Below are positions 1-64,000 of a DNA stretch of 64,000 nt, piece after piece. Position numbers and translations under genes: made by a program. Origin of the DNA: an uncultured Rivularia sp. GTDB taxonomy: Bacteria; Cyanobacteriota; Cyanobacteriia; Cyanobacteriales; Nostocaceae. The stretch is taken from contig OY762007.1 of NCBI GenBank assembly GCA_963665115.1, forward strand, positions 3,488,001 to 3,552,000. The letters are read 5' to 3'. The number at the start of each line of letters is the position of its first letter. Position 1 is the stretch's first letter. The notes beneath the pieces are model-generated. The model did no database searches. It saw only the letters and a list, made by a program, of their open reading frames with translations, and was not told the origin of the DNA.

Positions 1-572
1 CAGATTTTTCTCAAGACTCTCTTAAAAAACTTTCTATTAAGAAATCAACGGATGTAATCGAGATTGTAACTCCATGTCGAAAGAATAAAGAAAGCTCATT
101 AGTCCATTTGATGCTTGCAGCAAATGTAGGATTACTGTATGGAATATTTTCAATACCGTTTCTTTCTAAATTAGAAGCAGTTTTTCAATCAATTGTTTTT
201 AATTACGGTTTTATTCATTATTACTCTTTCGTTGCTGTCGGAATTTTAGCTCTAGTATTGTATTTCTATGTCAATATCTGGCTAAAGATCATAGTAAATA
301 TGTTGTTTATTCCTTTCAGTAAAAATAAATTAATAATTGATAAACAACGGGTTTATTTTACTTACAGGTTATTAGGTTTAGAATATCGCTATCGTCGTTC
401 AATTCCGCGTCACGCAATTATAAAACTAGATAGCGATCGAGGCAAAATACCAGAAGTAGTGATTTGGTTAGGAGTTTATAAATACAGTTTTGGTAAAGGT
501 TTTTTAAATTCTAATCAAGCAGCATGGGTGAGTCGCGAGCTTAATAAATGGTTGAATCTCAAAACGATTTAA
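1..572 (+). CDS. 5'-truncated CDS: C-terminal membrane domain of a probable Ser/Thr kinase, paralogous to the next gene
   Basis: The frame is open from position 3 (DFSQDSLKKLSIKKSTDVIEIVTP...). Two hydrophobic helices and the C-terminal 'WVSRELNKWLNL' resemble 'WLCSELSEYLNLPL' of 1384-2115. Confidence 0.6.
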   Translation, partial: DFSQDSLKKLSIKKSTDVIEIVTPCRKNKESSLVHLMLAANVGLLYGIFSIPFLSKLEAVFQSIVFNYGFIHYYSFVAVGILALVLYFYVNIWLKIIVNMLFIPFSKNKLIIDKQRVYFTYRLLGLEYRYRRSIPRHAIIKLDSDRGKIPEVVIWLGVYKYSFGKGFLNSNQAAWVSRELNKWLNLKTI

Positions 573-646
573 TCAAAGGAAAGGGGAACAGGAAAGCAAG
601 CTATAGTCACAAAAATTAAATATAAACACTATTTTCAACAAGTAAG

Positions 647-2115
647 ATGAACAAAAAAATAATTGGCGATCGCTATCAGGTAATTTACCTACTGGGGAAA
701 AAACCGGGATACAGAACTGTACTTTGTAGCGACACTCAGACTCAACAATTAGTTGTAGTCAAATTTCTGATTTGGGATGATGATTTAGAATGGCAAAATT
801 TAAGGTTATTTGAAAGAGAAGCGCAGGTTTTACAAAGTATTTCCCATCCTGCAATTCCTCGTTACTTAGACTATTTTGAAGTAAATAGACCAAATATAAA
901 AGGTTTTGGTTTAGTACAAACTTATATAAAAGCAGCATCTTTAGAAGAACATTTGCAAGCAGGAAGGACTTTTAGCATCGAAGAAGTCAAACAGCTAGCG
1001 GAATCACTTTTAAAAATTTTAATTTATCTGCATTCGCAACAACCGCAGATAATTCATCGAGATATAAAACCGAGCAATATTCTTTTAACAAATCGCTCTG
1101 GAAACAGTATCGGAAACGTTTACTTAGTTGATTTTGGTTCTGTAAAAACCTTAGCCGCTTCTACTGCTGAAACGATTACAGTAGTTGGAACCTATGGCTA
1201 TATGTCACCCGAACACTTTGGTGGTAAAGTTGTTTCTAAATCGGACTTATACAGCTTGGGAGCAACTTTAATTTATCTTGTGACAGGAATGCATCCTGCT
1301 AATTTACCCCAAGAAGATGGGCAGATTCAATTTGAAAAGCTAACTAACTGTCCCCTGAAGATTTTGCTGGTTGGTTAAAGCGGATGGTTGAACCCGTGGG
1401 AGAATTGCGCTTTAGTTCTGCCAAAACCGCATTGCAAAATTTAAAGCAACCTTCAATTAGTGCTAACTATTTAACCAAGAAGTCTATTAAGAATAAGTTA
1501 AATAGTAAAACAAATTTTAAAAAGCCTTTTGGCAGTAGAATTTTTCTTCATAAAAATAAAAATGGACTAGAAGTTGTATTTCCCGCACAAAAAATTAGCA
1601 ACTTAAAAGATGATTTTATCTATTTGGGAATAAAAATTTTAGCTTCTGTAATAATACTGCCTTTCTTATTCCTGACAATACTTATGTTCTTGAGTACTAT
1701 GTTTTATGGATTAGAGTATTCTATGTCTGCTTTTTCGCTTTCAATTGCATCCATATTATTAATGATATGTTTCGGAATTTTTGGAATTTCTATAGCTTTG
1801 ATAGCAAATCTTATAGATGATTTAATAAAAACATCGATCAAGTTATTTCAAAGAGAACGGTTGCAAATTGACAAAAAGAAACTCTGCTTATCTTTTGATT
1901 GGCTATGTTTCAAATCTTGGTTTATTCGTTCTATTTCTTTAACAAAGATTAATAAACTCGAAAAAATACTTATCGCAGATGATAATTCTAAGTGGGGAAT
2001 TGTAGCTAATATTGGAAGAAATCAATATAATTTAGCGAGCAAAACCGATTTAACCGAAGTCGAAATTGATTGGCTTTGTAGCGAGTTGAGCGAGTACTTG
2101 AATTTGCCGTTATAA
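647..2115 (+). CDS. Ser/Thr protein kinase with C-terminal membrane domain, split by one frameshift at ~1352-1355
   Basis: HRDIKPSN, LVDFG and GTYGYMSPE kinase motifs. Adding one C to the CCCC run joins the two ORFs as ...CPPEDFAGWLKRMVEP... Confidence 0.85.
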
Positions 2116-2198
2116 AAAGTTAGTTTGTGATTCATTGAATGTAAGCGGATAAATCGCAAAACATGGGAGACTGTTTATAAATATTACAAAGATAGCTA

Positions 2199-2705
2199 AT
2201 GAATATTCGTCCTGAAACTAAAAAAGACTACTCAGCAGTAGCTCAAATTCATAAATTGGCTTTTGGTAGAGAAGAGGAAGAATTATTAGTTGAGAAAATT
2301 CGTCATTCTCAATACTATATTCCTGAATTGACGCTATTAGCAGAAGTAAATGATACTGTAGTCGCCCATGTAATGCTTAGTTATATAGATTTAGTAAGCG
2401 AAGAAACATTCCAGGTTTTAGGTTTAGCCCCGATAGCAGTTCATCCGGATTTTCAAAACCAAGGAATTGGAAGTGCGTTAGTAAATGCTGGTTTAAGTAA
2501 AGCAAATGTATTAGAACAAACATTAATTATTGTATTAGGTCATCCAGAGTTTTATTCTCGCTTCGGATTTAAACCATCGACCAATTTTGGTATAGAATCT
2601 CCATTTCCCGTACCTGAAGATGCATTTATGGTGAAGCCTTTAAAAAAATATTCTCCCAGGTATAAAGGTAAAGTTGTTTACCCGGCAGCTTTTCATCATG
2701 TATAG
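2199..2705 (+). CDS. GNAT N-acetyltransferase (YhbS-like)
   Basis: LAPIAVHPDFQNQGIGSAL acetyl-CoA motif; VLGHPEFYSRFGF. Confidence 0.9.
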   Translation: MNIRPETKKDYSAVAQIHKLAFGREEEELLVEKIRHSQYYIPELTLLAEVNDTVVAHVMLSYIDLVSEETFQVLGLAPIAVHPDFQNQGIGSALVNAGLSKANVLEQTLIIVLGHPEFYSRFGFKPSTNFGIESPFPVPEDAFMVKPLKKYSPRYKGKVVYPAAFHHV

Positions 2706-2961
2706 ATAATAGTTAAAATCAAATTATATTTTCAGCTAAATGTATTTTGCATAGCATCTTTTTTTGAATAATGAACCGTTAAAAAATAAGTTTAAATCAG
2801 TATGAATTAGATATTTTGTAATGATTAAACATTAAAAGTATTGAGAAACACAATGCCTTTGTTATTTGAGTAAAAGTTAGGTGTTTCCACGTATTTTATA
2901 TACTTAACAAAATTAACGAGAACTCTATAATAAAGTAGAACCACAATCAACTAAATCTAAT

Positions 2962-3411
2962 ATGGCTACAGTTAAAAACTTCGACCGTAGCGTAATAGAA
3001 AGCTATCTAACTAACAGAGGATTGCGATTTACTAAAGACGATGACGGTGATTTTGTGGTGCAGTTTCCCTACCAAGAAGAATTAGGGTGTGAAGTCATTT
3101 TAGTCTTTTGTGCTGAGGGACCTCAAGAAGATGTTTATTCCGTTAGACTTATTTCTAATAAGCGCATTCCCAAGGATGAATGGGAACGTATAATGTCTTT
3201 ATGTAACGACTGGAACAAAGAAAAGCGTTTTCCTAAAGCCTTTCTGGACATCAGAATTACCGCTGAAGAAACTCTCGCTATAGTAGTACTCGAACAACAC
3301 TTGCATCTGAATCCTGGCGTGCATCAAGACTTATTCGATGACTGGACTGATATTATGGTTTCCGGTGGATTCCAATTCTGGATTTGGGTACATCAACAGC
3401 ATGGTTTGTAA
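2962..3411 (+). CDS. YbjN-domain protein
   Basis: 149 aa with 'F..DDDGDF' and 'CNDWNKEKRFPKA', patterns typical of YbjN-like proteins. Confidence 0.7.
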   Translation: MATVKNFDRSVIESYLTNRGLRFTKDDDGDFVVQFPYQEELGCEVILVFCAEGPQEDVYSVRLISNKRIPKDEWERIMSLCNDWNKEKRFPKAFLDIRITAEETLAIVVLEQHLHLNPGVHQDLFDDWTDIMVSGGFQFWIWVHQQHGL

Positions 3412-3439
3412 CTAATATTGTATTTTAAATAGTATTTAT

Positions 3440-3472
3440 AGCTATTAACTGATTCGGTTAATGGCTTTTTTA
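3440..3472 (+). terminator. Intrinsic terminator after the YbjN gene
   Basis: AGCTATTAAC...GTTAATGGCT hairpin followed by a T run. Confidence 0.65.
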
Positions 3473-3575
3473 TGCAATTAATTTGAAATTGTATTTAAAA
3501 TAATTTTTCTTAATTGAATACAAGCACAAATTATTTTATACTTAATACCGCGAGAAAGAAGTCATATGTTTTAAG

Positions 3576-4373
3576 ATGCAAAAAAGAAAAATTTTAATTG
3601 TAACCAAAACTTATCCTTCAATTAGCAGGAAATATAAAGAAACAGTTTGTACGGCAGGGGTTTTGCTGAGTGATTCTGAAAAACCGATACAATGGATTCG
3701 TATTTATCCGATTCGTTTTCGCTCTTTAGATTTAGATAAGCGTTATCCTAGATGGTCTATAATTAGTGCTGAGATAGAGAAGAATACAAAGGATTATAGA
3801 CAAGAGAGCTTTAGGATAAATGATTCGTCTATAGAGATTGTCAGAAAAATTAGTACAAATAATAGCTGGGAAGAACGAAAATCATTAGTTCTACCATTAG
3901 AATTTAATTCTGTCAGTGAAATCGCAAATGATGGCAATTCTTTAGGAATCATTAAACCTCAAAGTATTAAAAAGTACTTTTATCGAAACACGAGCCGTGA
4001 ATGGAGTTATAGACAGCAAGCTATTCAAGATCAATTAGATTTATTTGAACCTTCAGTAGAATTAGAAAAAATACCTTATCAATTTTGTTATGATTTTGTT
4101 GCAAAAGATGGTAAGCATCATAAATACTCTATAAATGATTGGGAAATAATGCAATTGTATAGAAATTGTAGAAATAATTCAGATGAAGAAACTCAAGAAG
4201 ACAAAGAAAAAGAGTCTTTAGAGAAAGTAAGACAAAAATTAGAAGATGATTTTTTAAACAACAAAGATTTATACTTTATAGTAGGTAACTTAAAAAATCA
4301 TAAAAACACTTTCATGATTATTGGTTTATTCTATCCCCCGAAATTAGAATTTGAACAGTTAAGTCTTTTTTAA
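3576..4373 (+). CDS. Conserved hypothetical protein (KTYP...VCTAG...WIRIYP family, possibly OB-fold) with two beta-clamp-type motifs
   Basis: Intact 265-aa ORF with internal QLDLF and C-terminal QLSLF; 16 nt upstream of a DUF488 gene. Confidence 0.75.
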   Translation: MQKRKILIVTKTYPSISRKYKETVCTAGVLLSDSEKPIQWIRIYPIRFRSLDLDKRYPRWSIISAEIEKNTKDYRQESFRINDSSIEIVRKISTNNSWEERKSLVLPLEFNSVSEIANDGNSLGIIKPQSIKKYFYRNTSREWSYRQQAIQDQLDLFEPSVELEKIPYQFCYDFVAKDGKHHKYSINDWEIMQLYRNCRNNSDEETQEDKEKESLEKVRQKLEDDFLNNKDLYFIVGNLKNHKNTFMIIGLFYPPKLEFEQLSLF

Positions 4374-4389
4374 TTAATAAAGGTATAAA

Positions 4390-4812
4390 ATGAACAATAC
4401 ACCAACACATACTAGTAACTATATTTTGACCTTTGGATATGGAAATCGTAAAGATTATCAAGAATTTATCGAATATCTTGAGCAATATAAAGTTGCATAT
4501 GTAATTGATGTGAGAATTCGCCCTCGTGCTTGGAGTCGTAAATGGTACGGTGATGGGGTTGAAAAACTTTGTCTTTCAAAAGGAATTAAATATATCTCTA
4601 AATCGGCTTTAGGTAATACATCAGGTAATGCAAAATGGGAACCACCAGATAAGCAAGAAGCTGAAAAATCATTGCAAGAAGTTGCAGAAATTGCTTTTGA
4701 TGGAACTGTTTTATTAATGTGTGCTGAAAAAGATTGGCATCGATGTCATCGTACAGAAGTAGCGAATGAACTTAAAAAGTTAGCGAAACTTCCCGTACAA
4801 CATTTAGTCTAA
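4390..4812 (+). CDS. DUF488 family protein
   Basis: TFGYGN, VIDVRIRP and LMCAEKDWHRCHR motifs; AAGGT ribosome-binding site. Confidence 0.85.
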   Translation: MNNTPTHTSNYILTFGYGNRKDYQEFIEYLEQYKVAYVIDVRIRPRAWSRKWYGDGVEKLCLSKGIKYISKSALGNTSGNAKWEPPDKQEAEKSLQEVAEIAFDGTVLLMCAEKDWHRCHRTEVANELKKLAKLPVQHLV

Positions 4813-4907
4813 TTCGACGTTATTTCATATTTAACCTCCTCTTTTCTCCTACTCCACGCTCTCAGCCTCTAGTAAGCTTTTTTATTCATACATTACCCAA
4901 CTTAATC

Positions 4908-6275
4908 TCAAACAACTTCTGCCGATATCGCACCCATTTTCTCCAATACCGCAGCAACTCGTAAAATCGCCGTTTCGTTATAAGGAGCGGCGATTAATTG
5001 CACTCCCAAAGGTAAAGCATTTTTACGTTGAATTGGAACCGATAAAACGGGTAAACCTATAAATGATAATGGTTGAGTAAATAAACCCAAATGGGGACGA
5101 ACTAATATTTCTTCACCATCTAAAATCATTGTTTCTTGTCCAATTTCCGGTGCTGCAATTGGTGTAGTTGGGGCAATAATTACATCTACATTTTGAAATA
5201 TTTCTCGAACCTTCTCTTTATACCAACTTCTAAATCTTTGGGCTTGAATATACCAACTACTAGGAATAAATGCCCCTGCAATAAATCTATCTCTTGTCGC
5301 AACATCGAAATCTTGGGGACGGGATTTTAATTTATCCAAATGTAAATTTGCGCCTTCAGATGCAGTAATTATGTATGCAGCAGCACGAGCGCGATGAGCT
5401 TCTGGTATGGAAACGTATTCAGAAACATTTAACGCATCGGCAACTTTCTGTACTGCTTCCAACGCTTCCGGTGCGGCTTTTTTGGTGAAATAATCGTCGG
5501 CGATCGCAATTTTTAATCCATCAATATTTTGTACATACGTTAAATGAGACGTTAAATTTAACGTCTCTACATTTTCACCTTGCAAAACATCGAAAGCCGT
5601 TGCAATATCTCTTACCGAACGTGCAAATGGACCAACATGGTCAAAACTGCTGGAAAATAGCACCACACCAGCCCGCGATAGCCTACCATAAGTCGGTTTA
5701 AAACCAAAAACCCCGCATAAAGCAGCAGGCACCCGAATCGAACCGTTAGTATCTGAGCCTAAAGTTAAAGGTACCAAACCAGCAGCCACGGAAGCAGCCG
5801 AACCTCCAGATGAACCACCAGCTACACGGTTCAAGTCGTGGGGATTGTGAGTAGCGCCGTAATGTGAATTCTCGGTAACAAAACCGTAAGCGTACTCATC
5901 CATATTCAAGGCACCGACAAGAATTGCACCGGCATTTTTCAACTTAGTTACAGCAGTTGCATCTTGAGTAGCTGGGGGATTTTCAGCATTGATTTTTGAA
6001 CCAGCAAGAGTAGTTAAGTCAGCGATATCGTAAAGATTTTTGACAGCAAAAGGTACACCAGCCAACAAACCGGGATTATTACCGAGGGCAATTTCTGCAT
6101 CAATTTTGGCTGCATCTTTCAAAGCAGTTTCCGCTGTCACAGTTGTAAAGCAGTTGAGTTGATTATCCCTGGCTGCAATTCTATCTAAAGCAGCTTTGAC
6201 AACATCTACCGCTTTAACTTTTCCTTGCTGTACTGCGGTTGCAATTGATACCGCATCGGCTGAGTCTAAATTCAT
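4908..6275 (-). CDS. atzE: AtzE-family amidohydrolase (amidase signature)
   Basis: GVPFAVKNL, GGSSGGS, GSDTNGSIRVPAA and NMDEYAYGFVTEN motifs. Confidence 0.85.
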   Translation of the reverse strand: MNLDSADAVSIATAVQQGKVKAVDVVKAALDRIAARDNQLNCFTTVTAETALKDAAKIDAEIALGNNPGLLAGVPFAVKNLYDIADLTTLAGSKINAENPPATQDATAVTKLKNAGAILVGALNMDEYAYGFVTENSHYGATHNPHDLNRVAGGSSGGSAASVAAGLVPLTLGSDTNGSIRVPAALCGVFGFKPTYGRLSRAGVVLFSSSFDHVGPFARSVRDIATAFDVLQGENVETLNLTSHLTYVQNIDGLKIAIADDYFTKKAAPEALEAVQKVADALNVSEYVSIPEAHRARAAAYIITASEGANLHLDKLKSRPQDFDVATRDRFIAGAFIPSSWYIQAQRFRSWYKEKVREIFQNVDVIIAPTTPIAAPEIGQETMILDGEEILVRPHLGLFTQPLSFIGLPVLSVPIQRKNALPLGVQLIAAPYNETAILRVAAVLEKMGAISAEVV

Positions 6276-6293
6276 GGTTTGATATTATAAAAA

Positions 6294-6482
6294 TTATGGT
6301 TCAAATATTGGTGCTGCTTCAATATCTTCGGGTAAAGAAAACTCATTGACAAGTTTCGCTATAATTTGAATTCTCTCAAAGTTTGCGACAACTCCATCGC
6401 GGTATTCGTCGGGTAAATCAAAATTTAGTAATAGTGCTGTTTGTTCTACGTATTCGGTTGCGTTGAATTTTTGATCGTTCAT
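6294..6482 (-). CDS. DUF4089/AtzG-like small partner of AtzE
   Basis: 62 aa 'YVEQTA.LL...GVVANFERI...EAAPIFEP', directly upstream of atzE. Confidence 0.8.
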   Translation of the reverse strand: MNDQKFNATEYVEQTALLLNFDLPDEYRDGVVANFERIQIIAKLVNEFSLPEDIEAAPIFEP

Positions 6483-6537
6483 TTATTTATTATGTAGAAT
6501 AACATCGAACCCATACCGTTAAATATCATACCCGTGC

Positions 6538-6838
6538 GTGGCAACAGTTAACCATCCGGAATTTCAAACTTATCTGCAATTCATCAGCGACAAGCATAAA
6601 TGCTGGTGGAATATTAGAATATCTCGCATTTGAGATGATGAAACCAGAGAATTCTACAGATTTTCGATTGTCAATTTCTCGCAATCAAACGGAAGAGATT
6701 TTAAAGGAGTTTATCAAAGGTGAAGTAGAGTTTCCTGGAGATAAAGCGAAAAAATGGTTGGATAGGTTGTTGAAACATTATTTATTACAGAGCAGAGTAT
6801 AGGAATCCGAGCAAGTTGTAATTGAATTTCATCATTAG
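6538..6838 (+). pseudogene. Remnant of a NACHT/HEAT-type protein gene
   Basis: N-terminal 'HPEFQTYLQFISDKHKCWW' is joined out of frame to 'ILEYLAFEMM...AKKWLDRLLKHYLLQ..*..IEFHH*', which resembles the post-NTPase helical region. Confidence 0.5.
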
Positions 6839-7025
6839 GGCGATGATTAAAAAAATAAACGATTACTGCAAAAAATGAATTTAAATAAGTCCAAATAAAA
6901 ACATCCTAATGTACGCATAATAAATCAAAAGTAGATGCATTACCGATGCTCAACCAGTGTTTGCACGGTTGCCAGAATAAAAAATAGGTATGATAGCATT
7001 GATTGTTACAATCTAATTTTTATTT

Positions 7026-7727
7026 ATGTCAGAAACTCCTAAATTTGATTTAAGTCGCATCAGGGTTGGTAATGCAATAGGTAAATTTAAAAGAAATGAA
7101 ATAGCCCTTCCAAAAAATAACTTCTCAAATACAGCTAAAGTTGATGAAGTAGCTAGTCAAAAAACTGAGACTCCCGAGATAGTCAAACTTGATGAAGTAG
7201 CTAGTCAAAAAACTGAGACTCCAGAGATGGTTAAAGCTGATGAACTAGCTAGTCAAAAAACTGAGACTCCCGAGATAGTTAAACTTGATGAAGTAGCCAA
7301 TCAGAAAACAAATAATCCAGAGATGGTTAAAGCTGATGAAGTAGCTAATCAGAAAACTGAGGCTCCAGAGATAGTTAAACTTAATGAAGTAGCCAATCAG
7401 AAAACTGAGGCTCCAGAGATAGTTAAACTTGATGAAGTAGCCAATCAAAAAACGACACTTCTTAGCGGAGAGCAAAAAAAACTCAGTGAATCAGCAAAAG
7501 AAATCCAAGCATTACTAGAACCATTACAAACAACTTACCCAACCAATTCTGACTACGAAAAGCAAGTGTTTGTAAATAAATTCAAGGAAGAAATAAGGAA
7601 AAACTATCGCGTTCAAGAAACACTTGTAGCTGGGGGAACTGAGTTAATTAAAATCATCTGTCAGCCCCTAGATATTCCCATTGAAATGGGTAAAAAATGG
7701 TTGGAAACAGCAAAACACTATCGATAA
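7026..7727 (+). CDS. Hypothetical protein with 16-aa tandem repeats and a cyanobacterial C-terminal helical domain
   Basis: 233-aa ORF; C-terminal 'QKKLSESAKEIQALLEPLQTTYPT'. Confidence 0.75.
   Translation: MSETPKFDLSRIRVGNAIGKFKRNEIALPKNNFSNTAKVDEVASQKTETPEIVKLDEVASQKTETPEMVKADELASQKTETPEIVKLDEVANQKTNNPEMVKADEVANQKTEAPEIVKLNEVANQKTEAPEIVKLDEVANQKTTLLSGEQKKLSESAKEIQALLEPLQTTYPTNSDYEKQVFVNKFKEEIRKNYRVQETLVAGGTELIKIICQPLDIPIEMGKKWLETAKHYR
7137..7456 (+). repeat. In-frame 48-bp tandem repeat, 6 full copies plus 1 partial
   Basis: Unit approximately AAACTTGATGAAGTAGCTAGTCAAAAAACTGAGACTCCCGAGATAGTT (KLDEVASQKTETPEIV). Confidence 0.95.
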
Positions 7728-7757
7728 CGATTAAAAACTATTGAGAAACTGATAATT

Positions 7758-7811
7758 TAGCCCACGCAGGTGGGCTTTGTTCATTTAGCCCCACTCTTCC
7801 AGATTGAGGGC
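7758..7811. repeat. REP-like double hairpin between convergent genes
   Basis: GCCCACGCAGGTGGGC hairpin; the same core recurs at 17931-17950. Confidence 0.7.
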
Positions 7812-7828
7812 AATTTAATTGATAACTC

Positions 7829-9358
7829 TTAATTAATAATTGAAACAGCCCCTGGTCCCAAAGGCAAACCTAGCACAAACCAAATTATAAACAAAATTGC
7901 CCATCCGATCAAAAAAGCTACCGAATAAGGCAACATCAACGAAATCAAAGTTCCTATTTTCAAACTTTTATCGTACCTTTGTCCAAATGCCACCACGACA
8001 GGAAAATAAGGCATCAAAGGCGTAATAATATTAGTAGAAGAATCGCCAATTCTATAAGCAGCTTGCGTCAATTCCGGCGAATATCCCACTAACATAAACA
8101 TTGGAATAAATATCGGTGCCATTATCGCCCATTTAGCCGAAGCGGAACCGACGAATAGGTTAATTAACATACTGACAATGATAAACATTAACATCAGCGG
8201 TACGCCAGTAAATCCCGTTGCTTTGAGAAAATTGGCACCATTCACCGCCAAAATTAAACCTAAATTACTCCAGCTAAAGTAAGCAATAAATTGTGCAGAA
8301 ATAAACGCCAAAGCAATGTAATAACCCATCCCTGCCATAGAATCGCCTAAAGCATTCGCAACATCTTTATCATTGGCAATTTTTCCAGAAAACTTACCGT
8401 AAACAATTCCCGGAATTAGAAATGCTAAAGCAATAATGATAACTATGCTGTCAATAAAAGGCGAAGGAATAATTGTAAAGGTTTCTGGATTGCGTAAAAT
8501 ACCTTGTGGTGGTAAAACTAATGCCGCGATAAACGCTAGAAATATTAATAATGAAAAACCTGCCCAACGCAAACCTTTTCTTTCCGAAGGTGCAAGGGTT
8601 TGCATTGGGATATCTTCATCTTGGTTATAACTTCCCAAACGCGGTTCAATAATTTTTTCGGTAACAAACCAGGCAATTAAAGTAATAAAAAAAGTCGAAA
8701 CTATCATGAAATAATAATTCGCAGTGGCATTTACCTGATAGTTTGGTTTAATTAATTGCGCTGCACTTTGAGACAATCCCGCAAGTAAAGGATCGAGGGG
8801 ATTTATGATTAAATTAGCGCTATAACCACCGGAAACCCCTGCAAAAGCCGCTGCAATACCTGCAAGAGGATGGCGACGGAAAGCTAGAAAAATCACCGCA
8901 CCCAACGGTACAAGCACCACATATCCAGCGTCAGAGGCGATATTGCCCATAACACCAGCAAACACGACAACAGGACAAATAAACCTTCCCGGTGCAATTA
9001 ATACTATTCGTCTTAATAATGCGGAAAGCAAACCCGAAGATTCAGCAACACCCACACCCAACATCGCCACAAGTACGGTACCGAGCGGTTTAAATCCAGT
9101 AAAGTTATTGACTGCCTCTGTGAATATCTTGCGTATACTTTCGGGGGTAAGCAGAGATACTGCTGCAATGTTTTTATCGTTGCTGGGATTGACTACTGAT
9201 ACGTTTAAGAATGATGCGATCGCGCTAACCAGAACAACTAAGATAGATAGTATAAAAAATAGCGTAATCGGATCTGGTAGTTTATTCCCTACTGTTTCAA
9301 TAAAAGCTAGAAATTTATCTACTAAATTGGGTTTATTTTGCTGAGTGCGGTTTGTCAT
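7829..9358 (-). CDS. abgT: AbgT-family transporter
   Basis: E.VGNKLPDP, GSASAKWAIMAPIFIPM and AYRIGDSSTNIITP motifs. Confidence 0.9.
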   Translation of the reverse strand: MTNRTQQNKPNLVDKFLAFIETVGNKLPDPITLFFILSILVVLVSAIASFLNVSVVNPSNDKNIAAVSLLTPESIRKIFTEAVNNFTGFKPLGTVLVAMLGVGVAESSGLLSALLRRIVLIAPGRFICPVVVFAGVMGNIASDAGYVVLVPLGAVIFLAFRRHPLAGIAAAFAGVSGGYSANLIINPLDPLLAGLSQSAAQLIKPNYQVNATANYYFMIVSTFFITLIAWFVTEKIIEPRLGSYNQDEDIPMQTLAPSERKGLRWAGFSLLIFLAFIAALVLPPQGILRNPETFTIIPSPFIDSIVIIIALAFLIPGIVYGKFSGKIANDKDVANALGDSMAGMGYYIALAFISAQFIAYFSWSNLGLILAVNGANFLKATGFTGVPLMLMFIIVSMLINLFVGSASAKWAIMAPIFIPMFMLVGYSPELTQAAYRIGDSSTNIITPLMPYFPVVVAFGQRYDKSLKIGTLISLMLPYSVAFLIGWAILFIIWFVLGLPLGPGAVSIIN

Positions 9359-9493
9359 TAACAGTTATCAATTACCAATGAACAATTATCAACATTATGC
9401 GATTTTGATAGTTGTAATTGGTATTAAGCATTTTGTCAAATATTTTGTCAAATATATAATAATTTTTTCTTTTACTTATTCTCTTACTCGCAA

Positions 9494-9661
9494 CTAATCC
9501 CCATTGCTAGCTAAAGCCAAAGGAAGATTATAAGCAAGTGTTTCCGTTCATAAAAGACTTAGTTCTAAATTAGGTGTATCAATAAATAAATCAACTTTTT
9601 CGTTAGTCGTTAAGCCAAATATGTCTTTAACACTTGCTAAAGTAAATTCACTGTATAACAT
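9494..9661 (-). pseudogene. Truncated member of a common cyanobacterial hypothetical family (M.YS.FTL..VK..F...LPLALA)
   Basis: Reads MLYSEFTLASVKDIFGL...ELSLL*TETLAYNLPLALASNGD*, with an internal stop and an early end. Confidence 0.55.
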
Positions 9662-9828
9662 GGGAACATCCTTTAACAAGCGCAATCAATACCTTAATCA
9701 AGATTACTGGATATATACGGAAAGAGATGCAAAATGAAAGCTTTTCGTCAATAGGTAATAAAATAAATACAAATATCTCTTTAAATCTCTTTCCTCAGCA
9801 GATAGTTATTGCAAATAAAAAACAGATG

Positions 9829-9880
9829 GTAGTGGGAGCATCTTGCTCCCTAGTCCGAGGGAGCAAGATGCTCCCACTAC
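9829..9880. repeat. GTAG-type REP-like hairpin with perfect 23-bp arms
   Basis: GTAGTGGGAGCATCTTGCTCCCT-N6-AGGGAGCAAGATGCTCCCACTAC just past the gltS stop. Confidence 0.85.
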
Positions 9881-9923
9881 GAAATTTAATTGGATTACTA
9901 TTCTCCACGCCTAGTCAGGTTTT

Positions 9924-11360
9924 TTATCCCTTACTCTTCCTCAACTGATTGCAATTCCAAAACCCAAATATCAACCAAAAAGCTAAAACCACAGATGTAA
10001 ACAACAGCATCGGAATTGAACCATACCTAACAATTAAAGCCGGAGCAGCAGCAGTAAATAAACCACCTCCTAAAATTGGTTCAAATAATAACTGTTTATA
10101 AGCAAAACATTCAAAAGCCCCAGTATGGTTATCAGGATCTACCATTCGCAATAATAAGATACCAGTAGCCGTAACTCCCATTGATTGCCCTAAATCTCCC
10201 AAACCTCTTTCATTAGGGAAAAAAGGAATTAAGCGCGGTGCTAAAAATACATATACGCAAACATTCCAGACAATACCTGCAACAGCCAAGATTAACAAAG
10301 GAACAAAATTTGCACCCAAAGCAGTTAAAGAAATACTAGCCAGTGCCGTCACAATCGTTACATCCAAAGCCAATCCACCGATACGTTCGATCAAAGCACG
10401 ACTCACCATATAACTGCGATTTGTCCGCACTAAAAGTAGCTGTACCAAAATCCCGCCAATTAATGCCATTGGAAACAACGGTACGAAAGCAATTAACTTT
10501 AATCCGTCTCCACTTCCCCAAGTAATCGACTCAATAAATGCTAAAAACTGTAAAATTAACCAACCTATTGCAACAGCCAATCCGACAAAACCAAAGTTAA
10601 GCGATATCGGATCGATTAGTAAATCCTTAAATAATCTATCTCTAGCAACTGCAATGGATGGATCTTCTTCTGTATGGCTATGAATGCTATCTTCGTTACC
10701 CAAGCCGATCTCATCTCGACTTTGCACTTGAATTCTTCCGGTGCGTCTTCCCCAATCTATCAACCATGTACCAATGATAATTCCCGAAACCAGCCCAACC
10801 GTTGCTAAAGTTAAAGATAAATCTGCTGCTTCAGCAAACCCCAATTGTTTAAAAGTATCAGCCATCCCTGCCGACGTACCGTGTCCCCCTTCAAAAGCAA
10901 CTTCAATTAACGAAGCTGCAATGGGAGGTAATTTAAAAACTGGTGTTAATACTGTAATTCCTAGTATCAAACCAATGACGTATTGTCCCCATCCCAATAT
11001 CTGACCGAAAGCCGCTTGCGGTGAAGCTTGCCGCCAAATAGTCCCCCAACCGGGAATCATTTGTCCCAGAAACAAAGTTGCAAACACAATGTTTATAAAT
11101 ACTCCAGGGGATTTTGACCATACTGTTAAAATAGCTTCGGGAAAAATTCCATTTACTAAAGGAGAGTCTGCACCAACGGTAGCTTTAATCACCGCACCCA
11201 AAGCACTTGGTCCTAATAATAAGGCGATCGCACCTGCAACAACCGAACTAGGAATAAACAAAGATTTCAATATGCCGATACGCTGTCTGATAAAACGTCC
11301 GACAAGAATTAAAATGGCAATTATAGTGTAAGCCCAAAATACATCTATCAGTTGGAACAT
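9924..11360 (-). CDS. gltS: Sodium:glutamate symporter
   Basis: LFIPSSVVAG and FEGGHGTSAG motifs; multiple transmembrane helices. Confidence 0.88.
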   Translation of the reverse strand: MFQLIDVFWAYTIIAILILVGRFIRQRIGILKSLFIPSSVVAGAIALLLGPSALGAVIKATVGADSPLVNGIFPEAILTVWSKSPGVFINIVFATLFLGQMIPGWGTIWRQASPQAAFGQILGWGQYVIGLILGITVLTPVFKLPPIAASLIEVAFEGGHGTSAGMADTFKQLGFAEAADLSLTLATVGLVSGIIIGTWLIDWGRRTGRIQVQSRDEIGLGNEDSIHSHTEEDPSIAVARDRLFKDLLIDPISLNFGFVGLAVAIGWLILQFLAFIESITWGSGDGLKLIAFVPLFPMALIGGILVQLLLVRTNRSYMVSRALIERIGGLALDVTIVTALASISLTALGANFVPLLILAVAGIVWNVCVYVFLAPRLIPFFPNERGLGDLGQSMGVTATGILLLRMVDPDNHTGAFECFAYKQLLFEPILGGGLFTAAAPALIVRYGSIPMLLFTSVVLAFWLIFGFWNCNQLRKSKG

Positions 11361-11468
11361 TGTCAGCAGTTTTGTTGAATATTTATTCTTATATCAGAGA
11401 AACGGAAGAAATATTCAAACGATTATAATTACGATTTGCTTAAAATCACAATTACCTGGTAATTAATC

Positions 11469-12119
11469 ATGAAAAATTTACTATACAGATTAATCGGCTT
11501 AGAAATCAAACAAGAACCAAAAATTGTACTGTTTGACTCATGTGAGGCAGCTAATGATATTGCCTTTATGTTAGGTAGCGAACGCGATGATTGTAACGGT
11601 GTGGCGATAGACAAAGTTGATGAAATTGCGATTAATACTGCGGCAAATCTAATACAAGCAAAATGGTGTTATCAAGGTGCATCTCAAACGCTTTTGGAAA
11701 GATTAACAACCGAGAAGCTTTTACAACGTTATGCAATTGGAGATAGATATTTTTATAACGCTAATTTGAGGTGTGCGGAACTTTGTTCGCTTTCTTTAAC
11801 TGACATTAACTTGAGTTACGCTAAATTAAACCACGCTAATTTAAGTCAAACAAACTTGAGTAAAGCTGATTTAACGGCAGCAGATATTACCCAAGCAAAT
11901 TTAAGCGATTGCAACTTAAGTGAATCAATATTATTGAGAGCAAACTTGGAGAATGTAGACTTATCCCGCGCAAATCTTAGAGGTGCAAATTTGAATTATG
12001 TTTGTTTGAATAACGCTAATTTAACTGAAGCAGATTTAAGAGGTGCAAAGCTATCTTATACAGATTTAAAAACCGCTAACTTAGATGGAGCCATTTTTGA
12101 TGATGATTCCCATCCTTAA
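11469..12119 (+). CDS. Pentapeptide repeat protein
   Basis: Many A(N/D)LXX repeats after 'LLQRYAIGDRYF'. Confidence 0.9.
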   Translation: MKNLLYRLIGLEIKQEPKIVLFDSCEAANDIAFMLGSERDDCNGVAIDKVDEIAINTAANLIQAKWCYQGASQTLLERLTTEKLLQRYAIGDRYFYNANLRCAELCSLSLTDINLSYAKLNHANLSQTNLSKADLTAADITQANLSDCNLSESILLRANLENVDLSRANLRGANLNYVCLNNANLTEADLRGAKLSYTDLKTANLDGAIFDDDSHP

Positions 12120-12630
12120 AACCCAACGTTTAATTTTACGTGAATTTCGCGAATCAGATTTAGATGCTTATGCCGAAATGTGCGCTGATGAAGAAGTTAT
12201 GCGCTACATCGGTACCGGAAAAGTTTTATCTCGTGCGGAATCTTGGCGGAGTATGGCAGCAATAATAGGTCATTGGTACTTACGAGGATATGGTTTGTGG
12301 GCAGTTGAAGAAAAACAAAGCGGTGAAATGGTTGGTAGAATCGGCTGCTGGAAACCCGAAGGCTGGATTGGGTTAGAAGTTGGTTGGAGTTTGCGACGGG
12401 CTTTTTGGGGACGTGGTTTTGCAACGGAAGCGGGGCTTGCTTCGATTGATTTTGCATTTACGAACTTGCAGCAATCTCATGTAATTAGTTTGATTCGTCC
12501 AGATAATGCAGCATCGAGGAGAGTAGCGGATAAATTAGGAGAAAAATTACAAGGAGAAACAGAAGTTTTGGGAAATAAAGCTGTGGTTTATAGGATTAGT
12601 AGAGAAGAATGGGAGAAAATTAGGAATTAA
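12100..12630 (+). CDS. GNAT acetyltransferase, RimJ/RimL type
   Basis: LKTQRLILREF, EVGW..RRAFWGRGFATEA and N.ASRRVA.KLG motifs. Confidence 0.9.
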   Translation: MMIPILKTQRLILREFRESDLDAYAEMCADEEVMRYIGTGKVLSRAESWRSMAAIIGHWYLRGYGLWAVEEKQSGEMVGRIGCWKPEGWIGLEVGWSLRRAFWGRGFATEAGLASIDFAFTNLQQSHVISLIRPDNAASRRVADKLGEKLQGETEVLGNKAVVYRISREEWEKIRN

Positions 12631-12695
12631 GAGTTATGAGTTATGAATTAACAAATATTAATTATTACCTTTAACCTTTAACCTATAGTGAAATT

Positions 12696-13262
12696 ATGAC
12701 TCAAGCAACAGACAAAATCCGCTGGACAATTTCCGATCTAGAAGTTTTAGCAGCTGACGAGTGGAAACGTTACGAGATAATTGACGGGGAATTATTTGTG
12801 AGCCGCGCACCTCATATTCGTCACCAAAGTGTTGGTGGACGTATTTATGCTAATATCTTTAACTGGTCTGAACAAACAAATTTAGGTCAGCCGTTTATGA
12901 CTCCCGGAATTATATTTTCTGATGCTGACAATGTGATTCCCGATGTTATTTGGATTAGTAATGAAAGATTAGAGCAGTTAGTTGATGATGAAGGGCATTT
13001 AACAGGTGCGCCGGAATTAATTGTTGAAGTCCTTTCTGCCGGAAGTACAAACGAAAGACGCGATAAAGAAGCTAAATTAAAACTTTATTCTATTAAAGGA
13101 GTTCGAGAATATTGGATTGTAGATTGGCGATTGCGACAAATAGAAGTTTACCGTCGTGAAAATGCTAAGTTGGTGTTAGTCGCAACGCTGATGGAGAATG
13201 ATCAAATTACTTCGCCGATTTTAGCAGGATTTAACTGTAATATTCAGCAGTTTTTTAATTGA
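12696..13262 (+). CDS. Uma2 family endonuclease
   Basis: RYEIIDGEL, PELIVEVLS, DKEAKLKLY..GVREYWIVD. Confidence 0.92.
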   Translation: MTQATDKIRWTISDLEVLAADEWKRYEIIDGELFVSRAPHIRHQSVGGRIYANIFNWSEQTNLGQPFMTPGIIFSDADNVIPDVIWISNERLEQLVDDEGHLTGAPELIVEVLSAGSTNERRDKEAKLKLYSIKGVREYWIVDWRLRQIEVYRRENAKLVLVATLMENDQITSPILAGFNCNIQQFFN

Positions 13263-13417
13263 AATACAAAATTTTGACTAGCATTATACTAAATATTTGG
13301 ATTGAAACACTTGATTACGCACACATCTGATAGCCTATATAGTATATTTTTAGTAGTGACAAATTAATTCTAAGTGCTTATTTTTCTTTATACATTTTTA
13401 AAAACTACTATTTTTCA

Positions 13418-14402
<985 letters not shown>

Positions 14403-14509
14403 TTACTCTGTTTTTCACCACACTTTCTTTCTTCCGAGAGATTACAGTTTGAGGTTTTACAGCGTAAGGTTCGCTATATGAGACGCGATAAAAAAAGGGT
14501 GACAAAATA

Positions 14510-14857
14510 ATGGGAAACCTTAAGCAACAAAAATGCGATGCCTGCACGGGTGATTCACCTGCTGTCACAGAAGAAGAGATCAGCAAGCTCCACCCAGAGA
14601 TTCCCGAATGGAATATAAAGGAAGAAAATGGTGAAAAACGTCTGGAAAGAGTTTTTAAATTTAAAGACTTCAAATCTGCTTTGAATTTTACCAATAAAAT
14701 CGGCGAACAAGCGGAAAATCAAGAACATCATCCAGCTTTACTCACCGAATACGGCAAAGTTACCGTCATGTGGTGGACTCATGCCATCCACGGATTACAC
14801 CGCAACGACTTTATCATGGCGGCTAAAACAGACGAAATTGCTGCAAAATCCAGATAA
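14510..14857 (+). CDS. phhB: Pterin-4a-carbinolamine dehydratase
   Basis: AE.QEHHP and WWTHAIHGLH.NDFIMAAK motifs. Confidence 0.92.
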   Translation: MGNLKQQKCDACTGDSPAVTEEEISKLHPEIPEWNIKEENGEKRLERVFKFKDFKSALNFTNKIGEQAENQEHHPALLTEYGKVTVMWWTHAIHGLHRNDFIMAAKTDEIAAKSR

Positions 14858-15172
14858 ATGTCAATAGAAGAACTAGGTAAGGAATATTTACAGCTAACAA
14901 ACGAGGTGCTTCCAAATCTTGCAAAACAGCGTAAATTTCCCGTGCGATTTAACCACTGCTTTCAGAGAATAATTCTTGATAACCTATTTGGATGCTGTTG
15001 GTACGATGTTCTAGATAAAAGCCAAGGAGCAGCATATCAACAGCTAAACGCGACTCAACTTGAAAAAGCAATTTCTTTAGCTTCTTCAATCATTTCCCAA
15101 CCAGACGAATATATTCAGAAATTAAATCATAATAGCTTGCGCTGGCGAGGGAAACTCGAAAAGAAATTGTAG
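14858..15172 (+). CDS. Conserved small hypothetical protein
   Basis: FPVRFNHCFQRIILDN...LN.NSL.WRGK; abuts the phhB stop. Confidence 0.7.
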   Translation: MSIEELGKEYLQLTNEVLPNLAKQRKFPVRFNHCFQRIILDNLFGCCWYDVLDKSQGAAYQQLNATQLEKAISLASSIISQPDEYIQKLNHNSLRWRGKLEKKL

Positions 15173-15249
15173 ATAGATGAGAAAATAAACCATCAACTAG
15201 GTACAATTAACTGGTCACTGATAATTGTTAATTGATAATTTATTTAATT

Positions 15250-15534
15250 ATGTCGAAAGCAACTTGGAATGGTGCAGTCATAGCCGAAAGCGATAAAACC
15301 GTTGTTGTGGAAGGAAATAATTACTTCCCTCCAGAATCAATCAACAAAGAATACCTCAAAGAAAGCGAGAAAAACAGCTTTTGCCCGTGGAAAGGTACTG
15401 CTAACTATTACAACATCGAAGTTAATGGAGAAGTCAACAAAGACGCAGCTTGGTATTATCCCAGTGCAAAAGAAAAAGCCAAACACTTTGAAAATTATGT
15501 TGCTTTTTGGCGTGGTGTAAAAATCGAAGATTAA
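15250..15534 (+). CDS. DUF427 family protein
   Basis: KATWNG.VIAES, VEGN.YFP, CPWKG.A.YY and AAWYYP motifs. Confidence 0.92.
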   Translation: MSKATWNGAVIAESDKTVVVEGNNYFPPESINKEYLKESEKNSFCPWKGTANYYNIEVNGEVNKDAAWYYPSAKEKAKHFENYVAFWRGVKIED

Positions 15535-15666
15535 ATGCACAAATCTTCTCAAGAGAGTCATCTTTAAATGACTTCCGCTATTAGCCAGGGAATTACATTC
15601 CCTGGTTGTTTTGATAATGGTGGAAAATGTTAGGTTTAATCAAGCATCAAGAAGAAGAAATACCCC

Positions 15667-16303
15667 ATGTACGTCGTAATTTCCCCTCAAAACACTCAAT
15701 TGCCTCCCGGAACAGTAGTGCGAATGCCCGGAACATGGCAAGATTATTGTCAACTGCGCGATCGCCGTGGGGATGGTTTCTATTCCCAGAATTAAATATC
15801 GTGATGGCGAAATTTTACTTATGAGTCCTTTACCCAGACACGGGCGCGAAGCCCATTTGCTCGCTAGGATTGTAGAAACTTTACTTGATAGCGAAAACCG
15901 CAATTACGAAGCCTTCACGCCGATTACAATGGATATTCCCGAAGAAGGTGGGATTGAACCAGATTACTGTTTTTACATAGATAATTGGCAAGCTGTAATA
16001 GGTAAAGATAGGATTAATTGGCAAATCGATCCACCACCCGATTTAGTAATTGAAATTGATGTCACTTCTTACACTGCTGCTGAGGATTTTCTTCCCTACA
16101 AAGTTCCAGAAGTTTGGTTATTTAAGAAAAGCGGTTTAAGTATTTATGGTTTATCGGAAGATAGCTATCAACAGCGAGCGTTTAGTCGCTATTTTCCCGA
16201 AGTTGATTTGTCTGCGATTATTAATCAAGTGCTGCAAGTTGCATCCGAGCAAGGTACTGGTGTCGCGATTAGGGGTTTGCGGGAGCAGTTGAGTGGGGAA
16301 TGA
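15667..16303 (+). CDS. Uma2 family endonuclease with a +1 frameshift near 15769-15779
   Basis: ATG at 15667 gives MYVVISP...GTWQDYCQL; the protein continues in the next frame as PRIKYRDGEILLMSP...EPDYCFY...PPPDLVIEIDVTS. Confidence 0.85.
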
Positions 16304-16359
16304 TTAAGGACAAGAGGTGAAAATTTTGGAATTATCTCAAATTTTTTTAGAGAAATTAT

Positions 16360-16701
16360 TTGATACGCATTTATACCAAATCCATAAGAAAATATGGGAT
16401 AAAATTTAAACTATTACTCCAACCGCTTTTAGATATGTTAGCTGATAAGTCAGTTTCTGTCCGAATTTCAGTTGTTAATGCACTTGGATGCTTGAGGAAT
16501 AAACAAGCAGTTCCTTCACTGATTCAGCTTTTAAGAAATCGAAAATCTGGGATGAGAATTCAAGCAGCACAGGCTTTAGGAAAAATAGGAGATAGCGCAT
16601 CTTTGGAAGCATTGAGAATGCGTCAAAATGAGAGAATCACAGGACTTGAACTTCAGGTAATTGATAATACTATTAATTACTTGGAAACAAATAATATGTA
16701 A
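16360..16701 (+). CDS. HEAT/PBS-lyase repeat protein, probably a fragment
   Basis: VR..VVNALG and RIQAAQALGKIGD repeats; weak TTG start. Confidence 0.55.
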   Translation: MIRIYTKSIRKYGIKFKLLLQPLLDMLADKSVSVRISVVNALGCLRNKQAVPSLIQLLRNRKSGMRIQAAQALGKIGDSASLEALRMRQNERITGLELQVIDNTINYLETNNM

Positions 16702-16712
16702 TTAAATTTAAT

Positions 16713-18755
16713 TCAACTCTCCATCAACATCAACCTTCCTGCTTCCAACCTCACATACCAAGGAAACGGACGCTCTTGAATACAAACCCATTTTTCCTTA
16801 TAAATTTCCACCTGCAAATCATAATCTTCAAAATTTTTACAAGGATAATTCAGCTTCAGATATACACTAACTCTATGCTGGGTTTCACTAATATCAGCAA
16901 CCCAACAAGGAAAAGTATTTTCTTGATTACTATCTGTTGAAAATCTCAGGTGATGAGCGCGGATTCCCAAGTATTGTAAATTACTAGGAATCGGTTCTAC
17001 AACTGTCAAATTACAGTTCCAATCCAAAGCTTTAACTGTACGATTATCAACAATTTCAGCGCGAGAAATATTTTTACATTCGGTTACTTTCGCAACTACT
17101 AAATTTGGCGATCGCTCAAATATATTTTCTTTGGTATCATTAGCAATAACCTTTCCTTCCGACATCACCATAATATTGCTACTAACTCGATATGCTTCTT
17201 CTAATTTATGGGTGATAAACAAAGTTGCACCTTGATAAGACGAAAGCACTTTTCTCAACAACTTTTCAATTTGGTTACGCAGATAAGTATCGAGCGCCGA
17301 AAGTGGTTCATCTAATAGTATCGCTTCTGGTTGAATTACCAAAGCCCTTGCTAAAGCAACCCTTTGTTGTTGCCCACCGGATATTTGATGCGGATAACGA
17401 TTTTCTAAATCTTGCAACTGCATCATATCAATATACTGCTGCACTCTCGATATGCGCTCCTGTTTAGGCAATTCTTGCAAACCAAAAGCAATATTCTGCG
17501 CTACACTCATGTGAGGAAACAAAGCATAGTTTTGAAATAGAAAGCCAATGCGACGTTTACGACTAGGAAGATTAATTTTGCGTTTGGCATCAAATAGAAT
17601 TCGTCCATTCAAAACGATTCTTCCCCGGCTTGGCTTTTCCAATCCAGCAATGCAGCGCAAAGTCAGACTTTTACCAGAGCCAGAAGCACCTAATAATCCT
17701 AGAGTATTTTCATCTGCGGTAAAATCAACTTGTAATTGAAAGCTTTTTAAATTCTTTTCGATGTTAACTATAAGTTCTTTTATCTGCTTATTCTGATTAA
17801 ATATTTTTTTTATATTAGATGGCAAATAAGATAATTCATGCGGAGATAATTGACTTTTGCAAACTTCTTCTCGCAGAGAAGGCACGCTACTAAAACTACA
17901 AACCCCACCTGCATTAATCTCCCCAATCCCAAACCCACGCAGGTGGGTTTTGCCTGTGTAGCCGCGATTTACAATCGCCAGGTGCTTATTTACCTCTTTA
18001 GAATAATTTACAAAATCAACATCTCCAAACTGACCAAAAATAACAAAATTGATCGTTTTTCTAATTAAATTTGCACTTCCATTCCTATTTTTAGAAATAC
18101 GTTGCGACTCATCCCAAACGTGAATAGTCGCAATTACAGTTAGAGAAATCGCCACCATTATTAATACCCAAATCAAAGCCTTACGCATATCGCCAGCTTC
18201 AGCAGCAAAAAAGATTGCGATTGGCATTGTTTGAGTTTTTCCCGGTATGCTCCCAGCTAACATTAAAGTTGCACCAAATTCTCCCAAAGCTCTAGCAAAA
18301 GCCAAAATTGTCCCCGCGACAACTCCCGGCAAAGCTAATGGTAAAACAATCAACCAAAATATTTTAAATTCAGAACTTCCCAAAGTACGAGCGCAGTTAG
18401 TTAAATCGCTATCTATATGCTCAAAAGAGCTTAATACAGTCTTATACATTAAAGGAAAAGCAACTACCGTTGATGTAATAACAGTTGCTTGCCATGAAAA
18501 GATAACGCTGATATCCAACTGCGCCAAAAATTGTCCTACAGGGCTATTAATGCCAAATAATAACAGCAACAAAAAACCAACTACAGTAGGCGGTAGAACT
18601 AAAGGAAGAGTTAAAATACCATCAATTAATCCTCTAAATTTACCTTTGTATTGCTTCATCCAACCTGCTGCGGCAATTCCTAAGAAAAAAGCAAAAACAG
18701 TAGCAAATGAAGCAGTTTTTAAAGAAATCCACAAGGGAGATAAGTCAAATTCCAT
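16713..18755 (-). CDS. modB: Fused molybdate ABC permease/ATPase (ModB-ModC)
   Basis: LPLVLPPTVVG and FARALGEFGAT (permease); GASGSGKS, ISGGQQQR and LLDEP (ATPase). Confidence 0.92.
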   Translation of the reverse strand: MEFDLSPLWISLKTASFATVFAFFLGIAAAGWMKQYKGKFRGLIDGILTLPLVLPPTVVGFLLLLLFGINSPVGQFLAQLDISVIFSWQATVITSTVVAFPLMYKTVLSSFEHIDSDLTNCARTLGSSEFKIFWLIVLPLALPGVVAGTILAFARALGEFGATLMLAGSIPGKTQTMPIAIFFAAEAGDMRKALIWVLIMVAISLTVIATIHVWDESQRISKNRNGSANLIRKTINFVIFGQFGDVDFVNYSKEVNKHLAIVNRGYTGKTHLRGFGIGEINAGGVCSFSSVPSLREEVCKSQLSPHELSYLPSNIKKIFNQNKQIKELIVNIEKNLKSFQLQVDFTADENTLGLLGASGSGKSLTLRCIAGLEKPSRGRIVLNGRILFDAKRKINLPSRKRRIGFLFQNYALFPHMSVAQNIAFGLQELPKQERISRVQQYIDMMQLQDLENRYPHQISGGQQQRVALARALVIQPEAILLDEPLSALDTYLRNQIEKLLRKVLSSYQGATLFITHKLEEAYRVSSNIMVMSEGKVIANDTKENIFERSPNLVVAKVTECKNISRAEIVDNRTVKALDWNCNLTVVEPIPSNLQYLGIRAHHLRFSTDSNQENTFPCWVADISETQHRVSVYLKLNYPCKNFEDYDLQVEIYKEKWVCIQERPFPWYVRLEAGRLMLMES
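17931..17982. repeat. REP-like element inside the ModB-ModC linker
   Basis: AAACCCACGCAGGTGGGTTT...GCGATTTACAATCGC; same core as the intergenic copy at 7758. Confidence 0.75.
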
Positions 18756-18836
18756 ACGCAGATACTAAACTAATTTTGGATTAAGCTATATAATAAAAAT
18801 CTTGTGGGGCGAGCATCCCTGCCCGCTCACGATCAA

Positions 18837-19640
18837 CTAACTAACAATTTTAAAACCATATTTTGTAAAAGTATCCTTCGCGGTATTACTAAATAAAAAA
18901 TCAATAAATTCTTTAGCCGCTTCTGGATTTTTACTACGTTCAATTGCTGCTACGGGATAAATAATTGGTTTATGAGTATTATAGGCAGCAGTAGCGACAA
19001 CCTTAACTTTATTTGATATTTTGGCATCTGTAGCGTAAACAATTCCTGCATCAACATTACCCAATTCTACATAAGATAAAACTTGACGAACATCTTTGGC
19101 AAATACAGTTTTTGGTTTAACTTGTTCGTAAATCTTTAGATTAGTTAAAACTTCTCTTGCATATTGTCCGGCAGGTACGCTTTCTGGTTCTCCAATTGAA
19201 AATCTTTTGATATTTGAACCTGTTAACTGTTGAAAATTAGAAATATTAGTAATATTAGATTGTTTTGGTACAATTAATACGACATCATTTTTTAATAAGT
19301 TTTTGCGCGTTTCTGGAAGTAAAAGGTTTTTTTTATCTAGCTCATCTATAAACTCTTCGTTAGCTGAGATAAAAATATCAACTGGTGCCCCCTGTTTAAT
19401 TTGTTGAGTCAAGGTACCAGAGCCAGCAAAGTTATAAGTAATTTCAGTATTTAGATGTTCTTCTTGATAAGCTTCTTTTATTTCTTTCATCGCATCTTGC
19501 ATACTAGCAGCAGCAGATACCGTTAATATTTGATTTGTAGGGGTGGTTGATGAGATTTGATTGCAACCCACAACTGTTAAAAATGAAATAAGTATCCAAC
19601 TAGTTAAAGCAAAAAAACGTCTTTTATTTTTTATCTTCAT
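18837..19640 (-). CDS. modA: Molybdate ABC transporter substrate-binding protein
   Basis: LTVSAAASM, FAGSG.L..QI.QGAPVD.FISA and PESVPAGQYA motifs; lipoprotein-like VVGC. Confidence 0.95.
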   Translation of the reverse strand: MKIKNKRRFFALTSWILISFLTVVGCNQISSTTPTNQILTVSAAASMQDAMKEIKEAYQEEHLNTEITYNFAGSGTLTQQIKQGAPVDIFISANEEFIDELDKKNLLLPETRKNLLKNDVVLIVPKQSNITNISNFQQLTGSNIKRFSIGEPESVPAGQYAREVLTNLKIYEQVKPKTVFAKDVRQVLSYVELGNVDAGIVYATDAKISNKVKVVATAAYNTHKPIIYPVAAIERSKNPEAAKEFIDFLFSNTAKDTFTKYGFKIVS

Positions 19641-19841
19641 TCGAGTTTGGCTTGAAACTAACGATGAAAAATGCCACAAGCCGATAGTTGATATTCATAC
19701 ATAAATCTTAGATCGCATTCTGTATTAGAGATAACTGACATCATGGCAGAATACCTGTAACACAAATATCAGAAATAAATCGTAATTGAGTTAACACACA
19801 AATGTAGAGACAGAAAACCCATCTCTACAAAAATATTCCAT

Positions 19842-19897
19842 GTTTGTAGTAGCGCTTTAGCGCATCTTATCGGAGGCGCTAAAGCGCTACTACAAAC
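19842..19897. repeat. GTAG-type REP-like hairpin with 22-bp arms
   Basis: GTTTGTAGTAGCGCTTTAGCGC...GCGCTAAAGCGCTACTACAAAC; a smaller TGTAGAGA..TCTCTACA hairpin lies at 19803-19829. Confidence 0.85.
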
Positions 19898-19920
19898 CCT
19901 GGATTATAAATTGCTCACTG

Positions 19921-22875
19921 CTAACTGCTAACTGTAAACGCACCGACACTATCTTGAAGACGTTGGGAAATTTCTACAGTTTTTTGCAGTGAATTAGAAA
20001 CTTCCTCGGAAGAAACGGTAGTGCGCTGCGAGATATCGGCAATATCCTTCATTAAGTGACTAACTTCTTGAGATGTTTGTACTTGAGATGCGGTTGCTTC
20101 GGAAATCGATTTTACTAAAGTGTCTATTTGACGAGAAACTTGTAAAATCTCATTCAAGGAATATTTTGCACCTTCAACAACGCGGGTTCCCTCTACTACC
20201 TGAGAAACTCCAACTTCCATTGATTCTACTAATTCGCTGGTTTCTCGCTGAATATTTTCTACTACTTGCTCGATTTCTTTGGTAGCCGAAGCACTTCTAA
20301 CTGCAAGCTCTCCTACTTCTTCGGCGACTACCGCAAAACCTTGCCCTTCCTCACCCGCACGGGCTGCTTCGATTCCGGCGTTGATTGCTAGCAGGTTGGT
20401 TTGCATGGAAATTTGATTGATTAAGGCTACCACTCTGGTAATTTCTTGAGTCGATTCACCCAAACGTTTTACTTTTTTCGCAGTCTCTCCAACCGTTTCT
20501 CGCAAATGAACAATACTTTCTACCGTTAAATCCATTGCCGCACCACTTTGTGTAGCAGTGGTAGCAGCGGAGTTAGCGACTACAGCAGCTTCATGAGCGT
20601 TTTGTGCTACTGCTTTCATCGAATAAGTCATGCTATCTACAGCATTTAAAGTACGGCTGATTTCCGAAGCTTGGGTTTTAGCTTCTTCTGTTAATTTACC
20701 GATAGCATTAGAGTTTGAACCTAGAGAGTCATTTACTTGAGAAGCTGATGTTTTAACTTCAGTAACAATTTCTCGCAAACTTTCAACAATTGAGTTGAAG
20801 AAATCCGCAACGGTACCAATTTCCCCTTCATTTACATCAGCCCGTACCGTTAAATCGCCAGATGCTGCACCTTCAATATCTTCAAGCAATTCCAGAAGTT
20901 GCATTTGCAGTTTTTCTTTCTGCTCTCTTTCCTGCTCGGAACTAGTTTCGGCTGTTTCACGCTTGTACTGAATCTGTTGTAAAAGTTCGGCTTGCTCTAA
21001 AGCGTAACCACTTTGGATTGCAACTTGTCTAAACAAATTAACTTCTATCTCTTCCCAAGCTCTTGTACCAGTGGAATCATGAGCTGCAAATAAACCGTAT
21101 AGTTTATTATTTACAAAAACTGGTGCTAACAAAAACGCTTTGATATCTAAATCTCTAAGCTGCTCTAAGTAAGATTCAGTCAAGCGTAAATCTTGAATGT
21201 TTTCTACCACTTTGATGCTGCCGAATTCATATTCTTCAGGGTATTCTGTCACCTGATAAGGATCGTTAATTTTTTTCCCTAACACAGTATTCAAAGTATA
21301 ATCCACCGATTCGGCAACTATCTCACCTTGCGATGCATTTAAGCGATAGAAAACCACCCGATTTACCTGTAAAGTTTCTTGGGTAGTTGTTACGACTGTA
21401 TCGAGAATTGTCTCTATACTAAGAGTCTCTCGGATACGACTAGTAATTTGGTTTAACTGTAATGCGATTTTTGCTTCTATTTGCTGACGATAAACTTGTT
21501 CGTTGATTTTCTCAGCCATGCGATTAAAACTAACCGCTAAATCGCCAATTTCATCGGTAGCAAAAACCTCCGCACGAGAAGAGCGATCGCCTGCTTCAAA
21601 TTTCTGTGCTGTTTCTTGTAGGTTTTCAATCGGACGAATCATCCCCCTACGTAAAATTACCCACCAAAGACCAACTAATAGCAATGTGATAAAGATAGTG
21701 AAAGCTTGTATTCCCAAACTTTGTTGAAGCAAACTATTGAACTTTGTTTCAGGAGTTCCCCGTACCAAAATTGCCGGAGGTTGCTTTGAGTAAATAAATT
21801 TTTGTCCTTCAGCTTCTTCAATTATTTGATTGGGAATAGCCTTAGCTGCAACTGTATAATTTACCCCTCCCACGCTAACACCTTGAGTAACTACTTCACC
21901 TCCAGATTTTGCTGCTGCTTCTAATAAAGATTTACTGGAGGGAGGTAAAGGTACATTCGGTGTGGCTCGATCAACATTTCCTTCAGGATTATTCTGAAGA
22001 GATGTGATTAAATTAAATTCTCCTGTTTGGTTTGAATAAACAGCACTGTAACCACCATCAAAAGCCTTCAAAGTTCTTTTTACAATCGCATCTTTTCCGT
22101 TGACAATATCCCCAGAAACTAAAGCAGCTACAACTTCCTGAGTTTGAGGATTTCTAACAGGAGTCACCGTATAGCGAATTAAAGCATCTCGATTGCTCAA
22201 ACCTTCTGGCAGCGGTGGATTCTCTTTACTTAATTCCGATGCTTTAACAATCGCACTGGCTTTAATTTGTTGAGCATCTTGCAAAACTTGATTAACTAAC
22301 CCATTTAATTTGAAAGTCTCACCGGCGCGATCGGTATTAGCATTGACAATAATTTTTAAATCTTTTCCTACTAAAGTCGCATATTCAATATTTCTGGCTT
22401 TTATTTCGTTTTGTAAAATTTGTTTGACCGAATTTCTTAAGTTGCTATCTAAAGGACGGTTGAGAACGTTCAGGGTTGCTGCTCTAATAATCGCAGCATT
22501 ATCCGATTGTCCCCGAAAGCCAAAGCCCATTTGATCTATCTTGATATTGTAATTAATATCCGATACAGCGACTTCTGATTTAGCTTGTTCGCGTAACTGA
22601 GTCCGCAAACCTTGGGTAATAATTAACGTACCTCCGACACCTATTCCTAATATAGATACCAGTTGACAGAAAATTAAAGCAAATAATTGTTTGCGGCTAA
22701 TTGGTAAGTTATAAAACTTCCTTAGCAAAGGATTTCGCATCTTCGATGCAGATGTTTTAACTTGTTTCGTTTGTGGCGATACTTTGGAAGTATAATTCAT
22801 TGCTTTCTCAGAGAATTTTGTCAAGAATATATCTGAAGTTATCTGGTGATTTTTATTATCAGAATTATTGACCAT
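19921..22875 (-). CDS. Methyl-accepting chemotaxis protein (periplasmic domain, HAMP, GAF without chromophore Cys, MA domain)
   Basis: [45 protein letters not shown]. Confidence 0.92.
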
Positions 22876-23558
22876 AAGCCGTCTTAAAAGAATTTAGTAA
22901 GCTAGATTAAAACAAAGCTCAGCGGGTTTATAATTATGTGTAAATACTGCTATTTTTAACCTTTATGTGAATAAACTTTATACTATATTTGAAGCGCTAG
23001 ATTTAAATTCGGTTAAACTTTATAATGCCATATTCCAACAAGTTGACAACCATTAAACTAAGAAGAATATTTATAACAGATTGTCTGCAATCGATAGATA
23101 ATCTTGCTTAATAGCAATTATCTCAGACAAAAGAAAAATATTGCAATATGTTTGTTTTCATAATTAATTTACAATATTATCTTTAAAATCTATGTATATT
23201 AAGTAACTCAGAGTCTTTAATTAGATGAACAATTATTAAAAAAAATATTGATGTTAGGTAACTACACTCATTTAATAATCATTATCGCTTAACAATCAAG
23301 CAAATAGCTGTAAGCTTATATTAAAGATATTCTTTTTTAAAGTAATTTTTTCAACAAGAAAATGTATAGATTAAAAATTTAATTACAGATGCAGCAAGTT
23401 TATTTTTCGGCTTGCTGATGAGCAATATACTTTGATACTTACCCCGCCGTATTGCTCTCTTATCCTTAGCAAAGAGAGGGGAAGGGGTGAGGTTTCGAGT
23501 GTATTAGACTCAACTGAAAATCACGAATAAATAGTACGTTTCATTAATCCCAAGGTAT

Positions 23559-23586
23559 TGTAGAGACGTAGCAGTGCTACGTCTCC
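23559..23586. repeat. TGTAGAGACG...CGTCTC REP-like hairpin
   Basis: Family copies also occur at 5546, 19803 and 44170, with a degenerate one at ~45386. Confidence 0.75.
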
Positions 23587-23772
23587 AAGCTTAAAAAAAA
23601 ACCGGCATTAACAATACCAGGTTTCTTCATTCTTAAAAGTAATTAAAATAAAAATATCTTTTTGGTACAAATAAATTTATGGATTTAAAATAAAACTTCT
23701 TCAAAAATGCTAACTCAACAAAAAACGGAGTTACGAGTTGTAATTTATCAACTCATAACTCATGCAATTCCA

Positions 23773-26700
23773 TCATTGACTCTTACTGACTCCAGTTACA
23801 GAAAAGATCATGTCGTCTAATGTTCGCAGTAATTCTTGTTCGTTGTATGGTTTAGAGAAGTAAGCCCTAGCACCTAATTGCATTGCTAATTGCCGGTGTT
23901 TATTACTACTACGAGAAGTAAGCATGGCAACGGGTATATTTTTCAAGTCGCCATTTGATTTTACTCTACCTAAAAAGCCGTAACCATCTACACGAGGCAT
24001 TTCTATATCGCAAATTACAGCCTGTACGCTCAAACCACTGTGAAGTTTTTCTAAAGCGTCTTGCCCATCTTTTGCTTGTTCGACTAGATACCCTCCTTTC
24101 TCCAAGGTTAATGCTAAGAAGCGCCGGACGTTGATTGAATCATCTACAATCAAAATCGTACCTTTGCCTTTAGTTATGTGTTCTACAGCTTGTTCTTCTG
24201 TTTGATTTAAGAAAGCTGTTTTTAACCTTGTTGATGGCAGTTGATTATTTTTAGGAGTACGTTCGTTGGTAGCTATCCAGTAAAGTAACTCCCCGACGTT
24301 AGCTAAAGCTACTACCCTTCCATCACCAAGAACCGTACAGTTGTTAAAGCCCGAGGGTAAAGGTATATCTCCTTCAACACGACGAATCGCAACTTCCATT
24401 TCTCCCCAACAACGGTCAATTTTGATTGCTACTAACTGATTGCTATTTTTGACAATTAATACGCTGGTAGCATTAATTGCTGGAGGAGTTTCTAAATCAG
24501 GGTTGTTGTAACGAGGACAGTTAAACTGTAAATAATCAGTCAGTCCAATTAAAGGTACAGTTTTTCCTTGCCAATTTAGAACTTGCCCGCCACCTACAGG
24601 GGAAACTTGTTCTTCATCGAGTAAGAATATTTCTTCAACAACATCTGTGGGGAAAGCTAGTAACATTCTACTGCTTTCTACCAATAGAACTCGGGAAACC
24701 GAGAGTGTGAAAGGCATTGACAGCGTAAAGGTGGTTCCAACTCCCGCTTCAGTATCAACTTTAATATCTCCCCTGACTTGTTTGAGGTTGTTACGAACCA
24801 CATCCATACCCACACCACGACCAGATAATGTTGTAACTTGGTCGGATGTTGTAAATCCAGGTTCAAAAATCAACGATAATATTTCTTCGTCGGTAGCTTG
24901 ATTAATCAAAGATTCATCCAAGCCCATTCCAATAGCGCGATCGCGAATTTTCTCTAAGGAAATACCGTTACCATCATCTTGCATGGTAATTATGGTGCGA
25001 TTGGAACGGTTAGCGGCTTTGATTTCAATCAAACCTTGTTCTGGTTTTCCTTTCTGTTTTCTGACAGGTGGTTTCTCAATGCCGTGATCGAAGGCATTTC
25101 TCAGCAAGTGCATTAAGGGGTCGTTTAAAGCTTCTAAAATGCTCCTCTCAATGAGAATGTTACCGCCTTCTATTTTTAATTGAGCATTTTTACCATATTC
25201 TACGCATAAATCGCGCAAAGCCCTGGGAAAACGGTCGGTTAAATCGGATAGCGGACGCATCCGTACTTGAGTCAGCTTGCGCTGTAATTGCTTTGAGGTT
25301 TTATTTAATTTCCGCGAAATATTATCTGTATCGTCAAGGCTTATTTGGACATCTGTTGTCACCTCTTGCACCATGACGATGGTTTCCATCACTTCTTGGG
25401 AAAGTAGGTTCAACTCGTTGTAGCGGTCCATTTCTAAAGCATCAAATCCATTATTAATGCTATCCGAATCGTAATCATTACTATCAATATTTCCACCGTT
25501 TCCTGGAACTAAGGCAAAAGTCGGAACTGTGGATTTTACTGTAGTTTGAGTAGATATTTTATCGTATGCAGTACGCAAATGTTGATTTTCGCGGTCTAAA
25601 ACTTGCACTCTTTGTCCAAGATTGCGAACTAATTTACGCAATCTTTCCATTTGCAAGTTTAGTCCGTTGCGTTGAATAATCAGTTCGCCGAATAAATCGT
25701 TGATTTCTTCAAGTTGCTTGCTGGGAACCCGGACTGTATTTTCGACTGATTCACTTTTAGCCGCAACTGGTTCGGGTTTGCGTTCGACAAATGGTTGGGC
25801 TACAGTAGCAGGAATTTCTTGAGCGCCGGGTGTATGTACCTCCACATCATCGAATTCCGAAGCAGCGCTTTCTTGAGCAAAAGCCGCTTCTAAAGCTTCA
25901 AAATCTGCCGTAATTACATCGTCAACAAGCCAATCTTGTTCTGCTGTATTTTCTACTAATTCTATTTCTTCTACTGTTTCTGCTTCTTGTATTTCTGGTA
26001 TTTCTATTGATTGTGTAAAATCCGATTCTAATTCTAGTGGTGCAATAGCTCCCAAAGATTCAGTCTCACCAAGTTCACCAAGTTCCAACTGTGTAGGTAA
26101 GCTTTCAGTCTGAGAAGTTAGAACCAAAGCCTGAGAACGTCGCCAACCAGCAAGGGCTGCATTGGCAATTTCTTCAACTTGCTCGGGTGGTGCAACTTCT
26201 AAGTGATATTGAACTGATTCGCAATAACTGCTAAAAGCCTGTAGTTGCAGCATTTCACCCAAACCAGCCAATTCTGCTGCCATAATAGCAACTTCTTCTT
26301 TTAGGCAAGGTTGCTCGCTGTCTGCCAATACAGATTCCAGACGCTGCAAACAGCCTTCCACTTCCGTTTCAAACAGCAGCGGAATAATATCTTGTCCATC
26401 TTCAGGAGACAGCATTGAAGAAGCATCTTCCGGAGTCGGATCGCCCAAACGCTCGTGCAATTCCTCAAAAACCGGATAGCAAAAACTTGCTAGCCACTGC
26501 TCTTCTAACTCATGCCCTTCTGAATGCAGTTCTACTATTTGTCGCAGCCAATCAACACCGGAAAGAAGCAGACTCTGTAACTGAGTATCTACTTCCAGAG
26601 AACTTTTTCTAGTTTTGAGAACTTTGAACGAATCTTCCAGACGGTGAGCCAAATCGCTCAAAGAGCGAAATCCCATCATCGCCGCTCCTCCTTTGATGGA

Positions 26701-26851
26701 ATGAGCGGCCCCGAAGCGCACCGTTTATCTTTTCCAAATCGATGCGGTTGCTGGTGTCGATGTCTAGCAATACCCCTTCAATAGTGTTGAGGTAGTCGCT
26801 AGCTTCCTCCAGAAACTGCATCTGGATTTCAAACTCTTTGTCCTGTGACAT
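23773..26851 (-). CDS. cheA: CheA-like hybrid kinase (Hpt-HATPase-CheW-REC; PixL/PtxE-like) with one frameshift at 26709-26712
   Basis: QFLEEA...RAAHSIKGGA (Hpt restored by removing one base), HLLRNAFDHGIE, SGRGVGMDVV and a C-terminal receiver. Confidence 0.92.
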
Positions 26852-26867
26852 ATTATTTGTCCCTAGC

Positions 26868-26932
26868 CATTAGTCATCAGTTATTAGTTGTTAGTTGTTA
26901 GTTTTTAGTTCTTAGTTGTTAGTTCTTAGTTA
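26868..26932. repeat. Heptameric STRR-type tandem repeat
   Basis: About 8 degenerate TTAGTTG/TTAGTTC units. Confidence 0.8.
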
Positions 26933-26972
26933 TTTATAACCACAAACTTCCGAAGCTAGTAACCAATTACTC

Positions 26973-29792
26973 TTAACTGACCTTAAATGTACCGACACTT
27001 TCCTGTAATTGTTGGGAAATTGCAACGGTTTGTTGCAACGATTCGGAAACTTGACGAGAAGAACTACTAGTACGCTGTGAAACAGCAGCAATTTCTTTCA
27101 TCAAAACGCTAACCTGGTGAGATGTTTCTACACCGCGATTTGTAGTTGTAGAAATCGACTGTACCAAGTCATCTATTTGGCGCGAAACCTCTAAAATCTG
27201 ACTTAATGACAGCTTAGCATCTTCCACAATATGCGTTCCTTCAACCACCTGCGATACTCCTACTTCCATTGCTTGGACAACATCGGTAGTTTCGCGCTGA
27301 ATATTTTCGACAATTTGTTCTATCTCGTTAGTCGCAGCAGCACTTCTTGCAGCTAATTCGCCGACTTCTTCCGCAACCACAGCAAAACCTTGACCTTCCT
27401 CACCAGCCCGTGCTGCTTCGATTCCAGCGTTAATTGCCAATAAGTTGGTTTGCATGGAAATTTGGTTAATCAATGCTACCACACGAGAAATTTGCTGCGT
27501 GGATTCACCCAAACGTTTTACTTTTTTAGCAGTTTCGCCTACGGTTTCTCGTAAACCTAAAATATTTTGTACCGTCAATTCCATCGCTTTCCCAGAATTT
27601 GCAGCGGTACTTCTAGCGGTATTGGCGATCGCCGCAGCTTCTTGAGCATTCTGTGCAACTGCCTGCATCGATTGTGTCATTTCATCAACAGCATCCAAGG
27701 TGCTAGTGATTTCTGCTGCTTGGGCAAGGGCTTGTTCTGCTAAGTCGTTAATTGCACCAGAGTTGTCACCAATCGCTTGATTTACCTCAATCGCTGAGGT
27801 TTGAACTTGGGTAACGATATCGCGCAAACTTTCCACAATCGAGTTGAAAAAGTCGGCTACCGTTCCAATGTCTCCAGCAGTAACATCAGCACGTACCGTT
27901 AAGTCACCTTGAGCAGCACCTTCTACTTCACTTAGCAACTCAATCAACTGCATTTGCAGTTCTTCTTTCTGATGTCTTTCGTCATCGGAATCAGTTTGGG
28001 CTAACTGTCGGGCTTTCTCAACTTCCTCCAACAGTTTGGCTTGTTCTAAAGCAAAACCGATTTGAGTTGCCAGTTGTTTAAACAAATCAATTTCTTGTTG
28101 CTGCCATTCTCGCGGAGTTTCACAATTATGAGCAATCAACAAACCCATCAAATTGTCGTGAATCAAAATTGGTGCAACTAAATTAGCTTTAACTGCAAAC
28201 TGTTCCAACATTTGCACGTAGCAGTCGGCTTTCTTCAAACCAGCATCATCGTAAATATTGGCGATCGCCCGTACCCGACCGTTTTTATACATTTGTACTT
28301 GACGTTCGCGGAAACAGGGATCGTCAATATAAACTCCTTTCATTTTGGGGAATCCAGCACTTACCGATTCGGCAACTACCGCTCCATCCCAATCGGGATT
28401 AAATTCGTAAATAACAACTCTATCTGTTTTCAAAGCTTGACGAATTTCTCTAACTGCCGTTTTCTCAATATCGTCTACTTTGAGGCTTCTACGGATACGT
28501 ATAGTAATATCTGCTTTTAGCTTTTCCCTTGCAGCTTCAGCTTCTTGTTCTTTGAGCAGCAGTTGTAATTGAGAAGCCATTTGATTGATGTTGGCATTTA
28601 ACAACCCAATTTCATCTTCGCCTTCCACATCCAAACGGGTATTGAATTGACCTTTACCCAGTTTTGCAACTGCTTGTGTAGCATCCAAAATCGGCTGCGT
28701 AGCTCGTTTTGCTAACCAAGCTGCAATAGCTGCTACAGCTACTGCCGTTAACAACGTTCCTACAGCGATAGTTAATAGTAAATTTCTTTGCGGCATAAAT
28801 GCAGTCTCAGCATCTATGGCTAAAACTACATCCCAATTCAAAGCTGGTAAGCCTTCTATTTGTATTTGTTCTGTTGATGGGATGTAACTTACTAATTCTG
28901 CTTCGGAATGGTCTTTATGTTTGATAACATCTGTAAAAGCTTTTTCTACATCAGCTTTTTGAGATACTTCTGGATATTCTTCCGCAAGTGCTTTACCTAC
29001 ATATTCTCCTTCCGCACTGAGAAAAATCTTATTTTGGGCATCAGCGATATGATATTTTTGCGCGGAACCAGTATAATTTTTAACTACATTTTCTAATGAT
29101 TTAACCGGCATCCTAGCAATCACTACAGATGTAATTTGTTCGCTACCAGGGTTCTTGATCGGAGCAGCAGTATAAATGAAGCCATTACCGTTATAAATTA
29201 TTGGCTCACTGATAACAGCATTTCCACTATTTTTAGCTTGCTTGAAATAATTTATATTACCTTGATTGCTAAAATTAGTTCTTTGAGATTGAACAATTGC
29301 ATCTCCATTTAAGTTAAAAACGCCGATGCCATCATATACTTTATATGTATTCACGTAATCATCCAGTACTGCCTTTTTTTGAGCAGAATTTGTCCCTGAG
29401 CTTTTGATAGTTGGCAGATTCGAGATTACCTGAATATCGCCATAACGCTCAAACATGAAGCGGTTAACTTTATCTGCAAAACCTTTTGTCTCTACTTGCT
29501 GTAAACTAAAAACTTTGTTCCTTAGTGAGTTACTGGCGGCAATATAGCCTCCCAATCCAATAGCGAACACTGGAACCGTCACCATTGCGATCGCCAAAAT
29601 TGTAGTTTTGGTACTCAAGCTCAATCGCTTAAATCGAGCCATTAAACCATTAGAGGAAACATTGCCAGTATTTCCTACAGTCATTTGTGTGGAAGATAGT
29701 TGTACTGCATTATCAGTCTTACTAGAAGATGAAATAAGTGATGCCTCCGCAGGGACATCACCACTCTTAGCCGAATCAGTTTTATTAAGCAT
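26973..29792 (-). CDS. Photoreceptor MCP (Cache-HAMP-cyanobacteriochrome GAF-MA; PixJ/PtxD-like)
   Basis: GAF with DDPCF (DXCF motif) and a canonical-position Cys in 'ADCYVQML'; MA signature. Confidence 0.88.
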
Positions 29793-29854
29793 AAATTAAT
29801 TGCCCAGTCGTGGTAAATTATTACACTAAACATCTATAAAATTTGTATTACACC

Positions 29855-30359
29855 CTACTCACTACGGAGATTAGAAGAATGCACTATCGCTTGTGCATCT
29901 AATACCAGTAATATTTCCTTTTGTTGAACAATGCATCCGCGTAAATAGGGAACTAAACTAGATGCAACCTGACCTATCGGAGAACCAATTTCGTCACTGT
30001 TAAACCTGAGAGTACCGACAATTTCATGTACTACTAAACCCAAAATCATCGAATCAGTACGAACAATGATTACACTGTACTGTCGGGGGCGATTCTGAGC
30101 GGATTGTAGATTGAGTATCTTGGGTAAGTCAACTACCCAAACGATACGACTTCGCCAATTCATTAATCCCAAAATACCGAAAGGCATATTGGGCATAGCT
30201 GTTACGGATTCTACAGACACAACCATTGCTTCTTGTGTCTGGTTCATCGACAAAATCGCAGGAGTTTGGGGGTTTATAAAAAACTTGAGATAACCATCCC
30301 CTAAGCTATCTTTGTCACGGTTTCTGTGCGTTAGCTAACGTAATGCTTGAATTATTCAT
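29855..30359 (-). CDS. cheW: CheW adaptor with a frameshift near 30319-30323
   Basis: ATG at 30359 overlaps the cheY stop; removing one base links it to LGDGYLKF...MPNMP..ILGLMNWRSRIVWVVDL. Confidence 0.88.
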
Positions 30360-30741
30360 TGATTAAAATTGCTACTGATTTGATCGCACGTAAAAGTTCT
30401 TCACGAGTATAAGGCTTTGTCACATAGGCATCAGCACCTTGTCTCATTGCCCATAAACGGTCAATCTCTTGATTTTTAGAACTGCAAATAACTATCGGAA
30501 GTTTCTGAGTCTCTGGATTTTTTTTCAGAGAACGACAAAGTTCAAAACCACTCATTCCCGGCATAACTACATCTGTAATAACTGCATCGGGTTTTTCTGA
30601 TTCCAACTTTTTTAATGCTTCCGTTCCGCCTGTAGCTTTTATTACTTTATATCCACTTTCATTTAAAAAATGACTTATTAATTCCAATTCACTAGGTGAA
30701 TCTTCTACAACTAAAATCGTTCCAAGTAAGGTAAGACTCAT
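30352..30741 (-). CDS. CheY-like response regulator (PixH/PilH-like)
   Basis: ILVVEDS, TDVVMPGMSGFELCR and DRLWAMRQGADAYVTKP. Confidence 0.93.
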   Translation of the reverse strand: MSLTLLGTILVVEDSPSELELISHFLNESGYKVIKATGGTEALKKLESEKPDAVITDVVMPGMSGFELCRSLKKNPETQKLPIVICSSKNQEIDRLWAMRQGADAYVTKPYTREELLRAIKSVAILINE

Positions 30742-30816
30742 TTTTATATATCCCAAGTTAGTTTAATCAGCATCTATTAAATTAGGTTACTATTATTCGC
30801 GGTAAATATTGAGATA

Positions 30817-31899
30817 TTAGCTGATATGCTTGAACACCACCTTTAACAAATCTGACTGTGTAAAAGGTTTAGTTAAATAGCCAGAAGCCCTCACCATCTT
30901 TGCTTTCGCTCTATCTATAAATCCAGTCCTCCCTGTTACCATAACGATAGGAATATTTTTAAAAGCCGAATGTCTTCGTAGCAAGGAACACAATTCATAA
31001 CCATCTAAATTTGGCATTTCCACGTCTAGTAAAATTAAGTCTGGCTTACTACGGAGAATTTGCATCAATGCTTTTACAGGATCGTTGATTGTAACAACCG
31101 AAAATTGCTCTTCATCTAAAAAACGTTTAATAGATTTCAAGATAGTTAAACTATCATCAATACAAGCAACTGTATATAATCGTTCTTTTGTACTTTTTGA
31201 AATATTTGTATTGTTGTTAACTTGACTTTTCTCTAAACTTCCTAAATCTGTTTGCTGAGATACCTGTTTCTCAGGTTCTGATAATGGCTTTGCTTGAATA
31301 GATAGTGCATTTGCGTTATTAACTACAGGTGAGACTTGTTGTGGTGTAACTTGCCCTCTTTCTACACGCCGACTTCTCAACCGTTTTTGAACACTTTCTA
31401 TCAAAGAACGTAAATCCAGATGACAGAATGAAGGTAGTTTTAATAAAGGATGTTCGCTCCTAAATTCGTAACTTCCCTCTTTTATTGTAAGAAACGATTC
31501 TAATACTACATGCGCTAATTCAGTTACTAAAATTTCTGCTTGGGGATAAGTGATATAGTCTCCATCAACTAACCAGCAAATTGCTTGATAATCGGCTTGA
31601 GAAGTTGACTCTTCTAGATCTTTAGTTTCAAAAATCATTCGCATTTGCACTCGTGCCGAACTATTCAGAGTCGGGATTTGCTGGTTCAACCGTCGCAAGT
31701 GAGTATCAAGTCGTTCAAATAGCTTATCTGAGGAAGAAGCATAGATCAGTTTACCTTCATCCATATAGATAGACCAAGAATTGGACTTAGTAAATACTCT
31801 TAAGCAACCTGTAGCACGACGGCTGCTAATCTGTGCTAGCAAAGATAGCGGATGGAGTTTCTGGAATAATTTGTAACTATCTATAGGTGTTGTACTCAT
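30817..31899 (-). CDS. PatA-family response regulator (PATAN plus REC)
   Basis: N-terminal ATGCLRV...W.IY...GKLIYAS; C-terminal VACIDDS...DVEMPNLDGYELC. Confidence 0.9.
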   Translation of the reverse strand: MSTTPIDSYKLFQKLHPLSLLAQISSRRATGCLRVFTKSNSWSIYMDEGKLIYASSSDKLFERLDTHLRRLNQQIPTLNSSARVQMRMIFETKDLEESTSQADYQAICWLVDGDYITYPQAEILVTELAHVVLESFLTIKEGSYEFRSEHPLLKLPSFCHLDLRSLIESVQKRLRSRRVERGQVTPQQVSPVVNNANALSIQAKPLSEPEKQVSQQTDLGSLEKSQVNNNTNISKSTKERLYTVACIDDSLTILKSIKRFLDEEQFSVVTINDPVKALMQILRSKPDLILLDVEMPNLDGYELCSLLRRHSAFKNIPIVMVTGRTGFIDRAKAKMVRASGYLTKPFTQSDLLKVVFKHIS

Positions 31900-32908
31900 T
31901 TTGCCCTTATGACTATTAAATTTAATAAAATCCAGTCAAACTGTTACCGATTTGTCTTGCTATTTAAAAAATATTCTTTATATATCTTGGTAATAAATAG
32001 AACTACATATATTATCTAGATATGTGACATTGATTTGGTAAATAACCATTTATGAGTAGTTTAATTCTTTTCAGCAGTTCAATTACAGTAATACGACGGA
32101 CTTGTACCGACATTAACAGACATTCTTAGATAACAAGTAAAAAAAGGATGAAGACTACTTAAAGCTACTAAGTATTTTACTTATACAATTTGATTCTTTA
32201 AGCAATACGCGAAGGTTCAATATTGTACATTTTAATTATGTATTCAGTATTACCACTTAAGTATAATACAGTTGTTGGCTTTGAGACTTGTAGTAGCGAT
32301 TGTTATACCTAATGTATTTTATTTTTTTGATAACCTGTATAAAATTTTTCTTTATTATTATTTATTCATCAATAATTAAAAATATCGGAGATTAGTTTTA
32401 ACTCCGAAATATTGCAGCCTTTATATTAAAGTAGCTATCAGCAAATATAAAGTTTAAATTTATACATTATAAAACTTAATATTGTGCAATTTGACTGTAT
32501 TTACATATTTATCGAGTTAGTTGCGAACATTGAGAGGCTAATATTAATAATCAGACAGCAAAACACAGCATAATGAAACTTTAATTTCTAATTGACGGTT
32601 AATTAAATTTAGTTAAGCATATTAAATATAGGCATTTAGTTATACATTGATGAGACTTATCTAATTGATGTAATATCATAGTTCTTTCTAAAGGAATACA
32701 CTTCTCAAAAATTGCGTCAAACTCAGTTTTAAATTAATTAAAATTATCTACCGTTGCGTTTTGATAGATATTGCTTTCGGAAAACTTACTTATTTAATTT
32801 TTACACATGGCAAGTATGAGATCGTTGATGTTGCGAACGTCATATTTACATAAAAAAATATGTAAAGTTATATAAAATCCACAGTTAATTACTGACCGAA
32901 AATAATGG

Positions 32909-33080
32909 GATACAAGCCCCGTCCTTGTAGGACGGCTTTATGGTAAATTGGGGAATAGTCGCCATAGGGCATTGGGAGACTTTAAACGGACATGGAGGGA
33001 AGGTAAGACTAATTTTAATTAGCGCATCCCAGGGAAGTGTCAAGGAATCCTCGACCGTTTACGGCGGGGAGGTATGTCAA
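32909..33080 (+). mobile_element. Non-autonomous IS200/IS605 derivative (left end fused to the tnpB 3' tail and right end)
   Basis: Left-end-like hairpin CAAGCCCCGTCCTTGTAGGACGGCTT; TnpB-tail-like peptide IVAIGHWETLNGHGGKVRL; right end GAATCCTCGACCGTTTACGGCGGGGAGGTATGTCAA. Confidence 0.75.
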
Positions 33081-33206
33081 CCTTATTCCATATTAACAAC
33101 AAGAACCCCCCTTTTATTCAAGGGGGGAATTCGAGGAATCCAAATTTATAAATATTAAATTCTTCGTTGTCGCAGTGTAAATCCCATTACAACGAAAAAT
33201 AAAAAA

Positions 33207-33288
33207 TGCGGATGAAAGGACTTGAACCTTCACGCCCGGAGGCACTAGAACCTAAATCTAGCGCGTCTGCCAATTCCGCCACATCCGC
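33207..33288 (-). tRNA. trnL: tRNA-Leu (anticodon UAG)
   Basis: GCGGATG/CATCCGC acceptor stem, CTAGA-TTTAGGT-TCTAG anticodon arm, long variable arm, GGTTCAAGTCC T-loop. Confidence 0.97.
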
Positions 33289-33417
33289 ATAATCGCTTAT
33301 ATACTATATCATAAAAAAATATTTTTTAAATAATTATTTTCATGAAAATGCTCTAAACATTACGGGAAAAGGAATAGAGAGCAGTGGGAATAAATAATAG
33401 GTATTGCAACAATAGAA

Positions 33418-34611
33418 TCAGGACTCACCTATATTCACGCGAGGTAAACGATCTTTAAAAGAACAGAGAATTTCCCAAGAAATAGTATTTAACTGATTTG
33501 CCCAATCTTGGGCAGTGATTTGTTCGTCACCTTCACTGCCAAGAATCGTCACAATTTCTCCTTCTCGTACATCGGGAACCGCGCTGATATCTAACATAAT
33601 CTGATCCATAGTAATTGCACCAATTTGAGGTACTTTTGCTCCTCTAATCAAAACTTGCATATTGTTAGAAAGATTCCGAGGTATACCATCCGCGTAACCA
33701 ATTCCGACAACAGCCAAACGCATTTGTTTAGAAGCAATAAATGTATGCCCGTAACTAACACCAGCACCTTTTTCAATCGTCTTGACATGAGCAACTCGTG
33801 CTTTTACTTCTAAAACAGGCTGTAAGTCAACAGTTGAGTGCAGACGATCTGACGGATAAAATCCATAAATAGCTAAACCCACGCGCACCATATCGTAATG
33901 TAGAGACTTATCGCTTAAAGTGCCAGCAGAATTTGCTAAATGCAAGCGAGGTATTTCTATCCCAATGTCTTTAAGAATGGCGATCGCACTTTTAAAGCGC
34001 TGATGTTGCAAGTCCATTACAGTTCGATCGGAACTGTCGGCGGTTGCTAAATGAGAATAAACGCTTTGTATACTAAGATGAGGCAAGCCTGCAACCAATT
34101 GAACGAATTCGCCACAGTCTTGCCAATGGATACCCAAGCGAGACATTCCGGTATCTAATTTGAGATGTACTCGTAAGGGAGAATCAAGATTTATCGTTTC
34201 TAAAATATCAGAAAAAATTAAAGCTTGTTTAACACTGCAAAGTGTAGGTTCAAGTTGCCTTTGTGCAATTGCTTGAACTTGTTCTGGAGTATAAGTTGCA
34301 CCTAAAATTAAAATCGGCGCTTTAATGCCAGCTTCTCGTAGCTGAATTCCTTCTGGAACAGTAGCTACACCCAACCAGCTAGCTCCTGCTTTTAACGCTA
34401 TTTGAGCAACGCTTACCGCTCCATGCCCGTAACCATCAGCTTTCACCACAGCCATGAACTGAGTTCCCGGTTGCAGCAACTTCCTGACTTGAACTATGTT
34501 ATTGGATAATACCGCTAAATTAATTTCAACCCAAGCACGTTGGCTTACCCAAGCATGAGTATCGCAAGGAACAATTGAATTAAAACTTTTATTTTGTTCG
34601 TTACTTGACAT
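33418..34611 (-). CDS. alr: Alanine racemase
   Basis: AVVKADGYGHG, KLDTGMSRLG, IGYADG and ITMDQ motifs. Confidence 0.96.
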   Translation of the reverse strand: MSSNEQNKSFNSIVPCDTHAWVSQRAWVEINLAVLSNNIVQVRKLLQPGTQFMAVVKADGYGHGAVSVAQIALKAGASWLGVATVPEGIQLREAGIKAPILILGATYTPEQVQAIAQRQLEPTLCSVKQALIFSDILETINLDSPLRVHLKLDTGMSRLGIHWQDCGEFVQLVAGLPHLSIQSVYSHLATADSSDRTVMDLQHQRFKSAIAILKDIGIEIPRLHLANSAGTLSDKSLHYDMVRVGLAIYGFYPSDRLHSTVDLQPVLEVKARVAHVKTIEKGAGVSYGHTFIASKQMRLAVVGIGYADGIPRNLSNNMQVLIRGAKVPQIGAITMDQIMLDISAVPDVREGEIVTILGSEGDEQITAQDWANQLNTISWEILCSFKDRLPRVNIGES

Positions 34612-35078
34612 TAACTCTCTCCAATTCACGCCACTTCCACACAGCAATACTTGGCTGGATATTAATATACTCCTCTTCCACAAGCTTTATAGGATTAATT
34701 TAGAAGTTTACCGTTACTTAGATAGAGGATACAAATATTGAATTACTTCTTCTGAAAATATTGTTTTTTTGCGGATATACAGTTTTGAGCTTGACGCTGG
34801 TTCGCTTTTCTTAATCCTATCCCGCTCTCTCTTTCCTCTGCATCTCAGCAGTTTTTATCCGCTAACTTCTGCCAGGAAGAAAGTAATTCCCAAATGCTTT
34901 TGATATCTTAACTGAAAGCAAAAATACAATGGCATATCATGCTTTAACCGTCTAAAGATCGACTGCGTTTCAAGTGAATTCTAACAAAAAACTTATTCTT
35001 GTATAAATTATGCTCGACTCGCAAATTAGATTCAATTCGTGTTAATATATGTAAAACTAATACCTTGAGCGACTATCA

Positions 35079-35576
35079 ATGGGAAAGGTTTTAGTCCTAA
35101 ACGCTTCTTACGAACCGCTCAATATAACGAGTTGGCGACGTGCTGCAATTTTGCTGATTAAGGGAAAGGCAGAGCGGGTAGAACATAACGGTAAATTTAT
35201 TTACTCAGATTTCCCGCTTCCGACAGTTATAAGGCTGCGCTATTACGTGCGCGTTCCTTATAAAGAAATTCCTTTAACCCGTCGAAATATATTGCATCGC
35301 GATGGTCATACTTGTCAATACTGCGGCTACAAGGGCGATGACTTAACACTGGATCATGTAATACCGCGATCGCGTCGTGGAGGCGATAGCTGGGAAAACA
35401 TAGCTACAGCTTGCGTTCGCTGTAACGTCAAGAAAGGCAATCGAACGCCGAAAGAAGCTCAGATGCCATTACATCATGCTCCACGCCGACCTTACAGTAG
35501 TCTCTATTTTGAGGTAAGCAAGCATCTTAAAAGTGGTTTGCATCAAGAGTGGCAAAAATATGTCATAGGACTCTGA
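35079..35576 (+). CDS. HNH endonuclease (conserved cyanobacterial type)
   Basis: VLVLNASYEPL, RD..TCQYCG, TLDHVIPRSRRGG..WEN...AC..CN.KKG. Confidence 0.93.
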   Translation: MGKVLVLNASYEPLNITSWRRAAILLIKGKAERVEHNGKFIYSDFPLPTVIRLRYYVRVPYKEIPLTRRNILHRDGHTCQYCGYKGDDLTLDHVIPRSRRGGDSWENIATACVRCNVKKGNRTPKEAQMPLHHAPRRPYSSLYFEVSKHLKSGLHQEWQKYVIGL

Positions 35577-36342
35577 GACGATTTTTTGTCATTATCGAGG
35601 CATGATGATTGCTTTTTCAGAAGCAGTTAATATGCTTTTTGAGGTAGACTTATGAGCTTATCATGCGAGCGACAATTTTTAAATTGCCGTTTAGGTTTTG
35701 TCGTAAAAGAATTGAAACAATTGGCAAAATTTGTTTACTAGCTTTTAGGAAGAGTATCGAGACTGTTCCATAAAGTTATGCAAGCTGAATTTACCAAGTA
35801 CTACAAATCTCGCGACAAGAACTTTAACATTCTACATCATGATTGTAAAACGGCAAGTAGGGTGCATCTAAATTATCAAAAAATATAAGATGAGAAATAG
35901 ATTTTCTGTAAAATGGCTTAAAAAAATCTACATAAATAAAAATAATCACACTTAAAAAAAATACAATCTGTTATATAATGCTGCGGATTATTTTTGCTCG
36001 CGGTAGCGAAATGTAGTGCGGTTATGCAAAATCAATCACCTGCTCCGGTAAGGTAGTATGCCGCTCAGAGGGCACATAAAATAATCACAGTAGAAGAAGA
36101 AAGAAGATTCGATATGATTACTTCTCTCCTTCTCCTTGCTTCCCTGCTGTCTCAACGACGATCGAGTGGGTTCCTTTAGGAGTAACCCAGTTCAATTGGG
36201 ACAATAACATTTGCAAGCAATATATTTGAGATATTGGCGCTTTGCTACATAGAGTGCGAAGATTGTAATCTGTGGCAGGTGAAGATATTTAGTTTTTAAA
36301 GCTTTTCAACCCGAACTGCTCACGCTACAACACACGTTCCCT

Positions 36343-37641
36343 ATGCAACGAAATACTTCCGAAAAACAGGTTGAGGATTTGCAATTGCAACCAGACTCAA
36401 CCGATAAAAATGTTGAAATTGACCGAGATTCTTTGGAAGTATCACTTCCATCGAATAAATTTGTCGAAACAGCAGTACCCGGTGGCAATAATAATCGAGC
36501 AGGTTCTCGTGCTAGTACCTTAGCTGCTCAGAAATCAGAACAATTATTAAAAACGCTCAAAGCACATAAACATGAGCGTCAAATAATCATCTTACAAGAT
36601 TTTCCAGACCCCGATGCTTTGTCTTCAGCTTGGACGTACCAGTTGATTGCTCAGCAATATGATATTAAGTGCGATATCACTTATGCAGGAACCCTTTCCC
36701 ATCAAGAAAATATTGCTTTAGTAAAGCTTACGAGTTTACCGGCAACTCGTACTCCCTTACAAAGTTTCAAAAATCGTGACTTATCGTCATATCAAGGTTA
36801 CGTACTAATCGATAATCAAGGTACTACTTCCACTTTGGTTCATGAAGTTCAGCAAGCAGGAATTCCTTTAACGGTAATCGTGGATCACCACAACCTACAA
36901 GGCGATTTAAAGTCAGAGTTTGCTGACATACGTCCGGCAGTGAGAGCAACAGCAACAATTTTTACCCAGTATCTACAAGCCGGGTTGTTGCAGCTAGATA
37001 GTAGCATGAGCGAACACGTTAACTGTGCCACAGCACTGATGCATGGCTTGCATTCAGATACCAACCGACTGATGCAGGCTAAAGAAGAAGATTTTATGGC
37101 AGCAGCTTATCTGAGCCGATTTTACGACGGTCAGTTGCTTAATACCATACTGCTAGCCACTCGTTCCAAGCGAGTAATGGACGTGATTGAACGCTCATTA
37201 AGAAATCGCATTGTGCAAAATAATTTTTCGATTGCCGGTGTGGGTTACTTACGCTACGAGGATAGAGATGCAATTCCCCAAGCCGCTGATTTTTTAGTGA
37301 CAGAAGATAACGTTCATACCGCAGTTGTTTACGGTATCGTTCACGATGAAGACGAAGAAGAATTAGAAGTAGTAATTGGTTCTTTAAGAACGAATAAGCT
37401 AACTTTAGATCCCGATGAATTTATCAAAGAAGCTTTTGGGCAAGACAACACGGGTCGCTTTTTTGGTGGTGGACGTAGTAGCGCTGGTGGCTTTGAAATT
37501 CCGATGGGTTTTTTGTCTGGCAGCAACGAAAGCTCACCTTATGCAAAAATGAAATGGGAAGTTTATGATGCTCAAATCAAGCAGAAGTTGTTGAAACTAG
37601 TCAATCCCAAAGATAATCTCATATCATCTGACGATGAATAG
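36343..37641 (+). CDS. DHH family phosphoesterase (NrnA-like)
   Basis: QDFPDPDALSSA, VDHH and FGGGR motifs. Confidence 0.9.
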   Translation: MQRNTSEKQVEDLQLQPDSTDKNVEIDRDSLEVSLPSNKFVETAVPGGNNNRAGSRASTLAAQKSEQLLKTLKAHKHERQIIILQDFPDPDALSSAWTYQLIAQQYDIKCDITYAGTLSHQENIALVKLTSLPATRTPLQSFKNRDLSSYQGYVLIDNQGTTSTLVHEVQQAGIPLTVIVDHHNLQGDLKSEFADIRPAVRATATIFTQYLQAGLLQLDSSMSEHVNCATALMHGLHSDTNRLMQAKEEDFMAAAYLSRFYDGQLLNTILLATRSKRVMDVIERSLRNRIVQNNFSIAGVGYLRYEDRDAIPQAADFLVTEDNVHTAVVYGIVHDEDEEELEVVIGSLRTNKLTLDPDEFIKEAFGQDNTGRFFGGGRSSAGGFEIPMGFLSGSNESSPYAKMKWEVYDAQIKQKLLKLVNPKDNLISSDDE

Positions 37642-37790
37642 TTGTTAGTTGCTAGTTGTTAGTTGTTAGTAGAACAATTATCAACTATTTTAATCAATTC
37701 AATCAATCCAAAATCCTAGATACTTACTACAACGGAGGAAACCTCCGCAACGTAGTGTCCTCAAAATCCAAAATCCAAAATCTAAAATTT

Positions 37791-38288
37791 GTGGAACTAT
37801 ATTTTATTCGTCATGGTATTGCCCAAGAAGCTACCAGCGAAATCAAAGATGAGCAACGAAGTCTCACCGAACAAGGGCGAACAAAAACGCAAAAAGTTGC
37901 TCAACGCTTAAAAGACCTGGATTTAAGTTTTGATTTAATCGCAACGAGTCCCTTAGTAAGAGCGCAACAAACAGCAGAAATATTAGTTTCCATAGGATTA
38001 AGTTCGCAATTGGAGCAATGTTCTCATCTTGCTCCCGGTGGTAGTGCAGAGGATTGGGTTGAAAAATGGCTGAAACCTAAAAATTATCAGCCTTCCACTC
38101 GCTTGGCATTAGTCGGACATCAGCCTTGTCTAAGTAATTGGGCTGAAATTTTAATCTGGGGCGAAGCTAAAAACAGCTTGGTACTAAAAAAAGCAGGTAT
38201 CATTGGAATAGAGATACCCCCTACCGCCTCTATTATGGGTCGTTGTCAAATGTTTTGGTTGACACCACCCAGATACTTGCTGTCTTGA
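37791..38288 (+). CDS. sixA: Phosphohistidine phosphatase SixA
   Basis: GTG start; ELYFIRHGIA, TSPLVRAQQTAE and LVGHQP motifs. Confidence 0.92.
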   Translation: MELYFIRHGIAQEATSEIKDEQRSLTEQGRTKTQKVAQRLKDLDLSFDLIATSPLVRAQQTAEILVSIGLSSQLEQCSHLAPGGSAEDWVEKWLKPKNYQPSTRLALVGHQPCLSNWAEILIWGEAKNSLVLKKAGIIGIEIPPTASIMGRCQMFWLTPPRYLLS

Positions 38289-38400
38289 GCTATCCAACTT
38301 TTTATCAAAAGCATTTTGTAATAAAGGATACTGTTATGACGGTAAAACTTTCTGGTAAGTTAACTCTATAAAATCTTTCAAACATTCGTATGGTATTGCC

Positions 38401-39540
38401 ATGATGGTTTGCGAATTTAAACCCGGATTAGATGGTGTTCCCGCAGCTCAATCCAGTATTAGTAATGTTGACGGGCAGAAGGGAATACTCGAATATCGTG
38501 GCATCCGAATTGAAGAACTAGCTAAAAAGAGTACTTTCTTAGAAACTGCTTATCTGCTAATTTGGGGCGAACTGCCTTCCAAAGAAGAATTAGCATTATT
38601 TGAACATGAAGTTCATCAAAATAGAAGAATAAAATACCGCATTCGGGACATGATGAAGTGTTTTCCCGAAAGCGGTCATCCAATGGATGTTTTGCAAGCT
38701 TCAGCAGCAGCATTGGGTTTGTTTTATTCGCGGCGCGATTTAGATAATCCAGTTTATATCAGAAATGCAGTTGTCCGTCTGCTGGCAAGTATTCCCACAA
38801 TGGTCGCAGCTTTTGAATTGATGCGACGAGGCGATGACCCCGTGCGCCCTCATGATGACTTAGATTATGCTGCTAACTTTTTGTATATGCTGCATGAGGA
38901 GAAACCAGATCCGATAGCGGCGCGGATATTTGATGTCTGCTTGATACTTCATGCCGAACACACTATGAATGCCTCGACCTTTAGCGCTAGAGTAACGGCT
39001 TCAACTCTTACCGACCCCTACGCAGTTGTTGCAAGTGCAGTAGGAACTTTAGGAGGTCCTTTGCACGGTGGTGCCAACGAAGAAGTGATTGGGATGCTAG
39101 AAGAAATTGGTTCGACAAAAAATGTTCGTCCCTATGTTTTAGACTGCATTCAGCGAAAAGCCAAAATCATGGGTTTTGGTCATCGCGTTTATAAAGTAAA
39201 AGATCCGCGTGCGAAGATTCTGCAAAACTTAGCAGAAGAACTATTTGCCAAAGTTGGGTATGACAAGTACTATGACATTGCCCAAGAAATGGAACGAGTA
39301 GTAGAAGAAAAACTCGGTCAGAAAGGAATCTATGCTAACGTTGACTTCTACTCCGGGCTAGTTTATAGAAAATTAGGAATTTCTACAGACTTTTTTACAC
39401 CAGTATTTGCGATGGCTCGTGTTGCTGGTTGGTTAGCCCATTGGAAAGAGCAGTTAGTACAAAACAGAATTTTCCGTCCTAGCCAGGTTTACAACGGTCG
39501 CCACAACGTTGATTACGTGCATATAACCGAACGCGGTTAG
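38401..39540 (+). CDS. gltA: Citrate synthase
   Basis: LHAEHTMNASTF, GPLHGGANE, IMGFGHRVYK and NVDFYSG motifs. Confidence 0.97.
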   Translation: MMVCEFKPGLDGVPAAQSSISNVDGQKGILEYRGIRIEELAKKSTFLETAYLLIWGELPSKEELALFEHEVHQNRRIKYRIRDMMKCFPESGHPMDVLQASAAALGLFYSRRDLDNPVYIRNAVVRLLASIPTMVAAFELMRRGDDPVRPHDDLDYAANFLYMLHEEKPDPIAARIFDVCLILHAEHTMNASTFSARVTASTLTDPYAVVASAVGTLGGPLHGGANEEVIGMLEEIGSTKNVRPYVLDCIQRKAKIMGFGHRVYKVKDPRAKILQNLAEELFAKVGYDKYYDIAQEMERVVEEKLGQKGIYANVDFYSGLVYRKLGISTDFFTPVFAMARVAGWLAHWKEQLVQNRIFRPSQVYNGRHNVDYVHITERG

Positions 39541-39813
39541 GTTGGAAGTTAGGAGTTAGGAGTTAGGAGTTAATTTAATAATTAATTATTTTTCCTGCTC
39601 TCCCACTCTCCCGCTCTCCCCATCTCCTCATCCCTCTTACGAGAATTCTTTATCCATGAGATAAGTAGAACCTCTTACTTAGGTGAGAGAACAGCAAGCC
39701 TTAGAACGATATACTAGGCATGGTCATTGCAAAAAATCTTAAACTTTGCCTTTTTTAGGTAAAGATATTGCTGGGTTACTTTACAGTTATTAATAAGTAT
39801 AAGTAGTTGTAAA

Positions 39814-40053
39814 TGACCGGCTAAAGCATGAAGTCTGAAGGGTTTAATGTAACGCTTCTTACTTTATTGTGTAAAGTTCGGACAAGCGTAGAAAGCGTCG
39901 ATCGCAAGCAGCGTAATCGTCACCGCCTGTTCCTTTACGGTTGAATTCGGGTAAACGGTTTGACTAGTAGAGGCTTGGAAGATATCTAACTAATAACTGT
40001 TAGATATCTTTCAAGCGATGAAGAATACCGTGTTTTATCGCGAGTCGTGTCAA
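39814..40053 (+). mobile_element. Orphan IS200/IS605 right-end region, a putative TnpB omega-RNA scaffold with no adjacent tnpB
   Basis: About 240 nt with an 18-bp stem (39973-40016), ending GAATACC...GAGTCGTGTCAA like the right end at 33046-33080. Confidence 0.5.
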
Positions 40054-40104
40054 GCTTGAGTAAACTTCAAGGTTTGCTGGTTCCTGGGATTATCTCCATT
40101 TAAA

Positions 40105-40185
40105 AACCAGACCCTTCACGGGGATTAAAATCCCGCGTGTCACTTCCCTCTCAGCTTTAAAAAGACTGAGTTTTCCACGTCCCGT
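40105..40185 (-). mobile_element. IS200/IS605-like end remnant immediately upstream of ndhA
   Basis: Minus strand reads GTGGAAAACTCAG...CTGAGAGGGAAGTGACACGCGGGATTTTAATCCCG, a two-hairpin layout recalled from cyanobacterial IS605 left ends. Confidence 0.4.
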
Positions 40186-40194
40186 ATATTTCTT

Positions 40195-41313
40195 ATGAAT
40201 TCAGGAATTGATCTGCAAGGAACTTTTATTCAAAGTTTGATGGATTTAGGACTGCCTGCGGGTACGGCTAAAGCCATTTGGATGCCCTTGCCTATGATTT
40301 TGATGCTTATTGGTGCCACAGTAGGGGTGCTAGTGTGTGTTTGGCAAGAGCGAAAAATTTCAGCAGCAGCCCAGCAGCGGATTGGCCCAGAATTTATCGG
40401 ACCTTTAGGTTTGCTCGCACCAGTAGCAGATGGTCTAAAATTAGTCTTCAAAGAAGATATAATACCGGCCAAAGCCGACCGCTGGTTATTTACCCTTGGC
40501 CCCATCATAGTTGTGCTGCCGGTATTCCTGTCCTATTTAATTGTGCCGTTTGGACAGAATCTATTAATAACCAATGTGGGAACGGGAGTTTTCTTATGGA
40601 TTGCTCTTTCTTCCATTCAGCCAATCGGCTTATTAATGGCTGGCTACGCATCTAATAACAAATATGCTCTCTTAGGAGGGTTGCGAGCCGCAGCACAATC
40701 AATTAGCTATGAGATTCCTTTGGCACTGGCAGTGTTGGCTGTTGTCATGATGTCAAATAGCCTCAGCACGGTTGATATTGTCAATCAACAATCGGGTTAC
40801 GGTATTTTGGGCTGGAACGTTTGGCGGCAACCAGCAGGTTTCGTTATCTTCTGGATATCAGCTCTAGCCGAATGCGAACGTATGCCTTTTGACTTACCAG
40901 AAGCAGAAGAGGAACTGGTAGCAGGTTATCAAACCGAATATTCTGGTATGAAGTTCGCTTTGTTTTACTTGAGTTCCTACGTAAATTTAGTATTATCTGC
41001 TTTACTGGTATCTGTTTTATATCTAGGTGGTTGGGATTTTCCGATTCCTATCAACTTAATTGCAAATTGGTTGGGAGTTAGTGAAATTAATCCCGTTTTG
41101 CAGATAGTCACGGCTTCATTAGGCATCACAATGACCGTACTAAAAGCTTACTTCTTGGTATTTTTAGCAATTTTGTTACGCTGGACAGTACCAAGAGTTC
41201 GCATCGACCAACTCTTAGATTTAGGTTGGAAATTTTTACTACCCATAGGTTTAGTTAACTTGCTGTTAACCGCAGCATTAAAATTAGCTTTTCCTTTCGC
41301 CTTTGGTGGATAA
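40195..41313 (+). CDS. ndhA: NDH-1 subunit NdhA (NuoH)
   Basis: [15 protein letters not shown] and [21 protein letters not shown]. Confidence 0.97.
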
Positions 41314-41317
41314 ATCA

Positions 41318-41410
41318 GAAGTTATGAGTTATGAGTTATTAGTTATGAGTTATGAGTTGTGAATAAAAAATGTTGATTAATTCCTAACTCCTAACTTCTA
41401 ACTCCTAACT
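41318..41410. repeat. Inverted pair of heptameric STRR tracts
   Basis: (GAGTTAT)n followed by (AACTCCT)n; similar tracts at 37640-37790, 39545-39630, 42039-42170, 42877-42907 and 48117-48230. Confidence 0.8.
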
Positions 41411-41437
41411 TTATTTAAGTATAAGGAGAGAGACAAA

Positions 41438-42040
41438 ATGTTGAAGTTCCTCAAACAAGTTGTTGATTACGGTAAAGAAACTTGGGAAGCCACTCGCTAT
41501 ATTGGTCAAGGTTTAGCCGTTACCTTTGACCATATGCAGCGCCGTCCCGTTACAGTACAGTATCCTTACGAAAAATTAATTCCTAGCGAACGCTTTCGCG
41601 GTAGAATTCATTTCGAGTTTGATAAGTGTATTGCTTGCGAGGTTTGCGTTCGGGTATGTCCTATCAACTTACCTGTAGTGGACTGGGAATTTAATAAAGC
41701 GAGTAAAAAGAAAAAGCTTAATCACTACAGTATTGATTTCGGAGTTTGTATATTCTGCGGTAACTGTGTGGAGTATTGTCCGACTAACTGTTTATCAATG
41801 ACAGAAGATTACGAACTTTCTACATATGACCGTCACGAATTAAATTACGATAGCGTTGCTTTAGGTCGTCTGCCTTATAAAGTCACAGATGACCCAATGG
41901 TAACACCGTTGCGCGAATTGGTTTACCTTCCCGAAGGCGTAATGGAACCGCACGATCTACCAGAGGATGCACCTCGTGCAGGTGTTTTCCCACAAGATTT
42001 AGTAGAAGAAAAAGAAAAAGAAGAAGAAGTAAAAGGTTAA
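41438..42040 (+). CDS. ndhI: NDH-1 subunit NdhI
   Basis: Two CxxCxxCxxxCP 4Fe-4S motifs. Confidence 0.97.
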
Positions 42041-42181
42041 GAGTTATAAGTTAGGAGTTAGGAGTTCTTAATTATAAGTTATGAGTGAAAATTAGTCATG
42101 AAGAAGATAATTAACGACTAACAATCAACAACTAATAATTAACAACTAACAACCAATAATCAACAACTAAGGACAAAAAAA

Positions 42182-42787
42182 GTGGATTTAGCGGGTGGAA
42201 TACAGGTAGTTTCGTTTGTCATACTGGCAGCGATGATGATTGGAGCAGCACTTGGAGTTGTACTGTTTAGCAATATTGTTTACTCTGCTTTTATGCTAGC
42301 GGGTGTATTTGTTAGTATCGCAGGATTGTACCTATTGCTTAATGCTGACTTTGTAGCGGCAGCCCAACTGTTAGTTTATGTAGGGGCAATAAACGTATTA
42401 ATTTTGTTTGCCATTATGTTGGTAAATAAGCAAGAAGATTATGTACCTTTGCCAAATGCTTGGATCAGAAAAGCTTTGACAGGATTAGTTAGCTTAGGGT
42501 TGTTTGTACTTTTAAGTACAATGGTTCTGGCAACTCCTTGGAGTATTTCTACTGCAACTCCGGTTGAAAACTCTATAGTTATAATTGGCGAGCATTTCTT
42601 CACCGATTATCTATTACCTTTTGAATTAGCTTCTGTTTTACTACTGATGGCAATGGTAGGAGCAATTATTTTAGCGCGTCGCGAATATTTACCTCCCGAA
42701 GCAACTTCCGACCAAATGCCACAAACTGTTTTAGAATTGCCCGAACGTCCGAGAGAATTAGTATCAGCTGGAAATGAAGACAAATAA
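42182..42787 (+). CDS. ndhG: NDH-1 subunit NdhG (NuoJ)
   Basis: NIVYSAF, QLLVYVGAINVLILFAIML and LLPFELASVLLL. Confidence 0.96.
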   Translation: MDLAGGIQVVSFVILAAMMIGAALGVVLFSNIVYSAFMLAGVFVSIAGLYLLLNADFVAAAQLLVYVGAINVLILFAIMLVNKQEDYVPLPNAWIRKALTGLVSLGLFVLLSTMVLATPWSISTATPVENSIVIIGEHFFTDYLLPFELASVLLLMAMVGAIILARREYLPPEATSDQMPQTVLELPERPRELVSAGNEDK

Positions 42788-42931
42788 CAACTATCAATGA
42801 ACAATTATCAACCGTAGGGTGCGGCTCATCAATAAACAATTGATTATTGATGAATCCCACTCTCCCCTTAATAAGTGATAATTGATAATTGATAACTGAT
42901 AACTGATTTAAAACAGGAATAGTAAACAATC

Positions 42932-43237
42932 ATGCAACTTCAGTACTTTTTATTACTAGCTGCGGCTCTATTTTGTATCGGCATTTATGGCATTGTTACC
43001 AGTCGTAATGCGGTACGAGTTTTAATGTCAATTGAACTATTGCTAAATTCGGTGAACTTGAATTTAATGGCTTTTTCTAATTATCTAGATTCAACATTAA
43101 TTAAAGGTCAAGTTTTCGCCGTATTTGTAATTACTGTAGCAGCGGCAGAAGCAGCAGTTGGTTTGGCGATTGTATTGGCAATATACCGCAACCGCGATAC
43201 TGTTGATATGGAACAGTTCAACCTCCTAAAATGGTAG
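42932..43237 (+). CDS. ndhE: NDH-1 subunit NdhE (NuoK)
   Basis: [16 protein letters not shown] and [11 protein letters not shown]. Confidence 0.97.
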
Positions 43238-43241
43238 TTCT

Positions 43242-44166
43242 GTGGAGCTTAAGCAAGTAATTATTGCCTATAAGGCGCGAGATCCCCAAAGCAAACGCTG
43301 GGCTGAAATCTGTGCCAGACAATTAGAACATCGTAAATGTCATGTATTGATGGGGTCCTAGCGGTCCGAAGGATAACCCATATCCGGTTTTTTTAGCTTC
43401 GGCAACCCAACAAATTGACTTAGCCATAGTACTTGGTGGTGATGGTACGGTTCTAACTGGTGCAAGACATTTAGCCCAAGCTGGGATTCCTATTTTGGCC
43501 GTTAATGTCGGAGGTCATTTAGGATTTCTAACTGAGTCGGTGGAAGAGTTTCAGGATACCGAATCAGTTTGGGATAGACTTTTAGAAGACCGTTATGCCA
43601 TACAGCGACGGATGATGTTGCAAGCAGCAGTATATGAGGGACATGGCTCTAATTTGGAACCAATTACCGAAAACTACCTTGCTTTGAACGAAATGTGTAT
43701 AAAACCCGCTTCCGCAGATCGCATGATCACGTCAATTTTAGAAATGGAAATTGATAATGAGGTCATCGATCAATGTCAGGGAGACGGGTTAATTATTTCT
43801 ACGCCTACAGGTTCTACAGGTTACACAGTTTCTGCTAACGGTCCGATAATGCATGATGGTATGGAAGCGATTACCATCACTCCCATTTGTCCCATGAGTC
43901 TTTCAAGCCGCCCAATTGTTTTACCTCCGGGTTCGGTAGTTAGTATTTGGCCTTTAGGCGATTACGATCTAAGTACTAAATTATGGACTGATGGCGTTTT
44001 AGCGACTTCTATATGGCCCGGTCATCGCGTAGATGTACGTATGGCAGATTGTCGGTCTAAGTTCATTATTTTACGGGAAAACTATTCGTACTATCAGGTC
44101 TTACGAGAGAAATTGCTCTGGGCGGGAACTAGGGTTAGGTATAACAGTAAACATAATAGTAATTGA
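43242..44166 (+). CDS. nadK: NAD(+) kinase with one frameshift at 43352-43355
   Basis: GTG start at 43242 (MELKQVIIAYKARD); removing one G gives MGPSGPKDNPYP...LGGDGT; also NE motif and GDGLIISTPTGSTGY. Confidence 0.92.
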
Positions 44167-44169
44167 AGA

Positions 44170-44199
44170 TGTAGAGACGTGATATATCGCGTCTCTACA
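44170..44199. repeat. GTAG REP-like hairpin between convergent genes
   Basis: TGTAGAGACGTGATATATCGCGTCTCTACA. Confidence 0.8.
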
Positions 44200-44221
44200 A
44201 AAATTTAGGTTATTAAACGAA

Positions 44222-44611
44222 TTAGTCAAAACAAACAGCATCCACTTCGACTTCAATTAACATTGCGGAATCTATCAGCGATTTAACTTCCACCATTGTG
44301 GAAGCGGGAGGGTTTTCTGCAAAGAATTCTTGATGTGCTTTGCCAAATTCAGCCCAAAGAGAGATATCTGTAACGTACATTCTTGTTCTGATTACATACT
44401 TTGTATTTGTACCTAAATTTTGTAAAGCTTTTTCGACGATTTGAAAACAACGTTTAGCTTGAGCATAAGCATCACCTGGAGCAAAAACGCTACCGTCTTC
44501 TGCTACTGGTGCGGTTCCAGATACGTAAACATGATTTCCGGCTTTAATGGCACGACAGTAACCAACTAAAGATTCCCAAGTTGCACCGGAGAATGTTCTG
44601 TGGATTTGCAT
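44222..44611 (-). CDS. RidA/YjgF family protein
   Basis: WE..VGYCRA, VSGT, RTRMYVTDI and PASTMVEV..LI...IEVE. Confidence 0.92.
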   Translation of the reverse strand: MQIHRTFSGATWESLVGYCRAIKAGNHVYVSGTAPVAEDGSVFAPGDAYAQAKRCFQIVEKALQNLGTNTKYVIRTRMYVTDISLWAEFGKAHQEFFAENPPASTMVEVKSLIDSAMLIEVEVDAVCFD

Positions 44612-44807
44612 GGCTATAATGTTTTGAGTGAGTTATGAGTACTAAGTATAATTTTTCAGAATAAATAAACAGTAAGAAACCCAGCTTTGTCAAAAAAACC
44701 GGGTTTTGCAATTCTCACAAATGATTTAAAGCAAAACTTTAATTATTGCATTTATAATAACTGTTTGAAGAATGAAAAATGTAAATAATTTATAAATGAC
44801 AACCTCT

Positions 44808-45161
44808 TCAGTCAACTGTTCTCAAAAAATAGTTAATCACGCTAGAAACTATTGCTAATACGATTGAACCGAATAAAGCAGCCAAAGGTCCCCTGACAGT
44901 AAAACCATAGTCAGGAGTAAAAATAGTTGCTAGCCAAAGAGTGAATCCGTTAACAACAAATGTAAATAATCCAAAGGTAAGCAAATTTATCGGAAATGTT
45001 AAAATGCTTAAAATAGGTCTAATAATCGCATTAATTAATCCGATAACAACCGCTGCAACTAAAGCTGCCTCGATACCTGTAACATCTAATCCAGGAACAA
45101 TATGAGCGGTAATTAGCAATGACACCGCAGTGCCAAGCCAAGTTAATACAAAGTGCATCAT
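44808..45161 (-). CDS. YvlD / 4-TMS 'phage holin superfamily IV' membrane protein
   Basis: GL.NAIIRPIL.ILTFP..LLTFGLF.FVVNG. Confidence 0.88.
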   Translation of the reverse strand: MMHFVLTWLGTAVSLLITAHIVPGLDVTGIEAALVAAVVIGLINAIIRPILSILTFPINLLTFGLFTFVVNGFTLWLATIFTPDYGFTVRGPLAALFGSIVLAIVSSVINYFLRTVD

Positions 45162-45686
45162 AGGCTTTGTGTGGGAAAATTATTGATTTGTAGGCTGGTA
45201 ATTCGTTTGGAAACTTTTCGGTATTTACTTATCAGTGATAGTAGATAAATAACCCGAGCCAAGTAATGGCATCTAATGATACCAAAATTTTTTGTATATA
45301 TATTATCCTATTGCGGGTTGTAGTTACGACTTTAATTTAGTTAAGTACTTAAATATTGCCTTATTTATTTCAGTATGAATTGTTATGTAGAGAAGTAACG
45401 TTTTACGTCTTTATAAGGCTTTTAAGTATGTTGCAGACAAATTTTATACAATTAAATACTTGTGATTTTGCTGTTTATCATATAAATATTTGCGAAATTT
45501 GAGAGCGCTTGAAAAAACACTTTGAACCAATCCCTGCCTATTCTTGACTTAATGAGGCGATCGCCACCTACCAGATTACATATCAGTTAACTTGATATTG
45601 GCTTGATATTACAAATAAGAATGGTGCGTTGCCCCTCACAACGCACCACACAAAAAAATTGGATATTAAATTAATTCACTCAACAA

Positions 45687-46673
45687 TTAACGTTTATCTA
45701 AAAGTTGCCAAGTAGCTCCTCCAACAACACCATCGGGTTCTAAACCGTTACGCTTCTGGAAGGCTTTTACTGCATCTGCTGTTACGGGACCAAAATCTCC
45801 ATCAACACTTTTAAGAAATCCTAAGTTGGATAATTTTTCCTGTACTTTGACTACCTGAGAACCTCGCATTCCCAAACGCAAAATTGGTAATCCTTGGGCA
45901 GTATATTGGATTGCAGGAGTTTTTTTCTGGGTAGTTGTGCTGCTTTGACGAGTACTTGTGGTTTGACGAGTACGTGTAGTTGCAGCTTGTCTTTGTGCGG
46001 GTTTGCGTTTCTGAGTGGTATTACGAGGTTTTGGTTTTGCTGGTGTTGGTTCGGGATTCCTAGACGATGGAGTTGAAGGTTTCGGTTCAGGAGAAGGCTT
46101 AACAACCCTAATTCGACTGTTGAGAGCAGGTGTTATCGATCTTTGTTGCTGTGTCGAATTATTTACCACCCTAACGCTACCGAATGAATCTGTAGGCACG
46201 GGAAAGGTATCAGAAGGCGGTGGCGTAGGAGCGCTAGTTACTGGGGTACTAGCCACTTCTGTTGATCCAGTTGTGCTGGGAAAAAGGGTTTGCCAAGTGT
46301 TGGTATCTACAACCCCATCCGATTTTAACCCTGCTGCTTGTTGGAAACCGGAAACTGCTTGTTTAGTTGCTGCGGTGAAACTACCGTTAACTTCACCTCG
46401 ATAAAAACCTAAAAGTTTTAAAGCACCTTGTAATTCTCTTACAGGTACCCCTTGACTACCCATTTTAAGGGTAGGACGATTCATACTTGCCCCTACAACT
46501 ACTTGAGCAAGCTTTTGTTGCGGTGCAGCAATTGATACTCCAGCGCTCGATCCAAATAGCAGAGGAGTAGAGGAAATTAAAAGTAACCAATAAAACCTAC
46601 TTCTGGGAAGGAAACGAAACGATACGAGAGAGCGTAAGTACTCAACTATACTTAGTTTTCTTCTACCTATCAT
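45687..46673 (-). CDS. Protein with two peptidoglycan-binding domains and a Pro/Thr-rich linker
   Basis: LKMGSQG..V.ELQ..L...FQ...GL..DGVV, present twice. Confidence 0.88.
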   Translation of the reverse strand: MIGRRKLSIVEYLRSLVSFRFLPRSRFYWLLLISSTPLLFGSSAGVSIAAPQQKLAQVVVGASMNRPTLKMGSQGVPVRELQGALKLLGFYRGEVNGSFTAATKQAVSGFQQAAGLKSDGVVDTNTWQTLFPSTTGSTEVASTPVTSAPTPPPSDTFPVPTDSFGSVRVVNNSTQQQRSITPALNSRIRVVKPSPEPKPSTPSSRNPEPTPAKPKPRNTTQKRKPAQRQAATTRTRQTTSTRQSSTTTQKKTPAIQYTAQGLPILRLGMRGSQVVKVQEKLSNLGFLKSVDGDFGPVTADAVKAFQKRNGLEPDGVVGGATWQLLDKR

Positions 46674-46811
46674 GGTTTGTGCCCCCGGCAAATCTCTTAC
46701 AAATACACTATCTATTAACCAGTATAAAATTAAATTGTAACAGCAGTGTAAATGCTTAAAAAAGCTACAAATAATAAGCAATTGATGCTAAGTAAATGCC
46801 TCGTACTGCCG

Positions 46812-48083
46812 CTACGCAATTACACGGTTAATCGCTTCTTCTTGACCGATTACAGACACAAATGGTTCCTTTAAATATTGACAGGCTGTATGAATGGCAT
46901 CAGCACTGGTTAAAGCTGCAATATCTTTTTGAAATTTTTGATCGAAAGCGATTCCTAAACCTAAAATTTCATACCATCCATATATTTGGGCAATTTGTCC
47001 GTTGGTTTGTTTGCCTAAAGCGTATTGCCCCAGAATCTTGTTTTTTGCAGCTTGCAAAGCATTTTCTTCTAGCTTACTACTCGAAAGTAAATCAACTTCT
47101 CTTTGCAACCCTTCTAAAGCCACGATCGTATTTTCTGGTGCCGTACCCATATAAACCACAAAGGAACTAGAGAACTGCCTTGTAGGGTAAAATGCCGATA
47201 CATCGTAAGCTAACCCCAGCTTTTCTCGTAATTCAATAAATAAGCGACTGGAAAGCCCATTTCCTAAATAAGTAGAAAGTAATTTTAAAGCAGCGTAGTC
47301 AGTTGAATGCACTGAAGCACCCAAATAACCCAGCATCATTACCGATTGCTGTGTAGCTTGGGGGGTAACTACTCGTTGGGGTTTAGTTTGAGGGAATGAC
47401 ACGTTCATTACGGGTAGCTGCGTATCTGCCGGATGCCAATCACCAAAAAGTTTTTCAATTTGTTGCTCTGCATCCGTTTCGGAGATACGGCCTGCAATGC
47501 TAATAACTATATTATCTGGGCGAAAATAGGTTTGATAATAGTTAACTAAATCTTCCCGAGTTAAACCGCTAATAGTAGTTTCATCACCCAATCCCGACGA
47601 TGCATAAGGATGATTTTCGTACATTATTTGTCGTAATTGCTCAAATGCGACGCTAAAGGGTTGTTCTTTTTGCAAGCGTACATCCTGTAAAGCAATTCGC
47701 TTTTCCAACTCCACTTCAGCTTCTGGAAAAGTTGGCGATCGCAATAATCGTGTTGCCAATTCCAATATCTGGATAAAATCAGCCGTAACGGTTTTCAAGG
47801 ATAAAACAAAGTAATCCGTTGCAGTATCAGCACTCAAACTGGCTCCAACAGACTCTACACGTTCGGCAATTTCCAAGCTTGAAAGTCCGTCGCATCCTTT
47901 AGTTAATAAAGCACCGAGCAAATTTGCCAACCCTGCTTTCTCTGGATTTTCATAACAACTTCCAGCACGGATAAATATTCGAGTTGCAATCACATCAGCA
48001 GCAGAATTTTCTGCAACCAGCAGCACTATTCCATTTTTTAATTCAGTACGGTGAACATTTGATGATTTTGGCAAAGTTGTCAT
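46812..48083 (-). CDS. M16 peptidase, inactive-type subunit
   Basis: Pitrilysin fold with 'GLANLL' in place of HXXEH; SSRLFIELREKLGLAY. Confidence 0.9.
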   Translation of the reverse strand: MTTLPKSSNVHRTELKNGIVLLVAENSAADVIATRIFIRAGSCYENPEKAGLANLLGALLTKGCDGLSSLEIAERVESVGASLSADTATDYFVLSLKTVTADFIQILELATRLLRSPTFPEAEVELEKRIALQDVRLQKEQPFSVAFEQLRQIMYENHPYASSGLGDETTISGLTREDLVNYYQTYFRPDNIVISIAGRISETDAEQQIEKLFGDWHPADTQLPVMNVSFPQTKPQRVVTPQATQQSVMMLGYLGASVHSTDYAALKLLSTYLGNGLSSRLFIELREKLGLAYDVSAFYPTRQFSSSFVVYMGTAPENTIVALEGLQREVDLLSSSKLEENALQAAKNKILGQYALGKQTNGQIAQIYGWYEILGLGIAFDQKFQKDIAALTSADAIHTACQYLKEPFVSVIGQEEAINRVIA

Positions 48084-48230
48084 TAGCAGAATTCTGGATT
48101 TTATATTTTGGATTAAAGAGTGAGGAATTAGGAGTTAGGAGTTCTGAATTAGAAGTAAGTAAAGAGTTAATAGTTAATTTAATAATTAATTTCCTCCCCT
48201 TGTCTCCCCATCTCCCCATCTCCCCACCCC

Positions 48231-49508
48231 CTACTCCCTGGCTTTTACCACGATTACGGCATAATTATCGGGTGAAAGATATTTATATGCTATGTTTTGC
48301 AGTTCTTTTACGTCAAAGGATTTTATTTGTTGGGGATAAGTTACTGATAGTGAAGCTGTTGCAATAGTGTTGTAGTATCCGTAAAGTCCAGCTAATTGCG
48401 AAGGCGTTTCTGTTGAAAAAGCATAGTCATTGCATAGCAGACGTTTAGCACGGGTAAGTTCTTGCTCTGTAATCTCTCTCGTCAATTTTTGTAAATGAAG
48501 CCGAACTAATTCTTCTACTTGCTCTAATTGTTCCGATTCTAACCAAGCATTGATAGTAAATAAACTTGACTGTTGTTGCAGTGAAAAACTACTGCAAATA
48601 CCGTTGACTAATTGCCTTACTTCTCGTAAATCTCTTACTAATCGCGAAGTTCTTCCTCCTGCCAAGATTACCGAAAGTAAATCTAAAGCATAACCGATGC
48701 GAATTTGTTCTACTCCTGGTGCTACCCATCCCATCAGCAAACGAGCTTGTTCGAGTCTGGGCAATTGAATTTCTTGACGGCAAATTCCTGTAATGTTCGG
48801 TTTTGTAGCTGTTTTTGTGCGGGGACAATCAAAACATGGTGAAGCAAAGTTATCGAAAGAGCTATTGACTAATTCTAAAGCTTGCGATGAACCGATCCCT
48901 CCGGCGATCGCCACTGTCATATTTTCTGGTTGATAGTGGGAGCGATGGAAGCAACGTAATTCCTCTGCTCGGTATTGTGCAACATTTTGCTCGCTTCCTA
49001 AAACCGAACGTCCGTAAGGATGCTGCTGATAAATATTTTTATAAAGAGCTTGAAAACCCATCCAATCGGGATTATCGGATGCTTGTCGAATTTCTTCTAA
49101 AATTACATTGCGCTCGCAGTTTAATTCAACTTCGGGTATCGCTGCATTTACTAACAATTCACCCATTAGCGGTAAAGTTTCTTCGAGATAAGTAGAAGCT
49201 GTAGTTAGTGAATAATGAGCGTAATCATAACTAGTAGCAGCATTACTTACCCCACCTAAGAACTCAATTTTTCGATCGAATACCCCCGCTTTTAGTGTTT
49301 CGGTACCTTTGAAAATCATATGTTCCAAAAAGTGAGCCATTCCACCCCAAGATTCTGGTTCTAATTTGGCTCCTGCTCTAACCCAAATATCTGCCACAAC
49401 TATGGGAGTGGTAGATATTTCTTGGTGAATCAATGTTAACCCGTTGTCTATTTTGAAGACTGAGGCTGGAAACACGGTATTATTTATTGGTATAAGAATA
49501 TTAAACAA
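48231..49508 (-). CDS. M16 zinc peptidase, active-type subunit
   Basis: GMAHFLEHMIFKG (HXXEH motif). Confidence 0.92.
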   Translation of the reverse strand: MFNILIPINNTVFPASVFKIDNGLTLIHQEISTTPIVVADIWVRAGAKLEPESWGGMAHFLEHMIFKGTETLKAGVFDRKIEFLGGVSNAATSYDYAHYSLTTASTYLEETLPLMGELLVNAAIPEVELNCERNVILEEIRQASDNPDWMGFQALYKNIYQQHPYGRSVLGSEQNVAQYRAEELRCFHRSHYQPENMTVAIAGGIGSSQALELVNSSFDNFASPCFDCPRTKTATKPNITGICRQEIQLPRLEQARLLMGWVAPGVEQIRIGYALDLLSVILAGGRTSRLVRDLREVRQLVNGICSSFSLQQQSSLFTINAWLESEQLEQVEELVRLHLQKLTREITEQELTRAKRLLCNDYAFSTETPSQLAGLYGYYNTIATASLSVTYPQQIKSFDVKELQNIAYKYLSPDNYAVIVVKARE

Positions 49509-49627
49509 TCTTATCAGCTTTCATTTACATTAAATTTAATTTATTTGATGCTTTTTTTCAAAAATAGATGTTTGTGATACAGTTTTTTATTAGATTATAT
49601 GAAAATTAAATTTTGGATATATCTGAT

Positions 49628-49738
49628 ATCTTGCACCATTTTCAACAAGCCCAAAGGAACCCGGTTTCTCTTCGTAAAAGCACCACTATTTCGTTGTGAA
49701 ATCAACAAGAAACCGGGTTTCTGATACTGGTACAAGAT
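49628..49738. mobile_element. MITE-like element with nested inverted repeats
   Basis: Outer ATCTTGCACCA/TGGTACAAGAT; inner GAACCCGGTTTCT/AGAAACCGGGTTT. Confidence 0.6.
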
Positions 49739-49937
49739 GTAAGTTATATTAAACTTAAAATTAATATCGTAATTCTCACATTCTTTTTTGTAAAACTTGA
49801 TGCTATTATAAATATTTTTGCTCTTCTTAGAAGAGCTTGTATTAGCAACTTTCATGCCAAAGTTACCATAGAACATCTCGGAAATTTTTTATTCTATATA
49901 GCTGACTATTTCCTGCTCCCTGCTTCCTGAAAATACA

Positions 49938-49980
49938 AAAACAAAGCTCCTTAAATCGAAAAGTGATTTAAAGAGCTTTG
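49938..49980 (-). terminator. Terminator downstream of 6S RNA
   Basis: CAAAGCTC...GAGCTTTG hairpin followed by a T run on the minus strand. Confidence 0.7.
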
Positions 49981-49990
49981 AAATTTTATT

Positions 49991-50168
49991 TCACCGCAAC
50001 GCCGTTTTACCTAAGTTTATGACCTGGTTAAACCAGGGGGGAATCTAATGCCTCATTTAAAGTTTCCGGGTACATGCCCGGTATACTGCCACGAAACTGT
50101 TCGGTTCCCATATCATAAAAATCATAGATCACAAAACTGTATGGCAGTCACCAACGTTGCAGTGCAAC
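49991..50168 (-). ncRNA. ssrS: 6S RNA
   Basis: About 178 nt with paired ends (CACTGCAACGTT/GGCGTTGCGGTG) and 3' AGGTAAAACGGCG. TATAAT lies at 50175-50180, and the position downstream of purK is typical for cyanobacteria. Confidence 0.88.
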
Positions 50169-50242
50169 AAACCCATTATAGCTTTCAAAAATGATGTTGT
50201 GTAGTAAATAAAAAAAATATTTTTACTTGCTACATTAATTTA

Positions 50243-51443
50243 TTAAGAATACCATATAGACTCTATATTTTCGGCAATTGTCATCGCCTCATCACGATTT
50301 AATTTATCGAACAAAACTGTAATGTGTCCCAACTTGCGTCCGGGACGAGACTCTGATTTACCATACCAATGAACGTGCGCTCCGGGAATTTTTGCTAATT
50401 TAGAGCGTCGATCGGTATAGTTGCTTTTTCGCGTTTCATATCCTAATAAATTTACCATAATAGCACAAGGTATTTTCATTGCTACGTTGCCTAAAGGTAA
50501 ATCGGATACAACTCGCAAATGCTGCTCAAACTGGGAAGTAAAGCAGGCATCAATAGAAAAATGCCCAGAGTTATGGGTTCGGGGTGCTATTTCATTTACT
50601 AATACTTCACCGCTATTCGTCAAAAATAATTCTATAGCAAAAACCCCAACTACTTGTAAATTATCAAGTATTGTGCAGGCAATATCTTTGATAACTTTTT
50701 CTGTCTGGAGACTGATGTCAGCAGGAGCAATAACCCGCCGACAAACTTGTTGCTCTTGTTGGGTTTCTACTACTACAAAAGTAGAAATTTCGCCACTTGT
50801 CGAACGCGCTGCAATTACAGCTAATTCTTTCTGAAAAGGAATAAATTCTTCTAATAAAAAATGAGATTCAATTAAATTATTTCTTTGGTTAGCTTCTGGA
50901 TTCTCTTGATATAGTTTTTGCTTTAGACTAATTAAATCTTTGATGATAAATGTTCCTTGACCATCATAACCATGACGGCGAGCTTTTAAAACTGCTGGAA
51001 AATTTAATTCCCACTCTTGTGGATGGTTAATTTTTTTATATTGTGCGGTTTGAGAAGATGATGCAGTAAATAATGATTCTGGTAATTTAAATTTAGGAAC
51101 TGGTATACCCAAGTCTTGTAAAAAACAGCGTTGATAATATTTATCTAAGAGAGGAGATAGTGCCTCTATCCGAGGACGAAAACACACTTTGTCTGTAGCT
51201 AGTTTAGATAAAGCTTCTATATCAATAAACTCATTCTCGAAAGTTATAACATCACATTGCTTTGCTAACTCAGCCGTTGCAGTAGCATCGTCAACTGCGG
51301 CAAAAATAGTATTGTTAGCAATATTAACTGCTGGATCGTCAACATTGGGAGTTTGTACAATTAACTCTACACCCAGCTTTTGGGGCCGCAGTACCCATCA
51401 TTAATGCTAATTGTCCGCCACCAATTACACCAATACGCTTCAT
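50243..51443 (-). CDS. purK: N5-CAIR synthase with one frameshift at 51382-51385
   Basis: MKRIGVIGGGQLA, ITFENE, GYDGQG, NEIAPRTHNSGH and RPGRKLGH; removing one base joins the frames. Confidence 0.93.
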
Positions 51444-51757
51444 TTGCATTCCAGAAAATAACGAGTTTCTACGCCAGTTTTAGAGTTCGTACCGCTAGCT
51501 TTTTCGCAAATTTAAACTTGCGCTCCGTCTAAATTCACATCGGTGAAATCAACACCTTCAATATTGGTATCAACAAATATCGCAGGTCGAACAAAGCTTC
51601 TACGAGTACGGCATCACTCATATCTGCTCCCGTTAAGTTTACCCGAAAATAAGCGTGCATTCGTTAAATCCGCTTGATACAAGTTAGCTTCGATCGCTAC
51701 CGATGCGCTTAAAACCGCTCCCCTTAAATCGGCATCAGTAAAATTAGTAAGTTCCAT
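51440..51757 (-). pseudogene. Pentapeptide repeat protein pseudogene
   Basis: MELTNFTDADLRGAVL...ANL..ADL; two frameshifts and a TAA; ends CEKASGTNSKTGVETR..LEC. The 5' part appears lost. Confidence 0.75.
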
Positions 51758-52251
51758 GATTTAGCACCAAATTAAAATATAGTTACATTAAGATTCAGCT
51801 TACATCACTCGCGACAAAACTTAAGTTCTACAGCCTTTTATCGGATGATACACCTTGACAAAAAACCGAATGTATCAATAGCTTATTGATAATGCCGTAA
51901 TGCCGTTCAAATATTAAAATTTTCTTTTTTTTATTTCAATTAATTTGCACTTTCAATAACTTTACATTTCTTCAATGAAATTGTAGAAATAAATTTACGT
52001 TGAAGCAAATAGATAAAGTTTATTATCATTTGATCGAATAATTGGGGCAGTGCTGTTAGTCTTGTAATTAGTGAAAGCTTTGTTTTCCTATTGTTGCAAG
52101 CAATAAGATTATCTTTACAAAGCTTCATATTTTATAGTTACAAGTTTTCAAGTAGAGAATTGTTAACTGTAAATATTAATAAGCGAAAATTCTATTTATT
52201 ATTATCTGAAAAGTTATGCTGAAGAACTTAAATCGACTTGTTAGCAATCCG

Positions 52252-52575
52252 ATGAGACATTACAACGATGAATGGATCGACCAGTGGTGTGAAGATAATG
52301 GTTGGACGGATCTATATATAGAGCGCTGTAATAACTTCTGGGCTTTTCCTCCTGGTGCGGTAATGCCGGAGCCAATTCCAGCAAAAGTACTCAGAGGAAT
52401 TAAAGCTGAAAGAGGATTGACTTGTGAAGAGCGTATTTGGTCAATTGCAGCAGTAGTTGCCACAATGTTAGCCGCTGGTGTTACTTATTGGTTGAGATGC
52501 CCGATACCAATGGTTGCAGCGTTTGCTTTCAATGCTGTAACTGTTGCTCAATTGGAAGTTGAAGATGCATATTAA
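52252..52575 (+). CDS. Conserved small cyanobacterial membrane protein
   Basis: HYNDEWI..WC..NGWTD...WAFPPGAVMPEPIP plus a hydrophobic C-terminus. Confidence 0.8.
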   Translation: MRHYNDEWIDQWCEDNGWTDLYIERCNNFWAFPPGAVMPEPIPAKVLRGIKAERGLTCEERIWSIAAVVATMLAAGVTYWLRCPIPMVAAFAFNAVTVAQLEVEDAY

Positions 52576-53474
52576 AGACTGTAGATGTAGAGTATTCATG
52601 GGGAAACTTTTCTCTATGAATATTATAAGATAATATTTTTTAAATATTTTTTAAATATTTTGCAAATTATTCAGGTAATCTTTCATTTAGGCAGTAAGAG
52701 TTGTGTCACGTTAATGTCACATAATTAAGATTAAATTTATATACAAGGTTGAAAAAAGACTAAGCAAAACGGCTGATTGAAAATTCAATTAAGTACTTAA
52801 CGCGGTTAGATTTCCCAAGCCCCCTTTTTTTAGGGGGTTTTTTCAATTGTGGGGAGTAGGAATAATCTTATACAGCTTTGATATCAAGAGGAAAATGTTG
52901 TTGTAACGCATTATTATCAAGTCTTTGGGTAGTGGCAGTGTCTGACTATAGTTTGAATACAAAATTAAAAATACAAAATTAAAAATTAATTCTATTTGAA
53001 TTTTTAATTGTTCAATTAAGGATACAAGCCTCTTCTTTTAAGGAGAAAAAGATAAAAACTTATTGTGAAGATTCAAGCCTCAGACTTTAGGTAATGGTAA
53101 TTTTTAATTGCTAATGCAGGAATTGTTTTGACTTCCACTACGATTATTTTAGCCGTTTAAATTAATAAAACAAATAATTTATTAATACGATTATAGACAA
53201 AAATCTTTCACTAACTATCAATTTACGTTAATTTACTTAAGTATTTAAGTAGATTAGTTTTGGTTTTTTAATATTAGTTTATAAAACCAAAAATAAACTT
53301 TTCCGTAGTTTTTCGGTAGAGTATGACCTACAAATAAAGTTAAGCTTCAGTATAGATGATATCTCTTAGATAAAAAACTATTAATGCTGATAGCTATGTC
53401 ATAAATAGATTATTTCAAACTAATTTATTTATAAATTTAAAATTATTGAAATTATATATATTATTTAACTCATT

Positions 53475-55667
53475 ATGGAATCTAGAGAATCAGTAGATTT
53501 AGATTTACAAAAATTTTGGTACATAATTAAGCGACGTTGGCTACCAGCTACATTTATATTTACTGTTTCAATTGCAATAGCAACAGTACTAGGTTCTTTG
53601 AAACAGGCAGTTTTTCAAGCTGAAGGTAAGCTTTTAATTAAAAAAGTCAACCAGACTTCTGCTTTGACGGGTTTGGGAGAGCCGATTGGACAGTTAGAAG
53701 GTTTAGATATAAAAAGTAGCCCTATAAATACAGAGATAGAAGTAATTAGTTCCAAACCTATTTTGATTAAAACAATCAAAAACTTAAATCTCAAAGATGA
53801 TGATGGTGTACCGCTACAACCAAAGAAACTTGCAGAACAGATTAATCTGACAGCAATTCCGGCAACTGATGTTTTACAGGTTTCTTATGAAGCTAAAAAT
53901 CCTCAAGAAGCAGGAGCGGTTGTTAATGAGTTGATGAAACTGTATATGGAAAACAATATACAGACAAACAGAGCCGCTGCTGTTGCTGCTGGTGATTTTA
54001 TCGCCAGACAGATACCCGAAACAGAAGCTAATGTCCGTCAAATAGAAGAAGCTTTACGTCGCTTTCAGCAGCAGAATAATGTGATTTCGTTGGGAGAAGA
54101 ATCTAGAACCGCTGTAGAAATCCAGAAAAATTTAGAGACTAAAATAACTGAAACAGAAGTAGCTTTAGCAGAGGTAAATGCTCGCGTACAAAGTCTTAAG
54201 AACAAGGTTGGGATGAATTTTCAGGATGCTATCAATACAGATTCTCTCAAAAGTTCCATTGGGGTACAACAGGTTTTAGATAATTTGCAAAGAGTAGAAC
54301 AAGAGTTAGCATTAGCTCAAACTCGATTTTATCAAACACATCCGACAGTTCAGAGTTTAACAAGCCAAAGAAATGCTCTACAAAGATTATTAAATACGAG
54401 AGTTGCAGAAGTTAGTCAGAATAATCCTAATATAACGACTGCAAATTTACAGATTGGTGAAATAACGCAAAAGTTAACAGAAGACTTGACAAAATCGGAA
54501 GTAGAAAGTGTAGCTCTTAAAAATCGGCTAGATTCTTTATCAGCGGCATTAGCAATTCATCAAAAAAGAATTAATCTTTTACCCCAGTTAGAGCAAGAAG
54601 AAAAAAAATATCAGCGACAATTAGAAACTGCTCGAACAACTAATGAAAATCTTGTAAAAAAGCTCCAAGAAGTAAGAGTTACAGAAAACCAGAATATTGG
54701 TAATGCTCGCATAATTGAACCTGCTTTTGTAACCAAAAAGTCTACCAAATCAACCAAAATTATGTTTGTGATTTTGGGAGGTGCTTTAGGAACTTTAATT
54801 GCAACTGCGATGGTTGTCTTGCTTGAATTAAAAGATAGGTCTGTTAAAACTCTTAAGGAAATCAGAAAGCTATTTGGATATACCTTACTTAGTACTATAC
54901 CTTCCTTGAAAAAGAAATCTTATCTTAATCTCAAAGATACAGACAATAATACTTTACCCGAAATACCTGTAAGAGATAATCCCGATTTACCAATTGCAGA
55001 TGCATATCGGATGCTTCAAGCTAACCTGAAGTTTATTAGTTCTGACAAACCACTACAGGTAATTGTAGTCACAAGTTCAGTTCCTAAAGAAGGTAAGTCA
55101 ACCGTCTCGGCAAATTTAGCAGCTGCGATCGCGCAATTAGGACAAAGAGTATTGCTTGTAGATGCAGATATGCAAAATCCAATACAGCACCATTTATGGG
55201 GTGTAAATAATGTCAAAGGGTTGAGCGATATCATTGTCGGCCAAGTTGAATTTGAAACGGTTGTAAGTGGAGGAATGCTTAGTTTAGATATTTTGCCAGC
55301 AGGAGCAACGACTCCCAATCCTTTGTTCCTTTTAGATTCACGAAAAATGGAAACTTTGATTGATGATTTTAAAAATACCTATGATTTTGTGATTATTGAT
55401 GCACCATCATTAGTGATGAGAGCGGATGCTTTGGCTTTAGGCAAAATGGCTGATGGTGTTTTATTAGTAGCACGTCCGGGAGTACTTACTTCTGGTGATT
55501 CTGCTACAGCTAGAGAAGCTTTAGAACGTTCCGCGCAAAATGTATTGGGTATGGTGGTAAATGGTGTAATTCCAGAAAATGAATCCGATAGCTATTTCTA
55601 TTACGCTAAGAACAACTCTGATAAAGATAGTTCGCATCAAGAAGCTATCAAATCAAAAACATTTTAA
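53475..55667 (+). CDS. wzc: Wzc/GumC polysaccharide co-polymerase and tyrosine autokinase
   Basis: Wzz-like N-terminus, coiled coil, TSSVPKEGKST, VDADM, IIDAP and C-terminal YFYY. Confidence 0.93.
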   Translation: MESRESVDLDLQKFWYIIKRRWLPATFIFTVSIAIATVLGSLKQAVFQAEGKLLIKKVNQTSALTGLGEPIGQLEGLDIKSSPINTEIEVISSKPILIKTIKNLNLKDDDGVPLQPKKLAEQINLTAIPATDVLQVSYEAKNPQEAGAVVNELMKLYMENNIQTNRAAAVAAGDFIARQIPETEANVRQIEEALRRFQQQNNVISLGEESRTAVEIQKNLETKITETEVALAEVNARVQSLKNKVGMNFQDAINTDSLKSSIGVQQVLDNLQRVEQELALAQTRFYQTHPTVQSLTSQRNALQRLLNTRVAEVSQNNPNITTANLQIGEITQKLTEDLTKSEVESVALKNRLDSLSAALAIHQKRINLLPQLEQEEKKYQRQLETARTTNENLVKKLQEVRVTENQNIGNARIIEPAFVTKKSTKSTKIMFVILGGALGTLIATAMVVLLELKDRSVKTLKEIRKLFGYTLLSTIPSLKKKSYLNLKDTDNNTLPEIPVRDNPDLPIADAYRMLQANLKFISSDKPLQVIVVTSSVPKEGKSTVSANLAAAIAQLGQRVLLVDADMQNPIQHHLWGVNNVKGLSDIIVGQVEFETVVSGGMLSLDILPAGATTPNPLFLLDSRKMETLIDDFKNTYDFVIIDAPSLVMRADALALGKMADGVLLVARPGVLTSGDSATAREALERSAQNVLGMVVNGVIPENESDSYFYYAKNNSDKDSSHQEAIKSKTF

Positions 55668-55707
55668 AGAATTAGTTATATCTATCTTTACCGGGTGCAT
55701 TTTATCT

Positions 55708-57147
55708 ATGAAAGGATTACATAAACTGTTAGGAAATTCTTTTTCTTTACTTTTAAATCGCTTAGCTCAGAGTATTACAACTTTTATATTAGCTGCATCG
55801 ATTGCTAGAATTTTGGGAGCTTATGAACTGGGGCAATATATGCTTGCCTTTAGTTTTTATTATGTCTTTATGACTTTGGCTTCCCAAGGATTCAAAACAC
55901 TATTTACAAGAGAACTTGCACGAAATCCTCTAGAAACCCCATCTTATTTAGTTAGTGGTACTTTTTTACAGCTTTTATTTAGCATCATCGCTTATGCAGT
56001 AATGGTGCTTGTGGTATACACTCTTCCTTACAATCAAAATACTTCGATAGTTTGCTACATTTTAGGTTTATCTATCATCCCATTTTCTCTTTCTAACGTT
56101 ACTGAAGCTATCTTTCAAGCAGAAGAGAAGATGCACTTGATTGCTGTTAGTACGGTACCTGTTTACATTGTGCGTGTAATTGCGATTATTTGGGCTATGA
56201 ATCTGAAATATGATATTGCCACTGTTTCAGCAATCATGGTGACTTCGGAATGTTTAATATTTTTAATTGAATGGTGTCTAATAACGCAATTTGTTAAATT
56301 TGAATGGCGATTGAATTGGAAGTTTATGTTGAATACCACCAAGGCTTCTGGTTCATTTATAGTTATTGAAGGTATATCTGTCCTAGGTTATAGGCTTCAG
56401 GTTTTTATTCTTTCTTTATTAGGTGGTGAATTAGTTGTAGGACTATATGGTGCAGTTTTACAATTAATGCAGCCTTTTCAAATTATTTCTCACAGTGTTG
56501 TTTTGGCTGTCTTTCCTAAAATGTCTAAAGCCATTGACTCTGGAAAAGACAGTCAGCGTCAAATTACGCAAATCACGATAGAAATATTATTAATGGTTGC
56601 TTTACCTTTACTTCTCGGAATTGTCTTTTTTGGTAAAGAATTACTTATTCTACTCTATCACGAAGAAAGTTTTGTTGAAGCACAATTTGCTCTGAATATA
56701 TTTGCTATTGGTTTAATCTCTTCATCATTTATTAGACCACTGAGTTACTTATTAGTCGCAAATGGGTTTGAAAAAGTTAATCTTTGGCAAGTATTCATTA
56801 CCACTATCTTAAATTGTCTAATAAGTATAGTACTTGTTTCCCAATACAAGTTAAATGGTGCAGCAATCACAGTAATATTTACCGATTACGTAGCTTTATT
56901 AATTTATTATGTTGAGTCTTCTCGACGACTATTTAGATTAAATTTATGGTCTATAATTTTTCGCCCTCTGATAGTAGCTGTTTCAATGTTGCCTATTTTT
57001 ATAATTTTAGAAAAAATAGATTTAAATATTTTATCCGTTTTGATAATATCTAGTTTTATTTATTTTATAATTATTGGAGTTTTAGGACTTTATACAGTTC
57101 TATATTCAAATGATGAACGGGCAAAATTATTATTTAAAAGAAAATAA
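55708..57147 (+). CDS. wzx: Wzx-type flippase
   Basis: About 12-14 transmembrane helices; IARILG...GQY, TRELAR and VGLYGA motifs. Confidence 0.88.
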   Translation: MKGLHKLLGNSFSLLLNRLAQSITTFILAASIARILGAYELGQYMLAFSFYYVFMTLASQGFKTLFTRELARNPLETPSYLVSGTFLQLLFSIIAYAVMVLVVYTLPYNQNTSIVCYILGLSIIPFSLSNVTEAIFQAEEKMHLIAVSTVPVYIVRVIAIIWAMNLKYDIATVSAIMVTSECLIFLIEWCLITQFVKFEWRLNWKFMLNTTKASGSFIVIEGISVLGYRLQVFILSLLGGELVVGLYGAVLQLMQPFQIISHSVVLAVFPKMSKAIDSGKDSQRQITQITIEILLMVALPLLLGIVFFGKELLILLYHEESFVEAQFALNIFAIGLISSSFIRPLSYLLVANGFEKVNLWQVFITTILNCLISIVLVSQYKLNGAAITVIFTDYVALLIYYVESSRRLFRLNLWSIIFRPLIVAVSMLPIFIILEKIDLNILSVLIISSFIYFIIIGVLGLYTVLYSNDERAKLLFKRK

Positions 57148-57189
57148 GATGAACACTAATTTTTTCGCTTTTATAGAAAAGGTAAAATT

Positions 57190-58152
57190 ATGAATCCAGA
57201 AGTATCTGTAATTATTCTTGCTTACAATACTGAAGAATATGTTGCACAAGCAATAGATTCTGCATTAAGACAAACTCAAGAAAACATTGAAGTTATAGTC
57301 GTTGATGATTGCTCTACAGATAAAACCTTAGAAATTGTCAAAAGCTTTTCCGATCGCCGCGTTAAAGTTATAGCTAATCAGCAAAATCAGGGGCAAAACT
57401 TTTGTACAAATTTAGCAATAAAGGAAGCCCAAGGAAACTGGATAACTCGACTTGATTCAGATGATTGGTATGCACCCGATAGATTAGAACAACTATTAAA
57501 GATTGCCTATTCGCAAAATATAGACATGATTGCTGATGACATATATTTTATTCAAGATGGAAAAGCCGTTCCCTGGAGTACATTATTAGTTCAAAGTAAA
57601 TTCAAAATCAAGGATAACACCATAATTTCTCCCGTATCTTTTGTTGAAAAAGATGTACCTGGAATCTGGGGTTTACCTTTAGGTTTAACTAAGCCATTAA
57701 TTAAAAGAGATTTTATTATTAGACATGATATTCAAAATCAAGAAAACATTTTAATTGGTGGAGACTTTTGGTTATATCTAACTTGTTTAGCGCATGGAGC
57801 AAAGTTTTTATTAGTACCAAAACCTTACTATTTTTATCGTTCCCGTCATGGTTCATCAGTTACGCAAAGTAAAATCAAGAGAATTGAGGCATACTGTGAA
57901 GCAACAGAATATTATTTAAAACAGGATTACATTAAAAATAATCAAAAATTACTAGCTGCTTTACAGAAGCGTTTAGTTTTAATTGACAAAACTAAACCAT
58001 ATTTCCAAGTAGTGGATTCTCTAAAACAAGCGGATTATTTAAAAGCTTTAGACAAAATGAGAAATAATCCTTATTTCTTTTGTCATTTTTCTACACAATT
58101 ACCAAGAATAATACATCGTAGATTATCTTTATACTTTAATCAAATAAGTTAA
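57190..58152 (+). CDS. Glycosyltransferase family 2
   Basis: VSVII.AYN, VVDDCSTD and LDSDD motifs. Confidence 0.93.
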   Translation: MNPEVSVIILAYNTEEYVAQAIDSALRQTQENIEVIVVDDCSTDKTLEIVKSFSDRRVKVIANQQNQGQNFCTNLAIKEAQGNWITRLDSDDWYAPDRLEQLLKIAYSQNIDMIADDIYFIQDGKAVPWSTLLVQSKFKIKDNTIISPVSFVEKDVPGIWGLPLGLTKPLIKRDFIIRHDIQNQENILIGGDFWLYLTCLAHGAKFLLVPKPYYFYRSRHGSSVTQSKIKRIEAYCEATEYYLKQDYIKNNQKLLAALQKRLVLIDKTKPYFQVVDSLKQADYLKALDKMRNNPYFFCHFSTQLPRIIHRRLSLYFNQIS

Positions 58153-58215
58153 AATAAGTCTAGCTAATTATATTTTTTTAAGGTCATAATTTAATTTAGG
58201 GAATAAACAGAAAAC

Positions 58216-59322
58216 ATGAAAGTAGCTTTATTACATTTTTGCTTCTACGAATACACCGTTCAATTAGCTAACGCTTTAGCCGCCATAAATATTGATTTAA
58301 CTTTAATTCACCCCGAACAGTTAACCTCACAAATTCAAGGTTTGCTCGATCCACGAATTAAAGTAATTACTTTCAATAAATATCGCATTCGTAACCCGCG
58401 TAATTTATCCGCGATGGGTAAATTAATGAATATTCTCCGTAAAATAGAGCCTGATGTATTACACGTTCAGGAAACAAACGATCCTTGGTACGATTTTACA
58501 TTGTTGCTCAATAAAATGCCTCCCTTAGTAACGACTATTCACGATGTATTTCGTCATCCTGGAGACAAAGATAACGTTATCGGTTCGGAATATACTCGAC
58601 AGATTGCATTTTGGCGATCGCAACAGTTAATAGTTCACGCAAATTTGCTCAAAGATGCTTTGGTTGAGGAGTTTGCAGTCCCGAAACAAAGGGTATGCAT
58701 TCTTCCACATGGAGAGTTGGGAAGTTTATATCAACGATTGGCTAAAAACAATAATACAGTCAGAGAACCATATACTCTTTTGTTTTACGGGCGCATTTGG
58801 GCTTACAAAGGTTTAAGTTACCTGCTTGAAGCAATGCCATCAATAATAGAACGCTTTCCTGAAGTTAAATTGATTATTGCAGGAAAGGGAGACAAATTAA
58901 AACAATATTTTCCCGATGGCTGCGATGAAAAGCATTATGAACTTATTAATCGTTACATTCCATCAGAAGATGTTGCAGGTCTTTTTCAACGTAGTACGGC
59001 AGTAATTTTACCTTATATAGAAGCATCTCAAAGCGGTGTTGCATCTCTGGCTTATGCAATGGGTACCCCTGTTATTGCTTGTGAAATCGGTGGTTTAGCT
59101 GAAATGATTTATTCAGAGCAAGATGGATTATTAGTTCCTCCTAGAGATGCTTCTGCCTTGGCTGATGCAATTATTCGTTTGTTGAGCGATAGTAACTTAC
59201 AACATCAGATACAAACAGCAGCACTATATCGCTGTAAAGATGATTTGAACTGGTTAAATATTGCTACTCAAACTATTGAGATTTATCGTAAAGCAATTTA
59301 TCTCAAAAATACTTGTCGGTGA
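58216..59322 (+). CDS. Glycosyltransferase family 4
   Basis: TIHDV, YGRI..YKGL..L and LPY..ASQSGV...A.G.PVI. Confidence 0.93.
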   Translation: MKVALLHFCFYEYTVQLANALAAINIDLTLIHPEQLTSQIQGLLDPRIKVITFNKYRIRNPRNLSAMGKLMNILRKIEPDVLHVQETNDPWYDFTLLLNKMPPLVTTIHDVFRHPGDKDNVIGSEYTRQIAFWRSQQLIVHANLLKDALVEEFAVPKQRVCILPHGELGSLYQRLAKNNNTVREPYTLLFYGRIWAYKGLSYLLEAMPSIIERFPEVKLIIAGKGDKLKQYFPDGCDEKHYELINRYIPSEDVAGLFQRSTAVILPYIEASQSGVASLAYAMGTPVIACEIGGLAEMIYSEQDGLLVPPRDASALADAIIRLLSDSNLQHQIQTAALYRCKDDLNWLNIATQTIEIYRKAIYLKNTCR

Positions 59323-59327
59323 AATTA

Positions 59328-60611
59328 ATGAAAAAACTTTTATTATTTACCGAGGAAGCATTTACAGTTGTATCTTTACTACTTTATTCGGGAGGTCCGT
59401 TAACCGTAATTTTATCTGGTGGAGCAAACGAAGGTGATGATTCTGGAGAAACGAATACTTCTTTAATTTTAGTTTTATTCTTCTTCAATTATTTGGTAAC
59501 TCTTTTTCTACTTGTACTCAGATGGAAAAAGGTTATGCAGGTAATGAAGAAAGAAAAAATTATTTTCTTATTAGTAGGAATTGCTGTCTTTTCTTTCGTA
59601 TGGTCTTCTCTTCCTAAAAAAACTTTAACTAGAGGAATTGCCATAGTTGGAACTAGCCTGTTTGGATTATATTTAGCTTCACGCTACACCATTAAAGAAC
59701 AGTTAAAACTCTTAGGTTGGATGTATGGAATTGCTGTGATACTCAGCTTTTTATTTATCGGAGCATTACCGCAGTATGGAATTATGGGTGGGATTCATCA
59801 AGGAAAATGGCGAGGTATCTACAACCATAAAAATACTCTTGGCAAAGTTATTGTTCCAGGAATTGCCGTCTTTTTACTGTTGGCTTCTAGTTCAAAAAAA
59901 TATAGTTGGCTGTTCTGGATGGCTTTTAGTTTAGCTTTTATCCTTTTATTACGTTCCGGCTCGACAAGTTCTTTACTTAATGGAGTAACTTTAATAGCTG
60001 CATCTATATCTTTCCGAGTTTTTCGCTGGCAAGATAATCTGATGGTGCCTAGCACAATTGCAATCGGGAGTTTCGGCGCAATTTTTTATGTAGTTGTTTC
60101 CGTTGCGACAGAAGCCATCCTCAAAGCACTTGGTAAAGATACCACCCTTACTGGCCGTGGAGATATGTGGCCCTATATATTTGAAATGATCGGACAAAAA
60201 CCCATCTTAGGCTATGGATATGGTGCGTTTTGGTCTGGTCCAGATACTCCTTCTTTCTATATTTGGCGGGCAACTGGTTGGACTCCTCCTAATTCCCATA
60301 ATGGCTTTTTAGATCTGTGGTTGCAAATAGGTTTAATCGGCTTATTAATATATATATTTGGATTTTTAGCTGTAACTTTACCAAAGGCATTCTATTGGCT
60401 GCGAGCTACCAAAACATCTGATGGATTTTGGCCTTTGACATATATAACTTATATGTTTTTAGCAAATATCAGTGAAACTACCTTGATGATTCAAAACGAT
60501 CTATTTTGGGTCATTTATGTAGCAATTGCTTTTTCCGTCCAAATGCCACTAGAAACTGACAAGCCAAAGTGTATAAACGGCTTAAGTATTGTTTCTAGGA
60601 ATTATATTTAA
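59328..60611 (+). CDS. Wzy polymerase / O-antigen ligase family (ExoQ-like)
   Basis: WRGIYNHKNTLG, TLTGR..MW, PILGYGY..FW and HNGFLD motifs; multiple transmembrane helices. Confidence 0.88.
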   Translation: MKKLLLFTEEAFTVVSLLLYSGGPLTVILSGGANEGDDSGETNTSLILVLFFFNYLVTLFLLVLRWKKVMQVMKKEKIIFLLVGIAVFSFVWSSLPKKTLTRGIAIVGTSLFGLYLASRYTIKEQLKLLGWMYGIAVILSFLFIGALPQYGIMGGIHQGKWRGIYNHKNTLGKVIVPGIAVFLLLASSSKKYSWLFWMAFSLAFILLLRSGSTSSLLNGVTLIAASISFRVFRWQDNLMVPSTIAIGSFGAIFYVVVSVATEAILKALGKDTTLTGRGDMWPYIFEMIGQKPILGYGYGAFWSGPDTPSFYIWRATGWTPPNSHNGFLDLWLQIGLIGLLIYIFGFLAVTLPKAFYWLRATKTSDGFWPLTYITYMFLANISETTLMIQNDLFWVIYVAIAFSVQMPLETDKPKCINGLSIVSRNYI

Positions 60612-60714
60612 AGAATTAATATTTTAAGTATATTTTCTACAGGGTTAAAATAATATTTTTGTTAAAAAAAGAGATATATAAGACAATCAGAGCATCTTCC
60701 ATATACTATATATT

Positions 60715-63700
60715 ATGTTTAAACAAAATTTAGAATATTGGCAAAATAAACTTAGTACACTACCAGTTTTAGAACTAATCACAGATAATTTAAGAAGCTC
60801 AAATCAAAATTATCGCGTTGGCATAGAAACTTTTGTTTTCACTCAAGAACTCTGCAAATCAGTAAAAAATATTAATAAAAGTTCTGATGCCAATCTATTT
60901 ATAACATTATTAACAGCATTCAAATGCCTGCTTTATAAATATACTGTTCAAGAAGACATTATTGTTGGTTCCTATATTCCAACAACTGATAATATAGATT
61001 TCAATACATTAGCTTTCAGAAGTGGTGTATCGGGAGATATATCATTTATTGAATTATTAGAGCAAGTGAATCAAGTAGTAAGCGAGGATTTGAAATATAA
61101 GGATTTTTCTTGGAATAAACTAGTAGAAAAATTATCCGCTACAGATACTCAAAATGATTCGGGCATTTTTCAAGTAATGTTTAGCTTGCAAGATGCTCAT
61201 GGGACAAATACACCATTACCGATTAACGTTGATGAGTTTCAATCTGATTTGGCATTCTTCGTAGTTGAATCATCGGAAGGCTTGAAAGGAACTTTAGCAT
61301 ACAATCAAGAACTATTTGAACCACAAACGATCGAGCGGTTGATTGGTCATTTTGAGAATTTACTTGCTTCTGCTGTTGAGAATCCTTCATCAAAAGTCAA
61401 TGAACTACAAATATTAAGCAAAGTAGAACGCGATAAAATTTTAATTGAATGGAATCAAACAGCAATTGATTACCCAAAAGATAAATGCATTCATCAACTT
61501 TTTGAACAACAAGCAGCCAAAACACCTGATGCCTTCGCGGTAATATTCGATCGCGAGAAACTCACTTATCAAGAGTTAGATAATCGTGCAAATCAGCTTG
61601 CAAATTATCTACAAACTTTAGGAGTAAAGCCAGATACTAAGGTAGGTATTTGCATCGATCGTTGTTTAGAGATGATGGTGGGAATATTAGGAATACTCAA
61701 AGCAGGTGGCGCTTATATACCCTTAGATCCAGCTTATCCTCAAGAGCGTTTATCTCATATGTTGGATGATTCTGGGGTATCGGTTTTATTAACAAAGGAG
61801 AATTTAATATCCGAGCTACCAGAAAATAATGCTCTTCAAATTTGTTTAGATAAAGACTGGGATAATTTGATTGCTCCTCAAAGCCAACAAGCTCCCGATA
61901 GCGATGTCAAGCCAAATAATTTAGCTTATGTAATCTACACCTCTGGCTCTACTGGTAAATCGAAAGGAGTTGCGATCGAACATAATTCTCTAGTTAATTT
62001 TACGACTACAGCGACTAGAGAATATGGAATAAATAGTCAGGATCGGGTTCTGCAATTTGCATCAATTAGTTTTGATATTGCGGTAGAGGAAATGTATCCC
62101 TGCTTAACTAGTGGTGCGACTTTAATATTACGAACCGATGATTTTTTAACTAAAGGTTCCGGAATGCTGGAAAAATGTCGTGAATGGGAACTAACAGTAT
62201 TAGATTTACCTACTGCATACTGGCATCAATTAGCTTCTGATTTAGCAACCGGGGAATGGGTTGCACCTCCTTCGTTACGATTAGTAATTATCGGTGGAGA
62301 AGCGGTAATTCCAGAAAAAGTAAAAACATGGCAAACATCTTTTAAGGATAATCAATATCCAGAATTAATCAACACTTATGGGCCAACCGAAGCAACTGTA
62401 GTCGTTACTAAATGCAAGCTATCTGAGTCGATTCATTCTGAGAATGGGCTGACAGGAATGACCATAGGAAAGCCTTTTGATAACGTCAAAATCTATATTT
62501 TAGATAGTTGTTTAAATCCCGTTCCTATAGGAGTTCCTGGAGAGTTACATATTGGTGGCGTATGTTTAGCACGTGGTTATCTTAACAGACCAGAATTAAC
62601 CGCTCAAAAGTTTATTCAAGATCCATTTAATCCGGGAATGAGAATGTATAAAACCGGAGATTTAGCTCGTTTCCTCCCTGACGGTAATATTGAGTTTCTC
62701 GGACGTATCGACCATCAAGTAAAGATTCGCGGTTTTAGGATTGAGTTAGGAGAAATAGAAACCGTTCTTAACCAATATCCTGCTGTTAAAGAAGCTGTTG
62801 TTATTCCTCAAGAATACGAAGCAGGGGACAAACGTTTAATCGCTTATATCGTTCCTAGAAATGAACCACCTACAACCCAAGAATTAAAAGATTTTCTTGG
62901 AAGCAGGCTACCCGAATACATGGTACCGTCGGCGTTTGTGATTTTAGACGCTTTACCTTTAACCCCAAATGATAAAGTAGATCGTAAGGCTCTTCCCAGA
63001 CCTGATAAAACAAACCTATGTTTAGAACAAGAGTATATTTCACCTAATAACCATGTTGAGCAGAAATTAGTTATTCTTTGGGAACAAGCTTTCCGCATTC
63101 AGCCAATTGGAATTAAAGATGACTTCTTTTCCTTGGGTGGTAATTCGTTGATGGCTACATCTATGGTGGCAGAAATTGAACAGGTTTTTGATAAAAAACT
63201 TTCTCAAGGTATCTTCTTTGAAGCATCCACTATTCAAGAATTGGCTGAAATTATCTCTCAAGAAGAAGCTGTCAGCGAAAATATAATTAGAATTAATCAT
63301 AATGGTACAAGAACACCTTTATTTATCGTTGCAAACAACGGTTTTTTGTATCAGCAAATAATAGATAATTTAAATACAGAACAGCCAGTATATATCATAC
63401 AGGAACCGCTAAACAAAGCTCCAGTAATGGCATCACGCTGTATTCAGCAAATACGCGATATTCAGCCACAAGGACCTTATAATTTAATGGGTCATTCTTA
63501 TGAAGGTTTGGTTACTTACGAAATAGCCCAGCAATTATATGCAGAAAACGAACAAGTCACTTTCTTGGGTTTGCTTGATACTCCTACACCAGAAGTAGAA
63601 AATAGAGCAGAAGAAGCTAGATTATTGTTCAAACGTTGTCAACGACTAAAAGTAGTTTTAGGTTTTTCTTGGAAAGACAAAACCAGCTTTTTTAAGGAAC

Positions 63701-63972
63701 GGATAGAATACAAACTTAGCGAATCATTTCAACCTTTAATGCCAACCCTTGATAAATTCATGAATGAATACGAGATTAAACCTTTACTGGGTAAAATAAA
63801 TATTTTCGTAGCCGTATATGAGTTTTATGGACTTGAAGATGCTAATTTTGGTTGGGATAAATGGGCTACTGAAGTAGAAATATATAAAATTCCCGGTACT
63901 CATCGCTCTATGTTATTAAAGCCAGAGAATGCCAAACTGTTAGCTCAGCAACTTAGTGCTTGTTTGAAATAA
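60715..63972 (+). CDS. Stand-alone NRPS-like enzyme: partial C domain, A, PCP and TE domains
   Basis: YVIYTSGSTGKSKG, NTYGPTE, YKTGDL, GRIDHQVKIRGFRIELGEIE, PCP FFSLGGNSL and TE-like GHSYEG...PGTH. Confidence 0.92.
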   Translation: MFKQNLEYWQNKLSTLPVLELITDNLRSSNQNYRVGIETFVFTQELCKSVKNINKSSDANLFITLLTAFKCLLYKYTVQEDIIVGSYIPTTDNIDFNTLAFRSGVSGDISFIELLEQVNQVVSEDLKYKDFSWNKLVEKLSATDTQNDSGIFQVMFSLQDAHGTNTPLPINVDEFQSDLAFFVVESSEGLKGTLAYNQELFEPQTIERLIGHFENLLASAVENPSSKVNELQILSKVERDKILIEWNQTAIDYPKDKCIHQLFEQQAAKTPDAFAVIFDREKLTYQELDNRANQLANYLQTLGVKPDTKVGICIDRCLEMMVGILGILKAGGAYIPLDPAYPQERLSHMLDDSGVSVLLTKENLISELPENNALQICLDKDWDNLIAPQSQQAPDSDVKPNNLAYVIYTSGSTGKSKGVAIEHNSLVNFTTTATREYGINSQDRVLQFASISFDIAVEEMYPCLTSGATLILRTDDFLTKGSGMLEKCREWELTVLDLPTAYWHQLASDLATGEWVAPPSLRLVIIGGEAVIPEKVKTWQTSFKDNQYPELINTYGPTEATVVVTKCKLSESIHSENGLTGMTIGKPFDNVKIYILDSCLNPVPIGVPGELHIGGVCLARGYLNRPELTAQKFIQDPFNPGMRMYKTGDLARFLPDGNIEFLGRIDHQVKIRGFRIELGEIETVLNQYPAVKEAVVIPQEYEAGDKRLIAYIVPRNEPPTTQELKDFLGSRLPEYMVPSAFVILDALPLTPNDKVDRKALPRPDKTNLCLEQEYISPNNHVEQKLVILWEQAFRIQPIGIKDDFFSLGGNSLMATSMVAEIEQVFDKKLSQGIFFEASTIQELAEIISQEEAVSENIIRINHNGTRTPLFIVANNGFLYQQIIDNLNTEQPVYIIQEPLNKAPVMASRCIQQIRDIQPQGPYNLMGHSYEGLVTYEIAQQLYAENEQVTFLGLLDTPTPEVENRAEEARLLFKRCQRLKVVLGFSWKDKTSFFKERIEYKLSESFQPLMPTLDKFMNEYEIKPLLGKINIFVAVYEFYGLEDANFGWDKWATEVEIYKIPGTHRSMLLKPENAKLLAQQLSACLK

Positions 63973-64000
63973 AAGTTCTAAGCGCCGGCTTTAACCCTTT

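Follow-up and report, generated by a model that had tools for sequence, protein, structure and literature searches.

A compact pair of genes in the genome of an uncultured Rivularia sp. raises the question whether a protein with two apparent motifs for binding to the sliding clamp, together with its DUF488 partner, forms a replisome-linked system for DNA processing or defence. The pair is located in what is called here the window, i.e., the whole stretch of 64,000 nucleotides that was analysed (contig OY762007.1, positions 3,488,001 to 3,552,000, of assembly GCA_963665115.1); the source genome is one contig of 8.69 Mb. Both genes, designated A and B, are on the plus strand and are separated by a gap of 16 nt. 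This tight arrangement, as well as the upstream terminator and the motifs QLDLF and QLSLF of protein A, had been noted in a preliminary description and was confirmed. The features are as follows (window positions):

3440..3466, plus strand: terminator-like hairpin downstream of the gene of the ybjN family, a stem-loop of 12 pairs with a T-run; it forms the left boundary of the variable slot
3478..4864, no strand: variable slot, flanked by ybjN and the amidase gene, with the cassette present, deleted, reduced to a relic or replaced in relatives of the genus
3576..4373, plus strand: gene A, 265 aa; PDC-M19B with predicted tandem OB folds, a distant relative of Pfam DuOB
3648..3650, plus strand: Cys25 of protein A, nearly invariant
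4032..4046, plus strand: internal putative clamp-binding motif QLDLF, residues 153–157, modelled in a loop after helix 145–152
4356..4370, plus strand: C-terminal putative clamp-binding motif QLSLF, residues 261–265, the last five of protein A
4390..4812, plus strand: gene B, 140 aa; stand-alone DUF488 protein with a predicted fold similar to PTP/dual-specificity phosphatases
4507..4515, plus strand: motif D40-V-R42 of protein B
4720..4752, plus strand: predicted active-site loop of protein B, C111-x-E113-x5-C119-H120-R121

Families and predicted folds of the two proteins

Protein A matched the PADLOC profile PDLC04508 (PDC-M19B) with an E-value of 8.9e-75, residues 1–263 being aligned to profile positions 1–267 of 269. 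For protein B a partial match to PDLC04505 (PDC-M19A; E 9.3e-13) was obtained in two stretches, besides a match to Pfam DUF488 (PF04343; 61.1 bits at a cut-off of 22.2, E 2.1e-16), which bears out the earlier assignment from the motifs TFGY, DVR and C111-x7-C119-H-R. Judged by these profile matches, the pair is a short cyanobacterial variant of the PADLOC candidate PDC-M19 (M19A plus M19B). A full-length M19B (protein A) and an adjacent DUF488 gene are common to both; the pair was filed as a variant and not as the canonical system, since protein B, with 140 residues, is devoid of the SocA/Panacea-like N-terminal domain (about 145 residues) of the M19A protein (about 294 residues), and since the gene order is reversed. 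In addition, this copy is a solo insertion. The cassette of two genes and 1.2 kb would represent a minimal form of PDC-M19. PDCs are predicted phage defence candidates (Payne et al., bioRxiv 10.1101/2024.01.29.577857), and relatives of the pair are found within restriction-modification operons, a setting from which the PDCs were also discovered; in the accessible main text of that work, supplementary tables aside (which may describe M19), M19, DUF488 and clamps are unmentioned. Literature searches yielded no paper naming PDC-M19 and none tying clamp-binding motifs to anti-phage systems.

Protein A had no match in Pfam, an NCBIfam search of the pair gave no matches, and neither A nor B had a significant sequence match among solved structures. 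Proteins from Rivularia and Calothrix are closest to protein A (86–89% identity). Its family, with 674 matches among 1,028 candidates and 1,826 clusters at 50% identity, occurs in bacteria, archaea, plasmids and prophages, with matches in Synechococcus elongatus and Methanosarcina acetivorans among others. An AlphaFold2 model of protein A from 148 sequences had a pLDDT of 96. RPA and baculovirus LEF-3 were the best Foldseek matches of the model (E 2.5e-5 to 2e-4, TM 0.2–0.34); with VIA, LEF-3 was the best (rmsd 8.0, 181 residues aligned), followed by single OB domains at Z about 6. The best structural matches of protein A were DNA-binding proteins with several OB folds, i.e., archaeal RPA, LEF-3, HIN200 and telomere proteins; with TM values of 0.2–0.36 and a best Z of 7.5 they are modest and therefore indicate the fold, not the function. 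Since they span both halves of the protein, A is predicted to contain tandem OB folds, in line with the possible OB fold that had been suggested before.

Reportedly, DuOB proteins with DUF488 partners were described by Burroughs and Aravind in 2023, who are said to have proposed a processing of DNA ends in virus-host conflicts. Features in common with that system would be the tandem OB folds, an N-terminal C-x-A-G...W-x-R-x-x-P and an adjoining DUF488 protein of the rhodanese-phosphatase superfamily. Protein A differs in being below the curated cut-off (27 bits) of the Pfam DuOB profile (PF22557), to which it had no match even at E 0.1; weak matches were seen in only 10 of 148 family members, the best with E 1.3e-4. 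One homologue of A, P0066, had an Atlas lead of 0.82, in a cluster with 46% DuOB. Titles and abstract openings revealed no paper on DuOB.

Cys25 is kept in 138 of 139 divergent homologues and in all 37 representatives of an archaeal clade (see below); other conserved polar residues are K11, R42, D73, R75, E77, R101 and D188-W-E190. So many near-invariant polar residues, C25 among them, hint that protein A may do more than bind passively. Fused longer forms of A were not detected among candidates of 574–2000 aa, which is weak evidence; a shared origin of A and B was also considered, and none was found.

The intact cysteine site anticipated for protein B is present: D40, R42, G75, C111, E113, C119, H120 and R121 were invariant in 120 sequences, and in the model of B (pLDDT 91) C111 ends strand 106–111 and R121 starts helix 121–132. 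Tetrapyrrole methylase domains headed the structural matches (Z 9–10.6), followed by Cys phosphatases of the PTP/dual-specificity type (Z 8.0–8.3; 2dxp with an rmsd of 2.9 and 113 residues aligned) and RapZ-C (Z 6.4); since the methylases outrank the phosphatases, the chemistry cannot be read from the fold alone. Foldseek gave nothing at E 0.001 or better for B, its top rows being an RNA triphosphatase and PRL-1. The modelled fold is that of the Cys-dependent rhodanese-phosphatase superfamily, i.e., Rossmannoid, with a core strand that ends in the Cys and a following helix that begins with the Arg, and B is predicted to be an enzyme of the cysteine phosphatase type, although its Cys/Arg spacing is C-x9-R, compared to C-x5-R in classic Cys phosphatases. 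Enzymes of this superfamily, in which DUF4326 has also been placed, remove terminal phosphates via an active-site cysteine, according to the accessible part of PMC9503650. Among the DUF488 papers listed, judged by titles and abstract openings, there was no functional study.

Putative clamp-binding motifs of protein A

The two motifs are exact matches to QL[S/D]LF, the beta-clamp-binding consensus, which is typically C-terminal (PMC9690074, available text); its earlier designation as such was correct. Among 6,269 crude ORFs of the source genome (2.13 million residues) the pattern QL[SD]LF occurred 13 times, in 12 ORFs, with two copies in gene A only; by chance, about 0.008 ORFs with two copies would be expected per genome. 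The 11 other ORFs include, by eye, uracil-DNA glycosylase-like and methyltransferase-like ones with the motif in N-terminal position.

Conservation of both motifs was found. Among the 120 close homologues listed, 113 had an internal Q-x-x-L-[FL] and 65 a tail Q-x-x-[LI]-[FL]. The divergent set consisted of those 139 of the 150 representatives listed which were 240–330 aa in length; the great majority were 33–47% identical, and most carry no taxonomic assignment. In this set the internal five-residue motif of beta type (QxxLF-type) was present in 102 sequences (shuffled mean 12.6, maximum 22) and the tail motif in 59 (shuffled mean 6.0, maximum 16); at least one of them was found in 124, neither in 15. 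A PCNA-type pattern was not enriched in the same sequences (17 vs. 15.0 and 5 vs. 3.5). Across homologues, the internal site had Q in 81%, L in 75% and F in 78%, with variable flanks.

A homologue from a Sulfolobus plasmid led to a clade of 70 proteins, only a few of which carry organism names, these being Sulfolobales, Thermoprotei and Pyrococcus; dereplication of 69 full-length proteins at 80% resulted in 37 representatives. All 37 had L-x-x-[FYW] at the internal site (shuffled 10.3, maximum 19) and two had the QxxLF-type there, and a PIP-like tail, e.g., QKSLFNFF, was present in 16 (shuffled 4.1, maximum 12), with the strict QxxLxxFF-type in three. Since these thermophile homologues form one clade (SH-aLRT 100 in a quick tree of 64 rows), the switch of motifs in the thermophiles is to be counted as a single event. 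The tail of the haloarchaeal homologue from Natronococcus, QPGLDSF, is also of PCNA type; the homologue from Haloquadratum has kept QAKLF and has no tail motif. IS1634 transposases, which are proteins of mobile elements, likewise have QLxLF at the C-terminus in bacteria but a motif of PCNA type in archaea, and binding was shown for these motifs (PMC4549789, accessible part); their fold and function are unrelated to those of protein A, and they are a precedent for the motif switch only.

The binding to DnaN that had been proposed is favoured indirectly by the motif class, which follows the host clamp, and less so by modelling: a predicted complex of A with the DnaN of this genome had a score of 0.52, compared to 0.00 for the best control, with no interface given. 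The runs agreed in at least 86% of contacts, with a partner pLDDT of at least 82. In 157 solved pairs the mark for this score was attained 116 times, in 215 mismatched pairs twice; values of 0.60 or under comprised only 18 of the 157 solved pairs, yet both of the passing mismatches, and the score of A with DnaN could reflect remembered solved clamp-peptide complexes. The predicted complex lends weak support to clamp binding. In our judgement protein A very probably does bind the clamp, an estimate which is based mostly on the conservation pattern of the motifs. Motifs that track the type of host clamp would give the PDC-M19 family a place of action.

Alternatively, the role of the QxxLF motifs could be structural, i.e., packing against A itself or against B, with no connection of the pair to the clamp. 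The weakness of the predicted DnaN complex would fit, as would the monomer model, in which there are short bridges near both motifs and a fair degree of order in the internal block (pLDDT 81). Yet two separate sites hold the Q..LF spacing within flanks that vary, variants of six residues exist, many homologues do without the tail, and both sites turn to PCNA-type spacing in archaeal homologues; packing as the sole role of the motifs appears very unlikely.

Linkage of the two genes

A may recruit B, as had been suggested. Homologues of A co-occur tightly with DUF488 genes. ORF A was recovered in 169 of 172 loci examined, a set which includes duplicate loci. Where at least 1.2 kb was available on both sides (115 loci), a DUF488 gene was located within 300 bp in 112 and at 398 bp in one; with shorter flanks (54 loci) it was near in 45. 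The 157 near pairs comprised 87 with a long partner upstream, 31 with a short partner downstream, 19 in convergent orientation, 19 with a short partner upstream (some of these layouts being cut by contig ends) and one ParB fusion. The 31 loci have the layout of this cassette and are all close relatives of this copy. The long partners gave a full match to PDC-M19A (profile positions 1–292 of 294).

Deviating arrangements were also seen. In archaeal versions (L239:2439-4855 and L050:4974-7164), DUF488 is fused to ParB-HTH, as in Saccharolobus and Haloquadratum; CTP binding has been reported for an archaeal ParB-DUF488 fusion (bioRxiv 10.1101/2025.10.10.680097, accessible part). The Sulfolobus plasmid pSOG2 contains A without a nearby DUF488 gene, an integrase standing where the ParB-DUF488 gene would be. 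Behind the homologue from Natronococcus (L240:2501-3673) lies a 115-aa ORF of unknown family, and inspection by eye showed no DUF488; in Sulfolobales a small, by eye nuclease-like ORF follows A. At L118:5855-6208, a DUF4326 gene is located directly downstream of the A homologue, in the place of DUF488.

Alternatively, the pair could act like SocAB of Caulobacter, in toxin-antitoxin fashion or by abortive infection: A would block replication by filling the clamp pockets with its two motifs, and B would restrain A until it is set free by infection. SocB kills by binding to the clamp via such a motif (PMC9690074, available text), protein A is also a predicted clamp binder and is almost never found without B, and in 9 of 18 long partners the N-terminal domain matched SocA/Panacea antitoxins at E <0.1 (best 1.6e-4), each time under the cut-off. 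However, the Panacea-like domain is absent in this copy and in 30 other loci of the same layout, B is enzyme-like and has kept an invariant site of that kind, and A is a predicted OB-fold protein; moreover, A persists without DUF488 on pSOG2, and in the 19 convergent loci the genes are not co-transcribed. A SocAB-like action is therefore considered unlikely. The same N-terminal domain matched part of the DarG profile weakly (E 8e-5 to 0.007), which would be reminiscent of DarTG, but the cassette and 190 neighbours contain no ADP-ribosyltransferase or macro domain, and the link to DNA ADP-ribosylation loci drawn in the preliminary description could not be upheld: neither DarT nor a macro domain was present among the immediate neighbours. 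A search of the source genome for DarT was without a match, as it was in every control genome.

Proposed role, distribution and insertion site

For the pair as a whole, we favour a clamp-tethered defence module which processes DNA ends, a reading that we consider about evenly balanced between right and wrong. By means of the two conserved QLxLF motifs, protein A would likely ride on the beta sliding clamp, and at forks and gaps it would likely bind to DNA that is single-stranded or to DNA ends. The target of B at these places would be a DNA end that is phosphorylated or damaged, with Cys111 and Arg121 perhaps attacking the phosphate; A and B would cooperate, and the likely outcome would be defence against invading phage or plasmid DNA. 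Should this be true, the pair would be an immune system working from the replication clamp. In a wider and rather doubtful version, it would belong to an immune module common to bacteria and archaea, which surveys DNA while attached to the host clamp (beta for bacteria and PCNA for archaea, some of the latter having a ParB-type clamp fused to the enzyme), senses foreign replication intermediates via the OB folds and inactivates these at their DNA ends through cysteine chemistry; Cys25 of A might be a second catalytic or covalent site.

The other possibility to be weighed here is an accessory of host repair: linked to the clamp, the pair would clean DNA ends that are blocked, e.g., by 3'-phosphates or remnants of sugars, after the action of restriction enzymes, glycosylases or other conflict nucleases; it would not restrict phages itself. 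The clamp is the usual platform of repair enzymes (PMC9690074, available text), and an OB protein with an enzyme of predicted phosphatase fold would suit end cleaning. Relatives located between restriction-modification genes (L095, L157 and L193) are in accordance with such a role, and so is the retention of the cassette at one site in the genomes G401, G408, G410 and G414, at 82–84% DNA identity. Against it stands the distribution, which is as expected for defence genes: A is present in only 16 of 401 genomes of the phylum (7 of 27 of the genus), with repeated loss or replacement, and temperate phages carry the cassette in accessory positions. Nor was a recurrent glycosylase or ligase found among the 190 neighbours. 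We regard the repair role as somewhat improbable; if defence is not the function, the pair would be a new clamp-linked end-repair enzyme.

The neighbour set comprised 190 dereplicated immediate neighbours, one per side and at least 100 aa long, from loci of viral and metagenomic origin. Domains of restriction-modification type were present in 22, where ResIII matches may include other helicases, and several neighbours were Mu-like morphogenesis genes or integrases. Members of the family of A were present in 24 records of plasmids and in 7 of Gordonia phages; scans of viral contigs with single proteins gave no relative. In Gordonia phage Nymphadora (L045:5977-7274), gene 43 is a homologue of A and follows directly after the immunity repressor; gene 42, annotated as 'HipA toxin', is a DUF488 gene (E 1e-29). 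These genes likely occupy a prophage defence position. Nymphadora appears as a target phage in PMC6426606, in the accessible part of which genes 42 and 43 are not discussed. The cyanobacterial copies listed are, by eye, mostly alone among housekeeping genes and outside defence islands, which speaks against a role in defence.

In the genus, homology of the flanks with cassette-free strains stops at about 3471–3477. Several relatives have an empty slot between ybjN and the amidase gene; that of G407 contains a relic. In G424, G426 and G422 (where it is shorter) it is filled by another two-gene cassette on the minus strand (L224:111-1387, L231:69-1378 and L234:964-2252), which encodes coiled-coil proteins of about 130 and 295 aa, unrelated to A and B and without a significant Pfam or PADLOC family.

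The composition of the cassette had been described as very AT-rich and without HIP1 sites. Both statements hold as such: with a GC content of 30.7% it is among the lowest 1.7% of tiles of its size, the genome as a whole having 37.9%, and it contains none of the 2,618 HIP1 sites of the genome. The flanking 1.5–3 kb are, however, equally AT-rich, and the missing HIP1 is uninformative, since 67% of equal-sized genome tiles are also without one. Recent transfer, inferred from the lack of HIP1 and a sharp island of low GC, was rejected on these grounds, and also because the cassette is common to several members of the genus, at one site and with the identities given above. Sites with a stem-loop and T-run numbered 4, compared to 2.1 +/- 1.3 in shuffled sequences. 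A promoter-like site at 3514–3542 was discarded, there being no excess over chance (13 sites vs. 13.2).

Some further observations were made in the window. Two ORFs (647–1378 and 1384–2115) make up a split Ser/Thr kinase gene, where the relatives L034 and L036 have a single ORF of 486–490 aa; the split is due either to a frameshift or to a sequencing error. A short palindromic element inside the amidase gene (about 5546–5573) has many matches across the genomes of the genus, and an ORF of 233 aa (7026–7727) contains tandem repeats of about 16 aa.
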